Positions 1 through 64,000 of a stretch of DNA of 64,000 nucleotides are shown in pieces (position 1 is the first letter of the stretch; every line of letters starts with the position of its first letter). Under the pieces are notes generated by a model. That model had not been told where the DNA came from. It searched no databases and saw only the letters and a list, made by a program, of their open reading frames with translations. Where the stretch lies: sequence record PP456879.1, one strand, 5' to 3'. A program made the translations under genes and the position numbers.

Positions 1-20
1 CCATTTAAGGAGTAGCGGTA

Positions 21-5351
<5,331 letters not shown>

Positions 5352-5355
5352 ATAT

Positions 5356-5386
5356 AAAGCCCCCTAGGAACCACCTAGGGGGCTTT
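5356..5386 (+). terminator. intrinsic terminator hairpin
   Basis: AAAGCCCCCTAGG/CCTAGGGGGCTTT 13-bp inverted repeat after stop. Confidence 0.8.
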
Positions 5387-5490
5387 ATAACGTCTTTTAA
5401 CACATTATCCATATGAGACTATACTTTACAATTGCCGTTCAATACGGCTTTATTATGGCACATTAAAATAAGTACCTTAAAGGGCAGTGT

Positions 5491-7644
5491 ATGGACGTTA
5501 TACTTTTCAATAGTGATTGGGATAAATACTACAGCGCTAGTGTTGATCTTACTACTAAAAATAAATCTTTTATAAAGTTAGCCTTGACTTATAAAAAGAT
5601 GGGTATTAAAAATTACAAATTTATACTAGCTATATTGGACCAAGGTTTAATTGGGGTGGATCCATATGACCCTAATCTTAGCGAAGAAATGAAGTTTCGT
5701 ATTAACATGGAATGCAAATATAATCCTTGGTATTTTTTTAGGGAAGTGGCAAGAATCCCCCCTAACTCGGGTAATAACCCAATTCCATTCCAAGCTAACC
5801 GTGGTAATATTGCTTTATTCTGGTGTTATTTCAATCACGTAGATTTTGGTTTATTACAGCCTCGTCAGACAGGTAAGTCCGTATCAACTGACGTGCTCAA
5901 TACAGGCATGATGTATATCTGGGGTGAGAACACTAAGATTAACCTTATTACTAAAGATAACAAACTACGCAATGCTAACATCGAGCGTCTAAAAGTAATG
6001 CGTGATTTGTTACCAGAGTATATCCACTATACTGATCCATTAGATGCGGATAACTCCGAATTGATGACATGTATTAGATTAGGTAATAGGTATCTAACAG
6101 CTGTTGGTCGAAATGATGTTAACGCAGCTGATAAATTAGGTCGTGGTCTTACAGTACCAAATATGCACTTTGACGAACTTGCATATATTAATTTAATTGG
6201 TGTTTCACTACCTGTTGCACTTGCGTCAGGTTCAGCAGCTCGTGATGAAGCTCGCCGTGAGAACCAGCCTTATGGTAACATCTATACAACTACAGCTGGT
6301 AACATCACTACCCGTGATGGTGAATTTGCATATCACTTCTTAACAGGTGGCTGCCCATGGTCAGAGGAATTCTTTGATCTACCAGATCAGAAAACTCTAC
6401 ATCGTGTTGTAGAAAAAGGCACTACTGGAAAGAAACCTCTAGTTTATGGTGCATTTAACCACCGTCAATTAGGACGTACCGATGAGTGGTTATATAACAC
6501 ACTTCGTGAATCAGGTTCATTCGGTGAAATTGCCGATAGGGACTTCTTCAATATTTGGACAGTTGGTGGTGAAGGTTCACCCTTATCATCAGATGAGAAA
6601 GATAAACTTAAAAACAATATGCGTGAGCCAAGCTGGACAGAAATCACGGATGATGGTTATACACTTCGTTGGTATATACCAAAAGATGAAGTAGCCTCAC
6701 GGATGATGAAGGGTAGGTTCGTTATGGGTACCGACCCATCTGAACTTCTTGGTGAAGATAATGACGCCACTGGCACAGTTGTAGTTGACGTAGAAACACA
6801 TGAGGTTATGTGTGTTGGTAGATACAATGAATCATCAGTGCCATCAATGGGTAATTTCTTTGCAACAATGCTATTGAGATATCCTAATATTCTTTGGATA
6901 CCAGAACGTAAATCAATAGGTATATCGTTAATTGACCATGTTATCTTGATTCTACATACTAAAGGAGTAGATCCATTCCGGCGTATCTTTAACAGAATTG
7001 TCAATGAATCATCAGAAAGAGAAAATGATTTCAGAGACATTCAAACTCCGTTATCAACAAGACAACCATCGTTCTATGATAGGTTTAAACGTTATTTTGG
7101 CTATGCAACGTCAGGTACTGGCGAGTATTCTCGTGATAATCTATTTAAGGTGGCATTACCATCAGCAATGCATTATGGGGTAAGGACCATCTATGATAAA
7201 CCACTTAGCACGGAGTTATTAGCACTTACTATCCGTAATGGTAGAATTGACCATGCTAAGGGGAACCATGATGACTTAGTGGTATCATTATTATTAGCTC
7301 ATTGGTTATTAATACAAGGTAAGAATTTATCTTATTATGGTATCAATGTTCCCATCTTAGGTAAATCAAAATTACGTGATAAAGAACCAAGTCAACTTGA
7401 AAAATATCATGAAGAGAAAGAACAGCAAGGTCGCAAAGAATTTGAAGAGATAATTGAACAGCTTCGCGGTGAAAAGAACCCGATGATTGCAGCTAAATTA
7501 GAAATGCGTTTGAAACAATTGTCTAAACGTGTTAATATTGATGATAGCAGTGGTGTAGGTATTGATGCCATGTTAAATCAAGCTCGTACAGAGCGTACAC
7601 GTAGAGTGCGTATTAACAGATATTCTAGAAATAGTTGGTATTAA
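5491..7644 (+). CDS. terL: terminase large subunit
   Basis: Walker A LLQPRQTGKS, Walker B MHFDE, RNase H-like nuclease motifs GTDPSE and HDDLVVS; 717 aa. Confidence 0.93.
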   Translation: MDVILFNSDWDKYYSASVDLTTKNKSFIKLALTYKKMGIKNYKFILAILDQGLIGVDPYDPNLSEEMKFRINMECKYNPWYFFREVARIPPNSGNNPIPFQANRGNIALFWCYFNHVDFGLLQPRQTGKSVSTDVLNTGMMYIWGENTKINLITKDNKLRNANIERLKVMRDLLPEYIHYTDPLDADNSELMTCIRLGNRYLTAVGRNDVNAADKLGRGLTVPNMHFDELAYINLIGVSLPVALASGSAARDEARRENQPYGNIYTTTAGNITTRDGEFAYHFLTGGCPWSEEFFDLPDQKTLHRVVEKGTTGKKPLVYGAFNHRQLGRTDEWLYNTLRESGSFGEIADRDFFNIWTVGGEGSPLSSDEKDKLKNNMREPSWTEITDDGYTLRWYIPKDEVASRMMKGRFVMGTDPSELLGEDNDATGTVVVDVETHEVMCVGRYNESSVPSMGNFFATMLLRYPNILWIPERKSIGISLIDHVILILHTKGVDPFRRIFNRIVNESSERENDFRDIQTPLSTRQPSFYDRFKRYFGYATSGTGEYSRDNLFKVALPSAMHYGVRTIYDKPLSTELLALTIRNGRIDHAKGNHDDLVVSLLLAHWLLIQGKNLSYYGINVPILGKSKLRDKEPSQLEKYHEEKEQQGRKEFEEIIEQLRGEKNPMIAAKLEMRLKQLSKRVNIDDSSGVGIDAMLNQARTERTRRVRINRYSRNSWY

Positions 7645-7666
7645 ACAAAAAAAAATAATAATACGT

Positions 7667-7691
7667 TACCCTCTTCGCAATGAAGAGGGTA
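7667..7691. terminator. bidirectional terminator between convergent genes
   Basis: TACCCTCTTC/GAAGAGGGTA stem, A-tract on left. Confidence 0.8.
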
Positions 7692-7698
7692 TTTGAAG

Positions 7699-7965
7699 TT
7701 AAGCAACTCTAGCGAACAAAAGATTACTGGAGTTAGAATTAATATGATAGTTAGACGATCCGTCAATCCATTTAGCATCGGAAATCTTGTTTACAAGCTG
7801 ACCATCGCCAATGTAACCTAGGAAAGTTTTATTATCATATACAGCAATTTTGATTAGCTCATTTCGTCCGTAGACTAGTGGCTTACCATTGAATGCTGTT
7901 ACTTCTAAACCAGACATGTATCCATAAATTGGATCAGGTCTGGAACTTGTTTCAAAGACTTTCAT
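7699..7965 (-). CDS. hypothetical protein (88 aa, MKVFETSS...)
   Basis: AGAGGAG RBS 7 nt before ATG at 7965, preferred over track start 7983. Confidence 0.7.
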   Translation of the reverse strand: MKVFETSSRPDPIYGYMSGLEVTAFNGKPLVYGRNELIKIAVYDNKTFLGYIGDGQLVNKISDAKWIDGSSNYHINSNSSNLLFARVA

Positions 7966-8030
7966 TCGAAGTCTCCTCTGCAAGAAAGCCCATTTTGGGC
8001 AAAAATGTCAAGCTTAAACTTGACGACATA

Positions 8031-8058
8031 TAGCCCTCCTGGTGCAACAGGAGGGCTA
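8031..8058. terminator. terminator hairpin
   Basis: TAGCCCTCCTG/CAGGAGGGCTA 11-bp stem. Confidence 0.75.
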
Positions 8059-8070
8059 ATCTTTTTCAGA

Positions 8071-8226
8071 ACTTACGGTATTGTTATAATACTGCTAGCG
8101 AAAATGCCCACGAGGGGTAAGTAGCTAATCCGCAGTTCTCTTGGATGACACCTACTGACAGTGTAGTCGCGAATGCACTGTTTGGAACCCCATTGGTTTA
8201 GCGGCCAATGGGGAATTCCTTTTATG
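8071..8226 (+). ncRNA. candidate structured RNA, orientation tentative
   Basis: at least four stems in a non-coding gap; two G-U pairs favour the + strand. Confidence 0.35.
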
Positions 8227-8243
8227 TTGTCTCGACCTTCTTT

Positions 8244-8660
8244 TTAGTAGGCTTTTTTGTACTTCCATTTGTACAGTTGGTGCAGGATGAAACTCGGAAC
8301 ACCTAAAGCCAGTACACCTGCAATGGCCGTACCGACGATCTCTTGGGGTGTGATTGCATTGAACTCGGTGCCGAAAACAACCCGAGTAATGATAATGACA
8401 ATCAAACCGATCAGAGTGGTGATCCAGAGGTGCGGGTGCAAGGAACGGCTCAGGCGAAGACCTGGAGCAGAAACACGTTCCATCCGAGTTGACCAGGTGT
8501 GGTTACGGTAGTACATCATGTCAGTGAAGTAATCACTGTAGATGTGCAACAGTTCCCCGCGTTGGTCACCAGTACCATGAGCCAAGCCATGGTAATAGTA
8601 AATCCCACCATCCTCTTTGTGGGTGTAAAGTTCAGCATCCTTTTTATGTTGCATCGCCAT
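8244..8660 (-). CDS. hypothetical membrane protein with DUF1653-like N-terminus
   Basis: YTHKEDGGIYYYHGLAHGT...LLHIYSD...YYR pattern plus two hydrophobic helices. Confidence 0.5.
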   Translation of the reverse strand: MAMQHKKDAELYTHKEDGGIYYYHGLAHGTGDQRGELLHIYSDYFTDMMYYRNHTWSTRMERVSAPGLRLSRSLHPHLWITTLIGLIVIIITRVVFGTEFNAITPQEIVGTAIAGVLALGVPSFILHQLYKWKYKKAY

Positions 8661-8663
8661 TAT

Positions 8664-9227
8664 TCATCCCACCCTTTTACTTCGTACCGGAGTCAGTTGT
8701 TTGAGAGCATTGATGATACGGTGAACAGTATCACGTGCCAGTTCTCGGGTATGGAAGTTATTGGATATTTGGTAACGCAGTTCGACTTCTCCATTTTCAG
8801 AGTTCCGGTCGAAATCTTTTACGATGTATTCGCTATCCAGAATAGCTTCCACCATTTCTTTGTTAAGTTCGAACTCAGCGATAGTCGGTGAAACCAAACG
8901 ACCCTGAAGATTTCTGATTACTTCGTTGCGGAATGCAATGGCGCCTTCTGCAATCTCCAGTCGCTCTTCTGCGGAGATGAACGGGTTCTTCCAGAGTTCG
9001 GTTTCCATGGTAGGTCGAACAGAGGCTTTCTCCCATGCAATGCACCAGTAGAACCAACGTTCTTGAATTTCTTCGTTGGCTTTATCGAATGCTGTTATCG
9101 CGTTTTTATTACGGTGACAATCCAGAGGACGAGTAGCCTTCGGAAGCCAGGTGTCAGTCTTCTCACAGTAAACGAAACGATCAACACCAGGGGTCACTGC
9201 TTGGAATTCCTTCAATTTTTTGTCCAT
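8664..9227 (-). CDS. hypothetical protein
   Basis: 187 aa, GAGG RBS, tightly packed. Confidence 0.75.
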   Translation of the reverse strand: MDKKLKEFQAVTPGVDRFVYCEKTDTWLPKATRPLDCHRNKNAITAFDKANEEIQERWFYWCIAWEKASVRPTMETELWKNPFISAEERLEIAEGAIAFRNEVIRNLQGRLVSPTIAEFELNKEMVEAILDSEYIVKDFDRNSENGEVELRYQISNNFHTRELARDTVHRIINALKQLTPVRSKRVG

Positions 9228-9234
9228 GATGACC

Positions 9235-9570
9235 TCAGATATTTACCATGTTCATAAATTCGGTGTAGTTGTAGCCGGTATTCATATCGAGGTAGTCTTG
9301 TTCGACCATGTCGTCATTCAGGTACTTGACGTAAGCCTCGGCGTGAGCAGTGGCTACCGACTTGGTGAAGAAGTAACGAGCGTGTTGACGGTTCTGTTCG
9401 AACCGACGCAGATTAGTAGTGGCCTGACCGCCGAAACCATTGACCTCCATTACCCCGTAAACAGTACGATCATCCAGAGTAGTGATCTGTGCAATCACTA
9501 CACGAGAAGCATTTTCCGAATGGTCGATGAACGTCATACTGTAAATCTCGATTTCTTTGAAGTCTTCCAT
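9235..9570 (-). CDS. hypothetical protein
   Basis: 111 aa, AGGA RBS. Confidence 0.75.
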   Translation of the reverse strand: MEDFKEIEIYSMTFIDHSENASRVVIAQITTLDDRTVYGVMEVNGFGGQATTNLRRFEQNRQHARYFFTKSVATAHAEAYVKYLNDDMVEQDYLDMNTGYNYTEFMNMVNI

Positions 9571-9601
9571 TAGAATTTCCTGTTAAGAAATGAATAGACA
9601 A

Positions 9602-9621
9602 CCCCTACCCGAAGGGAGGGG
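9602..9621 (-). terminator. terminator hairpin (UUCG loop on - strand)
   Basis: CCCCTACCCGAAGGGAGGGG, one mismatch. Confidence 0.65.
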
Positions 9622-9716
9622 CCTTATATCGTTACTTGCTGTGAAGATTTTTCTCGCGTACAGCGTCTGTTAACTGACGTGGCGGGTTGAGTTGATCTGA
9701 CAGGAGCTTCCGGAGG

Positions 9717-9974
9717 TTATCCAGACCGATTACTTTCTTCTTGGATATTGAGATTATTCTCTTTAAGTAATTTGTTGAGGTGGTATTTAACCTCCACCCA
9801 TTCTAACCTACCCACGTCAATCCACTTCCGATAACCAGGAGCAGCAGGTTTGAGGACCTGGGTTTTCCAGCGCTGAAATCGGAAGTTGCCGACACGGATA
9901 TCGGTGCTCTCAACAAAGCGAGGTGGGAGTATACCGAGGTCAGTCAGTATCCCTCGTAGCTTGTCAGAGTTCAT
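9717..9974 (-). CDS. hypothetical protein, possibly frameshift-truncated
   Basis: 85 aa, TGATG coupling to upstream gene; +1 frame stays open to 9632. Confidence 0.6.
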   Translation of the reverse strand: MNSDKLRGILTDLGILPPRFVESTDIRVGNFRFQRWKTQVLKPAAPGYRKWIDVGRLEWVEVKYHLNKLLKENNLNIQEESNRSG

Positions 9975-10001
9975 CAGTAAGAACGCCTTGAGTTTCGAAC
10001 A
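9967..10001. repeat. 35-nt direct repeat copy 1 (copy 2 at 11062-11096)
   Basis: GAGTTCATCAGTAAG-aacgcc-TTGAGTTTCGAACA, 32/35 identical to copy 2. Confidence 0.85.
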
Positions 10002-10114
10002 CCGAAATGATCGATCATTCGTTGGAACAACTTGCCAAACGAGAACTTTTCATACTCGCAGTCGATATGGAGGACATCAACGGTGTCCACCGGTGGATTA
10101 TAACTACTGCTCAT
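9974..10114 (-). CDS. hypothetical protein (46 aa, MSSSYNPP...)
   Basis: internal ATG of track ORF 9974..10189; coupled to both neighbours. Confidence 0.5.
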   Translation of the reverse strand: MSSSYNPPVDTVDVLHIDCEYEKFSFGKLFQRMIDHFGVRNSRRSY

Positions 10115-10442
10115 TGGCCATCTCCTTACGTTTGTTTTTGGCCCAGTTCTTTTCATAATCGGAACGGATGAACTTAGCGCCGGCGGCATTTAGCCAGTAA
10201 CGCTCCCCTTTGAAATAACGTTCTCGTTTAGCACGGGTCAAGCGAAGAGGATCGAACATATCTTGTTCCTGACACATGAATCGATTACGCAAGAAGCAGT
10301 TATCATTCAGGATTCGAACCGAGTACAGTTGACCAAGCCGGCAGTTAGCCAACTCAGCTTTCTCGGTACGTAGCCGAGTTTCGTATTTCTTTGCATCTTC
10401 GTGATGATTGCGAGGATGTTTCTTTCCAAGTTTCCTAGACAT
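10104..10442 (-). CDS. basic hypothetical protein
   Basis: 112 aa, K/R-rich, AGGA RBS. Confidence 0.7.
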   Translation of the reverse strand: MSRKLGKKHPRNHHEDAKKYETRLRTEKAELANCRLGQLYSVRILNDNCFLRNRFMCQEQDMFDPLRLTRAKRERYFKGERYWLNAAGAKFIRSDYEKNWAKNKRKEMANEQ

Positions 10443-10453
10443 TATGTTTTTTC

Positions 10454-10759
10454 CTATTCTGTTGTTTTACGAAAAATCTTATCATGGAACGTCATTGCCA
10501 ACACGACGCCTATCGAACCACCTAGACCGCTGGATATGATAGCAGGAAGACCCACTATTACAAATAGTCCAATGGTGGTCAACTCAAGGGTACTGATACC
10601 CCATGAGGTGAAGAAAGCAGCTTTTTTGTACCCATGAAAGATGTTTCTTTGTTGAAAGGTTTTTACAAAGGCATAGATGAATGATGTAGCTGTACTTAAC
10701 AGTAGTAATATCCAGATAGGTAGATCATGATTAATGTTAATCACTTCTCTTGTTCCCAC
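10454..10759 (-). CDS. hypothetical membrane protein
   Basis: 101 aa with about three hydrophobic segments; start uncertain. Confidence 0.6.
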   Translation of the reverse strand: MGTREVININHDLPIWILLLLSTATSFIYAFVKTFQQRNIFHGYKKAAFFTSWGISTLELTTIGLFVIVGLPAIISSGLGGSIGVVLAMTFHDKIFRKTTE

Positions 10760-10809
10760 ACGGTGGGCTCACATTTAGTATGTTGGACATTATGAATATC
10801 TTCCAGTTG

Positions 10810-11097
10810 TTAGATATTGTGTTCCTTCGTATCGATGGCCGCCAGCGCCACGATTTCGACATGATAAGGATGATCCACATTATGGCTGATACATGCCTCG
10901 CATTTGAAGATACGCCACATTCCATACGAAGGTAGTTCACGGTTTTTCAAATAAGCATAATCGTGAGCGGCCGCAAGATATTTTTGTTGGATGGAAAACT
11001 CACAAGTAATGTAACCTTTCTCACGAATGAATTCATTGGTCATCTGATCGAAGATCTGTTTGAGTTCATCAGTAAGGGCGACTTGAGTTTCGAACAT
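10810..11097 (-). CDS. hypothetical protein
   Basis: 95 aa, AAAGGA RBS. Confidence 0.75.
   Translation of the reverse strand: MFETQVALTDELKQIFDQMTNEFIREKGYITCEFSIQQKYLAAAHDYAYLKNRELPSYGMWRIFKCEACISHNVDHPYHVEIVALAAIDTKEHNI
11062..11096. repeat. 35-nt direct repeat copy 2
   Basis: GAGTTCATCAGTAAG-ggcgac-TTGAGTTTCGAACA. Confidence 0.85.
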
Positions 11098-11154
11098 TGA
11101 AAGTTTCCTTTTGATATATTAAATAGTTTTGATTATTTCGGAGTTATTGAATAT

Positions 11155-11373
11155 TTAGGTTACCATCTGCTCTATATAAACTCGGCTGATTTCATTTAAG
11201 TAAGCGAGTGCCAATAGAATACCAGCCCAAATAACAATTTTTCGAGTAGTCTGTTTTTCTATTACACCTGGGTGTGATTCACGAATACTACGGTGACAAA
11301 ATACATAAAACAGACACAGACTCATTGTAACAAAGATAATGGTAAACCATCCTAGATAGATCATTTTCTTCAC
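11155..11373 (-). CDS. small 2-TM membrane protein
   Basis: 72 aa, two hydrophobic helices, AGGTG RBS. Confidence 0.7.
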   Translation of the reverse strand: MKKMIYLGWFTIIFVTMSLCLFYVFCHRSIRESHPGVIEKQTTRKIVIWAGILLALAYLNEISRVYIEQMVT

Positions 11374-11392
11374 CTATTTTTATAAATAGAGT

Positions 11393-11722
11393 TTATAGTT
11401 TAGTCAGGCGGATGATTTCTTCTAAAGCTGCATCAACTTGATAATACGGCCATGAATCAACACGAGGTTCGTTATCAAAGTATGTCCAAAGTTGAATACC
11501 TTGGAGTTTATTGTAGAATACCTTGATTCTGATTCCTTCATGGCCAACAAGACCTTCAATGTAAGCTGCACCATGCACATACGTAACATGTAGTGCGTAC
11601 TCGCTATCTTCACCAGCGTATTGCATAGGTCTGGAGTAGATGAAGGAATAAGGATTAAATGGATCAGCCTGAGTGATATGTTCGAAGAATTCTTTCAAAC
11701 TAGATTTTTTCATATTGGACAT
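11393..11722 (-). CDS. hypothetical protein
   Basis: 109 aa, GAGGA RBS. Confidence 0.75.
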   Translation of the reverse strand: MSNMKKSSLKEFFEHITQADPFNPYSFIYSRPMQYAGEDSEYALHVTYVHGAAYIEGLVGHEGIRIKVFYNKLQGIQLWTYFDNEPRVDSWPYYQVDAALEEIIRLTKL

Positions 11723-11784
11723 TATATTTTCCTCATGATTTATTAAGTCTACCTCCTAGAAGATAGACTTAATACTATTCGATG

Positions 11785-12177
11785 TTATTTTAAGACGCCT
11801 GCCTTGTAACCTTTAACAACAGTTCTAGCTTCTAATGCACTGATTTCGCCAATGTGTTTACGCAGTGCTTTAATAGCGTTGATGGTAGGTTCATTATCCG
11901 CGATATGTCGCCAGTTTCCCTTACCCTTAATGAGTTCAACATCCTGGACATATAGGCCATCTTTAACTAGATCCATTGTTTCCACCAACTTTTCGACTTC
12001 TTTAGTTAGATGCGTATGAAGACTGGCGAGGGACATGTCAGTCATTTGATGCACATCATAGAGAAAATCCCTATTATCAGAAGACGATAAAATCTCTTTG
12101 GTGAGTTTATTTACAGTGTCAATGTTTGCTGCAATTGAAACTAGCAGTGCGGTATATTTCTCTGCATTATAATTCAT
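11785..12177 (-). CDS. hypothetical protein with ribosomal bL12 CTD-like C-terminus
   Basis: INAIKALRKHIGEISALEARTVV matches the AIK..R...G..L.EA...V pattern. Confidence 0.45.
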   Translation of the reverse strand: MNYNAEKYTALLVSIAANIDTVNKLTKEILSSSDNRDFLYDVHQMTDMSLASLHTHLTKEVEKLVETMDLVKDGLYVQDVELIKGKGNWRHIADNEPTINAIKALRKHIGEISALEARTVVKGYKAGVLK

Positions 12178-12205
12178 TAATACGTATTCCTATTTAAAAT
12201 TGGAT

Positions 12206-12349
12206 TTAGTGCAATGCAGTAATACTGCGAATATCTAATTCATGTAAATCATATTTCTTTAGGAACTCATTCACCGCTTGCTGAATGGTGTACCCACTCG
12301 GAGATTCCCACTGAGTACCATTAAAAGCAATAATACGATAACCTACCAT
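12206..12349 (-). CDS. small protein (47 aa, MVGYRIIAFNG...), below track cutoff
   Basis: hand-translated; GAGGA RBS. Confidence 0.6.
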   Translation of the reverse strand: MVGYRIIAFNGTQWESPSGYTIQQAVNEFLKKYDLHELDIRSITALH

Positions 12350-12373
12350 TTTTTATTCCTCTAATCACAAAAT

Positions 12374-12399
12374 AAATACCCTCCCGAAGGAGGGTATTT
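12374..12399 (-). terminator. terminator hairpin
   Basis: AAATACCCTCC-CGAA-GGAGGGTATTT. Confidence 0.8.
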
Positions 12400-12405
12400 A
12401 TATCG

Positions 12406-12885
12406 TTACCAATTGATTACAGCGACAAACTCAAATACCCGACACAATTCTTTATCACGATGGGCATGATGAAAAGATTTACCTTCAATACCGCAATACG
12501 GATAAAACAATTTTCGGTGTTCCGTGTCGCCGAACCAGAAGGTGGTGTTATTGGAATCAACCACACCATGGATAGCCACATCACGAATGTACTGAAATAC
12601 ATGAACTGCTTTATCAGTGATCACTCGCAGTTCTACACCGTGTTCCTTCATCATAGCCAGGATGTCTTCCTTGGTGTAATCTGCTTGTTCAGCATTGGTC
12701 ATGATCTTGTGAGTCAGAGAACGCTTTTCCTTGTCACCGAAACAGATACAGACCAATTGCACCAACTGACCTTCTACCTTGAGACCACTGGTCGGTTTTA
12801 GTAGAACGAACTCATCATATTTGTAATCATTGGTGACAATCAGTGCCGACTTATTGCGAGTGACAATACCTAAGCTATACGACAT
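12406..12885 (-). CDS. hypothetical protein
   Basis: 159 aa, AAGGA RBS. Confidence 0.75.
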   Translation of the reverse strand: MSYSLGIVTRNKSALIVTNDYKYDEFVLLKPTSGLKVEGQLVQLVCICFGDKEKRSLTHKIMTNAEQADYTKEDILAMMKEHGVELRVITDKAVHVFQYIRDVAIHGVVDSNNTTFWFGDTEHRKLFYPYCGIEGKSFHHAHRDKELCRVFEFVAVINW

Positions 12886-12897
12886 AATTAATTTTCC

Positions 12898-13899
12898 TTA
12901 TTTTAGAGTATGTTGGACCTTGTGGATGTCTTCCAGGCTAGTACCCAGACCAGAAGCCATGTAGATATGTTCCTGGTCTACACGCTTGTGGAAACCAAGC
13001 AGAGCATCTACCGGATTTTCAATAGGGAAGTATTCAGTGTTGTTGCAGTCCCAAGCGAACTCCCATTCTCCATCACGAATTTCTATTTTGTTAGCACTGA
13101 GGTAAGTGATATTGATGGTATTTACAGTGGCATTACTACCAATGAGGTAGTACGATCCTTCATTGCTACGAACATCGATCCTGCCGCCGTCGATAGTATC
13201 CTGATAGTAGAAACCACGGTCGAAGAATAACTTCAGCATCGAAGTGAAGTAGCTGTTCAATACAGCTTGAGCATCTTTCTCTTCGACCATCCATTTTCCA
13301 TCAACGATGTTATTCAGGTAATTACGATCATGATTGATCCCGACATTATCCACGATGTCAGCGTAGTTCTTATGGAACTTAGCAATCTCGTACAAACGTT
13401 CCAGAGCAGCAAAACGGAAAGGGCTGGTGGGATGCAGAGCCAGAATGATCCGACCTACGCTCCACAAACCGGTCCCGTTGACCTCGTAACTTTCTTCGAG
13501 GTAACCTTTGATACCACAGTTAACTTCAAGTTCATCTGCTGGGAAACCGGTGCGGAGCCGCCTACGGATAGCCAATAGTACCGATTCGGATTCTTCCGGA
13601 TCGAACAGGTCTATGCCGAAAGTAATCCAGCTACCACGTACTTTGTGCTGGTATGCCAGGCGTACAGTATCACCAAATGGAGAAATGAACCAGCGTTCGT
13701 CTTCCGATACGACCAAATGGCAACCACATTGCCACAGGGTACTTAGAGGATCGTTAGAGGCGAGAATGCGCTTGGTGTCGTTCATATCCGACGAAGTAGC
13801 ATCTGGACTGCCATGTAGGTGTGTCAGAATAAACAGAAGCGATGATTCTGTAGTTTGAGCACTCAACATTGCGCGAGTGATGGTTGCATTGATGATCAT
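12898..13899 (-). CDS. hypothetical protein
   Basis: 333 aa, AAAGGAAG RBS. Confidence 0.8.
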   Translation of the reverse strand: MIINATITRAMLSAQTTESSLLFILTHLHGSPDATSSDMNDTKRILASNDPLSTLWQCGCHLVVSEDERWFISPFGDTVRLAYQHKVRGSWITFGIDLFDPEESESVLLAIRRRLRTGFPADELEVNCGIKGYLEESYEVNGTGLWSVGRIILALHPTSPFRFAALERLYEIAKFHKNYADIVDNVGINHDRNYLNNIVDGKWMVEEKDAQAVLNSYFTSMLKLFFDRGFYYQDTIDGGRIDVRSNEGSYYLIGSNATVNTINITYLSANKIEIRDGEWEFAWDCNNTEYFPIENPVDALLGFHKRVDQEHIYMASGLGTSLEDIHKVQHTLK

Positions 13900-13970
13900 G
13901 AGATATCTTCCTTTTTACAGTTTATGAATATATTGCTAAATAAAAAAATATTACGATGTAGAAAATAAAA

Positions 13971-13988
13971 GGGAGTCCGAAGACTCCC
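13971..13988 (-). terminator. terminator hairpin
   Basis: GGGAGTC-CGAA-GACTCCC with A-tract on left. Confidence 0.75.
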
Positions 13989-14003
13989 ATTATTGCGTGT
14001 AAT

Positions 14004-15116
14004 CTATTTGATGATAACCGCTTTAGAAAGAGTTTCCATACTTCCAATAACTAATTTGGATTTCTCTTCTTCAGGGTTCTCCATTGCTTCACGCAGGAGT
14101 TCACCAATAGTTTTGGGTTGAACATCATCACTGATTTCACGCGAGCATGCCGAGTCGTCGTACATATCAAACACATTCAGATCATCATCATCCAGGGGCG
14201 TGCTGTCATTCCATGAATAGCTTGATTCATCCGAGGTATCATCAGACTCACCATACTGTTCACTGAGGTCACGGTCCAGTTCAGCCTCATACATCTCGCT
14301 AATTGCTTTATCGTCTTCTTCTTGCGCCTTACGACGAGAAGTCTTGTAGAACGGAAGCAGGCGTTGCAGGACTTTATGGAACTTCTTCTTGCTGATCAAC
14401 CAGCTAACAGAGTAGCGAGACAGCTTTACTTCAGCTGCTTTGATAGTCGGATCGGAGTACAGCGCCATGACTAGCTTGTCCAGTTTGTGCAGATGATCTT
14501 TAAACGAGTTTGCATAAGCAGGATGTTCCCGAAGAGTGAACATCACAAACGAACGCATGTCAGTGATATAGTACTGACTGTGATGTTTGTTGATTTCGAT
14601 GTATACCGGATCTACTGCGCGGTTATAATCGAATTCCTCTGCCCAGGTAAGGCTACGTACTTTAGTAGGACGAGGACCTTCTGCCCAACGAACAGTCGGA
14701 TGTTTCTCACGGATGTTCCAACCATGATTGCGATCATACTCGGTTGACTCTTCTTTGAACCAGGTGAAATTACCTTCACCGCGCGATACAATACCACGGC
14801 ACCAACTGACGTTGATTGCCTTGTTACGGCTTTCAGTAAGATCACAAGGCATGTCCAGAATAGCGACATAACTGTTATGACCATTGGCCACAACGCCGAG
14901 AACAGTAGCTTCGAATGTCTCGTAGCGCTGTCCAGGATACACACGTTCATTCTCATCCAGGTAACGAAGGGAGCAGGATTCGAAGATAGCACGAGTACCG
15001 GCAGGGAAATGGGCACGACCGAAAGGTTGTTCGGCCTTTCTTTCTTTACGACGGCTGATAACCCATTCCAGTTTTTCTTTGGTCAGACGGGTTACGGGTT
15101 CACGATATTGTTTCAT
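14004..15116 (-). CDS. early protein, positional equivalent of phiKZ gp014 (reported ribosome-associated)
   Basis: 370 aa, basic N-terminus and acidic tail; identity by gene count from DHFR and recalled size only. Confidence 0.5.
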   Translation of the reverse strand: MKQYREPVTRLTKEKLEWVISRRKERKAEQPFGRAHFPAGTRAIFESCSLRYLDENERVYPGQRYETFEATVLGVVANGHNSYVAILDMPCDLTESRNKAINVSWCRGIVSRGEGNFTWFKEESTEYDRNHGWNIREKHPTVRWAEGPRPTKVRSLTWAEEFDYNRAVDPVYIEINKHHSQYYITDMRSFVMFTLREHPAYANSFKDHLHKLDKLVMALYSDPTIKAAEVKLSRYSVSWLISKKKFHKVLQRLLPFYKTSRRKAQEEDDKAISEMYEAELDRDLSEQYGESDDTSDESSYSWNDSTPLDDDDLNVFDMYDDSACSREISDDVQPKTIGELLREAMENPEEEKSKLVIGSMETLSKAVIIK

Positions 15117-15213
15117 GGTGTATTTTCCTTTTTACGATTAATTTGGATTATGTACATCCCAATGCATCCTTTCCAAGATACATTGGGATGGAGTCTCCGA
15201 AGAGACCCATCTA

Positions 15214-15816
15214 TTATTCCTGGGTCAGTTCCCCAAGACGACCTTCGGCTTTCATGCGACGGATTTCCGAGATGGATTTACCGTACATTTTGGCCAGTTC
15301 TTTCACAGTACCTTCAGGCACAGGTTTGTTCATGTCGCGGAAGTTCTGCTTAGCGATATTGTAACGCTGATGTTGAAGAGTCTTCAGTTCCGAACGTACC
15401 AGAGCATTGCCAATGCACTGAGAGGTGAAAGTGACCATGAAAGACTTCAGCTTATCACGGTACGTATTGACCCATGCACAGGATTCATCCACGTGCGTGC
15501 ACATGTACTCGGCGGCTTTGGCATATTCCAACAAGCCGACTGCATCTGGTCCAACATCCTGGTAAACCATTTTGTTGAAAAGGCCCAGTGCGATATCAGA
15601 TGCACGTTCAGCTGTAATGAAATCGATTGCATCATTAATGATCAACGTTTCCAGATCTTTGAACTTAACCGCATCGTTTTTGATCAACGCCAGCATAGCG
15701 TCAACCTTTACGGTCAACATCATGTCTTCATTACGACGATTGACCAGTTCATTGGTCTGCTCTTGGGTGAACACATGGTCCACGTTTTGGAAGACTTTCG
15801 ACAGACGACTATCCAT
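15214..15816 (-). CDS. hypothetical protein with C-terminal HTH-like segment
   Basis: 200 aa; TVKELAKMYGKSISEIRRMK. Confidence 0.65.
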   Translation of the reverse strand: MDSRLSKVFQNVDHVFTQEQTNELVNRRNEDMMLTVKVDAMLALIKNDAVKFKDLETLIINDAIDFITAERASDIALGLFNKMVYQDVGPDAVGLLEYAKAAEYMCTHVDESCAWVNTYRDKLKSFMVTFTSQCIGNALVRSELKTLQHQRYNIAKQNFRDMNKPVPEGTVKELAKMYGKSISEIRRMKAEGRLGELTQE

Positions 15817-15993
15817 TTATTTATCCTCATTTACAGTGAATGCAAACATAGTACATTTCGGTTTAGCCGGATGTTGACACCATTCCTTCGAAACCTTACC
15901 TTCGGGTTTGGTCAGTTCATAATAGAACTCACCGCAAGCAGCAGCGAGTCCCATCAGAACTGCAAGAAAACCTACACCTATTTTGGTTTTCAC
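15817..15993 (-). CDS. putative small lipoprotein (58 aa), below track cutoff
   Basis: GTG overlapping upstream TGA; MKTKIGVGFLAVLMGLAAAC signal ending in Cys. Confidence 0.55.
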   Translation of the reverse strand: MKTKIGVGFLAVLMGLAAACGEFYYELTKPEGKVSKEWCQHPAKPKCTMFAFTVNEDK

Positions 15994-16736
15994 TTAGCGA
16001 TGATCCGTTGTACGAAATGTTGGAGATTTGCAACCAGCCGATCGAACTCTTCCTCGGTCAGCTGATCACGATGAGATTCCAGAAGTACTTCTACCTCCGG
16101 AAGAACGTTCAGAGCGATGTCCAGCTGGATACGCGAAATGAACTCTGCGACATCCAGTTCACGATCACGACGAAGATGATTTACCAGCTTGCGATGTTGT
16201 TCACTGTTACAGTAGGTGGAGATCTTATCGATAAGAATATCAGAGATACTGCTTTCGATCTGTTCGGCTACAGCCTGACCGTCTTCCTTTATGGTAGCTT
16301 TGACCGCGAGGATGGCAGCAACGGCTGTTGCGCCAACTGCCAATGCAATAAGACCAAGACCAAGTGCGTTTTCTTTGATGAAGTTCATATTGATTATCCT
16401 TTCAAAGTTGTTTACATCATTGAAGATATCAGGACCCACCGAGAGACTTCCCAGAAGATCCGGAGCAATGTAAACAGAGTTGAGGGTTTCGTATACACCG
16501 GTAACAGCATCTACGTTAACCAGGCTAGAACTGCGCATGGGTACCCATTCACCGTTACGGAAGGCTTCACCGACCAGTACACGAACATCATCTACGTCAG
16601 TGCGGTTCGGCCATAGATCCTTACCTTCTACTATTTTTACATTACGAGCATGGTAGACCAGTTTACCATTCATGCGAGCAACGATATTCGGACGGCACAT
16701 GTTGTCGATTACTTTAACTGCTACGGACTTTTCCAT
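15990..16736 (-). CDS. hypothetical protein, probable in-frame fusion or nested start
   Basis: 248 aa; internal AAAGGA RBS before MNFIKENAL. Confidence 0.65.
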   Translation of the reverse strand: MEKSVAVKVIDNMCRPNIVARMNGKLVYHARNVKIVEGKDLWPNRTDVDDVRVLVGEAFRNGEWVPMRSSSLVNVDAVTGVYETLNSVYIAPDLLGSLSVGPDIFNDVNNFERIINMNFIKENALGLGLIALAVGATAVAAILAVKATIKEDGQAVAEQIESSISDILIDKISTYCNSEQHRKLVNHLRRDRELDVAEFISRIQLDIALNVLPEVEVLLESHRDQLTEEEFDRLVANLQHFVQRIIAK

Positions 16737-16746
16737 TTTTATTTCT

Positions 16747-16896
16747 CTATTTAGTTACGAGCATTTCTTGACCATTGGGACCGATACGATGACCGAGGAT
16801 AACAGTTTCATTAGAAATAGTTTGCTCTTCAAACTTAGCGTTTACAAACAGTCCACCAAAAGTCAAACCAATAACCACTAGTGCGAATGCTTTCAT
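16747..16896 (-). CDS. small secreted/membrane protein (49 aa), below track cutoff
   Basis: MKAFALVVIGLTFGGLFVNA..., first gene after early promoter at 16943. Confidence 0.65.
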   Translation of the reverse strand: MKAFALVVIGLTFGGLFVNAKFEEQTISNETVILGHRIGPNGQEMLVTK

Positions 16897-16906
16897 TTTT
16901 AAAGTC

Positions 16907-16953
16907 CCTTTTTACATTAATTGAAGGTTAAATATCAAGTTAGTAATATACTG
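16907..16953 (-). repeat. 47-nt perfect repeat (promoter core, leader, RBS), copy A
   Basis: identical to 18758-18804. Confidence 0.95.
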
Positions 16954-16971
16954 TTTAAATATGTTTGAATA
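16943..16971 (-). promoter_or_regulatory. phiKZ-type early promoter
   Basis: ATTCAAACATATTTAAACAG-TATATTAC on - strand. Confidence 0.85.
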
Positions 16972-16986
16972 AGGGAGTAGTAGTTA

Positions 16987-17247
16987 TTACATATCGTGCA
17001 GGTAGGTCTCATCAATGATGGCACGGGCTAGCTCAATGAGACTATCTTCATCAACAACAATGTTACCATCTTTCCAGGTAGCGCTATGGGATAACCAGTT
17101 ACGGTAATCCTTACCTCGTACAGGATTGATGCATACCTGACGAGTAGCTGCATCACGGTCACCACGGAAACCCATGATAGCACGTGCACGACGGATTGCT
17201 TCTTTCTCCAAGTCTTCGTCAGATTTAAAAGTCAGGAAAGTTGTCAT
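16987..17247 (-). CDS. hypothetical protein
   Basis: 86 aa, AAAGGA RBS. Confidence 0.75.
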   Translation of the reverse strand: MTTFLTFKSDEDLEKEAIRRARAIMGFRGDRDAATRQVCINPVRGKDYRNWLSHSATWKDGNIVVDEDSLIELARAIIDETYLHDM

Positions 17248-17292
17248 AGTTTGATTCCTTTTTACTGATTTAATAGGTTTAATTACACTGTT

Positions 17293-17321
17293 GTGGTATA
17301 CTGGTTAAAATGGTTTGAATG
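17293..17321 (-). promoter_or_regulatory. early promoter variant (TATACCAC)
   Basis: 31 nt (17297-17327) identical to 18798-18828. Confidence 0.65.
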
Positions 17322-17328
17322 TATTATT

Positions 17329-17661
17329 TCATTTCCACAGACGACAATAGTCATCTACATGTCGAGTGATTTCTGCAACAGCCCTGAGTCGCCGGCGGCC
17401 AGTTAATTTAGAGCAGTGTTTATTAACTAATGTATCAACAGTTTTACGTAACCTAACACAGCGTTCTTCATTAGGTATATCTTGTTCGATAAACAGGCTA
17501 GTTAATTTATGGATTTCCATATGGATTTTCTTACATACATCGTTAGCCGATTTTTCTTCATTTAATTTGTTGTATGATTCGACTAACTTAACAATAGTTG
17601 TAGCAACAGTAGTTGCGGCAACAAAAATTTGAATACCATTGATAAAATTTTTATTAAACAT
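17329..17661 (-). CDS. hypothetical protein with N-terminal hydrophobic helix
   Basis: 110 aa, GGAG RBS. Confidence 0.7.
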   Translation of the reverse strand: MFNKNFINGIQIFVAATTVATTIVKLVESYNKLNEEKSANDVCKKIHMEIHKLTSLFIEQDIPNEERCVRLRKTVDTLVNKHCSKLTGRRRLRAVAEITRHVDDYCRLWK

Positions 17662-17712
17662 TTTTAAACTCCAACTAATGTATTAAAAAAATATGTCTAT
17701 ATTGAAAATAAA

Positions 17713-17732
17713 GCCCTCCCCGAAGGGAGGGT
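17713..17732 (-). terminator. terminator hairpin
   Basis: CCCTCCC-CGAA-GGGAGGG. Confidence 0.8.
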
Positions 17733-17762
17733 GTATGTCGCCAATAAGTGTTACTAATTTAT

Positions 17763-17975
17763 TTAGTTAGTTTGACCATACGTTCTTTCAAAGTTGTTTA
17801 CATCATAACCTGAGTGGTGTGTTGCAGAACCACCTGAAGTAGTATCTATAATCTTAACTACCACTTCATCATTTTCAATGTAAACCGACAGTTTATCTCG
17901 CATAAAATCCACGTGGTCATTTCGAGAACGTAGATATTTCATTACAGCTTCGCCACTGATTTTACTGTTAGCCAT
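17763..17975 (-). CDS. hypothetical protein
   Basis: 70 aa. Confidence 0.65.
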   Translation of the reverse strand: MANSKISGEAVMKYLRSRNDHVDFMRDKLSVYIENDEVVVKIIDTTSGGSATHHSGYDVNNFERTYGQTN

Positions 17976-17977
17976 TA

Positions 17978-18214
17978 TTATTTCCTCGATTGATTCCAGT
18001 TAAAATTATCTTTTGCATTTTTAGTGAAGAACCCGTTACCCCAACCAAATGAGTATCTAAAGTCCTTGATTACACCAACATCCGAATCGATAACCTTATA
18101 TTCAATGACTTTATCACTATTCTCCAGAATGACTAAGATCGCGATAAGATCTTTAGGATCACCTACAGTCAATTCATGTCTTTCAGACTCGTCTCTGTGG
18201 ATAACGATGTACAT
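17978..18214 (-). CDS. hypothetical protein
   Basis: 78 aa, GAGGA RBS. Confidence 0.7.
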   Translation of the reverse strand: MYIVIHRDESERHELTVGDPKDLIAILVILENSDKVIEYKVIDSDVGVIKDFRYSFGWGNGFFTKNAKDNFNWNQSRK

Positions 18215-18231
18215 GGTACTTTATCCTCTAA

Positions 18232-18747
18232 TTATACCCATTTAGTTACTGGGAGTTCGAATGTTTCACACAAGTCGAGTACTTTACGATGTTCCAAGTT
18301 ATTTTCTGGATAGAAGGTAATGGGTGTAGTCGGACTACCCCAATTAACACGACATCCAGTTTCTTTATGGATTTCGCCAAGTACAGTATATGCACCTGCC
18401 CCATCTGCATAACCCATTTGATTAGGGTTAACGCAGATTTGAGTAAAACGCTCCGTCAATACTCGATTAATAGTGATGGTCAAGAGACGAACGAACTCAC
18501 GAGTCTTCTCGATGTCGTCTACCCAGAATTCCAGAAGGATCCATTTCCCATGAGGGTTATCATGCCCACCTTGGAAGAATACACAGAAACCTTCTTTTGC
18601 CTTATAAAACTCGTGATTGGTAATGTTACATTCAACCATTTGTTTCACTGCATGCCATACACGCTCGGTGACATAATCACCATAAAGTTCGATGCAGTGA
18701 CCACGGCCAGGGAATTGTTCTTTTTTAGAAAATTTAATTTCGAACAT
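18232..18747 (-). CDS. hypothetical protein
   Basis: 171 aa, first gene after early promoter at 18794. Confidence 0.8.
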   Translation of the reverse strand: MFEIKFSKKEQFPGRGHCIELYGDYVTERVWHAVKQMVECNITNHEFYKAKEGFCVFFQGGHDNPHGKWILLEFWVDDIEKTREFVRLLTITINRVLTERFTQICVNPNQMGYADGAGAYTVLGEIHKETGCRVNWGSPTTPITFYPENNLEHRKVLDLCETFELPVTKWV

Positions 18748-18757
18748 GGTATAGATT

Positions 18758-18804
18758 CCTTTTTACATTAATTGAAGGTTAAATATCAAGTTAGTAATAT
18801 ACTG
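18758..18804 (-). repeat. 47-nt perfect repeat copy B
   Basis: identical to 16907-16953. Confidence 0.95.
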
Positions 18805-18822
18805 GTTAAAATGGTTTGAATG
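18794..18822 (-). promoter_or_regulatory. phiKZ-type early promoter
   Basis: ATTCAAACCATTTTAACCAG-TATATTAC. Confidence 0.85.
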
Positions 18823-18841
18823 TATTATCGGTAGGGGAGGG

Positions 18842-19255
18842 TTACCCTTTTAACTTTTTAATACTATTGGATAAGTACATGACACTACGGAAAATTTTGA
18901 ATCTTGAAAAGTATTCACGTACTTCTTTTTTAGTCAATACAAGTCTTCCATCTTTGTTTACATTATCACCAAAGACAATTTCCTGAGTATTCTTCCATAA
19001 AGATCTATAAAGATAACAGCCGTGTGGTGCATCACACCAATCATAGATCTTAAGTTCAAATTCAACTTTGTCGACAATATCATCATCAAATAAAATAGTA
19101 TTTCCTTTACTATTTAATTCCATTAACTCATTTGCACAATTTATTGCAAACTCAACCGCTGCCCAGGTTCTACCACCGCTGAACATATCTTTACTTAATT
19201 TATTTAGATCGATAGCATTATAAGTTGTTTTCTTAGTGTTTTTCATGGACTGCAC
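18842..19255 (-). CDS. hypothetical protein
   Basis: 137 aa after early promoter at 19298. Confidence 0.75.
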   Translation of the reverse strand: MQSMKNTKKTTYNAIDLNKLSKDMFSGGRTWAAVEFAINCANELMELNSKGNTILFDDDIVDKVEFELKIYDWCDAPHGCYLYRSLWKNTQEIVFGDNVNKDGRLVLTKKEVREYFSRFKIFRSVMYLSNSIKKLKG

Positions 19256-19297
19256 CCCTCAATAATAAATAGAATAATCTGTATTTAATTCACCTTT

Positions 19298-19326
19298 GTA
19301 ATATACCCTTTAAATACATTTGAATA
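19298..19326 (-). promoter_or_regulatory. phiKZ-type early promoter
   Basis: ATTCAAATGTATTTAAAGGG-TATATTAC next to terminator 19337-19358. Confidence 0.85.
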
Positions 19327-19362
19327 CATGACATAAAGCCTTCCCCTGGGGGAAGGCTATTA

Positions 19363-19887
19363 TTATGTTTTAATCCAATGGGTATATGTACATAGGTCAG
19401 TTTCTTTAATAATGGTTGATTTCCATTTATCCCATTTAATGATTTCTTTAGGGAAATAAACACAACTACTATTATCGATTTCCATCTTGACAGTAGTAAT
19501 GTACATTTCGTCTAAAATATCCTTTTCAATGACTTCTTTATAAAGTTGAGAACCGCCAATGATCCATACATCCTTTCCAGTTTCTTTATTGAAATGAGTG
19601 GCATAAATAACAGCTGCACTTAGATTAGGGAGTACACCTAATTTATTATCACAGGATACTGGGTAATTACCGTTACGATATAAACTTGATGATACAACAA
19701 TGTTATTACGATTAGGTAACGGTTTACTACCTAAGGATAAGAAAGTATTTTTACCCATGATAACACAGCAACCAGTTGTCATTTCTTTAAAGAAAGCTAA
19801 ATCCTCAGGTATATGCCAAGGTAATAGATTATTATATCCAATGACACCATTTAGGTCATGGGCAACGATTAATTTAATAGCCATCAA
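19363..19887 (-). CDS. folA: dihydrofolate reductase
   Basis: IVAHDLNGVIG...LPWHIPEDLAFFKEMTT, IMGKNTF, PLPNRNNIVVS, IIGGSQLY. Confidence 0.95.
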   Translation of the reverse strand: MMAIKLIVAHDLNGVIGYNNLLPWHIPEDLAFFKEMTTGCCVIMGKNTFLSLGSKPLPNRNNIVVSSSLYRNGNYPVSCDNKLGVLPNLSAAVIYATHFNKETGKDVWIIGGSQLYKEVIEKDILDEMYITTVKMEIDNSSCVYFPKEIIKWDKWKSTIIKETDLCTYTHWIKT

Positions 19888-20390
19888 TTTTCCTTAGGCC
19901 AGAATTTACAAGATACTTCATTATCTTTAAATTCAATAGCCCAACTACAGCAAGTGAAATTAGTTTTAAACTTAAATGTAGACGCTAATAGGTAATTAAT
20001 TTGAGCCATTTGTAATAGCGTTAATTCACCATATACTTTCTCATCAATTAATACACCAGGTCTTTTATGTTTAATAACTAATTCATTCAACTTAATATCT
20101 TGTTCAATATAGAGGTATTCCACTTCGCCTTTTTCTAGTATGGGCATGTCCCAAAGAATCAGACTAATCTGCTGTGTGAATTCCTCAATATTAGTTGTAA
20201 TATCTAGTCCTTCATAACCTATCAATAGATTTATAAGTACTTGTAGGCTAATCAGATTAACAGGTAAGTCTTTTAAATCGTCTTCTTTAATAGTTGTTCT
20301 AAAATAAATAGTACCATCTAAGTTTTTAACTAATAACCTATTTAATAGATGATTGACTTCTGATTTAATCTGATAGTCCAGTTTGATCAT
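19884..20390 (-). CDS. hypothetical protein
   Basis: 168 aa, overlaps folA start. Confidence 0.7.
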   Translation of the reverse strand: MIKLDYQIKSEVNHLLNRLLVKNLDGTIYFRTTIKEDDLKDLPVNLISLQVLINLLIGYEGLDITTNIEEFTQQISLILWDMPILEKGEVEYLYIEQDIKLNELVIKHKRPGVLIDEKVYGELTLLQMAQINYLLASTFKFKTNFTCCSWAIEFKDNEVSCKFWPKEN

Positions 20391-20949
20391 TAGTTAACTC
20401 CTTGAGTCTAGTCATGCCATTGCTAACTTCAATAATGTAACTAAAGTCAAAACTATATTTCATCATTTTGAATTCTTCTTTAAAGTTAGCGATATTTCCA
20501 GACAGAGCAATTTGTTCAAATCGACTAAAATCAGTAATAGTTTCATCGAACATTAGTTCTCTTGCGGTAATATCTGGATCATAGTTAGGATGATCAATTA
20601 CAGTACCTTCGTGATTTAAAGTACCTTGAAAATTCAAAGTCTTTTTAACATGGTCTACAGTTATTTTCCAACTAGTTGCAATATACCGAGCTTTAACTAA
20701 ATTAGGAGCATACCTGTAAATACACCATTGTAATGGAGTGCCAACAGTTTGCGTATCATGCGTGGCTTTTATAACTTTAATAAAATTCTCAAGTTGATCA
20801 AATGTAACATTCCTAGTTACACCATCATTAGTGGTTATATTAAGAGATGGTCGAAGACCAGTACCAAGATCATTGGTGATGATTATATCCTCAACTAAAG
20901 CTTCATATAACTTTAGTCCTTCTTTTCTGGATCCAACATCATTACCCAT
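20365..20949 (-). CDS. hypothetical protein
   Basis: 194 aa. Confidence 0.7.
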   Translation of the reverse strand: MGNDVGSRKEGLKLYEALVEDIIITNDLGTGLRPSLNITTNDGVTRNVTFDQLENFIKVIKATHDTQTVGTPLQWCIYRYAPNLVKARYIATSWKITVDHVKKTLNFQGTLNHEGTVIDHPNYDPDITARELMFDETITDFSRFEQIALSGNIANFKEEFKMMKYSFDFSYIIEVSNGMTRLKELTNDQTGLSD

Positions 20950-21302
20950 TGTTTAGCTTCCTCTTTTGTTACCAGTTGATAAAGTTTATTAAATTCACGT
21001 TGACGCATTAATTTGTAATCTAGTATACGCCCATTATTTTTACGAATTAAAATAATAAAATCACCCGGACAGACAATTTTATCTTTATCTGGGCCTACAC
21101 GTAAAATACCATGACTAGATTCAGTTAGATTACATAATGGGCAAATCGCATTACTAAGAGTAGACTCTTTAGTAGGTATAGCATAACCAACAATAGCACC
21201 TTGGTTGATATTATTGATAACGCCATCACCAGGTATATCACCGTTCTTTTTCCATTCGATTGCTTCAATTGGATCGGTGTATTTCGGTAGATAAAAAGAC
21301 AT
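20913..21302 (-). CDS. conserved phage protein with CxxC and VCPGD motif
   Basis: IEAIEWKKNGD...CPLC...HG...VCPGDFII. Confidence 0.65.
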   Translation of the reverse strand: MSFYLPKYTDPIEAIEWKKNGDIPGDGVINNINQGAIVGYAIPTKESTLSNAICPLCNLTESSHGILRVGPDKDKIVCPGDFIILIRKNNGRILDYKLMRQREFNKLYQLVTKEEAKQWVMMLDPEKKD

Positions 21303-21595
21303 TCTTAATTAACTCCGATAAATAATAGTAGTATAGTAAAAAGCACTTAGGTATATTTCTATTTTAAGCTATATTGTTGATAAAATAAAACCTAAGGGTA
21401 CATAGTGGGTTATTATTTAAAGCTCTTAAATAGCATGGTAGAACGATATTGGACTATATAGCTGTAACCCTTAAGGCACTAAGGCTACAGAGGTTTTTAA
21501 GATAAAGATATCCAATGTACCATAATATGCTTTTACAATAGATCAACTAAATTCATTTAAAATGGGTCGTAAAAATACTTAGTTGATCTAAAGAT

Positions 21596-23935
21596 ATGTT
21601 GAATACTTTTTCACATGAACTTACGACTCACAATTGGAAATTAACAATGTTAAAAACTATCATTAAACTAGACGGTACTGAAGAAGCATACTCACCTGCT
21701 AAGATTAATGGTTGGGGTGAATGGGCAGCCCAACATCTTGGCGATAAGGTGGATTGGAGTAGTGTTGTGATGGATGCTGTTCAAGCTCTTGGTGATAAAA
21801 CTTCATCACAAGAACTACAATTACAACTTATTGAAGAATGTTTAAATCGTAAGACATGGTCTTATTATCTAATGGCTGGTAGACTATATGCGATTTATCT
21901 TCGTAAGAAGTTCTATGGTCTAAATGGCATCCCAACTGTTAAAGCGCTTCAAACCAGGATGCGTAAAGATGGTATCATTGTTAAATTAGATTATAGTAGT
22001 AAAGAATACGCTCAGATTGAAAAGATCATTGATCACGATCTTGACCTACTTTGTCCGCATTTTTCACTTCATCACATTCGTGGAAAGTATGCTCTACGTA
22101 ATCGTAAAACTGGTCAAGAATATGAGACTGCCCAGTTTGTATATATGCGAATGGCAATGGCTCTAGCTGAAAAAGAGCCAGCTGAAACTCGCATGACTCA
22201 TGTGGAGAATTACTATAAACTACTTTCTAATAAAATTCTTAGTGCGCCAACACCTAACTACGTTAACCTAGGTACTAAGCTTCGTGGTTTTGCATCATGT
22301 TGCCTATTTGCTTCTGGTGATAATGGTGTATCACTGGCAATGGGCGATTATATTGCTAACATCATGACCCAATCATCAGCAGGCATTGGTGTTAACTTAA
22401 TGACTAGGTCAATTGGTGATCCTATCCGTAATGGCCTAATCATTCACCAAGGTAAGAAACCATACATCGATGTAATTGGTAAAGCAGTAAGGGCTAACCT
22501 ACAAAATGGTCGAGGTGGTGCTGTTACGTGTTACTACAGTGCTTTCGATCCTGAAGCAGATATGATTACTCAGCTACGTAATCCACGTTCTACTGAGGAT
22601 AGGAAGAACCGTGATCTTCACTATGCATTCCTAAGTAATAAGTTCTTTGCTAAGAAAGCGGCTCAGAAAGATGGCATGATCTTTGTATTCAATCCATTTA
22701 CTGCTCCAGATCTACATGATGCTTTCTATAGTGGTGATATTGATAAGTTTATTAAGCTTTATGAAAAATATGAAGCGGATCCTAAATTTGAGAAAACTTA
22801 TGTAAATGCTCGGGATCTTCTCAAATCAATGCTAGTTGAAGCATATGAGACTGGAACCATCTATTCAGCTCAAATTGATGAACTCAATCATCATACACCA
22901 TTTAAAGAACCTATTTACAGTTCTAACCTATGCCTTGAAATCGCAGAACCCACTAAGCCTTACTATCGAATGGAAGATCTTTATTCTAGTGAGGATCACG
23001 GGCGCGGTGAGATTGCTACTTGTTCACTGGCTGCTATTGCAGTGGATAACGTTCCTGATAAGCAAACTTATGAAATGGCGGCTTACTACGCACTTAAGAT
23101 GATTGACTATTGTATCCTTAATGCAGAGTATGCTTTCCCACACCTTGCACTAACCGCTAAGAATCGAATGAGTGCTGGTGTTGGTATCATGGGTCTAGCC
23201 ACACATATGGCACGTGCTGGCCTTAAATATAGCAGCGATGCTGGTAAAGCTGAAATCCACTTCATTGCTGAACGGCATATGTACTTCCTTATCAAGGCGT
23301 CACTTAAGATTTCTAAAGAACGCGGGAATGCGCCTTGGATTCATAAGACTAAATGGCCAGAGGGATGGACTCCACGTAAGACTTATAATAAGTCAGTAGA
23401 TACTATCATTGAAGGTGGCTTTGAAGAACTTTATCCATGGGATGAGCTAGAGAAAGAAATTAAGGAGAATGGTGGTATTGCACACTCCGTACTAGCTGCA
23501 TACATGCCTGGTGAAGCATCATCTAAGGCACTAGGGTCAACTAATGGTCCATACCCGGTACGTCGCCTAATTCTTAATAAGACTGATAATGGTGCACGTG
23601 TGCTATGGGCTGCTCCATATGGAGATGATGACTCCTATGTGTATGAATCAGCTTATGATATCCCCACTAAAGATCTTATTGATTGCTATGCCATTATTCA
23701 AAAGTGGACTGATCAAACAATCAGTGCGGACCTCTACCGACGCATTGTAGGTTCTGAAAAGATCTCTTCTAATGAAATGCTAGGTAATCACTTCTACATG
23801 GTGAAACGTGGAATGAAAACCCGGTATTATGTAAATCTAGAAACAGCAGCAGGACTTGATATTAAATCACTTGAACGTGCTGTTGAGGTAACTAATACTG
23901 AAGTTGGGTGTGCAGGCGGTTCGTGCACTCTTTAA
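21596..23935 (+). CDS. nrdA: class Ia ribonucleotide reductase alpha subunit (likely start 21647)
   Basis: ATP-cone-like N-terminus, FASCC, SSNLCLEI, ATCSLA, KTRYY, C-terminal CAGGSC. Confidence 0.96.
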   Translation: MLNTFSHELTTHNWKLTMLKTIIKLDGTEEAYSPAKINGWGEWAAQHLGDKVDWSSVVMDAVQALGDKTSSQELQLQLIEECLNRKTWSYYLMAGRLYAIYLRKKFYGLNGIPTVKALQTRMRKDGIIVKLDYSSKEYAQIEKIIDHDLDLLCPHFSLHHIRGKYALRNRKTGQEYETAQFVYMRMAMALAEKEPAETRMTHVENYYKLLSNKILSAPTPNYVNLGTKLRGFASCCLFASGDNGVSLAMGDYIANIMTQSSAGIGVNLMTRSIGDPIRNGLIIHQGKKPYIDVIGKAVRANLQNGRGGAVTCYYSAFDPEADMITQLRNPRSTEDRKNRDLHYAFLSNKFFAKKAAQKDGMIFVFNPFTAPDLHDAFYSGDIDKFIKLYEKYEADPKFEKTYVNARDLLKSMLVEAYETGTIYSAQIDELNHHTPFKEPIYSSNLCLEIAEPTKPYYRMEDLYSSEDHGRGEIATCSLAAIAVDNVPDKQTYEMAAYYALKMIDYCILNAEYAFPHLALTAKNRMSAGVGIMGLATHMARAGLKYSSDAGKAEIHFIAERHMYFLIKASLKISKERGNAPWIHKTKWPEGWTPRKTYNKSVDTIIEGGFEELYPWDELEKEIKENGGIAHSVLAAYMPGEASSKALGSTNGPYPVRRLILNKTDNGARVLWAAPYGDDDSYVYESAYDIPTKDLIDCYAIIQKWTDQTISADLYRRIVGSEKISSNEMLGNHFYMVKRGMKTRYYVNLETAAGLDIKSLERAVEVTNTEVGCAGGSCTL

Positions 23936-23941
23936 GTGTAT

Positions 23942-23967
23942 ACACCCTCCCTTAATTGGGAGGGTGT
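23942..23967 (+). terminator. hairpin between nrdA and nrdB
   Basis: ACACCCTCCC-TTAATT-GGGAGGGTGT; 22-nt core identical to 25618-25639. Confidence 0.7.
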
Positions 23968-24035
23968 TATTCCCAATTTATACTAACCTCTATTATTTAT
24001 TGTAAGAAATATTTTTAAATTGTAAAGGAACTGAT

Positions 24036-25199
24036 ATGTCTACTAAATCTCAACTACCAAAGAAAATCTTCAATGTTGCTAAGAGTGATTATCATCTACC
24101 GGAAATTATTCTTGGAGATGATCCAGGTCTACTAGATTCAATCCACACTCATTATCCTAAAATGTGGGAGCTATATAAGCGTCTAAAGATGCTTGATTGG
24201 GATGAGCTAGAATTTGACTTTTCCACTTGTCTAGTAGAATTTGAAACGTGTGATAAATCAACTTATGACATGATGATTAAGACACTGGCCTGGCAATGGG
24301 AAGCTGACTCTGTAGCCAGTCGTTCCATTGTTAATATTCTATCACCTGTCATGACAGATTCACGAGTATGGGCGGGATATGTACGTATTAATGATAATGA
24401 AGACGTACATGCTTTAACTTATTCTGAAATTGTACGTAATAGCTTTAAAGATCCTAAAGTTATTCTAGACGAAATTCTTAGGGTAGAAGAAGCACAAGAA
24501 CGAATGGTTGCAGTAGCCCGCACTATGGGTGAAGCACATGACGCAGTTCATGCGTATGCTCTTAATCAGGTACCCAATGATCAAGAACTTTACAATAAAG
24601 TATTCATGTTCTTCATCGCTCTATATTTCCTAGAACGTATCCAGTTCATGGCATCCTTTGCAGTAACCTTTGCTATTGGTCGTACTGGTGCATTCCAGCA
24701 AATTGCAGCCGCTGTTAAGAAAATTGCCCAAGACGAATTCGAAATCCATGCACAATATGGACAAGAAGTTATTCGTGCACTACTGGCAACTGAACGCGGT
24801 AAACTCGCTTACAGTCAATGTAAAGATAAAATCATTGAACTACTATGGGAAATTGTAAAGACTGAAGTTACCTGGGTTAATTATCTATTCTCTGAAGGTC
24901 GTGAACTAACTGGTGTTAATGCGACTAAACTTATTAACTGGGTACTTTTCAATGCTAATGCCGCAGCAACATTCCTAAGTATTGAAAATGATGTTGTAGA
25001 ACAGTATCAAGTGGAGTTTAAAGAATCAGCTGGATTTGATTTTGTTTGGCCAGAGAAGAACCCACTTCTTTATATGGAAGACTACCTAGATATTTCATCA
25101 ACCCAAGCATCTCCTCAGGAAGAAGAGAAGCCTGATTACATGGTCAACGTTGTAAATGATGTTGGTGAAGAAGAAGAATTTGAGGTTGACTTCTTATGA
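24036..25199 (+). CDS. nrdB: class Ia ribonucleotide reductase beta subunit
   Basis: di-iron ligands WEADS, EDVHALTY (radical Tyr), LERIQF, DEFEIH; C-terminal Tyr. Confidence 0.95.
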   Translation: MSTKSQLPKKIFNVAKSDYHLPEIILGDDPGLLDSIHTHYPKMWELYKRLKMLDWDELEFDFSTCLVEFETCDKSTYDMMIKTLAWQWEADSVASRSIVNILSPVMTDSRVWAGYVRINDNEDVHALTYSEIVRNSFKDPKVILDEILRVEEAQERMVAVARTMGEAHDAVHAYALNQVPNDQELYNKVFMFFIALYFLERIQFMASFAVTFAIGRTGAFQQIAAAVKKIAQDEFEIHAQYGQEVIRALLATERGKLAYSQCKDKIIELLWEIVKTEVTWVNYLFSEGRELTGVNATKLINWVLFNANAAATFLSIENDVVEQYQVEFKESAGFDFVWPEKNPLLYMEDYLDISSTQASPQEEEKPDYMVNVVNDVGEEEEFEVDFL

Positions 25200-25609
25200 T
25201 TAAGATTATCGCATTCGTAGTTTTAATGTGGTCCACTGTCCTATTTGCAGCAACTGAAGTAAAATCAACTACAGATGGTATTATTGCACATTCAGAATGT
25301 CAGCTAGTTGCTAAAGATAGTAGTGTTGTCGGCACTACTGTTGGAGGTGCGGTTGGAGCCACCGCAGGCGCTGTATTAGGTCGAGCAATCTTTGGTAAAT
25401 CTGGAGGTTGGGTAGGTGGTTTAATCGGTGGTGCCGCAGGCGGCGCAGTCGGTAATAATGTTAGTGCTACTGAAACATTTCAATGTAAACTGATTGTTAA
25501 TACAGATGGCAAGCAGTACATGGTTCAAACAGTTACCAATGAAAAACCAAAGGTTGGTGATAAAGTCACTGTTGTTGAAATGAATGATGGTACACGAGAT
25601 ATAATGTAG
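25196..25609 (+). CDS. exported glycine-zipper protein (YcfJ/SlyB-like)
   Basis: signal peptide, GGAVGATAGAVLG...GGLIGGAAGGAVG, C-terminal small beta domain. Confidence 0.7.
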   Translation: MIKIIAFVVLMWSTVLFAATEVKSTTDGIIAHSECQLVAKDSSVVGTTVGGAVGATAGAVLGRAIFGKSGGWVGGLIGGAAGGAVGNNVSATETFQCKLIVNTDGKQYMVQTVTNEKPKVGDKVTVVEMNDGTRDIM

Positions 25610-25617
25610 ACATAATG

Positions 25618-25639
25618 ACCCTCCCTTAATTGGGAGGGT
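25618..25639 (+). terminator. terminator hairpin followed by TATG
   Basis: ACCCTCCC-TTAATT-GGGAGGGT. Confidence 0.75.
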
Positions 25640-25694
25640 TTATGCTAACAATTCTATAGCACTCTTATTAACAGTCATCAACGAGAGAGTAGAC

Positions 25695-27635
25695 ATGAAT
25701 AAAATGCTAAACTTCCTAAACCGTACGCTATATAGCGGTACTGAAAAAGTATCTTCAAAAGCTACACCAAGTCTAGAACACTTTAAAACAAATGTTGAAC
25801 AAGTAGATAAAAAGATTCTACAACCCTTTAGTACTAAATTTAAAACCATTCTAAAAGAATGTTACAGTAATGAGGAGTGGGTTGAAGAACAATCATTTAT
25901 TGAAGAACCTATTGATCTTGGTTCAGCTGCACGCGGTCTTACCGAGCGCGGTATTATGCGTGGTGATTGGGGACGCTTAGCGCATTCCACTATTAAAGAA
26001 GCAGAAGGTATGATGCGTACTTATAGTGGTCGTCTAAATGAAGATATGGAGGCATCTGAAATTAATGAAGTAATTCAAGATATGCCTTATAACTTCACAG
26101 CTGGCTCAGCTAATACTAGCCGTTTAGAAGAAGATGACTCTATTTTTGTTGAAGCAGATACAACTGTAGTTGAACCTCTGTCTAAGCAGACTCTGCCAAA
26201 AGTAGCAGAGCTTACTAATCAATTAGTGGAAGTCTATAACCGAATTACTGAAGAATTTACAGAAACTGGTATTGCTAAAGTTGAACAAGTTGAACAGCCA
26301 GCAGTTCTTGTAGCACTTGGTGAGATCATTAGTAGTTTTAATAAACTAATTGATTTATCTTGCGGTGCTCTACCAGTGGAAGAAACTGTTATTGTAGAGG
26401 AGGATCCGTTACCTGCCATTGTTACTGGTCCAACTACTGAACCCATTGATGGTGAAATTCTACCGGTTGATGCTATTAATAATTCTGCGGCATTAGAAGA
26501 ATTCATTGAAGAAGTATTAAGTACTAATCCAGAATTCATTAAATATCAAAGTATGAATGATAGTAATATTGATTCATATCTAACTGGGGATGACTGGATT
26601 ATACTGAAATTCAAAGATGGTTCTTATTATTTATACAATGCCCAAAGTGCCGGTGAAACGAATATAGAAATCATGAAAGATATGGCCGAAACTGGTAGTG
26701 GTCTTAATGGTTTTATAAATCGGGTTATTCGTGGCGGGTATGTAGAGAAGTCCATCATTAATACTCCCGGTTTTATACAAGTCTCAAATGAAGGTCTTAT
26801 CGATTCAATCAAAAAAGTTCTTGGCATTTCTAATCGAGGTGATCAGAAACGTATCTGGCGTTCATCGTCCAGTGCAAGAGGATTTCTGGAACAACTAGAA
26901 TCTACATTTGGCAATCCACAATGGCTTAATAAGCAGGTATTCGTTACTGGCGATATCAATAGTAATGGTATAGCTAACGTACTGAGTATTAATGGTAAAG
27001 TCAGTATCGAGGATGCCATTCGTGCAGTAGAACCATTCTTCAAACTCGAAGAAAAGTCTAATCGCGAAATGGAGTCTTACAGGCAGAAGACTAAACCTGC
27101 ATTGGATCTACTCATTAAGAATGCACATAACCTAGACGCTAACGTATACAAAGAAGCAAAGGCTATCGTAGACAAGGCACGTGCTGGATTCAAGACTAGT
27201 GTTAAATGGCCTGCCGGTACTATTACAGGTAAGGGTACCTATAATTCACCTCGCACCGTGGTCGCGAAATATCCATCTACTGATAGTAAACTCAAAGCTC
27301 TTACTGAAGAAGAAGCAGCTAAGGCCATGAACTTAATTATATCGGCATTGGAACGTCAGATAACTCTTAGCTTCAAGTTCCCTGATTTACCAGATCCACT
27401 GGAAGGACTAATCTACGATATGTTGGATAACCCTAGTCCAATAGCTGGTATCGATTACTATGATTGGAATGATTTGTTATTCGCATGCTTTGGCCCTGGG
27501 ATTGATGATGATGTGATGGAAGTTAATAAAATGCGGCAATACCACTCATTCATTGATATCATGGAGGCCGCCGCAAAATGGGTAGATCGGTCTATAAAAG
27601 GTAGGTTAGCAATGGGTAATGAAAACTACCAGTAA
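25695..27635 (+). CDS. internal head protein (phiKZ gp303-like) with embedded KTSC-like domain
   Basis: 646 aa; S/A/G-x-E prohead-protease-type sites (SNE-E, ALE-E, SNE-GL); synteny after nrdB. Confidence 0.6.
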   Translation: MNKMLNFLNRTLYSGTEKVSSKATPSLEHFKTNVEQVDKKILQPFSTKFKTILKECYSNEEWVEEQSFIEEPIDLGSAARGLTERGIMRGDWGRLAHSTIKEAEGMMRTYSGRLNEDMEASEINEVIQDMPYNFTAGSANTSRLEEDDSIFVEADTTVVEPLSKQTLPKVAELTNQLVEVYNRITEEFTETGIAKVEQVEQPAVLVALGEIISSFNKLIDLSCGALPVEETVIVEEDPLPAIVTGPTTEPIDGEILPVDAINNSAALEEFIEEVLSTNPEFIKYQSMNDSNIDSYLTGDDWIILKFKDGSYYLYNAQSAGETNIEIMKDMAETGSGLNGFINRVIRGGYVEKSIINTPGFIQVSNEGLIDSIKKVLGISNRGDQKRIWRSSSSARGFLEQLESTFGNPQWLNKQVFVTGDINSNGIANVLSINGKVSIEDAIRAVEPFFKLEEKSNREMESYRQKTKPALDLLIKNAHNLDANVYKEAKAIVDKARAGFKTSVKWPAGTITGKGTYNSPRTVVAKYPSTDSKLKALTEEEAAKAMNLIISALERQITLSFKFPDLPDPLEGLIYDMLDNPSPIAGIDYYDWNDLLFACFGPGIDDDVMEVNKMRQYHSFIDIMEAAAKWVDRSIKGRLAMGNENYQ

Positions 27636-27650
27636 TGTATCTAATATTAT

Positions 27651-27790
27651 GTAGAAATAATCCCTCCCCCTTGTTTCTACATTAGTCATAATAGATCGGA
27701 GCCAGTCCCCCTTCCAACTGGCTCCCAGAGAGTAAAACTCTTTGCTGGGCATTAATGACGATATATCGCCTCCCTTCGGGGAGGCTTTAT
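27651..27790 (+). ncRNA. candidate late small RNA with two C-rich loops
   Basis: TATG start, 10-bp and 9-bp stems, closing stem, own UUCG terminator 27768-27785. Confidence 0.6.
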
Positions 27791-27848
27791 ATTTTGTTTT
27801 TACGTATGTATATTAAAATATGTATAAACAACATAGAGTAATTATAAA

Positions 27849-28301
27849 ATGATCAAAAATGAACTTTTACCAGGGCTAATCTATGCCCAAAAAGAATTTG
27901 ATAAAATTGCAGCTAATGTAAAAGACTATGATAAGTATAAAAGACGCGAAGCTGGTAGGGCAAGTGCCGTTTTAAGAAGTCTAGTGAGCAATATTGTAAA
28001 TCAGAATAAACCATCCTCACTTGAACATGAAGGCAAAGTTAGTACTACTAATACTAATGAATATTTAGAAGAAGTTAATAATTACTTCTTTAACATTAAT
28101 AATATTAAATTAATTTCTCCTAAACTCATAAAAGAGAAATTAACAATTGATCTAATGAATATTTATGTTAAATGGAATATGATTGGAGTGGCTGGCCGAA
28201 ATGATGTTCCAATTATTGAACACAGAATTAATGATTGGTGCGAAGTGACCGATGTCTACATTAATGGTAATAAGATAACTTCTTTACAATGGCCACGTTG
28301 A
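27849..28301 (+). CDS. hypothetical protein
   Basis: 150 aa. Confidence 0.7.
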   Translation: MIKNELLPGLIYAQKEFDKIAANVKDYDKYKRREAGRASAVLRSLVSNIVNQNKPSSLEHEGKVSTTNTNEYLEEVNNYFFNINNIKLISPKLIKEKLTIDLMNIYVKWNMIGVAGRNDVPIIEHRINDWCEVTDVYINGNKITSLQWPR

Positions 28302-28359
28302 ATTTAAAATAAGTTGTAATAAAATACCTAGCATTACATGTTATGTATTGAAGCACAAT

Positions 28360-28444
28360 GCCCGAATGGTGAAATTGGTAAACACAGAAGACTTAAAATC
28401 TTCCGGCTACGGTCTTGTCGGTTCGAATCCGACTTCGGGCACCA
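28360..28444 (+). tRNA. trnL: tRNA-Leu(TAA)
   Basis: cloverleaf with long variable arm, anticodon loop CTTAAAA, encoded CCA. Confidence 0.95.
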
Positions 28445-28453
28445 ATTTAAATA

Positions 28454-28529
28454 CGGAGTGTAGCGCAGTTGGTAGCGCGCCTGCTTTGGGAGCAGGATGT
28501 CGGGAGTTCGAGTCTCCCCACTCCGACCA
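28454..28529 (+). tRNA. trnP: tRNA-Pro(TGG)
   Basis: cloverleaf, loop TTTGGGA, CCA. Confidence 0.95.
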
Positions 28530-28550
28530 TTTTAATAATAGGTAAATAGG

Positions 28551-28844
28551 ATGGATAATAAATGGATATCATGGGAACATCAAATTATAGGAACAGCTCT
28601 TTACGCTATTATTAGTGACCCTGAATTAACTAATATTCAATTAGCTCAAGGCTTACACTATCTAACAGAAGCAAAGTCTTCTGTATTGCATGTTTGTAAT
28701 AATCATATTACATTCACTGTAACCTATCCACATGGCACATTTAGAACCAATGTAATTAGAGAGTGCCCTGTTAGTGATACAAATACATTCAAATGGTCAG
28801 GTGTATTAGTCCGTGAAAAAGATGGAACATTCTTACCAGAATAA
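28551..28844 (+). CDS. hypothetical protein
   Basis: 97 aa between tRNAs. Confidence 0.7.
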   Translation: MDNKWISWEHQIIGTALYAIISDPELTNIQLAQGLHYLTEAKSSVLHVCNNHITFTVTYPHGTFRTNVIRECPVSDTNTFKWSGVLVREKDGTFLPE

Positions 28845-28851
28845 ATAAAAA

Positions 28852-28928
28852 GGGCCTATAGCTCAGTTGGTTAGAGCAGGCGACTCATAATCGCTTGGTC
28901 GCAGGTTCAAGTCCTGCTGGGCCCACCA
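28852..28928 (+). tRNA. trnI: tRNA(CAT), probably Ile2 (lysidine type) rather than Met
   Basis: anticodon arm GGCGA-CTCATAA-TCGCT as in E. coli ileX; C4-G69, C5-G68. Confidence 0.8.
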
Positions 28929-28980
28929 TATACTAGCCTCCCACTTGGGGGAGGTTTTATACTGTCTCATTGAGGAAAAC

Positions 28981-29202
28981 ATGAATACAGTAATAATGTT
29001 GGTATTATCTATCAAAGTTGGATTATTTGGTTTCATTTCGACTAATGAAAGTAATATCCTATTTGAAAATAGGGAACAGTGTATTTCTCATCTGGATATT
29101 CTGGAACATAAATACAAGTCTCTTGAAGTTATTCGAAATGAGAATACTCTAAAGATAACCGAAAGAGATAACCATTCTATTTATATTTTTAAATGTCTCT
29201 AG
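28981..29202 (+). CDS. small exported protein (73 aa)
   Basis: GAGGA RBS before ATG 28981; track start 28945 lies in a hairpin. Confidence 0.6.
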   Translation: MNTVIMLVLSIKVGLFGFISTNESNILFENREQCISHLDILEHKYKSLEVIRNENTLKITERDNHSIYIFKCL

Positions 29203-29210
29203 GAAAATAC

Positions 29211-29498
29211 ATGGAACATCAAGAACAAAAAGAACTATTGAGACAACCATTACAAACACTTTATAATCTTACTTTTAGTCCCCGTTTACGTAATGGAGCG
29301 AAGGCTCCCGATTGGATTCACCTGACCGATGAAGTAACCCTATTCCCAAACGGATTAGATATTACAATCAACGCTGTTACACGTTGCATCAAATGGGAAC
29401 TTATCGGCGAGGATGTAAGTAACATTACTTATGTTGAAGCTATGTTCTTTAATAAAGGTCTTAAAGCAGTTAAAACCTATCTCAAACATACGGAGTAA
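29211..29498 (+). CDS. hypothetical protein
   Basis: AGGA RBS before ATG 29211. Confidence 0.65.
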   Translation: MEHQEQKELLRQPLQTLYNLTFSPRLRNGAKAPDWIHLTDEVTLFPNGLDITINAVTRCIKWELIGEDVSNITYVEAMFFNKGLKAVKTYLKHTE

Positions 29499-29500
29499 AT

Positions 29501-29848
29501 ATGGATCATCTAACCCCAACGCAGAGCGCTGTATATTTCACATTTATTAGCCCTGAGTTTATAAAGCTAACTCTTGTTGAATCTTTTGTAGCGATCCACA
29601 AGAAACATCCAGAAGTAAAGCATTGCGTTAAGAAAAAGATTAGTGCTAATGAAACGCAGTTTATCTTTATCTTCAAAGATGGGACTGATAATTTAATCAT
29701 TACACGTAAAACTGAACCTTGCCCTGAACTGGATAGCCCAGTAGGCGATAGTATTAAGTTGTCCGGCGAAGAACTTAAAAATATTCTTGCTAAGTACGAT
29801 CGTCCCAAGGATGGTAACTATTTCAAGCACTGGACTGATCGCCCGTAA
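29501..29848 (+). CDS. hypothetical protein
   Basis: 115 aa, GGAG RBS. Confidence 0.7.
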   Translation: MDHLTPTQSAVYFTFISPEFIKLTLVESFVAIHKKHPEVKHCVKKKISANETQFIFIFKDGTDNLIITRKTEPCPELDSPVGDSIKLSGEELKNILAKYDRPKDGNYFKHWTDRP

Positions 29849-29900
29849 TAAAATATTACTGGTTATGTAATACTATGTAGGAAGTCATGTCCATACGTTT

Positions 29901-29977
29901 GCGCTCATAGTTCAGTTGGTTAGAATACCCGCCTGTCACGCGGGTGGTCAGGGGTTCGAGTCCCCTTGGGCGCGCCA
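29901..29977 (+). tRNA. trnD: tRNA-Asp(GTC)
   Basis: cloverleaf, loop CTGTCAC, CCA. Confidence 0.95.
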
Positions 29978-29983
29978 TTTAAT

Positions 29984-30059
<76 letters not shown>

Positions 30060-30065
30060 TATTCT

Positions 30066-30089
30066 AAAGAGTAGCTTCGGCTACTCTTT
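30066..30089 (+). terminator. terminator after tRNA-Asn
   Basis: AAAGAGTAGC-TTCG-GCTACTCTTT. Confidence 0.85.
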
Positions 30090-30143
30090 TATGTTGCCAT
30101 GGGTTATCTTATGAATTAAAATGATTTACTTGAGAGCACACTC

Positions 30144-31151
30144 ATGTTTGAATTACTATTATCGCCAGATATAGGCGAAGAGTTACCCTTGGTTGGATTT
30201 AATGAAATTATTAAATTAGGTGATCTACCTGTAGCGTTAGCTGGTACAATGTCATATGTGGACGGAAATACACTGTATGTTGGATCTGGTCATCATACTG
30301 AAGGACAAACAGCTGCAACTGTGTTCAGACGTTTTACCATATCGCCATTTGCCGATATAGGTGCAACTGCTTCTGGAACATTCTTACCAGGGGTATCTTT
30401 AGGATTTGGGACATTACATAAGAATAACTTTATTGTTTATGGCGGTATTACTGGATGGAACTCGGCTGGTAATGGTGGTACGGGAACATCTAACTTTATA
30501 CAACATTTTGATATAGCTACAGGCAATAGGGTTGAGCGATATAGTGGTCCCGTACCACTTTGGGGCACAGCCTCCGCATCAGATGGTAATGATCTTATTA
30601 TGTGTGTTAACCCAGTTGGGGTAAATGCAATGCGGTTAAAACCATCGGGTAAGACATGGCTTAGTGGGCAAGACTATTCAGGTGGTGCTCGTTCAGGTCA
30701 ACAGTTATTCTTTTATAATGGTTACTTTTACCATTTTGGTGGTTGGGATAATACAAAGAACATACCTAATCTTGAAGTTTATCGATATAATGCAACTACC
30801 TTAATATGGGAGCAAACACCTTGGATGATTATACCTGCTGATAAAGGAACAATCTGGCAAGGTAATGGTTATGTAGATGGGGACTATTTTAATTACCTTA
30901 ACGCTGTTGATGTCGGCGGTGTAACTAAAATGTTTGCACAACGTTTTAATATTAGGCGCCGGAAATGGGCTGAACCATTTGAACTAGGTATCGGATTCCT
31001 TAATATTTCATCTATAGCTAAAGGTCCGGATAATAGCATGATCATTGTAGGTGGATCTAAAATGCCAGTTGGTGGTGGAGCATATATGTTGAAAAGCCAA
31101 TTGTTATCAGGTATCTATCAGGTAAAACTAGCGCCATTAATCATTGATTAA
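30144..31151 (+). CDS. Kelch-like beta-propeller protein
   Basis: repeated hhhxGG units: LYVGSG, FIVYGG, FYHFGGWD...YRYN...W, MIIVGG. Confidence 0.7.
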   Translation: MFELLLSPDIGEELPLVGFNEIIKLGDLPVALAGTMSYVDGNTLYVGSGHHTEGQTAATVFRRFTISPFADIGATASGTFLPGVSLGFGTLHKNNFIVYGGITGWNSAGNGGTGTSNFIQHFDIATGNRVERYSGPVPLWGTASASDGNDLIMCVNPVGVNAMRLKPSGKTWLSGQDYSGGARSGQQLFFYNGYFYHFGGWDNTKNIPNLEVYRYNATTLIWEQTPWMIIPADKGTIWQGNGYVDGDYFNYLNAVDVGGVTKMFAQRFNIRRRKWAEPFELGIGFLNISSIAKGPDNSMIIVGGSKMPVGGGAYMLKSQLLSGIYQVKLAPLIID

Positions 31152-31203
31152 AATAATAATATTTATAACTATTTAGATAATTATACTGGCACGATGATAT
31201 TAT

Positions 31204-31385
31204 GTAAGAGTACTATAATAAAGTATTCTTAAATCTATCCACTAAACACACTCGGTGGTAGAACTTATTATAGAGTGTGTCTAAATGCCAGGGGTTTGCC
31301 ACCCCTGGTTATATTCATTGTTACTATTATAAATTCATTTATAGATGAGAAAAGGTTTTATCACCTTTTCAAAATCGGCATTTAA
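31204..31385 (+). ncRNA. candidate structured leader or ncRNA
   Basis: TATG start followed by four or five stems with G-U pairs on + strand. Confidence 0.4.
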
Positions 31386-31435
31386 TTCCAGTTAAAAAAC
31401 TGAATCTATGCTACATTGTAATAAAGGAGTCTATT

Positions 31436-31948
31436 ATGACTAACTCTAATCAGTTTGTAAGAACTATTGTAAAGTACCAAGATATCCTAGATGCTTTAAT
31501 TCAAAAAACGAATGAGAACTGGGTTAATTATCGATCTAATTCTATTGGTCATATTGTTATTCGTGAATACAGGACTGTTGGATTATTTGTAGGTCGGCAA
31601 TGTGGTAGTACAACTGCATTGATTGAGTTTGCTAATCGTCATCCTGGCGAATGTCTAGCTGTATTTGTAGAAGATAAAATTAAACAGGCTGTACTGGCTA
31701 AGTTCCAGAATGCTAAAGATAATATTGTTTCTTGTTTAATTACACACCAACTCCGTAAATATATTCATCAACCTGAGGAATCATCTATTCAAAAAGATAT
31801 TAAAGAAGAATTAATATCGTCTGTAAAATATATTCTTGTTGACAATGCCTCATTTAATCTGAACCTACGCGGTATCACTGATAAAGAATTTAACCAGTGG
31901 GTTGCAGATACTTTTGGTACAGAGGTAATGGTGGTTCGTTTTAGTTAG
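31436..31948 (+). CDS. degenerate P-loop-like protein
   Basis: GRQCGSTT (no Lys) and YILVDNA. Confidence 0.5.
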   Translation: MTNSNQFVRTIVKYQDILDALIQKTNENWVNYRSNSIGHIVIREYRTVGLFVGRQCGSTTALIEFANRHPGECLAVFVEDKIKQAVLAKFQNAKDNIVSCLITHQLRKYIHQPEESSIQKDIKEELISSVKYILVDNASFNLNLRGITDKEFNQWVADTFGTEVMVVRFS

Positions 31949-32109
31949 AATTAGTAACTTTGATAGTTTCTAATAAGATTAACTACACGTTATTTACATA
32001 ATGTCATAACAAGAAATAAATAATACTCAGATTGTAATAATATGTAGTTATTACATATCTATATTAGGTTGTCAGTAACTCATCTCTAATATAAAATCGC
32101 CATAATTCT

Positions 32110-32185
<76 letters not shown>

Positions 32186-32316
32186 ATTCATAGTTTTAGA
32201 TTTAGTTATATTTCACTACTATGTAAACTATAAAGGCAGCTAATGCTGCCTTTATGTCGTCTTGTAAAAGTACCCAATAGTTGAATCTTATAGCTGAATA
32301 CAAATAGGGTAAAGAC

Positions 32317-32502
32317 ATGTCACTTAAAGCATTGCAAGATATAGTTAGTAGTGTTCCTACAAATGAACAAAAGGAACGATTAGTTAAAGTTCGGAAAACG
32401 ATGGAAGAGCTAAATGAGTCTATTAAGAATCAGATTCGTAATAAACGACCTAGTCAAGCTCTTCTCGACAAAACGATAAACTGGGGTACCAAGTATGGCT
32501 AA
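32317..32502 (+). CDS. hypothetical protein
   Basis: 61 aa coiled-coil-like. Confidence 0.6.
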   Translation: MSLKALQDIVSSVPTNEQKERLVKVRKTMEELNESIKNQIRNKRPSQALLDKTINWGTKYG

Positions 32503-32785
32503 GACATTAGTTCGTGCAAAGCTGATTACTGAGGCTGGTCAATGGATGTCGTCTGACTGGGAATGTGGTTTCCGTGCATGTCGATTCGTGAAACTTGGTA
32601 ATGATCATGTAAACATAAAAGACTTTGAGGCTATGATCACGGCATTCGAAGTTGGTGACATGTTAGTGATTTGGCCAAATGGGCTTAGAACTTCGTATAG
32701 TGTGGATAATTTCAATAAGTACTTTTCCCATATCAAAGATGAATACCATGAGACTGATCTCCGTCCACTCTTTTACCCCAAGTAG
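32495..32785 (+). CDS. hypothetical protein
   Basis: 96 aa, overlaps previous stop. Confidence 0.65.
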   Translation: MAKTLVRAKLITEAGQWMSSDWECGFRACRFVKLGNDHVNIKDFEAMITAFEVGDMLVIWPNGLRTSYSVDNFNKYFSHIKDEYHETDLRPLFYPK

Positions 32786-33256
32786 TTGAGCTTATGATAA
32801 CTATATTCGTGTATAAATACATTACATTCGTTATACCCTTTAATTGATTGAAATCAAGCTACATAAAAGTGATTGAATGGTCCATGTAGGTGATAATTTT
32901 AATAAAGGTAAAGGATTTATCAGAGAATATCTCAGTGCATTTAGGTATTTTATCACTCGCCTATCTAAATCACATAAAGCCCTTTACCGAGGAATGTGAG
33001 AATGTTGGTTGCGATTGATAATACTGGGACAGAATATGATGTCGACCCAACTGATGAAGTAGACGTAATGTTTGTATTTAGACCCACACTAAAATAACTT
33101 TATATGACTTAATACCCCTCTATATAGAGTGGTCTATTTATAAGTAAAATTATACATAGAGTTAATATTATTTGTAGATTAGTTCTACACATAACTCAAC
33201 TTGAAACCGGGTGTTAATAAAATTTAACACTACGGAAAACATAAAGGTGTATAAAA

Positions 33257-33886
33257 ATGGCTTTTCATTTTACTGAAGTAGATTTAAATGATTTTATCAA
33301 TGAATCAGGTAAAGACTTAAAAATAAATGTTGGTAAACAAACACTAGCAGTTTATGATATCGATAGGCTAAATATTGTTAATTCAACTATTAATAAACTA
33401 GTTTATAATGAACCTATAAGTGAAGAACACATAGATGCATCACTTACAGATAATTCATTAAAAGAGCTTAATGATTATTTACTAAATGTTGGTGTTACTG
33501 AAAGCGCTAAAATGATGATTGATGCTGTGTTAGAATTAAGCGATTATCATAAAAGTGATGAATACTTTAACCCAATGATGTATAAATTAAAAAGTATGCA
33601 CACTAAAAATACAGATGGTGTTTATTTGATATTTTTACCAACGCCTACTATCGATGATCAAATTAACACCATGCAAGGGTATATTATCAATAAATCCGGT
33701 AATCTCATTAGGACTACTGTACAGTCATGGCGATTTGAGAAAATTGAATTCAAAGACTTAGCCAAACATGATAGACGTTGGTTATTTATTGAATATTACA
33801 TTAATGTTAAACAAACGAAAAATAATATAATCAAAGAGCAACAAGATGAATTAACTAAATTTATTTATTATAGTACTCTAAGTTAA
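33257..33886 (+). CDS. hypothetical protein
   Basis: 209 aa, AAGGTG RBS. Confidence 0.75.
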   Translation: MAFHFTEVDLNDFINESGKDLKINVGKQTLAVYDIDRLNIVNSTINKLVYNEPISEEHIDASLTDNSLKELNDYLLNVGVTESAKMMIDAVLELSDYHKSDEYFNPMMYKLKSMHTKNTDGVYLIFLPTPTIDDQINTMQGYIINKSGNLIRTTVQSWRFEKIEFKDLAKHDRRWLFIEYYINVKQTKNNIIKEQQDELTKFIYYSTLS

Positions 33887-33910
33887 AACAAATAAAAAAA
33901 TAAATATAAG

Positions 33911-33933
33911 AGCTAGCCCCTAATGGGCTAGCT
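33911..33933. terminator. bidirectional terminator
   Basis: AGCTAGCCC-CTAAT-GGGCTAGCT between convergent ORFs. Confidence 0.8.
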
Positions 33934-33943
33934 TTATGTTATC

Positions 33944-34081
33944 TTACTCTGCTACATCTTTTACATCAGGTTTATTATTCCAACGTACTGCTCTCGCAAT
34001 ACCATACGTAAGAATAAGAGCACCTACGGTGCCAATAGTGGTGCTAATAATAATGCCAAGAGTTTTTGGATCAATATTCAT
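33944..34081 (-). CDS. single-pass membrane peptide (45 aa), below track cutoff
   Basis: MNIDPKTLGIIISTTIGTVGALILTYGIARAVRW..., AGGA RBS, own early-type promoter. Confidence 0.7.
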   Translation of the reverse strand: MNIDPKTLGIIISTTIGTVGALILTYGIARAVRWNNKPDVKDVAE

Positions 34082-34137
34082 ATTTAGTATCCTATTTACA
34101 ATTAATAGAAAATATTACTTTTAGTAATATCAAGTTA

Positions 34138-34166
34138 ATGATATACTGTTTAAATATGTTTGAATA
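34138..34166 (-). promoter_or_regulatory. early promoter variant (TATATCAT)
   Basis: 40-nt match to the 16943 promoter with 2 mismatches. Confidence 0.7.
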
Positions 34167-34228
34167 TAACTTTATTTATTATAATAAATAAAATAATACT
34201 TTCATATACACTATATGTAGAAGATTCC

Positions 34229-34305
34229 GCCGCTATAGCTCAGCTAGGTAGAGCAACGCACTTGTAATGCGTAGGTCCTCCGTTCGATTCGGAGTGGCGG
34301 CACCA
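34229..34305 (+). tRNA. trnT: tRNA-Thr(TGT)
   Basis: cloverleaf, loop CTTGTAA, CCA. Confidence 0.95.
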
Positions 34306-34383
34306 AATTTACTGAGGTTTAAACTATTCTTAAATATATTAGTTAGGATGGGATTGAACGCGAAAGACTCAGTAAATCATATT

Positions 34384-34403
34384 GCCCCTCCATATGGAGG
34401 GGC
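34384..34403 (+). terminator. terminator hairpin
   Basis: GCCCCTCC-ATAT-GGAGGGGC. Confidence 0.75.
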
Positions 34404-34434
34404 TTATGTTTGTCATTAATCAGGAAAATATAAA

Positions 34435-34611
34435 ATGAGTCATCTATTATTTATCATCCAAGAATACATTACTAATAAATTTGAGGTAACACGAATTGAT
34501 ATGAAGCCAGGTAATAGAATGTTACGTGTATGTTTATACGGTCAACATGAGGGAAAAGGTTTCGTCCGTATAGATTTATGGTCAGTTGGTTATCGCATTA
34601 CAAAGAAATAA
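34435..34611 (+). CDS. small protein (58 aa, MSHLLFIIQ...), below track cutoff
   Basis: AGGA RBS; hand-translated. Confidence 0.6.
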   Translation: MSHLLFIIQEYITNKFEVTRIDMKPGNRMLRVCLYGQHEGKGFVRIDLWSVGYRITKK

Positions 34612-34653
34612 TACTCCAGATTATTTAATATGTATTAATCAAAGGAGTTTATA

Positions 34654-35064
34654 ATGAGTAATGAAACTAACTATCTAGGTTATGAATGGAAAACAGATAT
34701 AACTACTTCAAATCTTAATAGAGTGGTTGATTTATATACACTTGAATTAACATGGTTAAAAGAAGATTTTAATGATACTCTTTTTATAAAGTCTTATAAA
34801 GTGCTAGAGGGTCTATTAGAGGAACCGTCTAGGGCAATCCATGATGATACAGTAACCGTTCAAGATCAATTAGATGAATTAAATACTGTTTTTAAATTAG
34901 TATTTGGAAAAGATAATGACGTAGAGTTATCAATTAATAATGATTCAATTATTGTGATCGGTGCTACAGATGCAACTAAAGAAAAATTAGAAGCAGAGGT
35001 GCGTGAGTTTGCATATAGAAAATCATTAATTGATGAACGTTATCCAGACATTGTAACGGATTAA
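34654..35064 (+). CDS. hypothetical protein
   Basis: 136 aa, AAGGAG RBS. Confidence 0.75.
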   Translation: MSNETNYLGYEWKTDITTSNLNRVVDLYTLELTWLKEDFNDTLFIKSYKVLEGLLEEPSRAIHDDTVTVQDQLDELNTVFKLVFGKDNDVELSINNDSIIVIGATDATKEKLEAEVREFAYRKSLIDERYPDIVTD

Positions 35065-35144
35065 AATACTTACAGCTATCTAGTATGTAACTAGGCGGAT
35101 TGCCATTTGTAAATTATCTATTTAATCAAACTGAGGAAATACTA

Positions 35145-35534
35145 ATGAAACAATTCTTTCAACTACTTCTAAGCCTACTTTTCAAACTACCGGTTCTATC
35201 ATATTTTGCTGAGAAGAAACGACTAGAGAAAGAGAAAAAGGAAGAAGAAAAGCGTCAGCAAGAACAACGTCAAAAAGAACTACTTGACGAACAGCGTCGC
35301 GAACAAGAAGATCATTATCGAAAGACGGCTTACGATCGCCTAGCAAAACTTATTCATACTCGGTGGTATGATGAGTTTAATGCATATGAAAAGAAACTAG
35401 TTGATCTTGCCGTGTCTACTGGTAAAGCAGTTAGTGTTAAGTATGGTAAAGTTACTAAGATGCAACACCCTCATCAATTTAAACTACTTAATGATTGGCT
35501 GGATGATATTCCAGTAGAAGATTTTTCTAAGTGA
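35145..35534 (+). CDS. hypothetical protein with charged coiled coil
   Basis: GAGGA RBS before MKQFFQ. Confidence 0.7.
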   Translation: MKQFFQLLLSLLFKLPVLSYFAEKKRLEKEKKEEEKRQQEQRQKELLDEQRREQEDHYRKTAYDRLAKLIHTRWYDEFNAYEKKLVDLAVSTGKAVSVKYGKVTKMQHPHQFKLLNDWLDDIPVEDFSK

Positions 35535-35560
35535 GTTTAAATAAAAAAATAAAGACATAT

Positions 35561-35582
35561 CCCCTCTCCATACGGAGAGGGG
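35561..35582. terminator. bidirectional terminator at +/- block junction
   Basis: CCCCTCTCC-ATAC-GGAGAGGGG. Confidence 0.8.
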
Positions 35583-35594
35583 TTTATGCCGTAA

Positions 35595-36275
35595 TTATAC
35601 ACTTACTTTGATAAGATTTTTAATATCAGTAAAATGGGTATATGTTGCCTTTTTATCTTTGTGAACCAGTAAGCAACAGGTGCCTTCATTTACTGTATTG
35701 GTTTGTTTTAATGGGATATTTAAAGCATATTCAAACAGATCATCCATCCAGTTAAATACCATGAACTTACTGATAAGGACATGATCGAAATCAATTAATC
35801 CAATAAACGAATCGATCTCAAATTGATAATACTCTACAACCATTTTAGACCATTCTTTGTTTATTGCCTCAATGACATTAGGATTATTTATTTTATTAAA
35901 TAACTCAGTGCGTTCCTTAGTAGGTAAACTGAGGTAATAATTAATATTACTCCTAACGATATCTGGATTAGTGATATCAATTTTTTCTGGTAAGTTATAT
36001 TTACTATCTACATAATTCTTAGTTTCTGGCGTCATTCTCCAGCAACCATAATCAGCAGTAGTACTTGATAGATCTACTCTAGCCTCTACTACTTTAGAAA
36101 ATACATTTACATATAAATTAACAGATTCACATATATCAGGTCTGATTGAATTAAAGTTTAAACTTTTAATAAGACCCCTAACTGGTCGAGTACCAATTAG
36201 ACAATGCAATTCAAGCTTAACATTTTCCTCTTTAGCCATCTTAAATATATCAGCAAAACTGAGCTTTTCTACCAT
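35595..36275 (-). CDS. hypothetical protein
   Basis: 226 aa. Confidence 0.75.
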   Translation of the reverse strand: MVEKLSFADIFKMAKEENVKLELHCLIGTRPVRGLIKSLNFNSIRPDICESVNLYVNVFSKVVEARVDLSSTTADYGCWRMTPETKNYVDSKYNLPEKIDITNPDIVRSNINYYLSLPTKERTELFNKINNPNVIEAINKEWSKMVVEYYQFEIDSFIGLIDFDHVLISKFMVFNWMDDLFEYALNIPLKQTNTVNEGTCCLLVHKDKKATYTHFTDIKNLIKVSV

Positions 36276-36425
36276 TTAGAATATACCTTTTATTAATTGG
36301 ACAAATAGATTAGATACACATAGCAATAGAATAAACCATAAACCTAGTCTTTGTAATTTATCTATACGCTTAGCTTTTTGTTTCCTCTTTAATCTAACTA
36401 ATAATGTATTTTTAATATCATTCAT
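36276..36425 (-). CDS. small membrane protein (49 aa), below track cutoff
   Basis: basic N-terminus then GLWFILLLCVSNLFVQLI; stop abuts next ATG. Confidence 0.6.
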   Translation of the reverse strand: MNDIKNTLLVRLKRKQKAKRIDKLQRLGLWFILLLCVSNLFVQLIKGIF

Positions 36426-36444
36426 TAAATTATCTCAGATTTTT

Positions 36445-36975
36445 TTAGACGGTGTATAAACCTTCAGTATTACATGTTGTTATGATGTTGTAAAGACGAT
36501 GCCAATAGCGATCATACGTATTTTTACGTTTGTAGCTATTGGTGCGGATGACTAGATTGGCGACCCAGTGATTCTGATCAATGGTCTCATGTAGATGCCC
36601 GAAATAAGCCCCCAGTTCAATTTCGAATGGGATCTTACACTCACGCCCCTTACATATTGCTTCACGTAATAAACGCATTGCAGAATTCTCTGCATTAGTG
36701 TCTTTAAATAAAAGACTAATGTATCCAGGGCTACCACCAGTTTCTTCATCAACATGGCCTGAACAACAATAAATAGTTGCAATATTGGTGAATTGGTTAA
36801 ACCATTTAATCAATGGTCTACATGCTTCATCAATAAGATCTTCATATTCAGGTTTATACATTACTTTAACAGTATCATCTGCACGTTGTTTCACATGATG
36901 AAAATATTGCTCCCAATTTACATTAGTGTAATATAGCATATCCATATTAGAATTACTCATACAAATCAACCCCAT
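36445..36975 (-). CDS. TYW3-like fold protein
   Basis: IDEACRPLIKWFN...TIYCCSGH...GYISL resembles the TYW3 ID..i..l...iN...T.SSCSGR motif. Confidence 0.45.
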   Translation of the reverse strand: MGLICMSNSNMDMLYYTNVNWEQYFHHVKQRADDTVKVMYKPEYEDLIDEACRPLIKWFNQFTNIATIYCCSGHVDEETGGSPGYISLLFKDTNAENSAMRLLREAICKGRECKIPFEIELGAYFGHLHETIDQNHWVANLVIRTNSYKRKNTYDRYWHRLYNIITTCNTEGLYTV

Positions 36976-37703
36976 ATGTTATTGGCATATTCGCGGTCAT
37001 TGAAAATGCGGGTAAGATCCATCCGCTTTTGAATGCGCGCTAGTATCCATTTTAGTTGTTTAGTTGATAGTTCTTGATTTTGCTTGTACTCACCTGTAGC
37101 ATGGATGTAATAATCAAATTTACGACTTACAGTAGTAGTATGTGCACATGCAATAGCAAATGCTTCAAGTGCAGTTAGTTTGGTTGATCCATTATCATTA
37201 CAATTAGGGATAAACTCAAGTACACTATTAACTGCATCTACACCACTACCCAAATGAGCCCAATCTTTCTTGGTGATGTTGATACCCATGTCTTTAAGAA
37301 TAACTGTATATATGTCACCATTCTCCATAGTGAACATCATAGAAGTATTACCATTAAACAACCTGCGTTCTATGACTGGCAAGATATTTACTTCAACTTT
37401 AAACCAATCAGCTAAATCAACACCTGCGGTAAGGGCATTCAATAGATCATAAACATTATCTATAGTTCCAGCAAAAGCCATAGTTTTAACACGTTTGCCT
37501 TGCCAAGTAACAGTCGGATGAAAAATTATCTTGTGGCAATCATTGTAATATACATCTACACCTTCAGCTTTAGCAGTTAGATCAATATAACCGTTATCTA
37601 ATACTGGAAGTCGCCCAATGCTATCAGTTGCATTATTCCGCTCAATTAATAGGCAGTCTGCAATCATGACTTTACCATCATTTACGATATATGTCATTTT
37701 CAC
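36966..37703 (-). CDS. Ntn-hydrolase (HslV/proteasome beta-like) protein
   Basis: M-TYIVNDGKVMIAD, FAG, LGSG, ALEAFAIA. Confidence 0.55.
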   Translation of the reverse strand: MKMTYIVNDGKVMIADCLLIERNNATDSIGRLPVLDNGYIDLTAKAEGVDVYYNDCHKIIFHPTVTWQGKRVKTMAFAGTIDNVYDLLNALTAGVDLADWFKVEVNILPVIERRLFNGNTSMMFTMENGDIYTVILKDMGINITKKDWAHLGSGVDAVNSVLEFIPNCNDNGSTKLTALEAFAIACAHTTTVSRKFDYYIHATGEYKQNQELSTKQLKWILARIQKRMDLTRIFNDREYANNIWG

Positions 37704-37734
37704 CCCTTATAATAAAATAAATAGGCTTAAGCGA

Positions 37735-37855
37735 AATAAAGCCCTCCCCGAAGGGAGGGCATTATCAATAGGTGGGATCTCGGCGGCACCTTCATTTGCG
37801 GACGGGAACGCTGAAGGGAGATAGTCCGGGAGATCCCGATTTGGGTATTCTTTAC
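37735..37855 (-). ncRNA. candidate GC-rich structured RNA
   Basis: TATG start, nested stems 37774-37837 (40/64 GC), UUCG terminator 37741-37760. Confidence 0.45.
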
Positions 37856-37863
37856 ATATGGTA

Positions 37864-38244
37864 TTACTGCAAGTATTTGTTCCCCGCAGTATAATCACCA
37901 TTGATCCAATTTTTGATTACAACACTGATCCCTTCATTTTCTTTAACGGTAACCCCCAACTCAAGATCGATTGATTGATAAGCTACAGCCGCCAGTGTTA
38001 ACCGAAGATAAACGGATCCATCTTTTTCGATATCGTAGGATACTACGAACCCGTCTTGTAGATTTTGTAGCTGGAATGTATTAGCATGTTGTGGGTGGAG
38101 ACGATCCATATTGTACTCGACGACATCTAGTAGATATTGCCGAGCATCAGCAGCATTATCAAATCCGAGATCGCACAGACCGATCGGATAGCGAGCTTGC
38201 GTGCATGTAACTTTCATAGATACTACACGATGTTGTTTGCACAT
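37864..38244 (-). CDS. hypothetical protein
   Basis: 126 aa, GAGGA RBS. Confidence 0.75.
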   Translation of the reverse strand: MCKQHRVVSMKVTCTQARYPIGLCDLGFDNAADARQYLLDVVEYNMDRLHPQHANTFQLQNLQDGFVVSYDIEKDGSVYLRLTLAAVAYQSIDLELGVTVKENEGISVVIKNWINGDYTAGNKYLQ

Positions 38245-38385
38245 TATATTTTCCTCTTAGATGTCAAAAACCCTCCCCGATCAGGGGAGGGTATCTCATT
38301 GGTACTTCTTCAGCAAAACTGAAACTAAGATAAAAGAGCAATCGTAAAGGAACTACATAGAATAGTGTATTTCTTTTACTATTTT

Positions 38386-38799
38386 TTACACAACCTCTTT
38401 AGATGGGGGTTCTTTATGAATCCAGTCTAAAGTTGTTGGTAAACTATTATCTGATCTGAAGGTACACACCGTCCGGAACCGAGAGTGATCAACTACAGAT
38501 AATTGCCCGTTAATCGCAGCCTCATATTGCCTACACAACTTCACACACCTTTTCTCTAGATCAGTTGGTTCGTAACCTTCTTCTCTTGGTTCAGTGTATG
38601 GTCCATCCCAAAAGAATATTAATCTAAGATCAATCCCAGATTTATACTCCGCTTGGTATGAATATTGATGAACATCAAAATCATCTAATTCTTCAACTAG
38701 ATGTGATGTTATTGTTCTAGGGTGTTCATGAGTTAATTCACTGTATATATGTTTATTTCTAGGGTTTTGTAAATCAACTACGATAAGTTGACTAGTCAT
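38386..38799 (-). CDS. hypothetical protein
   Basis: start MTSQLIVV directly after the upstream stop. Confidence 0.7.
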   Translation of the reverse strand: MTSQLIVVDLQNPRNKHIYSELTHEHPRTITSHLVEELDDFDVHQYSYQAEYKSGIDLRLIFFWDGPYTEPREEGYEPTDLEKRCVKLCRQYEAAINGQLSVVDHSRFRTVCTFRSDNSLPTTLDWIHKEPPSKEVV

Positions 38800-38800
38800 T

Positions 38801-39454
38801 TTAACTTTTATCCAGATGTCTATTACGAGTGCGTTCCACTGCTGTAGGTTCGACAGTGGCTCGCGGTAGATAAGTAATCTCCGGGAAAGTCTTATTAAGA
38901 GCATCTTCAATTAGCTCTTTAGCAATCTCTGCATCGATGTAATGGTTTAGAATAATACCACGATGATACAGGAAGAAGCTGTATTCATCATAACCATGGC
39001 GAAGACTTACTTTACCACGATACCCACCATAGGTTAGAGTATCTTCGTTAATTTCATTCCGATAAATATCAAGTTGGATATTATTTTGAAGATGCATTTG
39101 AATGAAGTCATTACTATCACCGCCGAATAGGGTTGGTCGTTTCCGACCAGTAACAACATCTTGGATGGAATCCATTAGTCGGTTAATGTCTGTTTCTAAT
39201 CGTTGGATATCACATTGAGAATTCATTGCTTCATGGAAACGAGTTACAACTGCATTGAATTCTTCTTCAGTCCAACCACTGGTACGTTTTTCATAATCAA
39301 CAATGATAATACCGAACCAGGCATAACCGTTAGAATGTTTTACTTTAACACATAGATGAGGTACATTATCAGCACCTGACTGATGGTTAACAGTGTAATT
39401 ATTATTACGGCTGATTACTAGTTTGATAAAAGGTAGACTAATGATTGACGCCAT
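38801..39454 (-). CDS. hypothetical protein
   Basis: 217 aa, AAAGGA RBS. Confidence 0.75.
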   Translation of the reverse strand: MASIISLPFIKLVISRNNNYTVNHQSGADNVPHLCVKVKHSNGYAWFGIIIVDYEKRTSGWTEEEFNAVVTRFHEAMNSQCDIQRLETDINRLMDSIQDVVTGRKRPTLFGGDSNDFIQMHLQNNIQLDIYRNEINEDTLTYGGYRGKVSLRHGYDEYSFFLYHRGIILNHYIDAEIAKELIEDALNKTFPEITYLPRATVEPTAVERTRNRHLDKS

Positions 39455-39602
39455 GGAAATATTCCTTTTGTATTTTTTAAATTAAAGTAGGAGTTATTAT
39501 TGAGTTTCAACTCAATACATCAATAACTCCAGTATGTTTTCAAAATTAAATACATGTATTTACAGTTACATTGTAACCAGTTAGTTTTGCCAACAATACA
39601 AA

Positions 39603-39791
39603 TTAGCGAACCTGTTCGATTTTTTCAGAAACAATGAAAATATGTGCAATACGATCCTCATCAACATACCGATATCGAAATGAGGTATAACTAGATGACA
39701 CATCCGTATCGTTTAAATAGGTGATATTAAAATCATCTACTTCCCTACCATTAGCAGCCGCAACGGTATTTAGAATGTTGAGTAGACTCAT
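39603..39791 (-). CDS. hypothetical protein
   Basis: 62 aa, AAAGGA RBS. Confidence 0.65.
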   Translation of the reverse strand: MSLLNILNTVAAANGREVDDFNITYLNDTDVSSSYTSFRYRYVDEDRIAHIFIVSEKIEQVR

Positions 39792-39814
39792 TTTACAGAT
39801 TCCTTTTTAGTATA

Positions 39815-41341
39815 TTAATATTTCAATAGACTATTGATAAAAGCATTAGGGTCATAACGGTTATTTGAAAAAGCCGCCATTACATCACACCCTGGCTGAT
39901 CTTTAAATCTGATATCTTCAGGAATATCGAAGTCAGGGAACATTAGTTTAATATACTCCCTAACTTCTTGATCTCGTAGATATGGAATCTCCACCATGTA
40001 ATCAACGCGACCTTTCCTTAGAAGTGCTTTATCAATATTCTCAGGATGGTTTGTAGTTAGAATGGTCATAGTCTCATCTAGTGGAACAATGCCATCTAGC
40101 CCATTTAATAGAGCTGACAAAGTTAATCCGCTAGCTGGTTGTTCATACGTGATTCCATTCTTCATGCACTTCTTTAATTTCCACCATCGGCGAATTGTGG
40201 TAAATAATGGATCTTTTTCATCGGCCCATTTTGAAACACCCAGTTCAGCCATAGCATAAGCACTTATCCCAAAACCTTGATCATCGCTATTTTCATCAAA
40301 GATATAGATGGTGTCATTAAACCCAACTACAGAGTATCCTTCATAGTCATCTTTAAGATCAACCCATGCAGACGGATATTTTTCAATTAAATCAATAAAA
40401 GAATATTTCCTCTCTAATTCCTTTATCTCTTTATCTAGTTTTACAGGATCATTTAAAACACGATCTTTAACTGCCGGGGTATCATCGAAATCTTCAATTA
40501 GAAGAATATTACCTTTAGGTAGTGTAGTAAATGCCCGCCTAAGACTATCATTGGTCATAGAGGCTAATGACAGTGCACTAACATTTTTATTAAAATGTGA
40601 GGCAATCGCTTTACTGATTGAGGTTTTACCAGTACCAGGAGGACCTGTTAGAACACAAGTGAATTTATAGGGTAGTCCACGATCATCGTACCATTTCCGA
40701 TCAGAATAGAATTCTTCAATCTTATTAAGGAATTCTTCTTTGATCTCTTTACGCAAAATCACCGTGTTGATATCGCGTTTAGTAACTTCAATCTCATTGC
40801 CCCAACGGTTACCATCCCAATGTGAAATAGTCAGACCCCTTTCATTTGGGCGCCAATGGTAAGCATCTACTAAATCAATAATTAGTTTACTACTCCTAGA
40901 TAATCCACGGATAGTAATATCCATTTGATCTCGACTGGCATTTTGACTATCCCGGCGTGCTTTTACAAACCAGAATAACCTACCTTTAAACAGAAAGAAA
41001 TGTAAGCCAAAACCAACACCAATTTTCTGTTTAGTTGCACTATAACTTTGCTCATCAACATTAGTTGAAAAACGTCGATTAAATCCAGCTAATGGCTGCT
41101 TAATATACCATTCCATGAAACAATCAAAGTTCTTCTCGTTCAGCCCATTACCCATGTTGGTAATATGTAGACTAACTGTAAACTGATTTAATGCGAACCT
41201 AGCTAGTTTACTTGGTAAGCCTCTTAGAGTGGTCCAGAATAAACCACCAATTGCCATTCCGATAGCTCCACCCATAACCATATTCTTCTGAGAGATATCG
41301 ATGAACATGGCGTAATATTGCAATAAGGTTTCTATAATCAT
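39815..41341 (-). CDS. BCS1-like membrane-anchored AAA+ ATPase
   Basis: N-terminal TM, GPPGTGKT, ILLIEDFD, LTLSALLNGLDG, TTNHPENIDKALLRKGRVD. Confidence 0.85.
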   Translation of the reverse strand: MIIETLLQYYAMFIDISQKNMVMGGAIGMAIGGLFWTTLRGLPSKLARFALNQFTVSLHITNMGNGLNEKNFDCFMEWYIKQPLAGFNRRFSTNVDEQSYSATKQKIGVGFGLHFFLFKGRLFWFVKARRDSQNASRDQMDITIRGLSRSSKLIIDLVDAYHWRPNERGLTISHWDGNRWGNEIEVTKRDINTVILRKEIKEEFLNKIEEFYSDRKWYDDRGLPYKFTCVLTGPPGTGKTSISKAIASHFNKNVSALSLASMTNDSLRRAFTTLPKGNILLIEDFDDTPAVKDRVLNDPVKLDKEIKELERKYSFIDLIEKYPSAWVDLKDDYEGYSVVGFNDTIYIFDENSDDQGFGISAYAMAELGVSKWADEKDPLFTTIRRWWKLKKCMKNGITYEQPASGLTLSALLNGLDGIVPLDETMTILTTNHPENIDKALLRKGRVDYMVEIPYLRDQEVREYIKLMFPDFDIPEDIRFKDQPGCDVMAAFSNNRYDPNAFINSLLKY

Positions 41342-42123
41342 ACTAGCATCCCTCTGGATAGCTTAGGAAAATATTGTCCACAGATCATGTATTCACGTTC
41401 TAGAAAATCTAGAGTATGACTTTCAAATATTTCACCTACATCTTTACCATAGATTTCCGTATACCCATTTTTGAATACGGCCATTACATAAACATCAGAC
41501 ATAGTCATGCCGTAGTTATAAATTTGATTGTCTCTGTATTTTGGATGAAATAGGTCATATAAAAAACGAGTCATTGAACTATTGGCAACAGTTGTCACCC
41601 CTTTCTGCTTTAAGGCATAACGTACTTGTTTAACCACATAGTTAACTTTAGAGCGCTCGCCAAATACCGTCAGTTTATCTACATTGCAATTACGATATCC
41701 CATAACATCAGGATTAGCTATCACGGTGTGTTTTGGAACACGTACATCAAAGATAATGCCATTAGGGGATAGAATAATCTTTTCATGGTTAAATAGAACA
41801 TGAAATAAATGTCGTTCTGGTTTAGTGATTTTGATACTTAACCCAATCACTCCACTAATCTTTCTTTCTAGATCTTCTAGTGACTGCATCACCATGTGAT
41901 ATTGATTGAAGAAAGCATTGTTCTTATATTGATCTAATTCAAAGTATTTCCAACTTCCACGAAAATGAATAGCATGGCTTTTGGTATAACCTTTAGTTAA
42001 TCGACACTTGAGTTTGTCAAACCAGCTTTCAAGATAACTCTCGACTGTAAAACCAAGTGGGTTATTATTAATAAGTTTATTGGAATATGATAAGCTAAAT
42101 CTGTACATAGTTCGACGATGCAT
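41338..42123 (-). CDS. hypothetical protein, paralogue of 42180-43052
   Basis: start MHRRTMY after AGGA. Confidence 0.7.
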   Translation of the reverse strand: MHRRTMYRFSLSYSNKLINNNPLGFTVESYLESWFDKLKCRLTKGYTKSHAIHFRGSWKYFELDQYKNNAFFNQYHMVMQSLEDLERKISGVIGLSIKITKPERHLFHVLFNHEKIILSPNGIIFDVRVPKHTVIANPDVMGYRNCNVDKLTVFGERSKVNYVVKQVRYALKQKGVTTVANSSMTRFLYDLFHPKYRDNQIYNYGMTMSDVYVMAVFKNGYTEIYGKDVGEIFESHTLDFLEREYMICGQYFPKLSRGMLV

Positions 42124-42179
42124 TTTATATTCCTGCCAAATAAAGAAAAAATAAAGGGCTCCGAAGAGCCCTTTATGTA

Positions 42180-43052
42180 TTAGATTTTTACAGACCAACT
42201 TTGCTCGAATTCCTGATATAGGAAATTGTCTGACGCATTATCCCAATTTTCTCGATCAGTTACACCATAATAATGGAATTCTAGTTCAGTAGGTCCACCA
42301 ACAAAACCATTCTTAGCATAGCTATAAACTTTGCCATTGGTTAGCTTAATCAGTGTATCCACATAGAAACTATTACGGTTCCATATTTCATTGTGGATGT
42401 ACTTAAATACCACACTGTGGATATACTTAAATTGCGCACTTGGTTTTCCGAGTACACTCCAATAGAATTTACGGATACCTATTTCGGTCTTGAAATTAAA
42501 CTCTCCGTTGCGAATGTTGTTAGAAACAATACGTGCCAGTTTATTAACCCGATTTTCTTCACCGATTAGATAGATCCCGGAAACACTACATCCATCTCCT
42601 ATTGATCCATTATTAACTAGTGGATCAACACCATATTCATCAGTGAAAATGGTTTTGATAACCTCTTTACCTTCTCGACGCACTAACATATTCAGGTGAC
42701 CATCTTCGATATATGACATATGGCTAGGCTGAATATATTCACTTGTATCGACGATAACATCATTCGCCATTACATTAAACTGTAGATGGTTTACCAGATC
42801 ACTAATACCTTTAAAACGAATGGCTTGGTTCGCTGTATTTAGATCGACATACACCACGACATCAATAATGCCTTGTTTTAGTGATTTGTCATCTTTGTCA
42901 GTAGTTGTATCAATTTTTACGTAATTTTGATATAGTTCACTAAAACAAGATATGATGTCATCATGTAGTTTAATTACATCAGATCCATTTCGTTCAAGCG
43001 CTTTAAGCGATACGTTAAAACCAATACGAATTTTATTAGAACGACGTGCCAT
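42180..43052 (-). CDS. hypothetical protein
   Basis: 290 aa, AGGTG RBS. Confidence 0.75.
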   Translation of the reverse strand: MARRSNKIRIGFNVSLKALERNGSDVIKLHDDIISCFSELYQNYVKIDTTTDKDDKSLKQGIIDVVVYVDLNTANQAIRFKGISDLVNHLQFNVMANDVIVDTSEYIQPSHMSYIEDGHLNMLVRREGKEVIKTIFTDEYGVDPLVNNGSIGDGCSVSGIYLIGEENRVNKLARIVSNNIRNGEFNFKTEIGIRKFYWSVLGKPSAQFKYIHSVVFKYIHNEIWNRNSFYVDTLIKLTNGKVYSYAKNGFVGGPTELEFHYYGVTDRENWDNASDNFLYQEFEQSWSVKI

Positions 43053-43093
43053 GGTTATATCACCTATGTTAAATTAATGAATTATTTATTCAA

Positions 43094-43456
43094 TTACCGT
43101 ACTACATCTGTGATTAGAATAAGTTCACCATCACTATTGATAACACTATAGCTTTTTACAATTTCGATGCGCTTACTAATAATCTTATTCTCTAGATCTA
43201 CTTTTACGATATTAACACGAATTACCTTATTCGATTGATCATGCATTTCTTTAAAAATGCATTCGATATTTTTACCAATGACAGCTTTTAATTTTTCAAT
43301 GCTGTCAATGGATGAATATTTAAAACTATATGCTTCTGCCAGGGTTTTTGCATTACCCACAACCGTAGTTAGGGTACCCCAATAATCATAAACATACAAC
43401 GCAGTATCACTATTGGGATTATCGATAATTTCAATTATAAAATCCACTTGTATCAC
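43094..43456 (-). CDS. hypothetical protein
   Basis: 120 aa, AGGAG RBS, GTG start. Confidence 0.7.
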   Translation of the reverse strand: MIQVDFIIEIIDNPNSDTALYVYDYWGTLTTVVGNAKTLAEAYSFKYSSIDSIEKLKAVIGKNIECIFKEMHDQSNKVIRVNIVKVDLENKIISKRIEIVKSYSVINSDGELILITDVVR

Positions 43457-43483
43457 TCCTATTAGTTTATTGATAGTACACTT

Positions 43484-43505
43484 GTAATATAGATCTTAAA
43501 TAAAT
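43484..43505 (-). promoter_or_regulatory. phiKZ-type early promoter
   Basis: TATTTAAGATC-TATATTAC. Confidence 0.8.
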
Positions 43506-43511
43506 TATGAT

Positions 43512-43976
43512 CTAACCATTTAAAATAGATAAAGCCTCTATATGCCAATGGTGTATTAGTTCTTCTTTACTAATAATATTATTGAAGTAGTTTAACCGAT
43601 GTGATACCATTAATTTAGAATACATATCGACTTCACTACTTACCTTAATCACCCCAGTCTCTAATAATTGCAGAGAGCCAACATACGCAAATAAAGTTGG
43701 TTTTAAATACCAGTGTTCCCTATATTGTTTTTGATCAGGTACATTTCCTATAATGTAGTCAGTAGAATTACTTCGGTATGCGTAAATAGTTGATTTAGAA
43801 CCAAGTAAATTAAGATCGATATCATAACTCCCGCTTTTAGCTGCAATACATTCAATAACTGATGGGGCCACACATATACGGTTGGTTACACTGTCTTCGC
43901 CATCAGCTCTATTACTTGGAATATATGGCCTTAATAAAACATAATCCCCAAGGTATACTGTCGATATGTGATACAT
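43512..43976 (-). CDS. ADP-ribosyltransferase-fold protein (tentative)
   Basis: YHIS, RICVAPS, IYAY, YREHW. Confidence 0.45.
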   Translation of the reverse strand: MYHISTVYLGDYVLLRPYIPSNRADGEDSVTNRICVAPSVIECIAAKSGSYDIDLNLLGSKSTIYAYRSNSTDYIIGNVPDQKQYREHWYLKPTLFAYVGSLQLLETGVIKVSSEVDMYSKLMVSHRLNYFNNIISKEELIHHWHIEALSILNG

Positions 43977-43991
43977 AATTAACCTATTTAA

Positions 43992-44519
43992 TTAAAACAG
44001 ATAACGCTCTGTTACTGAACGATATTGTGACATGATGTTTAATGGATCAACATCCACTGGTGCTTTAGTGACAGTTAAGCGAGCACCTTTTAAAAATTCA
44101 CCAATATCTAATTTCCTTACAGTAACATCATGGATAGTGTTTTTCGTAATCCACTCAGTATCAATGCTATTGTGAGGATTATTATTCTTAATCCATTTGT
44201 CAGAGTCCCTAAATGGAATGGTATAAACATACACAACCATTTTTAAAATATCACTTTTATCGATATTATTTTGACAATAGATTGTAATATCCCTATCAAC
44301 AGTAGCATATCTATCACTATCAAATAACTTTTCGATAGCGCTACCAATACCTAAATAAGATGCATCTTTTTCAGATGACGTTGCATATAGGTATTGGTTA
44401 GACTCAATACCATCCCACATAACAAGTTCACCAGATCTTTTAAATCCTGGCATTAATTCATCTTGTTTATAAAGAGAACCATGGTAAAGTAATTCTGGTT
44501 TATTCATAATAAAATCCAC
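43992..44519 (-). CDS. ADP-ribosyltransferase-fold protein, Arr/H-Y-E-like
   Basis: LYHGS...LMPG, YLYATS, VYVY, DTEWIT. Confidence 0.55.
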   Translation of the reverse strand: MDFIMNKPELLYHGSLYKQDELMPGFKRSGELVMWDGIESNQYLYATSSEKDASYLGIGSAIEKLFDSDRYATVDRDITIYCQNNIDKSDILKMVVYVYTIPFRDSDKWIKNNNPHNSIDTEWITKNTIHDVTVRKLDIGEFLKGARLTVTKAPVDVDPLNIMSQYRSVTERYLF

Positions 44520-44553
44520 TATGCTTTATAAGAGTTATGGTTATCAATTAACT

Positions 44554-44910
44554 TCAAGGTAGTAGTGTGGCAGTATTGAAGTGATTGGTTACTGCTTCGA
44601 TCAGCATTTGCTCGATGTTGATTTTGTAGTATTCTGGTTCTTCGTTCAATTCCCAAATAATAGTCGCACGTAATAGTGCAGGTGCTATGAATCTAACTAC
44701 CTTACCATGTGTGTCAAACTCTACATTGAACATTGCATATTGTTCAGTAGTATGATTTTTATAGAAAATGAAATTACCAGCGTAACTGCGAACCTCTATT
44801 TCACCATGAATACTGGAGTAGGTTTCCTGGTGGAATACTTTACCTTTAAGGCGTGTATTCTCTTCAATGATATTTACCAATTCTTTCAATTTGTCTTTAT
44901 CTAGTTGCAT
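44554..44910 (-). CDS. hypothetical protein
   Basis: 118 aa. Confidence 0.7.
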   Translation of the reverse strand: MQLDKDKLKELVNIIEENTRLKGKVFHQETYSSIHGEIEVRSYAGNFIFYKNHTTEQYAMFNVEFDTHGKVVRFIAPALLRATIIWELNEEPEYYKINIEQMLIEAVTNHFNTATLLP

Positions 44911-44950
44911 TTGTAGGTTCCTATTAATAAATGTATACGATGGATATCTT

Positions 44951-45316
44951 TTACGATTTCCGGTGCTTATCCATATCTAGTTTTATATCAGTATATATCT
45001 TGAATCTATTAGATAGGCTATCCATATCTACGCGCAATGCCCGAATATGCATATCAGTATCTTTTGGTTTACCTTCAGACTCCCATACGGCCTTTGCGAT
45101 ATCAAATGCTACATTGTTCAAATAGTATTCGACTTCATGTTCATCAAGCAAAAGAGCATCATGGAAACCAATACGTGATAGAATGGCGTAATCACGCTGA
45201 TTAACATCTCTCCAATCTTTACGCACTAAGTAACTTTTACCAATTCCATCTTTTTTACAACTTTTACTAATAATTTCTATAATGAACTTATCATGCCATT
45301 TATAATCCATAATCAT
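44951..45316 (-). CDS. hypothetical protein
   Basis: 121 aa, AAGGAG RBS. Confidence 0.7.
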   Translation of the reverse strand: MIMDYKWHDKFIIEIISKSCKKDGIGKSYLVRKDWRDVNQRDYAILSRIGFHDALLLDEHEVEYYLNNVAFDIAKAVWESEGKPKDTDMHIRALRVDMDSLSNRFKIYTDIKLDMDKHRKS

Positions 45317-45323
45317 TACTCCT

Positions 45324-45836
45324 TTATTTAATCAGCTTCATTACTAGAGGAACAGATAGACTTATGCCATTAGCCATTTTAGCTAGAATATGATAGACAT
45401 CGTCTGCTTCTTGATTATTGGTACAAGGTATAGAAATGGCATCACCATAGTAAGGACTGTAGTTAATACGGTCGCCATACACACCACTCACAAAACTATA
45501 ATCTAATCCATCCGTGGTAGTCATAATAACTACAACATGATCATCCCCAACTATACCGGATTCTAAATCCTCACATAGTTCTAGTTTTTGTTGCACACCT
45601 CGTTGACAGATCCATACTTCACGGTATTGATGATGAGGATATGGATTACATGCTACATCATTTTCACTAACGAAGTACATAGTCCCCCAGTTGTAAGACT
45701 GGAATTGGGTTGTTTGTTTGTGGGCTTCCCATACCTCTTCCATACAAAAGGTATGTTTGTTAACCCATAGACCATCGTTATTAAGACTATCAACGATCCC
45801 ATCACGGACACGTACTACACGGAGTGTTTTTGCCAT
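45324..45836 (-). CDS. hypothetical protein, possible degenerate relative of 43512-43976
   Basis: shared QYRExW motif. Confidence 0.55.
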   Translation of the reverse strand: MAKTLRVVRVRDGIVDSLNNDGLWVNKHTFCMEEVWEAHKQTTQFQSYNWGTMYFVSENDVACNPYPHHQYREVWICQRGVQQKLELCEDLESGIVGDDHVVVIMTTTDGLDYSFVSGVYGDRINYSPYYGDAISIPCTNNQEADDVYHILAKMANGISLSVPLVMKLIK

Positions 45837-45868
45837 TTTTAATTATCCTAAATACATAAAGGAATCAC

Positions 45869-46330
45869 TTAGTAAACACCATTGACAATAGCATCGCGGA
45901 AACGAGACCATTCCGTTTGACCAACTACGAATACTCGTTCTTTAGGACGCCATAGATGATCACCGCAGTCAAGACCCAAGTAAAGCATATTGGTTTTCCA
46001 ATGATTGCGATGAACACGTAGTTTAGCTGATACACTGAACTCACACATTACTTCATTTACATCAAGATGTGTTAGTGTATCACTAATCATACCTGACATA
46101 CTGATACCAATTGATTTACGAACTCGGATTAGATCCTCAGTCATCACCCGCCAAGTTACCAGATGCTCGTAATACTCATCTGGTGTCATGTTGTTTTTAT
46201 AATTCAGTGCACCTGGAGTCATTGACATCCAGTTAGTGAACTGGGAAGTCATGTAATACATCCAATCACTATTATGACGGAGTTCTTTAAGCTTCTCTTG
46301 TATTACGATATTAGTAGTTGCTTTAGTCAT
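45869..46330 (-). CDS. hypothetical protein
   Basis: 153 aa. Confidence 0.7.
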   Translation of the reverse strand: MTKATTNIVIQEKLKELRHNSDWMYYMTSQFTNWMSMTPGALNYKNNMTPDEYYEHLVTWRVMTEDLIRVRKSIGISMSGMISDTLTHLDVNEVMCEFSVSAKLRVHRNHWKTNMLYLGLDCGDHLWRPKERVFVVGQTEWSRFRDAIVNGVY

Positions 46331-46763
46331 CTACGTAACCCTCATCAGATACATAAGTACGTTCAGGGCTGAACACATATTTGATGTTATTAATTACAGC
46401 TGTGATATAAACCTGATATTCTTTTGAAATAGATTCCATCAGTTCAATAGATACGGAATTTGAACTCTGAATAAGTTTATTTACTTTCTTTAGTTCATCA
46501 AATTCTAACCGACCGTAGATTACACCAACATCTCTGAAACTGATAACTGGATAGTGTTTCCAAATATAACAATTCAGTTTACCAAGATGAATTACTTGAA
46601 TTGTTTCATCGCACCATTGTTTCTTTTTCTTATTGTAGTATTCAACACGACGTTCGATGAAGACGCGAGTACCAGAAACAGAGGTGTATGCATTCAGTTC
46701 ATAACCATACTTATGGTCAACGTTATTTGGGTCTTGGCGCCATTTTGGGATGAACGCTTTCAT
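46323..46763 (-). CDS. hypothetical protein
   Basis: 146 aa, AAAGGA RBS. Confidence 0.7.
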   Translation of the reverse strand: MKAFIPKWRQDPNNVDHKYGYELNAYTSVSGTRVFIERRVEYYNKKKKQWCDETIQVIHLGKLNCYIWKHYPVISFRDVGVIYGRLEFDELKKVNKLIQSSNSVSIELMESISKEYQVYITAVINNIKYVFSPERTYVSDEGYVDD

Positions 46764-46790
46764 TTGTATTTTCCTTTTTACGAAATAGAA

Positions 46791-46808
46791 GCCCTCCCGA
46801 AGGAGGGC
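46791..46808 (-). terminator. terminator hairpin
   Basis: GCCCTCC-CGAA-GGAGGGC. Confidence 0.75.
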
Positions 46809-46821
46809 AATTATACCATTA

Positions 46822-47121
46822 TTAAATTACGAGTCTATATACTTCTTTTAATTTCTCACCAGGGGTAGCTAGATAATCGACATTATATTTAATAGCAATT
46901 ACACCCACAAGTTCTTTTCTCAGTAGTAGTTCTACCTGATCGCATAATTTATCGATAGCTTCATCTTCTACATCCTCGTATAATGGATATTGACTATAAA
47001 TATTATCAGGTGTAAGTACAGACAGTTTCAATTCCCCATCTTTACCAATGACTGGGTGATATGTCTGTTTAAGACCTTTACAATGATAGTGATAGGTAAT
47101 GCGCTGTTGTTTAGTGGTCAT
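46822..47121 (-). CDS. hypothetical protein
   Basis: 99 aa. Confidence 0.7.
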   Translation of the reverse strand: MTTKQQRITYHYHCKGLKQTYHPVIGKDGELKLSVLTPDNIYSQYPLYEDVEDEAIDKLCDQVELLLRKELVGVIAIKYNVDYLATPGEKLKEVYRLVI

Positions 47122-47132
47122 GTAAAGATACC

Positions 47133-47654
47133 TTAAATAAACCGTTGGGTAGTTCCGTCTTTAAAGACAGTTAGTTGATTAACATCTTTCAATGAATTAT
47201 CTGCAATATTCTTAGCCAATAACAATAGATCATCGTGATATGTTTTAATGAGAACTTTAAGCCTCTCCCTTTGTTTATATCGGAAACCTTTATTAATCAC
47301 AGTAACTCCATCTGGATTATTTTTATAATTCAGTACAGTGATTGGTGTATTCGGTACAAAGACGGCTAGTTCGTCATCGAATACAATGTAAACCATCACT
47401 TTATAATTATTAACCGATTCTTGGAATTGTTGTGTGATTACATTATAGTCTTTTGTGCGATGGCTAAGAAACAGCTCACTATTAGCTCGGCAGAAACTAT
47501 GTCGCGCTTCTTTATCAGCACTCATAACAGCAATACCACGGATAATGAATTTATTATCTAAGGTATATTTTCTTTGAGACATCGCATAGTCGACTACATC
47601 AACATCGCCACCAAATAGCACGGCATTTTCACCATATCCACAAATAAGAGCCAT
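47133..47654 (-). CDS. hypothetical protein, possible degenerate Ntn-like fold
   Basis: MALICGYGENAVLFGGD N-terminus, lacks Thr1. Confidence 0.5.
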   Translation of the reverse strand: MALICGYGENAVLFGGDVDVVDYAMSQRKYTLDNKFIIRGIAVMSADKEARHSFCRANSELFLSHRTKDYNVITQQFQESVNNYKVMVYIVFDDELAVFVPNTPITVLNYKNNPDGVTVINKGFRYKQRERLKVLIKTYHDDLLLLAKNIADNSLKDVNQLTVFKDGTTQRFI

Positions 47655-47668
47655 TTATAATTACCTAT

Positions 47669-48028
47669 TTAAAAATTATATTCAATAAATTGAAGAGTGA
47701 ATAGTTCACTACATTCCCATGTACGACTTGCTAATTTATATTTACCTTTAACAGGTAAGTCAAAATAACGTAATGCTTTTTCTACTGAACCAGCCTCATG
47801 ATTAACCAATAGAACATCCCTAGCCTTCAGAATATTTGAACAATTTACAAGTTCATAATCATCTCGCTTAGGTGTCAACATAGCTACATTAGTGCCTGGT
47901 TTTCTAGCATACCAGAGCACCTCATGGCCCTCTGGATTAATAATAGAGATATATAGCTGACGTTCAGCGGGCAACCACAAGTTACGTGGATCATACTCTC
48001 CATTAACATCAAAGAATTTAAATATCAT
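47669..48028 (-). CDS. hypothetical protein
   Basis: 119 aa. Confidence 0.7.
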   Translation of the reverse strand: MIFKFFDVNGEYDPRNLWLPAERQLYISIINPEGHEVLWYARKPGTNVAMLTPKRDDYELVNCSNILKARDVLLVNHEAGSVEKALRYFDLPVKGKYKLASRTWECSELFTLQFIEYNF

Positions 48029-48264
48029 AGAGTTGGAACCGGTTTTGATGGATCAGCAATTAGTGCAGATTCGTCTACATAAACCATTGCAAAGTTTTCA
48101 CCTTCTTTACGAATACCAGTAGAAGGTGTTTTCGATGGATCATAAACGATAATTTGGCACTGCTGTCCAGCTGTTAAATAAGTTGGGCCAGTTAATGCAT
48201 TGGGTTTTGGATGAGGAATATCAATTTTAGTAATACAATATTGACCAGTACGAAACTCACGCAT
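48025..48264 (-). CDS. hypothetical protein (SH3-like size)
   Basis: 79 aa, GAGG RBS. Confidence 0.65.
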   Translation of the reverse strand: MREFRTGQYCITKIDIPHPKPNALTGPTYLTAGQQCQIIVYDPSKTPSTGIRKEGENFAMVYVDESALIADPSKPVPTL

Positions 48265-48276
48265 TATATTAACCTC

Positions 48277-48963
48277 TTAATGAATAACTGTTGCAGAAGG
48301 ACGACATTTCATAGTTTTAAAAATGTCAGTAGGATAGATATTACCAGCTTGTCCGAAAGGTTTATCGGCTAGAAGAAACTGCGGACAAACTGTTTGTAGA
48401 TAACCACTATCAGTGGGTAGGAATCCTTCAATATCACTGATGAGAATTTGCCAGATGGGCAATTGGTTATAATAGTCATCCATATTGTAGTATGCGTGGA
48501 GTTTACCACCAAAACCATATACAAATTGACGAGTATCAATTAGGCGAATACCAAATTTAGGTTGGCGTCCCATCCGTTGATCTTCTTCAAATGCACTCAG
48601 TAAATCTGCAATCTCTACGCCACCCGTGATCTGTTTCACTTCTTTTAATTTTTCAAAAATGGCGTAAAAGGTATTTACTGCCGATTCCTTAGTAATGCAG
48701 GCAGTGATCACCAGTTCAGGAAAGAGTGGATCTTCTTTATTACATCCACACGTGTAATAAACAACATTGGAACCAATATCACCTTCTCGTTCAACCACGG
48801 CAAAAGGTTTTTTGGATAGTTTCATTTGCTTTTCAATTAACTGTCTGCTATTCTCACGAATAGATTCATATTCGTGACTGGCCTTAAAAATAGGTGCTTT
48901 GTAATCTATCTCTTTTGGTTCTACTAGATCACTTGCCGATTTGATAACTAATGGATTACTCAT
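48277..48963 (-). CDS. hypothetical protein
   Basis: 228 aa, AAAGGA RBS. Confidence 0.75.
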   Translation of the reverse strand: MSNPLVIKSASDLVEPKEIDYKAPIFKASHEYESIRENSRQLIEKQMKLSKKPFAVVEREGDIGSNVVYYTCGCNKEDPLFPELVITACITKESAVNTFYAIFEKLKEVKQITGGVEIADLLSAFEEDQRMGRQPKFGIRLIDTRQFVYGFGGKLHAYYNMDDYYNQLPIWQILISDIEGFLPTDSGYLQTVCPQFLLADKPFGQAGNIYPTDIFKTMKCRPSATVIH

Positions 48964-49009
48964 TGTATATTTCCTTTTCTTATATAAGAAAAGGGAGGTA
49001 TTACCCTCC

Positions 49010-49345
49010 CTAATTAAGCATTAAATATTTAGGTTCAGTAGTGGCTCGGATCTTAGCAATAAGTGCTTTTTGATCACTAACCTTACTAATGGGATATTCT
49101 AATAAACGTAAATCCATGTCCCGATGTACTAAACCTAACATTGCCTTATTTTGATGACTATTATTACGTAATGCAGCGATATGTTTATCAACTTCATTAC
49201 TAACAGTCTTTGAAAGCCCTACCAAATACTTCCCAGTTGCAATGTGTTCAATAACATAAACACCTGCTCCAACTATTTCGCTTCTTTTCCCACGACCGTG
49301 CGAAGTACTTGACCAACTATAACACTTATCATCAACTATAAACAT
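49010..49345 (-). CDS. stand-alone GIY-YIG-like domain, degenerate
   Basis: GVYVIEHIATGKYLVGLS...HIAALRNNSHQNKAM. Confidence 0.6.
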   Translation of the reverse strand: MFIVDDKCYSWSSTSHGRGKRSEIVGAGVYVIEHIATGKYLVGLSKTVSNEVDKHIAALRNNSHQNKAMLGLVHRDMDLRLLEYPISKVSDQKALIAKIRATTEPKYLMLN

Positions 49346-49388
49346 GGTTAATTCCCGTCCTATAACTATCTAATTGGACGGTCAAGTA

Positions 49389-49751
49389 TTAGCTACCAGT
49401 CCATGAATACTTATCATAAACTAACCACATTGAATGGATCTTATTGATGATATTGAAAATAGGTTCTTGGACCTCTTCAAAATCACCTAGGTTAGCTGCC
49501 AGATTGGCCATGTATTGGAATAGCCACTCAATTGACACATCCACTAGATTGGTAAATGGGATACTGGCATATGGGATTTGCTTTGACATACCAAACTGAT
49601 AAACCTTAGCAAACCATGCATCCAACATTGCAACATCTGCTTTAAGCATCCAATTAATTTCAGCAGGATGTGCGCCATAGGTGATGTTAAATAAATCACC
49701 AGTAACTGTTTTAACAAGCATTTCCACTTCAGTCGCATTAAATTCAATCAT
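49389..49751 (-). CDS. hypothetical protein
   Basis: 120 aa. Confidence 0.7.
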   Translation of the reverse strand: MIEFNATEVEMLVKTVTGDLFNITYGAHPAEINWMLKADVAMLDAWFAKVYQFGMSKQIPYASIPFTNLVDVSIEWLFQYMANLAANLGDFEEVQEPIFNIINKIHSMWLVYDKYSWTGS

Positions 49752-49752
49752 C

Positions 49753-50130
49753 TCAACCCACCTTTAGTTTACTGCAATATAGTCTAAACTTAAGAATATC
49801 CTCTACTAAGTTAGACCACAGGGTATACCTATTTCGTGATGCATTTACTTCTTCAATCTTAGCATTTATATTTTGGCGAAGAACTTTGTAATGCTGATAC
49901 GCATTAGTCGCATGTTTAGAGAACATGATGATAATATCATCAGGACTTTTATTTAGCACATCAGCTAGTGAATCATCATCATATATTTCAATAAGTGTAT
50001 TAACGATACGATGATGAAGATGGGTTAGTAATTGGTAAATATGATATTCGCTACCAATATAATCACCTTTTATAAAAGCTCTTTTACTGTAGAAGATCTG
50101 TGCAGTATCTCTTATGCATTCAAGTTTCAT
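49753..50130 (-). CDS. hypothetical protein
   Basis: 125 aa. Confidence 0.7.
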   Translation of the reverse strand: MKLECIRDTAQIFYSKRAFIKGDYIGSEYHIYQLLTHLHHRIVNTLIEIYDDDSLADVLNKSPDDIIIMFSKHATNAYQHYKVLRQNINAKIEEVNASRNRYTLWSNLVEDILKFRLYCSKLKVG

Positions 50131-50339
50131 TGTGCATTAACCTGATGTAGATGAACATAAAATCCATTACTAGGACCACTATTAGATGGATAAACTAACA
50201 GATGGTCTCCATTAACAGATTCGATTATAACTACAGTACCAGCTTTACATAGTGTAAGATCATAACCGCATTCACCGGTGCTATTAATAATATCTGTATT
50301 GACTACAACTTTGTCACCGGCTTTAAATGAATTTGACAT
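50127..50339 (-). CDS. small KOW/SH3-like protein
   Basis: FKAGDKVVV...GTVVIIESV. Confidence 0.6.
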   Translation of the reverse strand: MSNSFKAGDKVVVNTDIINSTGECGYDLTLCKAGTVVIIESVNGDHLLVYPSNSGPSNGFYVHLHQVNAQ

Positions 50340-50347
50340 ATACCACC

Positions 50348-50650
50348 TCAGTTATATGCGTGAAGAATATCATCCATATCTGTACATTGTACAGTTTCAA
50401 TTTGATTATAATTGTCGGCATTTAAAACTCTAAAGCCGCCTTCGGGATTACCCTCATCAACGCCTAATACGGTTAGGTCATCTCCTTCATCGGCAAACTT
50501 CCATTCTAGATAACCATTCTTTTTACAAGTACGCATGATCCAAATATCCTGTGTTGCTTGTAGAATCATACCAACTTGAACTTTATTCTTAGCGATAAGA
50601 CTAATACCATTAGCTAGCGCGTTTGCTAGACAGCTCACTGTTGAACTCAT
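50348..50650 (-). CDS. hypothetical protein
   Basis: 100 aa. Confidence 0.65.
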   Translation of the reverse strand: MSSTVSCLANALANGISLIAKNKVQVGMILQATQDIWIMRTCKKNGYLEWKFADEGDDLTVLGVDEGNPEGGFRVLNADNYNQIETVQCTDMDDILHAYN

Positions 50651-50706
50651 TTCTTTTTACCTCTTTACAACTCTTCTCTTCAGTCAGCCATGACTTGTTA
50701 AAGATG

Positions 50707-50859
50707 CTATTTATGATAGGATTGAATTTCGGTGATTCTTTCTTTTTCTGATCGGTATCCATCGATATCACCTATATTGATAATTTTATTAATACCAATT
50801 AGCGTACTACCTAAAACCGCTATAACTAAAAACAATGCTACATATTTCATTCCTTCCAT
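50707..50859 (-). CDS. small membrane protein (50 aa), below track cutoff
   Basis: MEGMKYVALFLVIAVLGSTLIGI..., GAGG RBS. Confidence 0.55.
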   Translation of the reverse strand: MEGMKYVALFLVIAVLGSTLIGINKIINIGDIDGYRSEKERITEIQSYHK

Positions 50860-50944
50860 TTGTGATACCTCAGATAATATTTATTTTATTTGGCATGGTT
50901 GTTATATAACTTTAAATTTTATTATAATAAACTATTACCCCGTA

Positions 50945-51247
50945 TTAAGGTAATAGTTTATTATATTTATTATAGTTATCGATAACCCATTGGCATGACA
51001 TATGTTTAGGAGTATCACCTAGTAATTTGGTGTACGTTAGAAAATATATTACTTGGGCTTTGTTAAAGTCCAATCCAGCTTCTTCCCAGATATAACGATA
51101 CTGTTCAGTTTTATCCCCATGTGCAGCAACCAGACCAGCGCATGCATCAATGTATCGATCCTCACCAGAGAAAACAGCACTTATGAATTTATCAGTATTA
51201 TCCAACATATACTGAGTCGATTTGATTACCTTATCATTCATTTTCAT
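50945..51247 (-). CDS. hypothetical protein
   Basis: 100 aa. Confidence 0.7.
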   Translation of the reverse strand: MKMNDKVIKSTQYMLDNTDKFISAVFSGEDRYIDACAGLVAAHGDKTEQYRYIWEEAGLDFNKAQVIYFLTYTKLLGDTPKHMSCQWVIDNYNKYNKLLP

Positions 51248-51281
51248 TTGAATATACCTGTTTATATAAAAGGATATAAAA

Positions 51282-51299
51282 GCCTCCCCGAAGGGAGGC
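51282..51299 (-). terminator. terminator hairpin
   Basis: GCCTCCC-CGAA-GGGAGGC. Confidence 0.75.
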
Positions 51300-51309
51300 C
51301 ATTATGACG

Positions 51310-51741
51310 TTACATTGTGAAACGAATTGACACACCACAAATAGGACTATTGTCATCTGTCCAAATTTTTGCAGTACCATCATTTTTAATAGTTAAACAA
51401 TAACCCCAACGGAGATTATTTATTTTAGTGGTATAACCACTTTTGAATACAGCCATGTCTTTATAAAGCTGAGGGATAGTTGGCACTACCTTTGACTGCA
51501 TTTTACCAGATAAATCACGATAGTAGAGTTTATCTACAATCACATTATCAAATTTTTTGTAATCACCAAAGACTTCAGATAGATTAAACTCTACCCCATC
51601 TGTTTTCAGTGGGGCTGTCATAAAACTACCTTGCTCAGTTGTAACCATACTGATAGCAACATCATGGTCTAATAGAAATCGAGTTTCACCAATAGTTTTC
51701 TTATATACTGGGAAACTTCCTAGCGGTTGTAGAACACTCAT
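51310..51741 (-). CDS. hypothetical protein
   Basis: 143 aa, AGGAG RBS. Confidence 0.75.
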   Translation of the reverse strand: MSVLQPLGSFPVYKKTIGETRFLLDHDVAISMVTTEQGSFMTAPLKTDGVEFNLSEVFGDYKKFDNVIVDKLYYRDLSGKMQSKVVPTIPQLYKDMAVFKSGYTTKINNLRWGYCLTIKNDGTAKIWTDDNSPICGVSIRFTM

Positions 51742-51777
51742 TATTAACTCCTGATTGATGGTCTATAAAATTGACCA

Positions 51778-52224
51778 TTATAAACCTTTATAGCATTCTA
51801 CGCTAATTTTCTTTATGGTCATATCAAACTCACTATCAACATACTCATTGTCATGATAGTATTCATCTGAATAACCTATGAGTTTTTTCTGGTTATGATA
51901 ATTTAAAAAGAAAATAACACGCATCACAATACAAGCATGTTCGGGATGATTAAGGTATAATTCTTTCTTATTTAGGTCTAAATAAAGTGTTTTTATTTGA
52001 ACTGGTTCATTAGTGAAAACTAGTTTTACAGGGTTATCCAGCTGTATTACTTTGGGTTCACTATTAAAAAATGTATCACCGGGTTCACCTAAGTAATACG
52101 TAATTGATTTAACATAATAGGCTATATCTTCGGTTTTCTCTAACCGGGTTATACAATAGCCGGTTATGACTGAAAGAACAAACAATGATAAAATAACTAA
52201 TATTATCTCAGTCACATTGACCAC
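51778..52224 (-). CDS. membrane-anchored hypothetical protein
   Basis: 148 aa, N-terminal TM. Confidence 0.7.
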   Translation of the reverse strand: MVNVTEIILVILSLFVLSVITGYCITRLEKTEDIAYYVKSITYYLGEPGDTFFNSEPKVIQLDNPVKLVFTNEPVQIKTLYLDLNKKELYLNHPEHACIVMRVIFFLNYHNQKKLIGYSDEYYHDNEYVDSEFDMTIKKISVECYKGL

Positions 52225-52504
52225 CCATATAAAGTGTTGTTATATCGATACACTGTGAAACAGAATGTTTACGTGGAATAAATATTTCATCGATGGTTAA
52301 ATCATCATCAATGGGTTGAATACTTTCTAATCTACCAAATCCATCACAGTTAAATTTAAGTGCTGGATAACCTTCAATACCCATGCTAACCCAACTATTT
52401 TTATTTTTAGTTACATGGTTGAATTTAAAATTACGCATCTTTCCTAGAAATTCAATTGTCCATGTAGCATCCTTCTGTTTCTTCAAATGGTAATATTTAT
52501 TCAT
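52208..52504 (-). CDS. hypothetical protein
   Basis: 98 aa. Confidence 0.7.
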   Translation of the reverse strand: MNKYYHLKKQKDATWTIEFLGKMRNFKFNHVTKNKNSWVSMGIEGYPALKFNCDGFGRLESIQPIDDDLTIDEIFIPRKHSVSQCIDITTLYMGGQCD

Positions 52505-52582
52505 TAGTATTCACCATTATTAAGATTAGTTTCATTCTATTAAATAGATAGGGGGTCTTTAGACCCCCATTTTCATAATTAA

Positions 52583-53002
52583 TTAGAATGCAGAAATGGT
52601 CAACTCATTGTACTTAACGGCAGCGAGTTTTTCCCAATCTTCTTCATGTTCCATCAAGCATTCAATTACAACATGCATGGACCATGACTCGCCATCAATA
52701 TTTGCAAATACAAAGAAACCATCATCAAGCTCAGTAATGCCACTAATCAGATTATTTTTGATCAGGTAGACCAATTGATCATTAACGATTTTAACTTCAT
52801 GATCAATGAGATGGCTGACATATTTGCTAGTGATATCAAACACTTCTTTTGATGAAAGTGACCCATCCCGTTTGACAGCAGTTAGGCTCCAATTAACCAA
52901 AGATGGTGAACACCAATGAAGACCATGCACATTCATCAAAACTGGATGTTTGTTATCCATAGCTTTTACAGAATGAGCCCAGTACTTTTCATCAATATAC
53001 AT
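52583..53002 (-). CDS. hypothetical protein
   Basis: 139 aa. Confidence 0.75.
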   Translation of the reverse strand: MYIDEKYWAHSVKAMDNKHPVLMNVHGLHWCSPSLVNWSLTAVKRDGSLSSKEVFDITSKYVSHLIDHEVKIVNDQLVYLIKNNLISGITELDDGFFVFANIDGESWSMHVVIECLMEHEEDWEKLAAVKYNELTISAF

Positions 53003-53028
53003 TTATATTTCCTTTTTTTCCAGATTGA

Positions 53029-53307
53029 TTATTTTATTACAATGCCTTCAGCATTGCGTACTGCTTCTTTAGCAAATTGAACATCTCCAAATACATGTTC
53101 AATAAACTTTGATGCATCTGACCCAGCTACATCGCTTGATAGTAGTTTCACAGTCTTGGTAATCTTACCAGGATAATAGAGGATGATATCCCATCCATCA
53201 CTTTCTTTAACAGAGCGAATTTTTAGAATAGGTTCTTCTTTATCAAGGTGTTCAAGACTAACGCCACTTTTGACAGCAGCTTCAAATACTACATCAGAGA
53301 TAGACAT
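53029..53307 (-). CDS. hypothetical protein
   Basis: 92 aa. Confidence 0.7.
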   Translation of the reverse strand: MSISDVVFEAAVKSGVSLEHLDKEEPILKIRSVKESDGWDIILYYPGKITKTVKLLSSDVAGSDASKFIEHVFGDVQFAKEAVRNAEGIVIK

Positions 53308-53334
53308 ATTAGTTACCTTCTTGAAAGAAAGCGG

Positions 53335-53568
53335 TCATGCGACCGCATCTTTAATCAGCGAGATAATTCGCGCTGATGGTTCGCGCCAAAATTCAATACG
53401 TACATTATTGAATTGGCTATCGTGATGCATGAAAGCTGATGATTGCTTTGCAGCATCGTGATTCATAATAGAACGTAGCTGGATAATATTTTTGTCTTTG
53501 AGTCGGATACCATCCAGATCAATAACTTTCAGTCCAGAGTTCATAGTTTTTACAGTTACATGTTGCAT
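53335..53568 (-). CDS. hypothetical protein
   Basis: 77 aa, AAAGGA RBS. Confidence 0.65.
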   Translation of the reverse strand: MQHVTVKTMNSGLKVIDLDGIRLKDKNIIQLRSIMNHDAAKQSSAFMHHDSQFNNVRIEFWREPSARIISLIKDAVA

Positions 53569-53608
53569 TTACAATTTCCTTTTAGTTGGATTAAAAAATA
53601 TGAATAAA

Positions 53609-53821
53609 TTACTTCTTCTTCCACACGTTTATTTCTACGATGGAATTACGGTTCATCCGACGGCGGATAGATTTGGCAGCCTTCTCTGTTTCCTCAGTCC
53701 AACCACCACCATAGATAGTGTGATGTTCATTGATCTGAGTATGAAGGTTATGAGTAGCCATTACGCCACCAAGACCACGTGATTTATAATACTCGATCAA
53801 TAGATCAGCTTGGTCATTCAT
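53609..53821 (-). CDS. hypothetical protein
   Basis: 70 aa. Confidence 0.65.
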   Translation of the reverse strand: MNDQADLLIEYYKSRGLGGVMATHNLHTQINEHHTIYGGGWTEETEKAAKSIRRRMNRNSIVEINVWKKK

Positions 53822-53887
53822 GTGTTAACCTTATCGAACGTAGAGATATCCTCACAAGAATGGGAGTTTAGATGATGCTGTAGTTCA

Positions 53888-54026
53888 TCAACTATTCACC
53901 AGTTTGAAATAATCGACTAATCCATCGGAAATATCGATTGCTTTTCACCGCGTCTACAAACAGATCACGTACTTCACTGAATGTGGCTGCACGCGGTTCA
54001 CCAGCGCCTTCGAAATATACAGTCAT
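53888..54026 (-). pseudogene. internally deleted paralogue of 55960-56334
   Basis: MTVYFEGAGEPRAATFSEVRDLFVDAVK joined out of frame to AIDISDGLVDYF. Confidence 0.55.
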
Positions 54027-54442
54027 GGTTTTGCGATAGCCTTGATAAGTTCCAATTCAAGTTGCGCGAGTTCATAATCTGTGATGTCGCGTGAAACACA
54101 CATGCAACGCCCTGGTCGTTTATACCAAGTAATGCAGACATCGCGCCAAATAAGTGCGCCCTCATCTTCACCTGGAATCCTGAATGTTTCAAGTTCATCA
54201 GTGTTAAGAGAAGGGCCACCAGGATGAGGATAAAACCTTTCGTAATCAGTTTCACTATATTTCATCACTAGGTCATATAGTGGTGGTGGGACCATTTTCC
54301 AATATGAAGCTAATTTAATATCCACACTTGGTATAGATGCCCAATACTCTTTTTCAGCCTCATCCATTTCTTCTGGTTTAGGAAGTCCACCAACCAGACA
54401 ATAAGCATATTTTGCTACTTCAACTAGACGTTTATTTTTCAT
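54023..54442 (-). CDS. conserved phage protein
   Basis: 139 aa, W.D..ITWYKRPGR motif. Confidence 0.7.
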   Translation of the reverse strand: MKNKRLVEVAKYAYCLVGGLPKPEEMDEAEKEYWASIPSVDIKLASYWKMVPPPLYDLVMKYSETDYERFYPHPGGPSLNTDELETFRIPGEDEGALIWRDVCITWYKRPGRCMCVSRDITDYELAQLELELIKAIAKP

Positions 54443-54462
54443 AGTTTGATCCTAATTAAATT

Positions 54463-54993
54463 CTAGAACATCAAAACACCTACATCAGTATCCTTAAGTA
54501 CTGGTAGGCTAGTGGTGATGACTAATTTGATATTACGTTTGGCAATTCCTTCACTGGCATTAAGGATAGCTGCCATAACACCATTACCACCTGTGCGTGT
54601 ACGCACTACGTTATCAACATCCTCGGCAATAATAACAGACCCATTTGGAAAATCTCTAATGAGATTAGCAAATTCAGGATGTTCTAAAACATCAGACCGA
54701 TCAACTAAATAAATTTTATCGTCCCAGCCTCGATGATTCAGCATTTCTCTAGTGAGGTTTGACTTACTGGTATCAGGTTTACCAAAAATAGTTAATACAT
54801 TAGAACTAGATTCAGAAAATATATTCCAAAGTTCTGCTGGTGTAAAATTGAAGTAAGGATAAAACTTATGGACATCACTAACTGGTTGATATTCTAGGCA
54901 TGCTTCTACAGTTGTAGTCAGTGTACCATTTGCTGTAAGGTGAATCCTCCTAAGATATTTGGATGGTTTATTATTTAAATAATCATTAGGCAT
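54463..54993 (-). pseudogene. truncated, degenerate AAA ATPase
   Basis: GKPDTSKS Walker A remnant, IIAEDVD, ILNASEG; ends before the DxALxRxGR motif. Confidence 0.55.
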
Positions 54994-55038
54994 TGTATTT
55001 TCCTTTTTAAATAAATAATTAAATTAACTATAGTGTTA

Positions 55039-55398
55039 TTATTTACCAATAGATACAATTACCTCTTTTAATTTGCCATGGTCATTAATTGCCATTTGAC
55101 AAGTGGGGCATGGGTATGCATCCAGTGGCCTACCATCAGCGCCGACACGTGCAACATAGATCCTATATCCTTTTCCCTTGGAGAGGATGATAGAGCGCAA
55201 CTCACTATGCATCTCACAACGTAGATCGGACAATCCTGCTTTTAGAGAATAACGTTTCTGAACAGGATGTGTTTTACCATACATATTTTGGCTTTCACTA
55301 ATGATCCTACCACGTTTATCAGTAATGACTGAATAAACACGTTGACGATGTTTTACATAAGGGATTTCACGACACTTTTCCAAAGCATAGTCCAACAT
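55039..55398 (-). CDS. zinc-dependent deaminase-fold protein (119 aa)
   Basis: HSE and PCPTC; start MLDYAL downstream of the early promoter that lies inside the track ORF extension. Confidence 0.75.
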   Translation of the reverse strand: MLDYALEKCREIPYVKHRQRVYSVITDKRGRIISESQNMYGKTHPVQKRYSLKAGLSDLRCEMHSELRSIILSKGKGYRIYVARVGADGRPLDAYPCPTCQMAINDHGKLKEVIVSIGK

Positions 55399-55441
55399 AA
55401 TTGATTTACCTATTTGCAATTTAGATAGTTTTATCACATTT

Positions 55442-55470
55442 GTAATATACTGTTTAAAATGCTTTAAATA
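55442..55470 (-). promoter_or_regulatory. phiKZ-type early promoter
   Basis: ATTTAAAGCATTTTAAACAG-TATATTAC next to terminator 55489-55509. Confidence 0.85.
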
Positions 55471-55522
55471 CAAAAAAATAAAATATAAGCCCTCCCGCAA
55501 TGGGAGGGCATTATAATAACTA

Positions 55523-55957
55523 TTACAATTTATTCACCATTTTACTTGGTGCTATAACCCAGTGTAAATTACATTTTATATTTTTATTTTTAAGAGGTAT
55601 TCCTGAGATACACACATCCTCTTTAGTTATGCTAATTTTAAATAAAGCTTCCCATTTATTAGCTGTGATAATTTCATCAACAGTGTGATGGAATTTAAGT
55701 GTGTTATCTAATACTGAAATATAAAAGTCTTTATTGGGTTGACCTTTAGTTAAATCAATTATTAACCTATTATTTAATTTAGGTGAAAAAGTTGTTAATG
55801 TACCATCTTCATTATTTTCAGATATATAAGAGCAACCAGTAACAATGAAGACATTATCATTTACACTATTGGCATAAATTATTTTTGGGTGTTTAAAAAT
55901 ATTAATTAGATAAACAATAATTGCTGACAGGATTAGTGCAATTACTATATCAGCCAT
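55523..55957 (-). CDS. membrane-anchored hypothetical protein
   Basis: 144 aa, N-terminal TM. Confidence 0.7.
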   Translation of the reverse strand: MADIVIALILSAIIVYLINIFKHPKIIYANSVNDNVFIVTGCSYISENNEDGTLTTFSPKLNNRLIIDLTKGQPNKDFYISVLDNTLKFHHTVDEIITANKWEALFKISITKEDVCISGIPLKNKNIKCNLHWVIAPSKMVNKL

Positions 55958-55959
55958 TA

Positions 55960-56334
55960 TTAACCCCTATTAACAAAGATAAAATAATCTCGTAGTTCAC
56001 CAGCTAAATCTAATGGTTGATAATTATCACTACCATCATCATAAGGGATATAATCAGCACCTGCTTCTACAGCCGCTAAATATTCTTCCTCACCAACTGC
56101 TGGAATTAAATGAAACGCTGGGCAATCGTCATTATTGCCATCTAGTATATCTAGCATGCCTGTAATGACACTATCTGCTACAGCCCTGTCCCGATCAGCT
56201 GGCTCTGTAAATTGATCAAGTTTAGAGTTATTGATAGCATTATCACGCATATTGACAACACTACTAATAAATAGTTCTTTAACTTGTTCCTGTGTTACAG
56301 GTTTAACATTACCATCGCCTTCAAAATAGATCAT
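55960..56334 (-). CDS. hypothetical protein, member of three-copy family
   Basis: 124 aa; LDG..D.P.F.LIP shared with 56379-57065. Confidence 0.75.
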   Translation of the reverse strand: MIYFEGDGNVKPVTQEQVKELFISSVVNMRDNAINNSKLDQFTEPADRDRAVADSVITGMLDILDGNNDDCPAFHLIPAVGEEEYLAAVEAGADYIPYDDGSDNYQPLDLAGELRDYFIFVNRG

Positions 56335-56378
56335 AATTACATACCTTGTTATCAGTAGCTTATAAATTTATTAGTTCA

Positions 56379-57065
56379 TTAACGCATTATTCGACTGATA
56401 TCATCAGCTATTTGTGATTGTATCTTTTCCGCTTTTTCTTTAGCTTTTTCTACTAACATAGCAAGTTGCTCTTGCGTAAAATTACCCGAGTAATACTTAA
56501 CAGGTTTCTCACCTGCTAAACTAAGGAAATGGTTCAATAGTGCATGTGGTCCTTTGAAAGGTTCCGTAAATGTCTTAGAAACTTGATAACGTAGATTACC
56601 AGAAATATCAACTGCATCACACTTTGCACGGATATTATCTTTTAAATTTTCAACTGGGTTTACTGGCCAATAATTCTCACCAATACTTATTAGGTAGTCA
56701 ATATCCTCTTGAGTAACATTAGGTATAAGTTTGAATCCGGGTATATTTGGATCATTGCCATCTAGGCCAGCTGCGATGCTATATATAAATCCATCAAGCA
56801 TATCTCTGATAGATAGTGCCTTATCTGTATTTTGAGTATCGGTATACTGTTTATGCCAGTAATTACGTGTGCTTTGAAGCCAATTTACAAAGAGAGAAGT
56901 TTGTTCCTCTTTTGTATATTCTCTCGGATCATCTACTTTCTCCCATTCTTTTTGTTTATTTATCTTAGGAGTCTTAGTTTTCTTTACAGGTTGTTCAATC
57001 GGTGAATCTGAAACCTTTGTTTCAAATCCTATACCAACTATAGTTTTATCGGTTGTATTGATCAT
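56379..57065 (-). CDS. hypothetical protein, member of three-copy family
   Basis: 228 aa; LDGNDPNIPGFKLIP. Confidence 0.75.
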   Translation of the reverse strand: MINTTDKTIVGIGFETKVSDSPIEQPVKKTKTPKINKQKEWEKVDDPREYTKEEQTSLFVNWLQSTRNYWHKQYTDTQNTDKALSIRDMLDGFIYSIAAGLDGNDPNIPGFKLIPNVTQEDIDYLISIGENYWPVNPVENLKDNIRAKCDAVDISGNLRYQVSKTFTEPFKGPHALLNHFLSLAGEKPVKYYSGNFTQEQLAMLVEKAKEKAEKIQSQIADDISRIMR

Positions 57066-57292
57066 AGAACATGAAACCTTTGTATATAGTTTGGTTTTAT
57101 GCGTTTAGTAAATTGCGCTGAATGCTCAATGTAATAAATGCATTTATCATTAAGTGAATACACTGTATAATAGGTTTTAGCACATATATGTCGTATGCCA
57201 ATAGTAACACATATTTCCCAACCGATCTTTGTAAATACATAACCTAACTGATTAGGCTCTATTTCTAAACATCTTTTGTCGAAGTTAACCAT
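57062..57292 (-). CDS. hypothetical protein
   Basis: 76 aa. Confidence 0.6.
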   Translation of the reverse strand: MVNFDKRCLEIEPNQLGYVFTKIGWEICVTIGIRHICAKTYYTVYSLNDKCIYYIEHSAQFTKRIKPNYIQRFHVL

Positions 57293-57732
57293 TGTGGCTT
57301 CCTCGGAATAGTTCGCAAGTACTGAACAATAAGTCGCGCGAATTCATCCATATCGTCTTCAACTAGAATTAACTCATCCAATGTATACCAGCCATCATCA
57401 GTTGTTTCAATTAGATTAGAATCATCTTTGATTTCTCTATCTAAGATGGCGTATAATCTAGTTGGTCCAAAATCAGGCTCTTCTATAACCCCAAGATGTA
57501 TCAAAGAATTTCTATTATTAGTATCATCTGTGATAGTTGGCTGAACACTAATATTGGAAGTTTCCTCTGGGAAGTTATAACTATCTAAAATAGCAAAATC
57601 AGTTAATTGTCTAATAGCCTTTCTAGTGAAATCATAAACCTTCACTATGGGATGAATCACATAGGTTAGTTTATCATTAACTAAACGTTGCCTTAAATTA
57701 ATAAATGCGCAGTTATTCATCGACATACTCAT
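57265..57732 (-). CDS. possible degenerate Nudix-fold protein
   Basis: ITDD...IHLG...WYTLDEL; no Nudix box. Confidence 0.45.
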   Translation of the reverse strand: MSMSMNNCAFINLRQRLVNDKLTYVIHPIVKVYDFTRKAIRQLTDFAILDSYNFPEETSNISVQPTITDDTNNRNSLIHLGVIEEPDFGPTRLYAILDREIKDDSNLIETTDDGWYTLDELILVEDDMDEFARLIVQYLRTIPRKPQWLTSTKDV

Positions 57733-58087
57733 GTACCATTTTAATAGTTTTCAAAAATACTTCTTGATTATTACTATCATCTGCTTTTAGAATAACAGGA
57801 TGACACATAAATTCATTTTCCAATGATACTCGATAATATTCATTAATTGTCTGAATGAAATCAAGCGGGGGATAAATAATAATATCCTTATCTGTTTCGG
57901 CGTAATTAACTACATTTGGTTCATGTTTAAATTTGGATTTATTTAATTTATAAACAAAGTATTTTATATCATTTTTATCTACTTGTGATACAAATACAAT
58001 TCGTTCATACATTGATAAATCAATATCTTTACCAATATTGATAGACAGTGGCATACCAATAAATGAGCGTTTAATATTTTCATTCAT
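57713..58087 (-). CDS. hypothetical protein
   Basis: 124 aa after early promoter at 58127. Confidence 0.7.
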   Translation of the reverse strand: MNENIKRSFIGMPLSINIGKDIDLSMYERIVFVSQVDKNDIKYFVYKLNKSKFKHEPNVVNYAETDKDIIIYPPLDFIQTINEYYRVSLENEFMCHPVILKADDSNNQEVFLKTIKMVHEYVDE

Positions 58088-58126
58088 TTTTTAATTACCT
58101 ATTTAATAGTTTAATGTTGTATTAGT

Positions 58127-58148
58127 GTAATATAGATTTCAAAAAAAA
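58127..58148 (-). promoter_or_regulatory. phiKZ-type early promoter
   Basis: TTTTGAAATC-TATATTAC next to hairpin 58161-58181. Confidence 0.7.
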
Positions 58149-58190
58149 TTTAATGTAAAAGCCCTCTCCTTTGGGAGAGGGTTTATGACT

Positions 58191-58298
58191 TTATTTATAT
58201 TTTTTCTTATGAGTGTGGTAAATATAGCTAAATAGCATACCGATTGACATTGATACAGCTACCATACCCACATAGAAAAGTTCATTACTAAGTTGCAT
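58191..58298 (-). CDS. single-pass membrane peptide (35 aa), below track cutoff
   Basis: [43 protein letters not shown]. Confidence 0.6.
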
Positions 58299-58380
58299 TA
58301 GATTTCCTCAAATAGTTTAATTTATCCCACCTAGTTTTAACCGTCCAGTCGGTTAAAAAGAGGACCCGAAGGTCCTCTAA

Positions 58381-58620
58381 TTATTTCTTATAACTCTCAG
58401 GGCATCCCATTTTGAGTTTGCCATCCTTTGGGTCTTCAGCGAATAATACTTCATCTGGACACTTCTTAACAGGAGTGTCCTTCGCCTTATCTTCCCATTC
58501 TACAACAGGCATTTCTAATTTCTTACGAAATTGATACGTATCATAAAGAACATACGTAATCATTCCCATAAGAGAGATTACCCATACCCATGCAACAATT
58601 AGGATGATTCTAGTTATCAT
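58381..58620 (-). CDS. membrane-anchored small protein
   Basis: 79 aa, N-terminal TM, two Cys. Confidence 0.7.
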   Translation of the reverse strand: MITRIILIVAWVWVISLMGMITYVLYDTYQFRKKLEMPVVEWEDKAKDTPVKKCPDEVLFAEDPKDGKLKMGCPESYKK

Positions 58621-58987
58621 ACAACTCCTCGCCGACTATATTGAAACACCCATTACTGAGTTTTTCAGTCAGCATCTCACCAAGATCACTTCCCTCGCTC
58701 TTTGCCAAAAGCTTAAGTGCGGGATCAGTGAGATTTTGGTATATTACATCGACATTATCCAATGCGATATTAATAGCGAGTGCCTTATCACTCTGGTTTT
58801 TATCTATGGCAATGGATAGTTCATCTTGCAGTATTGCATACATCTCCAATGGCTCACCGCCATTAGTGTAGAATTGAACCATATTCTTTGCCAAGCTGTG
58901 CAGCACGTAGCAAGATGACACGGTTACGGGTTGTGCATTAACCGACATTGCTACCATAGTGATAATGAGCGAGAAGACGTATTTCAT
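58610..58987 (-). CDS. secreted two-Cys family member 1
   Basis: signal peptide ...VNA, TVSSC ... NGCFNIVGE. Confidence 0.75.
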   Translation of the reverse strand: MKYVFSLIITMVAMSVNAQPVTVSSCYVLHSLAKNMVQFYTNGGEPLEMYAILQDELSIAIDKNQSDKALAINIALDNVDVIYQNLTDPALKLLAKSEGSDLGEMLTEKLSNGCFNIVGEELYDN

Positions 58988-59019
58988 CCTATTTTCCTTT
59001 TGAAAGTATTCGATATGAA

Positions 59020-59475
59020 TTAAATGAGTTCAACAATTACCATGTGAGTGAATTTCTCACCAATATGCTTCATGCAGTAATTGCCATAATACCCGCTGAT
59101 AAAAGCTGCCAGATTAGGAGTAGTCACATTGTAACCTTGACTACGGATATAATCATGGATCTCTTTACTGTTAAGGTCATTATTGATTTTATTAAGACTA
59201 TTGAATACGAATGTTAACGCAATCCAATTATTGGTATCCAACTCATCTTTGAGTTTAGCAGAGTTGTTGAGCATAAGCACACCAACTTCATCTGCGCTAT
59301 GACCTTCACTCATTCGAAATACAGCTTGTTTAGTAATGGTTTCAACCATTGCACACGACTGCACAGTGAGTTGAGCATCTTTTTTACCAATCTTGATTTC
59401 AGCCATTGCGGTATTGAACATGATACCGGTAATGGCAATGAGACCAGCGAAAGCTGCTGCAATTACATTTTTCAT
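59020..59475 (-). CDS. secreted two-Cys family member 2
   Basis: signal peptide ...AMA, TVQSC ... NYCMKHIGE. Confidence 0.75.
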   Translation of the reverse strand: MKNVIAAAFAGLIAITGIMFNTAMAEIKIGKKDAQLTVQSCAMVETITKQAVFRMSEGHSADEVGVLMLNNSAKLKDELDTNNWIALTFVFNSLNKINNDLNSKEIHDYIRSQGYNVTTPNLAAFISGYYGNYCMKHIGEKFTHMVIVELI

Positions 59476-59492
59476 TTTAAATCCTTCTTCAT

Positions 59493-59876
59493 TTATTTAA
59501 TGGTAAGAATAGTAATTTTTTCAGGATTTACTGGAACTTTAATTTTAGATTTATGTTGGAGAAACTCAACAACCACCATAGACTTATCCATTTTATACAC
59601 TTCACATACTTTGACAAGCCTATCTACTACGCAACCAATTTTACCGGCATTTTGAGAAAAGAAAGATTTTGCTTTTCTAATAGCCTCGCGTTTCTCAAGC
59701 ATTTCCATATGCATATTTTCAATATGTTTATCGCGTTGAACACGATTAAACTTACGCATATGTCGTTCGATCTTACTAATTTCAGAAGAGTGTAATGAAT
59801 AAGCAGCAGCTTCTTTCAGTTTCTCATATACTTCCACTGCCATTACCACGTGATCATCTTCAAAATTTCTTTTCAT
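59493..59876 (-). CDS. hypothetical cytoplasmic protein
   Basis: 127 aa, helical N-terminus, SH3-like C-terminus. Confidence 0.7.
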   Translation of the reverse strand: MKRNFEDDHVVMAVEVYEKLKEAAAYSLHSSEISKIERHMRKFNRVQRDKHIENMHMEMLEKREAIRKAKSFFSQNAGKIGCVVDRLVKVCEVYKMDKSMVVVEFLQHKSKIKVPVNPEKITILTIK

Positions 59877-59889
59877 ATCTATGCCTTTT

Positions 59890-60684
59890 TTACTGTTTGA
59901 TTAAATTTGACACTGCTTCTTGTTTACATTGAGTATTCATCCATAATGCAATGTCTTTGGGTTCTTGTCCAGTTTCCACCATATCGATAATGATACGGGT
60001 ATTACGTTGTGCTTTCTCACGGGCATTTAACATATCAGGATCATTAATAATGAATTCCCTACCCATAACTGGATCTAATCCAATATAAGCTTTAGATGCA
60101 ATAGTTCTCACCATTGCTTCATATTGGTCACATCCACGTTCAGTTAATACAAGGTTATCTGCATTGGCACTACCGCCAAATAGCAAACCTAGGAATCCAT
60201 AGAAAAAAGTGTGACGTATTGTCTTCCAACAAATACGCATCTCTTCATTTTTTGTATAAAGCTTTTCCCAATCAAACATTAAATAGAAACTTTCTTTTTG
60301 GATAGAAGGGTGTAACCAAATAGGTTTAATACTTACTTCAAGAAGTTTACTATTTGGATTCTTACCGATAAAGATAACTTCAACAATGGCTCGTGCTAAA
60401 GCATCTTTTTCTTTACCATTCCATCCAAATTTTATTTCATCAGCCGTAATGTAAAGACGTATTCCATCACCCACGTATTTGGGTAACCAAACAGCTTTAC
60501 CTAGTTGCACTGGAACATCATTAGGGATTCCCCCAACCATCCAGGTGGCCTTGGTGAAATGAATAGCAACATCATCATTCAACCATTTTAGAATAGCTGG
60601 CCTTACCCAACTATCTACCAAATTACCACATGTCAATGCAGCTAGCATAGCCATGAGCATAATGACAATATAGATACTAATCAT
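59890..60684 (-). CDS. fusion ORF; C-terminal 116 aa (from ATG 60240) is two-Cys family member 3
   Basis: internal signal peptide MRICWKTIRHTFFYGFLGLLFGGSANA, TERGC ... TQC. Confidence 0.65.
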   Translation of the reverse strand: MISIYIVIMLMAMLAALTCGNLVDSWVRPAILKWLNDDVAIHFTKATWMVGGIPNDVPVQLGKAVWLPKYVGDGIRLYITADEIKFGWNGKEKDALARAIVEVIFIGKNPNSKLLEVSIKPIWLHPSIQKESFYLMFDWEKLYTKNEEMRICWKTIRHTFFYGFLGLLFGGSANADNLVLTERGCDQYEAMVRTIASKAYIGLDPVMGREFIINDPDMLNAREKAQRNTRIIIDMVETGQEPKDIALWMNTQCKQEAVSNLIKQ

Positions 60685-60687
60685 AGT

Positions 60688-61047
60688 CTACTCCAAGTTA
60701 AATTTAGTACCAATTGCTTCAACACAATTTTCAGCTAACCTATCTAGGATAGCTCCATTGGTAAATCCTTTTCGTTTATTTACTCGAATATCAACTAAGT
60801 TTAACTTGGCATATACCGCACCTGCATAGAACTCCAAGTCATCCATATCCTTACGAGAGATCATGTCTAACTGCATCATTATCTCAAATTGGGATAGGTT
60901 CTTATCATAAAGCTCAGTTGCTTTTTGTGAAAGATTTACTGCCACATTACATGATTTCTTAGTAATACCCACTTCTACAGCGTGGGCAGGCTGACATGCA
61001 ATGGACAGGATTGGCAGGAAAAGGAATAATAGCCAATTCTTAAGCAT
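60688..61047 (-). CDS. secreted two-Cys family member 4
   Basis: signal peptide ...AHA, TKKSC ... ENCVEAIGT. Confidence 0.75.
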   Translation of the reverse strand: MLKNWLLFLFLPILSIACQPAHAVEVGITKKSCNVAVNLSQKATELYDKNLSQFEIMMQLDMISRKDMDDLEFYAGAVYAKLNLVDIRVNKRKGFTNGAILDRLAENCVEAIGTKFNLE

Positions 61048-61059
61048 GTTGTACCTCCA

Positions 61060-61467
61060 TTATTTTAGAGTAAGTGGTTTTGCTTCAAACGCACCTGCCG
61101 CTACACAACGCTGGAAATAACCATCAATGATGAATTTCTCAGGAGTGGTCTTATAGACTTTAGCAGCATTTGTTGCACGTGGCAAACTTGCCTCAATTGC
61201 CATTTTATCTACCTTAGACCATAGGTAAAATAGACCAGTGAGTTCTTCAACTTTAGACTGGTTGGTCTTTAGATCTTTAGTGTTATTAAGGATATAATGA
61301 ATCCTTTCATAAGTCTTCATTTGCACTTCAGTTACAGATGCACCTTTTACAAACAATTCATCTGCCTGTTTTACAAACTCGATGCATGAATCACGATTAG
61401 TGTACATGACAGCCGAGTTAGCAGTGATAGTTACAATAGACAACATAAATACAATTACATATTTCAT
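61060..61467 (-). CDS. secreted two-Cys family member 5
   Basis: signal peptide ...ANS, NRDSC ... QRC. Confidence 0.75.
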   Translation of the reverse strand: MKYVIVFMLSIVTITANSAVMYTNRDSCIEFVKQADELFVKGASVTEVQMKTYERIHYILNNTKDLKTNQSKVEELTGLFYLWSKVDKMAIEASLPRATNAAKVYKTTPEKFIIDGYFQRCVAAGAFEAKPLTLK

Positions 61468-61493
61468 AATGAATTACCTCAAAATTAATTTTA

Positions 61494-61757
61494 TTAACTA
61501 TTGGTTTCACCACGAGTATTGAATTCTAAATCCAATACAACTTTAGTAAATTCTTCCAGTGCACCACCCTCGTAGATGAGTGGGTCACTGTCACCCCGGT
61601 ACATGCTACCTACCGGTACTTGACCACGAAACACCATCAGCATATCGTTTTTTACTATGACATGATGTTCATCCCCGACAGCAATGTCTTGGATGTGTCT
61701 CCAGCGTTCACGCAGTAAGCTGCAAGCGCACCATACGGATTTCAAACGTTCAGTCAT
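61494..61757 (-). CDS. hypothetical protein
   Basis: 87 aa, first gene after early promoter at 61791. Confidence 0.7.
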   Translation of the reverse strand: MTERLKSVWCACSLLRERWRHIQDIAVGDEHHVIVKNDMLMVFRGQVPVGSMYRGDSDPLIYEGGALEEFTKVVLDLEFNTRGETNS

Positions 61758-61790
61758 TGTATTGCCCTCTTGGTTATTAAATTCATATTT

Positions 61791-61819
61791 GTAATATAGC
61801 TTTTTAAATAGTTTAAATA
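61791..61819 (-). promoter_or_regulatory. phiKZ-type early promoter
   Basis: ATTTAAACTATTTAAAAAGC-TATATTAC next to terminator 61838-61857. Confidence 0.85.
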
Positions 61820-61875
61820 CAAAAAAAGATAAATAAAACCCTCCCCGAAGGGAGGGTGTATATTAAGTAATTATT

Positions 61876-62532
61876 TTAACATACAATTTCATTATCAGAA
61901 AATAGTTTATTATATTCTTTTAGTGCATCCCCACCAACCATAGTACACCTGCCATAGAGAACAGATATAGCCAGATCTTTAATAGCGGGGTGACAATTAT
62001 TTAACTTACTGATTAGTTGAGCTTTCTCAGTCAGATACAGTTCAGCAAAATCAGGCTTATCATTAACAATCGACCACATGTTTGAAATGGAATCTAGTAA
62101 CTTAAGAGATTGACCACTCCATGAAATGCGAGAAAGTCTTTCATGTTGTAAACTAATCCTAGTTTTACGATTACCTTCGTAAGTTACATTTGTTAGTTCA
62201 GTTACTAAATTAACAACAGGGATTGAGAATAGTTTAGTTAGATCAGAAGCAGTTACAGCAGTATCCTCAATTACATCATGTAACCATGCTGCTTTATAAG
62301 CAGCGTGAGATAGGTCGAATAATTGCGCCATCTCAGCTACTTGTAATAAATGATGCCAGTAAGGTTTTCCTGAACCATCTCGCAATTGACCAACAGCAGT
62401 ATGTGCCGCAATGGCATATGATGCAGCCATTGCATTACCCGCATTGGAATATTTGCCATTACCTAGATGGTTAGTTAAGAGAATATTCTCTTTCCCTCCT
62501 TCTAGAATATCGATAATTTCATTCATTAGCAT
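61876..62532 (-). CDS. HD-domain small alarmone hydrolase (Mesh1/SpoT-HD-like)
   Basis: RDGSGKPYWHH, AAWLHDVIEDT, LVTELT, LKLLDSISN. Confidence 0.85.
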   Translation of the reverse strand: MLMNEIIDILEGGKENILLTNHLGNGKYSNAGNAMAASYAIAAHTAVGQLRDGSGKPYWHHLLQVAEMAQLFDLSHAAYKAAWLHDVIEDTAVTASDLTKLFSIPVVNLVTELTNVTYEGNRKTRISLQHERLSRISWSGQSLKLLDSISNMWSIVNDKPDFAELYLTEKAQLISKLNNCHPAIKDLAISVLYGRCTMVGGDALKEYNKLFSDNEIVC

Positions 62533-62562
62533 AGCTATATTCCTATTTAAATTATTGGAAAC

Positions 62563-62997
62563 CTAATATAGGTCTTCACTAAATAAATATTTAGTTACTA
62601 ATCTATTTTCTAATTCAGCTCGATATAACTGATTATTATTCTTAGCGATAATTACTGCTTCTTCCCTAGAGTGGAAGTTTTCATACTGATCAATAAAACC
62701 TTGTTCATGATCATCTCCTGCATATTCATGCAATACCTTAAGACCACCATACATTAGCTGTTGTTGAGTCATTATGATTGATGAATGCCTCGCTGCAATG
62801 AAATAAACATCCTTCCATCTATTGCAGGCGGCAACTATCCTTAATTTCACATCGGGATGTTGTTCCCACCACCATAGACCAGTTTCCTCATTCCAATACC
62901 TTTCTTTCATTTGAGTTTTTCTAAACTCACCTTGTATGTCTAAAAGTCTAAATGCCTCTTCTTTAGACATAGCTTGTAGAATAGGATACTTATCCAT
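62563..62997 (-). CDS. conserved phage protein of unknown function
   Basis: QGFIDQYENFHSREEA...LFSEDLY. Confidence 0.75.
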   Translation of the reverse strand: MDKYPILQAMSKEEAFRLLDIQGEFRKTQMKERYWNEETGLWWWEQHPDVKLRIVAACNRWKDVYFIAARHSSIIMTQQQLMYGGLKVLHEYAGDDHEQGFIDQYENFHSREEAVIIAKNNNQLYRAELENRLVTKYLFSEDLY

Positions 62998-63026
62998 TTA
63001 ATACAGATACCTAATTGCGAAATAGA

Positions 63027-63046
63027 AAGAGCCCCGAAGGGCTCTT
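63027..63046 (-). terminator. terminator hairpin
   Basis: AAGAGCCC-CGAA-GGGCTCTT. Confidence 0.75.
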
Positions 63047-63047
63047 A

Positions 63048-63404
63048 TTATACAAGTAGCTTTTCAATAGTGAAGCTTGTCCAGACCATTGCCCTATAAC
63101 CAACACTCTCTTCAGTATAAGTGATATCATCAAACTTATTAGGTGGCATGAAACCACGTTGTGTACTAGCATCAGTCACAACAAGATTAGAATCTTTTAA
63201 AGTTTCATTTAGAGCCTTAAGTTTATCCTTACTAATTGATCCCTTAACATGGAACTTAAAATAAGCATAGCCTTTATGATTGATACGACAACTGTCAAGA
63301 ACAGTTTGTTTATCATTCATTTGACTCATCAGATCACTAATAACTGCATCATCTACAGGAGTATCATCATTGACAATATTGATTAATTCAATATAAGTTG
63401 GCAT
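63048..63404 (-). CDS. hypothetical protein
   Basis: 118 aa, AAGGA RBS. Confidence 0.7.
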   Translation of the reverse strand: MPTYIELINIVNDDTPVDDAVISDLMSQMNDKQTVLDSCRINHKGYAYFKFHVKGSISKDKLKALNETLKDSNLVVTDASTQRGFMPPNKFDDITYTEESVGYRAMVWTSFTIEKLLV

Positions 63405-63461
63405 TCTTTTTGTTTCCTTAATTAGATAAACTACATAAGATAATTTTTAATTGATATTCTA

Positions 63462-64000
63462 TTAAATTTTTAATAGGAGTCCACTGTGATTAAATGAGAT
63501 AATACAGTTATGTCCCATCATGGCAATATGATAAGATATTATATTATCACGTGTATCATTTGAAATCTTGTTCACCTTAAATTCATTCATGATCGCATTA
63601 TGAATGGCTAAGTCTTTTTCTCGATACTGCTTTGAGAAAAACATAATATCATTATGATTAATATTGATAGTATCCATTGTATTAAGAAAATCTTCAACAT
63701 CAAACTTTTTAATAGTTTCAGATTTTCCAACACAACGCTCGGTTTTATCAATTAATGAAAAACCAATAGTCCTAATTGGTTCATCCTTATTATGGAAGCT
63801 ATAATTGGTAATACTCATACCTACCAATAGTCCATTTTTATCTACATTAACTACTTTAGAATCAGTGTACTTATAAATATCATTGATTGCATAACCAGCT
63901 GAATATAATACATCTTTAAAATGACTAGTTACTTTATCAATAATAAAGTTTTGATAATCTGATTGATATAGTTTATCACTATATTCAAGCTTTTTGATAA
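63462..64000 (-). CDS. hypothetical protein, 5'-truncated by window edge
   Basis: frame of track ORF 63462..63827 stays open to position 64000. Confidence 0.7.
   Translation of the reverse strand, partial: IKKLEYSDKLYQSDYQNFIIDKVTSHFKDVLYSAGYAINDIYKYTDSKVVNVDKNGLLVGMSITNYSFHNKDEPIRTIGFSLIDKTERCVGKSETIKKFDVEDFLNTMDTININHNDIMFFSKQYREKDLAIHNAIMNEFKVNKISNDTRDNIISYHIAMMGHNCIISFNHSGLLLKI

Follow-up and report, generated by a model that had tools for sequence, protein, structure and literature searches.

The window, that is, the whole stretch of DNA analysed here (64,000 nt of sequence record PP456879.1), is 100% identical to phage KEN51 and 99.5–99.9% identical to phiKZ, and its source, judged by sequence, is a phiKZ-type jumbo phage of Pseudomonas aeruginosa. 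The locus of interest lies between the virion head protein gene PHIKZ303 (nt 25695–27635, + strand) and PHIKZ302 (nt 27849–28301, + strand; 150 aa), the latter being followed by the genes for tRNA-Leu(UAA) and tRNA-Pro(UGG) (nt 28360–28529, + strand). It carries a small RNA gene of about 141 nt (nt 27651–27791, + strand), called from the z-score of its fold, its match to model R2 and a published transcript. No terminator is found between the stop codon of PHIKZ303 and the RNA gene, so that the RNA sequence doubles as the 3′ UTR of PHIKZ303. Searches of Pfam and PHROGs yielded no clue to what PHIKZ301, PHIKZ302 or PHIKZ303 does. The RNA gene is single-copy, model R2 having one match in the whole genome (101.7 bits), and models R1 and R2 revealed no paralogue within phiKZ, the weak R1 matches all being terminators.

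The gene is preceded by a promoter box (nt 27636–27651, + strand) that ends in TATG (nt 27648–27651), and its G (G27651) is both +1 and the first base of stem 1, just as the original prediction had it. TATG with G as +1 is the consensus of the phiKZ late promoters, which are used by the non-virion RNA polymerase (PMC4666361). The promoter block TATGTAATGnTATGTAGA is kept in Phikzvirus subgroup 2, Pawinskivirus and phiPA3, so both the motif and its flanking box are retained in three genera, and the TATG motif alone points to late expression. At the other end lies an intrinsic terminator (nt 27768–27796, + strand; GCCUCCC-UUCG-GGGAGGC and an interrupted U-tract in the RNA), with the G+C-rich hairpin GCCTCCC-TTCG-GGGAGGC at nt 27768–27785 followed by TTTATATTTTG. 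It is of the stereotyped terminator type of this phage. A second TATG (nt 27820–27823, + strand), 26 nt 5′ of the start codon of PHIKZ302, is invariant in a nine-genome alignment while the spacer around it varies, and is a candidate separate promoter that could possibly drive PHIKZ302 independently.

A transcript from this locus is already known. In phiKZ, Putzeys et al. (2024, microLife, Fig. 6B; PMC10914365) detected a 141 nt + strand RNA with a capped 5′ end upstream of PHIKZ302 (TU237, 3′ end at terminator T131), using ONT-cappable-seq and a northern blot; it is one of 17 candidate ncRNAs derived from 5′ UTRs given in the main text of that report. TU237 and the RNA described here are the same molecule, with genome position, length and terminator all matching, and the predicted discrete transcript of about 140 nt thus has experimental backing in phiKZ: a non-coding RNA that starts at TATG and ends at a terminator. 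The same report describes a read-through form besides the short form, with one 5′ end common to the short and full-length transcripts, so the terminator is leaky and the RNA also serves as 5′ leader when transcription runs on into PHIKZ302, tRNA-Leu, tRNA-Pro, PHIKZ301 and tRNA-Met. The main text of PMC10914365 presents TU237 without structure, loop motifs, homologues outside the genus or function, the first three of which are added here; what is new is accordingly the fold, the conservation of the loops and the out-of-genus family, not the existence of the RNA. In the literature, neither a functional study of the phiKZ 141 nt RNA (after 2024) nor time-course data on it were found.

The + strand folds into exactly the structure first proposed, with three stem-loops, a closing stem and the UUCG terminator all in place (−54.3 kcal/mol; z = −6.68; none of 200 shuffles as good), while the minus strand reaches z = −3.06. 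Stem-loop 1 (nt 27651–27680, + strand; 10 bp) pairs GTAGAAATAA with TTGTTTCTAC around a 10 nt loop, TCCCTCCCCC (nt 27661–27670; UCCCUCCCCC). The two arms of the closing helix (nt 27685–27692 and nt 27751–27759, + strand, with A27754 bulged) enclose stem-loop 2 (nt 27698–27725, + strand; 9 bp), in which GGAGCCAGT pairs with ACTGGCTCC around another 10 nt loop, CCCCCTTCCA (nt 27707–27716; CCCCCUUCCA), and stem-loop 3 (nt 27726–27744, + strand; 8 bp, AAA loop). The suggestion that G-U pairs favour the + strand was also borne out, since these pairs and all of the wobble substitutions in relatives are compatible with that strand only. The predicted architecture is thus a 5′ hairpin followed by a three-way junction. 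As the junction is three-way and not four-way, it is not a tRNA-like cloverleaf, and neither ARAGORN nor the Rfam tRNA model called a tRNA at nt 27651–27791. At the gathering threshold, Rfam 15 passed only tRNAs in the window, and a permissive scan of nt 27600–27860 gave terminator-driven matches far below threshold, with no leader or riboswitch match.

Homologues of the RNA occupy the same locus, between a gp303-like virion gene and a tRNA-Leu/Pro cluster, in Phikzvirus, Pawinskivirus and phiPA3. Model R1 matches phiPA3 at 47.7 bits (E = 2e-9) and PA1C at 42–57 bits, and an independent blastn comparison connects PA1C with phiPA3 (E = 3e-11) and with Phikzvirus (E = 2e-7). The gp303-like genes are upstream of the RNA in all three genera; downstream, the tRNA-Leu/tRNA-Pro pair lies directly 3′ of it in PA1C, PS119XW and HPP-Temi, and tRNA-Leu in phiPA3. 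Pawinskivirus lacks PHIKZ302 between the RNA and the tRNAs, which begin about 40 nt past the terminator after a gene-free gap. The homology upstream to the other Phikzvirus subgroup ends with the stop codon of PHIKZ303. Where the adjacent PHIKZ302 protein is just 68% identical, the RNA has a single nucleotide difference. Three genera of nucleus-forming jumbo phages of P. aeruginosa retain this RNA family here. In 201phi2-1, Phabio and Viktualia, the syntenic locus contains no homologue of the RNA. A loop-anchored pattern had 18 matches in IMG/VR, of which only phage PA7 was real, the other 17 receiving no score from model R1; a junction-anchored pattern found PA7 alone in IMG/VR and nothing in metagenomes; and a stem-loop 2 pattern matched PA7 and phiPA3, and nothing else, in IMG/VR. 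The sole metagenome match of the stem-loop 2 pattern was discarded as a chance match in GC-rich coding sequence.

The helices are maintained by compensatory change, the covariation across relatives that had been proposed as a check. In a sequence-only MAFFT alignment of the three genera, a small sample of ten distinct sequences from three clades and a single host species, 95.2% of cells were paired, compared with at most 51.6% when the partners were slid, and five pairs had changes on both sides. The covariation score of this alignment was 0.266 versus 0.162, and was reached by none of 500 shuffles. Within the genus there is one compensatory change (A-U/G-C, in stem-loop 1) and three wobble changes that are valid on the + strand alone; across genera, stem-loop 1 has more compensatory pairs. 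Stem-loop 2 is paired in 100% of cells and its top two base pairs covary, while stem-loop 3 shows one compensatory position and G-U to G-C changes. The closing helix has compensatory double changes at 7 of its 10 positions in a three-genus comparison whose register was made by hand. An alignment forced by model R1 (A4) was left out of the pair counts because it pushed an out-of-genus insertion into the loop of stem-loop 3, and the count from the MAFFT alignment is preferred to one made with a bulged register of stem-loop 3, in which compensatory positions were overcounted. The junction strands differ wholly from one genus to another (AAUAGAUC versus GCGCC; CUGGGC versus none), and the segment preceding the terminator is not conserved. 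It is very probable that the product of this locus is a real, selected, structured non-coding RNA.

The scaffold drifts in sequence while its two apical loops stay pyrimidine-rich and unpaired. Both loops are predicted to be single-stranded (P = 0.85–1.0; 0.85 for loop 1 and 0.91–1.0 for loop 2), and they are conserved while neighbouring base pairs change. Every homologue has the core of loop 2, CCCUUCCA, unaltered, and all but the phiKZ reference (CUUCC) retain CUCC in loop 1, so the loops are conserved as the prediction demanded. Its description of loop 1 as having a CCUCC core is true of the window and fails as a universal feature, the phiKZ reference genome reading UCCUUCCCCC. All substitutions in the loops within the genus are C to U, and preserve pairing with G. 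Between genera, loop 1 varies in length (8–10 nt) and sequence, and the homologues of Pawinskivirus and phiPA3 carry more single-stranded motifs that resemble the anti-Shine-Dalgarno (anti-SD) sequence (ACUCCUC, CCUCCUU and UCUCCUU). The RNA therefore presents at least two unpaired, conserved C/U-rich motifs complementary to GGAG/AGGA, as in sRNAs of the anti-SD type. C-rich tracts of 9 nt or more number 61 in the phiKZ genome (~281 kb). Only the two described here fall cleanly within hairpin loops; a third (L031:27110) is unpaired in a weak fold, though not as a hairpin loop, and all others belong to terminator arms or are mixed. Two further phiKZ RNAs, the 71 nt RNA upstream of PHIKZ221 and the 3′UTR_PHIKZ298 RNA, share the TATG-GUA start but show no C-rich loops, so the phage has no wider family of RNAs with such loops. 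It is likely, with some reserve, that the loops are functional recognition elements.

A partner for the loops was sought in the phage genome. The ribosome-binding sites (RBSs) of the phage are short (GAG, AGGA, GAGG, GGAG), with GGAGG at 1 of 115 crude ORF starts, and the loops pair with such short SD sequences at −3 to −8 kcal/mol. A lax search for RBS-proximal complements gave 10 and 8 sites genome-wide, none of them outstanding, and in the scanned phage genome no RBS pairs with the loops above background. The proposal that the RNA occludes GGAGG-type RBSs thus found no support among phage messages. The strong complements of the loops genome-wide are the 3′ arms of terminators, with 66 and 56 sites that pair at −12.5 kcal/mol or below and a best value of −18.6 kcal/mol. 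The sole G7 element (L029:10198–10232) is itself a closed hairpin. A T-box-like arrangement, suggested by Pro and Leu codons in the loops, was considered and dropped, since a conserved pairing between the loops and the adjacent tRNAs was not found.

The best explanation, favoured tentatively, is that the RNA acts in trans through its loops. The helices would be the scaffold and the loops the working parts of the released RNA. The most probable contact would be base-pairing with purine-rich single strands of the GGAG or GGAAGG type, for example the SD regions of host or phage mRNAs, and transcripts that run on into the tRNA operon would be a side effect of the leaky terminator. An RNA, rather than a protein, is a possible partner of the loops, though somewhat short of a probable one; that the partners are specifically ribosome-binding sites is doubtful. 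A decidedly unlikely variant makes the RNA an anti-SD mimic with two to four single-stranded copies of a motif like the 16S tail (CCCUCCCC and CCCUUCC in phiKZ; the three motifs listed above in Pawinskivirus and phiPA3). Such a mimic would compete with ribosomes for SD sequences or sequester a factor specific for the 3′ tail of 16S rRNA, and would re-weight translation toward phage messages with weak SD sequences. Two features of the RNA are open to other readings: an invariant 8 nt loop is equally explained by protein recognition, and a position right upstream of the tRNA cluster in three genera, together with read-through, also fits a cis-acting leader.

The strongest competitor, although rather unlikely, is indeed a cis-acting leader or attenuator, in which the RNA and its leaky terminator set the read-through into PHIKZ302, tRNA-Leu, tRNA-Pro, PHIKZ301 and tRNA-Met, and the abundant 141 nt species is a terminated by-product. 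The single 5′ end shared by short and full-length transcripts in PMC10914365 is what such a leader would give, and the tRNA-Leu(/Pro) cluster is always 3′ of the RNA, in Pawinskivirus with no gene in between. The C-rich loops can even pair with the 3′ arm of their own terminator, GGGGAGG (7 bp, −15.4 kcal/mol), a conceivable antiterminator contact. However, the terminator 5′ arm adjoins that 3′ arm and would outcompete the distant loops, so the antiterminator helix is unconvincing, and no conserved alternative helix was found. No aptamer-like core is visible either, given that the junction strands and the pre-terminator segment are not conserved, and, the terminator aside, Rfam matches neither a leader nor a riboswitch. 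Leaky 5′-UTR terminators are also general in these phages, with short and long transcript forms at 34 of 42 in PMC10914365, and the conserved TATG at nt 27820–27823 could promote PHIKZ302 separately.

An unlikely alternative on the protein side is a scaffold or decoy, with the loops binding a phage or host protein that the abundant RNA titrates or delivers; it could be a factor specific for the C-rich 5′ arm of phage terminators as they are transcribed, or a protein with affinity for the 3′ tail of 16S rRNA, which is pyrimidine-rich. An invariant 8 nt loop core on a covarying stem suits this idea, as does the presentation of two similar loops by one scaffold. Loop 1 has the sequence of the consensus terminator 5′ arm (CCCUCCC), from which loop 2 departs by one C-to-U change; the extra single-stranded CUCCUU motifs in Pawinskivirus and phiPA3 give a multi-site layout typical of sponge RNAs; and no RNA target was found in the phage genome. 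No candidate protein is known, however, no RNA-binding domain is recognisable in the genes nearby, and the variation of loop 1 between genera is easier to fit to short seed pairing than to a fixed protein site.

Pairing of the loops in trans with the GGGAGGG 3′ arms of the ~60 stereotyped phage terminators, which had been offered as a second possibility, would promote read-through or open 3′ hairpins to exonucleases late in infection, and is very unlikely: the complementarity does fit, these arms being the best complements of both loops genome-wide, but it is trivial for any C-rich sequence in a genome of C-arm/G-arm terminators, the arms are locked in stable tetraloop hairpins of 7–8 G-C pairs that form in cis within milliseconds and leave a trans-acting loop without a toehold, and the ACUCCUC loop 1 of Pawinskivirus and phiPA3 fits them less well. 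Hardly any weight can be given to the locus being the gene for a 48 aa antisense protein (KEN51_CDS0044, nt 27606–27752, − strand), or to the RNA being a functionless by-product of a promoter beside a terminator, since the ORF, annotated in several Phikzvirus records and open throughout the genus, is missing from phiPA3, PA1C and HPP-Temi, where compensatory changes keep the RNA helices, most of the changes seen within the genus are non-synonymous in its frame, the transcript detected in PMC10914365 is from the + strand, and covariation across three genera speaks against a by-product. The ORF is judged spurious, and the locus has no conserved ORF, in agreement with the original prediction.

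In its layout, the phiKZ RNA resembles known sRNAs with C-rich loops. RsaE/RoxS and the hairpins of RNAIII in Firmicutes pair with SD regions, and share with it several unpaired C-rich motifs in apical loops, a 3′ terminator hairpin and a length of 100–150 nt. Those RNAs are host-encoded, Gram-positive, use UCCC motifs and have validated targets, whereas the phiKZ RNA is below every Rfam gathering score, has no phage target that could be found and faces phage RBSs that match weakly. RepG of the Gram-negative Helicobacter pylori uses a conserved C/U-rich, terminator-proximal loop as a seed against a G-repeat in a 5′ UTR. The likeness lies in a C/U-rich loop set against a G-rich single strand; the difference is that no G-repeat leader target was found for the phiKZ RNA. 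Species 1 and 2 of phage T4 (rnaC and rnaD) are abundant, structured RNAs of ~120–140 nt inside the phage tRNA gene cluster. Compared by description only, they are like the phiKZ RNA in size, structure and proximity to tRNA genes, but are processed from a tRNA precursor, while the phiKZ RNA has its own promoter and terminator. Among giant phages, the sRNA005/sRNAgp182 family (201phi2-1, phiKZ, EL, phiPA3) is derived from a 5′ UTR via premature termination, and one giant-phage sRNA lies immediately upstream of a tRNA (PMC11512511). That family and the 141 nt RNA are both 5′-UTR-derived and kept in position across jumbo-phage genera; they differ in locus (the tail gene gp182) and sequence, and the 141 nt RNA is absent at the syntenic locus of 201phi2-1.

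Taken as a whole, the sRNA is real, looks functional and was previously reported; a mechanism for it is testable yet unsupported. The small RNAs of virulent phages are almost wholly uncharacterised, above all those of nucleus-forming jumbo phages, in which transcription is physically apart from translation. Being abundant, validated by northern blot and kept in three genera, the 141 nt RNA is among the better-justified candidates for a first functional study, and its conserved loops offer precise mutational targets, while their motif content gives a sharp hypothesis of anti-SD mimicry. If the reading as a cis-acting leader were true, it would show phages metering their own tRNA supply without coupled translation. 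If anti-SD mimicry were true, this would be a phage RNA that reprograms translation initiation globally, not mRNA by mRNA.

The small RNA predicted from the sequence exists: a 141-nt transcript has been published for this locus, and its length and abundance were confirmed by northern blot (Putzeys et al., PMC10914365). Late promoters of phiKZ contain TATG, with the G as +1 (Yakunina et al. 2015, PMC4666361), and 141 nt counted from G27651 of the TATG at 27648–27651 (+) extend to 27791, within the U-tract. The sRNA is not mentioned in the earlier papers that applied dRNA-seq or Grad-seq to phiKZ, and a literature search for later functional work on it found none. The window is 100% identical to Pseudomonas phage vB_Pae10145-KEN51, with identical coordinates, and 99.5–99.9% identical to phiKZ (AF399011), in the opposite orientation. 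The sRNA gene sits in the 213-nt spacer between PHIKZ303 (virion head protein; 25695–27635) and PHIKZ302 (150 aa, function unknown; 27849–28301).

Each element listed in the original prediction lies at its given coordinates on the + strand: stem-loop 1 (27651–27680, loop UCCCUCCCCC), stem-loop 2 (27698–27725, loop CCCCCUUCCA), stem-loop 3 (27726–27744), a closing helix (27685–27692 paired with 27751–27759), and a terminator with a UUCG loop (27768–27785), then a U-tract. RNAfold returned exactly this architecture (−54.3 kcal/mol, z = −6.68); the minus strand folds differently (z = −3.06). Nearly all of the 61 C-rich tracts in the ~281 kb spanning the phiKZ genome are terminator hairpin arms, and only sRNA loops 1 and 2 lie cleanly in hairpin loops; a tract at L031:27110 (phiKZ sequence) is also unpaired, but in a weak fold, not a hairpin loop. 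Such loops were not found in other phiKZ small RNAs, and the sRNA has no paralogue. Two published phiKZ small RNAs, 3′UTR_PHIKZ298 (~31202–31315, +) and a ~71-nt RNA 5′ of PHIKZ221 (L028:7859–7935, +), also start with TATG, then GUA, and are without C-rich loops. Separately, two phiKZ segments, near PHIKZ056/056.1 and PHIKZ072/072.1 (L029 ~29420–29480 and ~44520–44600; phiKZ ~50.4 kb and ~65.5 kb), share GGGUGAAG(.)UUAAGAUAUAGUCUG, which resembles a group I intron core.

The sRNA was found in 47/47 Phikzvirus records (88–100% identity) and, judged by sequence comparison, is a conserved island with mosaic flanks on either side. In 35 of these 47 genomes the protein's C-terminal quarter is exchanged, so that the PHIKZ303 stop codon marks a break in nucleotide homology, which begins immediately past it (27636–27637); gp303 of those genomes aligns with that of the window over residues 1–506/509 only, at 75–77% identity. 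The T2P/U1B/U5 group carries a PHIKZ302 allele of 68% protein identity next to an sRNA differing by a single base. Nine representatives gave six distinct sRNA sequences, which differ by a compensatory A-U to G-C change in stem 1, one terminal base pair lost, and three one-sided helix changes that still pair solely as G-U on the + strand, in agreement with the earlier use of G-U pairs to assign that strand. Loop changes within the genus are exclusively C to U. The CCUCC predicted in loop 1 is present in the window, but one such change removes the pentamer in the phiKZ reference.

Outside the genus, remote PHIKZ303 homologues led to loci in phiPA3, PA1C and 201phi2-1, which were then searched with the phiKZ covariance model. 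Matches lie directly 3′ of the gp303-like gene in phiPA3 (L034:4878–5038; 47.7 bits, E = 2e-9) and PA1C (L035:4949–5130; 42–57 bits). Independently, the PA1C sRNA has blastn matches in phiPA3 (E = 3e-11) and in Phikzvirus (E = 2e-7 to 4e-4), and three more Pawinskivirus variants joined the set. In all homologues the promoter box is TATGTAATGnTATG and GUAGA stands at +1, and all have the 5′ hairpin, the three-way junction and a CCUCCC-type terminator. No sRNA match was obtained at the syntenic loci in 201phi2-1, Phabio or Viktualia, and searches of IMG/VR and a metagenome collection yielded no homologue besides PA7 and phiPA3.

Covariation across the three genera supports the fold. When the 5′ 90 nt of nine sequences from the three genera are aligned by MAFFT on sequence alone (A5), the three hairpins form standard pairs in 95.2% of cells, vs 39–52% with the partners slid, and both partners differ in five pairs. 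For covariation they score 0.266 vs 0.162 for shuffles (0/500 reach 0.266). In stem-loop 2 pairing is 100%, and the two base pairs at the top vary as U-A/C-G and G-C/C-G/A-U; for stem-loop 3 the A5 value was used, the hand-register count being inflated by the bulge register. Neither MAFFT nor the model was able to align the closing helix, which was therefore registered by hand from individual folds, and its compensatory double changes, at 7 of 10 positions, depend on that register (e.g., GUCAUAAU/AUU-AUGAC, GGAUCACAGC/GUUGUGAUCC, GAACCGCAGC/GUUGCGGUUC, CUCGGC/GUCGAG).

Loop 1 is UCCCUCCCCC in Phikzvirus (UCCUUCCCCC in the phiKZ reference), UCACUCCU in Pawinskivirus and CCUACUCCU in phiPA3; loop 2 is CCCCCUUCCA or UCCCCUUCCA in Phikzvirus and AACCCUUCCA in both Pawinskivirus and phiPA3, and its core, CCCUUCCA, is unchanged in every homologue. 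The junction strands and the pre-terminator spacer have no sequence common to different genera. A drifting scaffold with fixed loops points to the loops as the probable functional surfaces, and argues against a ligand-binding junction. An extra stretch before the terminator, UCUCCUUGUUGUGUUGAUG, occurs in Pawinskivirus and phiPA3 (L035:5045–5095, L034:4975–4995, and the further Pawinskivirus loci L036–L038), and another, CCCCUCCUUUC, in Pawinskivirus; both are absent from phiKZ, contain the 16S-tail-like CUCCUU and, by prediction, are unpaired only in part (P = 0.43–0.64). The 16S rRNA 3′ tail is GAUCACCUCCUUA, to which CCUCCUU and UCAC-UCCU are similar. The homologues lend the anti-SD idea some plausibility at motif level, but the scan of the phage genome yielded no target.

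The loops had been proposed to occlude GGAGG-type ribosome-binding sites (RBSs) or to pair with terminator arms. Phage RBSs are short: over the window's 115 crude ORF starts, GAG was counted 39 times, AGGA 38, GAGG 19, GGAG 15 and GGAGG once. Predicted loop pairing with such sites is −3 to −8 kcal/mol, not better than that of the 16S tail. At ≤ −12.5 kcal/mol, terminator 3′ arms account for 66 (loop 1) and 56 (loop 2) sites genome-wide, and loosely RBS-proximal sites for 10 and 8, none below −14.4; at least two of the latter are internal codons by annotation, not gene starts. Nearly all remaining strong complements are hairpin arms too. Given the short RBSs, weak pairing, terminator-arm dominance and lack of an outstanding site, occlusion of phage-gene RBSs is without computational support. 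Complementarity to terminator arms is real, the invariant loop 2 core giving dozens of matches to the consensus arm (U)GGGAGGG with G-U allowed, but no plausible route for a loop into a closed G-C hairpin is apparent. A comparison of the loops with the adjacent tRNAs found no pairing that is conserved. The anti-SD idea as first put is unlikely, and an RNA-pairing role of any kind is somewhat better placed, though still doubtful. A protein-binding decoy would account for the invariant loop equally well.

The terminators themselves are stereotyped, with (G)CCCUCCC, a tetraloop, GGGAGGG(C) and UUUAU in ~54–66 copies genome-wide (in the window between 9607 and 61856, e.g., 17703–17731, 37742–37762, 51284–51298 and 61842–61856; throughout the phiKZ sequences L027–L032). 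Whichever strand is transcribed, its C-rich arm comes 5′ in every case, and this uniformity and orientation bias exceed the needs of hairpin stability alone. One further element, 5′ of PHIKZ038 (L029:10198–10232; phiKZ ~31,197–31,231), has TATG followed directly by a hairpin with two G7 runs, GUGGGGGGGACCCUUUGGGGGGGUCCCAUAUA, very unusual for a 37% G+C genome; of the long G-run elements it alone is complementary to the loops' C5 stretches, and it is predicted to be closed.

No terminator separates PHIKZ303 from the sRNA, whose sequence therefore doubles as the PHIKZ303 3′ UTR; it is also the 5′ leader of a read-through transcript, visible at full length on the same northern blot (PMC10914365). 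A role as a cis-acting leader is thus still a possible reading, and is helped by the invariant association of the sRNA with the tRNA cluster. In the window, PHIKZ302 is followed by tRNA-Leu, tRNA-Pro, PHIKZ301, tRNA-Met and a terminator near 28935–28955. In Pawinskivirus, tRNA-Leu and tRNA-Pro lie ~40 nt 3′ of the sRNA terminator with no PHIKZ302 homologue between; the pair is kept there 3′ of the gp303-like gene, and Leu alone in phiPA3. The reading is weakened in that no conserved antiterminator was seen and that a second TATG (27820–27823), unchanged in nine genomes despite substitutions and indels in the spacer around it, lies 26 nt 5′ of the start codon of PHIKZ302; PHIKZ302 and the tRNAs may have this TATG as a promoter of their own. 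Small ORFs are mixed with seven tRNA genes (Leu, Pro, Met, Asp, Asn, Asn, Thr) across 28360–34305, and examination of PHIKZ302 and neighbouring proteins gave no functional clue to the sRNA. A 48-aa antisense ORF annotated in several Phikzvirus records (KEN51_CDS0044; 27606–27752, −) looks like an annotation artefact; homologues from outside the genus do not conserve it, and within the genus it accumulates amino-acid changes.

As the sRNA has already been published, the feature itself is not new. New in this analysis are its membership of a family spanning three genera, a fold supported by covariation, and pyrimidine-rich loops as the conserved elements.

Follow-up and report, generated by a model that had tools for sequence, protein, structure and literature searches.

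Five small proteins encoded close together in a phiKZ-type jumbo phage, all annotated as hypothetical, raise the question of whether they form one family and, if so, what such a family would do in the infected cell. phiKZ is a model nucleus-forming jumbo phage, and to our knowledge nearly all work on it has concerned the cytoplasm (nucleus, early vesicle and ribosome takeover). The window analyzed here is a stretch of 64,000 nucleotides from record PP456879.1, whose source is the phiKZ-type Pseudomonas jumbo phage KEN51; near-identical records include close relatives such as OMKO1. The original prediction, made from this sequence, had described a tandem array of five divergent secreted modules of 116-151 aa at positions 58610-61467. 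All five are present on the minus strand and correspond to PHIKZ252, PHIKZ251, the C-terminal third of PHIKZ249, PHIKZ248 and PHIKZ247 (Table 1), but the array is interrupted by gp250, and module 3 is a part of gp249 with no separate ORF. We found no functional study of these genes in the literature.

A predicted eight-gene operon behind an early-promoter-like element

The five modules lie in a predicted operon of eight genes that runs from an early-type promoter at 61798 to a terminator at 58355. An early promoter had been proposed upstream of the modules at 61791, and an early-promoter-like motif is indeed present there: TATATTAC (61791-61798, minus strand) sits inside an extended AT-rich motif shared by at least five further sites in the window, near-identical at 55442 and similar at 19298, 16943, 18794, 58127 and 43484. 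We call the element early-promoter-like on the basis of this motif and of the published description of early phiKZ promoters, whose consensus is AT-rich and combines an extended -10 with T-rich sequence upstream (PMC8244752). RNA-seq gave counts for all genes. Export or membrane signals were recognized in the sequences of six of the eight products; gp253, which has the highest amino acid identity to the relative L009 in the operon (96%), is not a family member, yet is predicted to be envelope-targeted too. Sequence inspection found C-terminal YxF-type AlgW-activating motifs in none of the six proteins predicted to be exported, PADLOC models matched none of the eight operon proteins, and no toxin, effector or further enzyme gene was seen near the operon, which is flanked by the HD phosphohydrolase gene and by phage genes annotated as hypothetical.

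Table 1. Positions of the operon genes, their putative signals and the parts of gp249 within the window
Feature	Position	Strand	Description
Predicted intrinsic terminator after gp246 (HD phosphohydrolase)	61838..61857	-	8-bp GC-rich stem, TTCG loop, T-run; closes the upstream unit
phiKZ early-promoter-like element	61791..61828	-	TATATTAC core (61791-61798) plus AT/T-rich upstream part
gp246.1	61494..61757	-	operon gene 1; without export signal; missing from relative L009
gp247	61060..61467	-	135 aa; family member, predicted signal peptide
gp248	60688..61047	-	119 aa; family member, predicted signal peptide
gp249	59890..60684	-	264 aa; residues 149-264 form the 116-aa module 3
gp249 N-terminal hydrophobic segment, residues 1-23	60616..60684	-	KD hydropathy 2.6-3.0; no preceding positive charge
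gp249 N-domain, residues 24-148	60241..60615	-	blocks shared with L009 and L020 are conserved; indels stay in frame
gp249 internal signal-like segment, residues 149-175	60160..60240	-	basic n-region, 11-12-residue hydrophobic core, ANA↓D
gp249 C-terminal module, residues 176-264	59893..60159	-	four predicted helices; Cys185, Cys253
gp250	59493..59876	-	127 aa; no export signal; outside the family; splits the array
gp251	59020..59475	-	151 aa; family member, predicted signal peptide
gp252	58610..58987	-	125 aa; family member, predicted signal peptide
gp253	58381..58620	-	last operon gene; overlaps the gp252 stop; N-terminal TM helix; two Cys-Pro motifs in the C-terminal part
Predicted intrinsic terminator at operon end	58355..58378	-	8-bp stem, TTCG loop, TTTTT; directly 3' of the gp253 stop

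Predicted export signals and a single Cys pair

Each module had been credited with a Sec signal ending in AxA or ANS. A heuristic hydropathy and -3/-1 scan of gp247, gp248, gp251, gp252 and the internal segment of gp249 agrees, finding a hydrophobic segment and a -3/-1 site in all five, with the basic n-region, 7-15-residue hydrophobic core and small -3/-1 residues of Sec-type (SPase I) signals; the predicted sites are VNA↓Q (gp252), AMA↓E (gp251), ANA↓D (gp249 module), AHA↓V (gp248) and ANS↓A (gp247). The further claim of exactly two Cys in each mature part also stands: in the five modules the first is 8-16 residues in from the mature N-terminus and the second 11-17 short of the C-terminus, and exactly two occur in 31 of 31 family members from relatives as well, 68-100 residues apart. 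The motifs proposed around them hold in part. While T/N-x-x-[SG]-C fits all five modules, C-x4-G-[ET] fits only gp248, gp251 and gp252. The supposed G-x-S/P-x-x-E turn is retained as a turn starting 17 residues past the first Cys in gp248, gp251, gp252 and the gp249 module, with Gly at that position (Asn in gp248) and an acidic, then a hydrophobic residue 5-8 residues beyond the turn start; in gp247 it is shifted, with Gly at +14 and Glu at +19 from the first Cys.

Because only two other ORFs among 352 non-overlapping ORFs of the genome, both located elsewhere, combine a signal-like N-terminus with a terminal Cys pair, the five-module pattern exceeds chance. The in silico evidence supports a single family of small helical proteins that are probably exported, retain the Cys pair and are expressed from an early-type promoter.

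Profile evidence for common ancestry

BLASTP pairs among the five are near noise, and PHROGs places each protein in a separate family without assigned function, with gp251 matching the PHROG of gp248 at 2.6e-3. An HMM built from mature gp248 orthologues retrieved gp251 at 1.4e-4, Psa21_2 at 9e-4 and gp252 at 2.4e-3, noise beginning at about 1. When whole phage genomes were searched, a profile of the 'long' subfamily (A9) that contains no gp252 sequence found gp252 at E 1.4e-7 and gp248-like proteins at 3e-4; profile A2 missed distant members, for example a 157-aa protein of Phabio that was recovered by a pattern scan and profile A9. The hhalign comparisons gave P-values of 1.4e-11 for gp251 with the long subfamily, 1.9e-6 for gp251 with gp252, 4.9e-6 for gp248 with the long subfamily and 1.2e-4 for gp247 with PA1C_3, all seven negative controls (gp250 used as control) having P of at least 0.04. 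Against the enlarged family HMM, gp247 scored E 5e-4 across 820 genome ORFs, with the runner-up at 1.1. At the level of sequence, these profile searches demonstrate common ancestry of gp247, gp248, gp251 and gp252.

The four differ in their mature parts. gp251, the phiKZ representative of the long subfamily, has a predicted mature module of 126 aa, and that of gp252 is acidic (107 aa, pI 4.2). In gp247 it comprises 117 aa and five predicted helices, with Cys10 and Cys103 in mature numbering, and from the hhalign score and the alignment PA1C_3 is its probable orthologue. gp248 is the most widely conserved member of the predicted family, with orthologues in phiPA3 (gp303), PA1C, Phabio, Psa21, D6 and RVTF4; C18, P20, C33, C108 and G113 are invariant across six orthologues. 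Behind its signal peptide Cys18 stands in a lipobox-like context (SIAC↓QP), the AHA↓V site being an alternative, and two mature Cys follow. Judged against [LVI][ASTVI][GAS]C placed where the hydrophobic core ends, this context is acceptable in phiKZ, L009, phiPA3, PA1C, Phabio and L022 (IAC, VGC, TGC, VAC) and non-canonical in Psa21, RVTF4, L023 and L024 (TMC, VTC), and the Cys is missing in the gp248-like proteins of L020 and P0021. Churi gp059, a gp248 homologue, is among the proteins listed as found 15 min after infection (PMC11849849).

A family-like module within gp249

The first 23 residues of gp249 are a predicted membrane anchor or signal-anchor, and their equivalents in L009 and L020 are hydrophobic as well; a lipobox at Cys19 was considered and rejected, being non-canonical and not conserved in L020. 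Judging from its conserved blocks and in-frame indels, the N-domain that follows is real coding sequence, with no usable model because its AF2 pLDDT is 30-40. The internal signal-like segment is kept in L009 and also in L020, there without any Met. We rejected translation start at the internal Met149 as the main route, given a poor Shine-Dalgarno and a homologue in L020 that has no Met at this place.

The C-terminal module is the best-conserved portion of gp249. Its model (pLDDT 60-79, shallow MSA) has helices at residues 182-200, 216-227, 229-237 and 242-263, and in BFVD, itself aside, it best matches the gp248 orthologue of phiPA3 (protein 303, prob 1.0) and a 201phi2-1 protein of 113 aa (prob 0.99). 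The full-length model is poor beyond this module, and its VIA matches are driven by long hydrophobic helices. Comparison of the module with the other subfamilies by sequence profiles was not significant (hhalign P 0.01-0.3), and its assignment to the family would have as its basis only the predicted structure, of moderate confidence, and the motifs. For gp247 the best AF2 model reaches pLDDT 90, one of five models being confident with a shallow MSA, and its best non-self BFVD matches are phiKZ-like Pseudomonas phage proteins whose organism and length fit family members. In structure comparison the gp249 model leads to a gp248 orthologue and the gp247 model to phiKZ-like phage proteins, at modest Foldseek E-values to family members (0.007-0.08) and with several BFVD accessions assigned by organism and length only. 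The in silico evidence as a whole points to gp247, gp248, the gp249 C-module, gp251 and gp252 being ancient paralogues of one jumbo-phage-specific family.

Distribution and selection

Among 1.84 billion representative proteins the family had 12 matches, five of which were traced to contigs (35-315 kb) whose gene neighbourhoods resemble that of phiKZ, and the same search did not find it in bacterial genomes. A tblastn search of 50,697 phage records with gp247, gp249, gp251 and gp252 gave nothing outside Phikzvirus, and word-indexed protein searches returned near relatives only. In these searches the family is rare and confined to phiKZ-like jumbo phages, with one to five copies per phage; most relatives examined pair a short member resembling gp248, in which a lipobox-like Cys is frequent, with a long one resembling gp251.

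Between two phikzvirus lineages (a relative about 80% identical, with the same gene order), dN/dS is 0.08-0.16 for all five genes, like their neighbours, and gp250 shows the weakest constraint in the operon (0.23). The five family genes are real and constrained, and they are under purifying selection, not rapid diversification; such values are not the signature of an arms-race arsenal. Of the 'diversified' arsenal that had been proposed, only the sense of ancient divergence remains.

Comparison with known folds and families

The modules had been likened to the HdeA/B chaperones and the Tai4/Rap immunity proteins, which are likewise small, helical and periplasmic and in some cases carry a disulfide. 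We found no such likeness by Pfam, by PDB sequence profile or, for the gp247 model, by Foldseek and VIA-align: HdeA/HdeB gave no match among Pfam models or solved structures, Tai4/Rap were absent from the Foldseek PDB, VIA-align wide and PDB profile matches of the gp247 model and the core-family profile, and, unlike these groups, the family has no cognate effector and was not found in bacteria. Pfam gave no match at E <= 0.1 for the five proteins, nor at E <= 10 for ten family members (SapB, HdeA and PF09691 models included), NCBI-style names offered nothing for the five, and the gp247 model had no significant match in the PDB (Foldseek, VIA-align wide), AFDB clusters or ESM Atlas. By language-model features the nearest Pfam-bearing cluster is PF09691 (gp248 0.68, gp251 0.64, scores in the tool's chance range), the T2SS pilotins PulS/OutS/YacC; these are small helical lipoproteins of Pseudomonadota, but neither a Pfam nor a structural match to them was seen. 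T4 Sp/Imm, T5 Llp and phi80 Cor are alike in being small early phage proteins with envelope targets that are periplasmic or lipoprotein-anchored, as predicted here, and T5 Llp is a lipoprotein bearing a disulfide; they are single genes, in contrast to a five-copy family, and have no sequence or PHROG relationship to it.

Saposins (SAPLIP; SapB_1/SapB_2) are, as far as is known, eukaryotic lipid-binding proteins, and a disulfide joining the first and last helices is a hallmark of their arrangement. They share with the family a size of about 80-130 residues, four to five helices, Cys on the first and last helices and an oxidising compartment (export and disulfide being predicted here), but have three disulfides and six Cys where the family has one Cys pair. 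For the gp248 ESM Atlas model (pTM 0.71) the closest structural neighbours are SapB_1/SapB_2 saposin clusters, with a TM of only about 0.5 (0.53-0.54 over 77 residues); in AFDB clusters the gp247 model has a saposin B-type protein as its third-ranked match (TM 0.39); and the sub-threshold PDB matches of the family profile include four saposin C entries (E 0.7-0.9; query 13-45 on chain 5-37), whose alignments lay the Cys-bearing first helix on the start of the saposin chain. The gp251 Atlas model (pTM 0.81) has no neighbour above TM 0.41. These pointers converge but none is significant, and they hint weakly at a saposin-like arrangement.

Possible functions in the infected cell

We see about an even chance that the locus as a whole is best explained by an exported, disulfide-stapled jumbo-phage family of envelope binders. 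Each copy is, by prediction, an all-helical domain of 90-130 residues with one invariant Cys on the first and one on the last helix; the domains would cross the inner membrane via Sec, and a disulfide made by DsbA between the two Cys would then staple the N-terminal helix to the C-terminal one in saposin-like fashion. The copies may reside at different envelope depths, with gp248 probably lipid-anchored, the gp249 module tethered to, or freed from, the inner membrane through its internal signal, and gp247, gp251 and gp252 presumably soluble in the periplasm. That they act as stoichiometric binders of envelope targets, which take over or shield the envelope of the infected cell within minutes of infection, is a possibility to which we give slightly less than even chances. 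Such binders might exclude superinfecting phages or block envelope enzymes or machines, and would then parallel T4 Sp or T5 Llp in function, and their differing surfaces (pI 4.2 to 8.8) may address different targets. Neither the purifying selection nor the deep conservation speaks particularly for a role in exclusion or immunity, and the inhibitor or immunity function originally put forward is a reasonable guess.

The saposin pointers raise the alternative that the proteins bind or extract lipids (phospholipid, LPS or lipid-linked precursors) or perturb membranes and do not inhibit proteins, and that in this way the infected cell has its envelope, or one of its membrane compartments, remodelled. 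We consider both parts of this unlikely: the three weak, independent pointers from gp248, gp247 and saposin C and the predicted disulfide between first and last helices speak for it, but none of the three is significant, the gp251 model has no comparable neighbour, Pfam SapB models are unmatched, two of the three saposin disulfides would be missing, and small helical bundles resemble many folds. A more specific version, in which the family represents a single-disulfide branch of the saposin fold, carried by phages and handling lipids after Sec delivery to a space of periplasmic topology, strikes us as improbable; that space could include the lumen of the early vesicle holding the injected phiKZ genome, with host-derived membrane remodelled or ruptured, and the copies would work at three depths (outer-membrane-anchored, inner-membrane-tethered and soluble). 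There is likewise a small chance that the modules are not one family, the C-terminal part of gp249 and possibly gp247 being unrelated exported helical domains in which signal and Cys pair arose by convergence. Their models are shallow-MSA predictions, and hhalign comparisons with other subfamilies are poor not just for the gp249 module but also for gp247 against the core subfamilies (P 0.24-0.58); this must be set against the match of gp247 to the enlarged HMM, the BFVD matches of both models to phiKZ-like Pseudomonas phage proteins (with a gp248 orthologue at the top for gp249), the in-register T-x-x-[SG]-C motif and Gly (17 past Cys) of gp249, and the adjacency of the genes within one operon.

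Proteins of the Tai4/Rap or Tsi type, which give immunity to competitor toxins acting in the periplasm (pyocins, T6SS amidase or muramidase effectors), are often small, helical, periplasmic, disulfide-bearing and multi-copy. It is nevertheless very unlikely that the family serves this purpose, considering that neither Tai4/Rap nor another immunity protein was matched in the PDB by Foldseek/VIA-align (gp247 model) or sequence profile, that no effector gene lies nearby, that the search of 1.84e9 proteins turned up no member in a bacterial genome, that the genes are under purifying selection, and that the host is already immune to its own effectors. We regard as similarly remote a role in lysis timing, as periplasmic antiholin-like sensors that delay lysis; the comparison would be with T4 RI, a small helical periplasmic protein made early, and the operon also encodes the small membrane proteins gp253 and gp253.1. 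Five paralogues fit such a role poorly, PHROGs shows no RI similarity, and a 2026 paper on the phiKZ lysis cassette makes no mention of these genes.

Implications

One early operon thus appears to be largely devoted to envelope-directed proteins, as predicted from their signals, five of which come from one previously unrecognised family without cellular relatives. If it is true that the family excludes phages or disables envelope machines, it would be relevant to the design of phage cocktails and to the hold of jumbo phages on the cell over a long infection; should its members prove to bind lipids as saposins do, no earlier example is known from phages of Gram-negative bacteria. On either reading, these small and, by prediction, stable-looking periplasmic binders could reveal vulnerable envelope targets in P. 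aeruginosa.

Gene content and the two-cysteine pattern

The region 58300-61800 is 99.1% identical to phiKZ and 100% identical to vB_Pae10145-KEN51, whose record shares its numbering with the window, and its five modules correspond to PHIKZ252, 251, 249 (C-terminal part), 248 and 247, deposited without exception (5/5) as hypothetical proteins. PHROGs places each of the five proteins in a separate family of unknown function, Pfam and PADLOC gave no match for the array proteins, and our literature search found no paper treating these genes. The original prediction described a tandem array of exported two-Cys proteins, and ORF, hydropathy and Cys scans confirmed that the described ORFs are real and correctly placed. 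Four of the five modules (gp247, gp248, gp251 and gp252) are complete small genes in which a hydrophobic N-terminus is followed by a -3/-1 site and a mature part with exactly two Cys. The array itself stands as five modules but not as five consecutive genes, since the third is residues 149-264 of gp249 (264 aa) and gp250, a protein without an export signal, intervenes. By manual reading of 352 non-overlapping whole-genome ORFs, a comparable signal-like N-terminus and terminal Cys pair occurs in just two others, both elsewhere (see table). Neither was matched by the family HMM or Pfam; they could be very distant family members.

Also within the window is a glycine-zipper protein, a further phage product that is exported or located in the outer membrane. 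Using gp252 in tblastn, we obtained a two-piece match (89% identity) on PP456878.1 (phage KEN19), which may mean that KEN19 carries an indel or frameshift; nearly all other phikzviruses match at 100%.

The gp249 C-module is preceded by a segment resembling a classical signal peptide, in which a basic n-region leads into 11-12 hydrophobic residues and then ANA|D. A separate translation start at this internal segment is improbable: the Shine-Dalgarno sequence, good at other operon genes, is poor at the internal ATG. The fused ORF (261 aa) is retained in a ~72%-identical relative, the divergent phikzvirus contig L009. The 31%-identical homologue on the 196-kb metagenomic contig L020 is likewise built of two parts but lacks a Met at the corresponding point. 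The N-domain matched no family or fold; the positive-inside rule suggests a possible cytoplasmic location for it alongside an exported C-module.

Positions of features in and around the array (KEN51 coordinates)
Feature	Position	Strand	Remarks
gp249 N-domain (residues 24-148)	60241-60615	-	conserved in L009 and L020; models poorly, predicted beta-rich
gp253, last operon gene	58381-58620	-	79 aa; N-terminal TM helix, two Cys-Pro motifs
gp253.1	58191-58298	-	35-aa hydrophobic peptide between two terminators
Second early-promoter-like TATATTAC	58127-58134	-	after gp253.1, ahead of gp254
Further copies of extended early-promoter-like motif tattYaaa...atttaaa...TATATTAC	55442, 43484, 19298, 18794, 16943	-	
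Signal-peptide and glycine-zipper protein	25196-25609	+	137 aa; Pfam Rick_17kDa_Anti 1e-7, Gly-zipper_Omp, weak TraT-like match
Signal-like ORF, Cys near each mature end	74938-75306 (L028:14938-15306)	-	outside window; 122 aa, ends C-x5-G-K
Signal-like ORF, Cys near each mature end	72375-72632 (L028:12375-12632)	-	outside window; 85 aa

Evidence for a single family

Pairwise BLASTP among the five modules is near noise, and ancestry was therefore assessed by profile methods. Orthologues of gp248 are present in phiPA3, PA1C, Phabio, Psa21, D6 and RVTF4, with adjoining genes that include more signal-peptide, two-Cys proteins. Among 456 ORFs, with noise from E ~1, an HMM built on the mature parts of gp248 orthologues retrieved gp251 (1.4e-4), the second Psa21 protein (9e-4) and gp252 (2.4e-3); on iteration a further PA1C array member (PA1C_2) joined, with gp247 next. 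Profile-profile comparison linked gp251 to the long (gp251-like) subfamily (P = 1.4e-11) and to gp252 (P = 1.9e-6), gp248 to the long subfamily (P = 4.9e-6) and gp247 to the third PA1C protein (P = 1.2e-4), against P >= 0.04 for all seven control families of the same loci. A long-subfamily profile built without any gp252 or gp248-like sequence found gp252 at 1.4e-7 and gp248-like proteins at about 3e-4 in whole phage genomes, and the enlarged family HMM gave gp247 an E of 5e-4 among all 820 genome ORFs (runner-up 1.1).

The gp249 module had no significant match to the family by HMM or profile-profile comparison. Its AlphaFold2 model is poor overall, with the C-module a four-helix domain (pLDDT 60-79), and in BFVD its top non-self match is phiPA3 protein 303, named explicitly, which is the gp248 orthologue, followed by a 113-aa protein of 201phi2-1. 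We consider it quite improbable that this module resembles the others through convergence, and we treat the five modules as a single family, as originally predicted, four by sequence statistics and the gp249 module by predicted structure and in-register motifs.

Predicted fold

From a 3-sequence alignment, AlphaFold2 produced five models of gp247, of which one is confident (pLDDT 90; 52-59 for its other four models) and consists of five helices plus short strands at both termini. In BFVD its top non-self matches (TM 0.58-0.69, probability 1.0) are small proteins encoded by Pseudomonas jumbo phages of the phiKZ-like type; judging from organism and length, we read them as PA02 gp251, a 149-aa member of PA1C type, a Phabio protein of 157 aa and the two Psa21 members. 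The Phabio protein was located at 186339-186806, and a profile search confirms that it belongs to the long subfamily.

Searches of the gp247 model by Foldseek and VIA-align against PDB, and against AFDB clusters and the ESM Atlas, gave no significant match, nor did the family profile among PDB sequences. The suggested likeness to HdeA or Tai4/Rap was not borne out: neither these nor pilotins were recovered with the gp247 model or the family profile. Three weak pointers agree on a saposin-like arrangement: the gp248 ESM Atlas model has saposin-like neighbours (TM 0.53), a saposin B-type cluster ranks third for the gp247 model in AFDB clusters, and sub-threshold saposin C matches to the family profile align the Cys-bearing first helix to the saposin chain start. 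Neighbours of the gp251 ESM Atlas model reach TM 0.41 at most. Lipid handling in the manner of saposins is our leading alternative to the target-binding function discussed below, and we regard it as unlikely.

Distribution and selection

Across 1.84 billion representative proteins, the family profile gave only 12 matches at E <= 0.001; five of them were traced, to phiKZ-like neighbourhoods on contigs of 35-315 kb, and fragments named 'Klebsiella' and 'Pseudomonas' are on 200-400-base contigs. We saw one member in phiPA3, two in Phabio (at two loci) and the Psa21 group, three in PA1C and L020, and five in phiKZ. A short (gp248-like) and long pair occurs in PA1C, L020, Psa21, RVTF4, Phabio and phiKZ, and was not found in phiPA3.

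Relative to L009, NG86 dN/dS is 0.086 for gp247, 0.083 for gp249 and 0.157 for gp252, and dN is 0.07-0.12 for gp248 and gp251 with dS saturated; these values are similar to those of flanking genes. The paralogues are old and constrained; the proposed term 'diversified' is apt for their ancient divergence but not for rapid diversification.

In L009, gp246.1 is missing between the HD phosphohydrolase and gp247 (1861-1994). The Psa21-like group (L006, L007, L021, L023 and L024) encodes a conserved ~150-aa cytoplasmic protein (N-terminal motif ...DRYVS...LF.KSLN...) directly upstream of the long member, between the short and long members where both occur; L021 has the long member alone. At this position phiKZ lacks a counterpart.

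Operon and expression

Upstream, gp246 is followed by a terminator and then by TATATTAC, which is embedded in a longer AT-rich motif repeated at several other window sites. This is consistent with phiKZ early promoters as they have been described (PMC8244752) and agrees with the early promoter predicted ahead of the array. An identical 37-base stretch follows each of the copies at 16943 and 18794. A strong terminator lies directly after gp253, which is the operon's most conserved gene (96% aa identity to L009) and also leads it in RNA-seq counts. In both PA1C and Phabio, a small TM protein with C-x6-C comes directly after the array. RNA-seq counts exist for all operon genes, higher in gp252 and gp253 (PMC12571901 supplement), a gp248 homologue of phage Churi is among proteins listed at 15 min post infection (PMC11849849), and a study of co-fractionation proteomics lists all five proteins in its source data.

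Possible function at the envelope

The array is real and its modules share export-type signals, an invariant Cys pair, an early-type operon, purifying selection and restriction to jumbo phages. Family domains would be exported by Sec, and a DsbA-made disulfide would then staple the first and last helices together. Copies may occupy three envelope depths. For gp248 a lipid anchor is proposed because six orthologues all retain Cys18, although certain lineages have a non-canonical lipobox or none. The inner membrane would be where the gp249 module is tethered or cleaved, and gp247, gp251 and gp252 would be soluble. At phiKZ-infection-specific host transcription start sites, the motif of the envelope-stress sigma factor AlgU is enriched (78/423; PMC8244752), and this response could be provoked, or opposed, by phage proteins exported early. 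Function is at candidate level: we tentatively favor, at somewhat below even chances, target-binding proteins that would protect or commandeer the envelope at an early stage of infection, in the manner of T4 Sp and T5 Llp.
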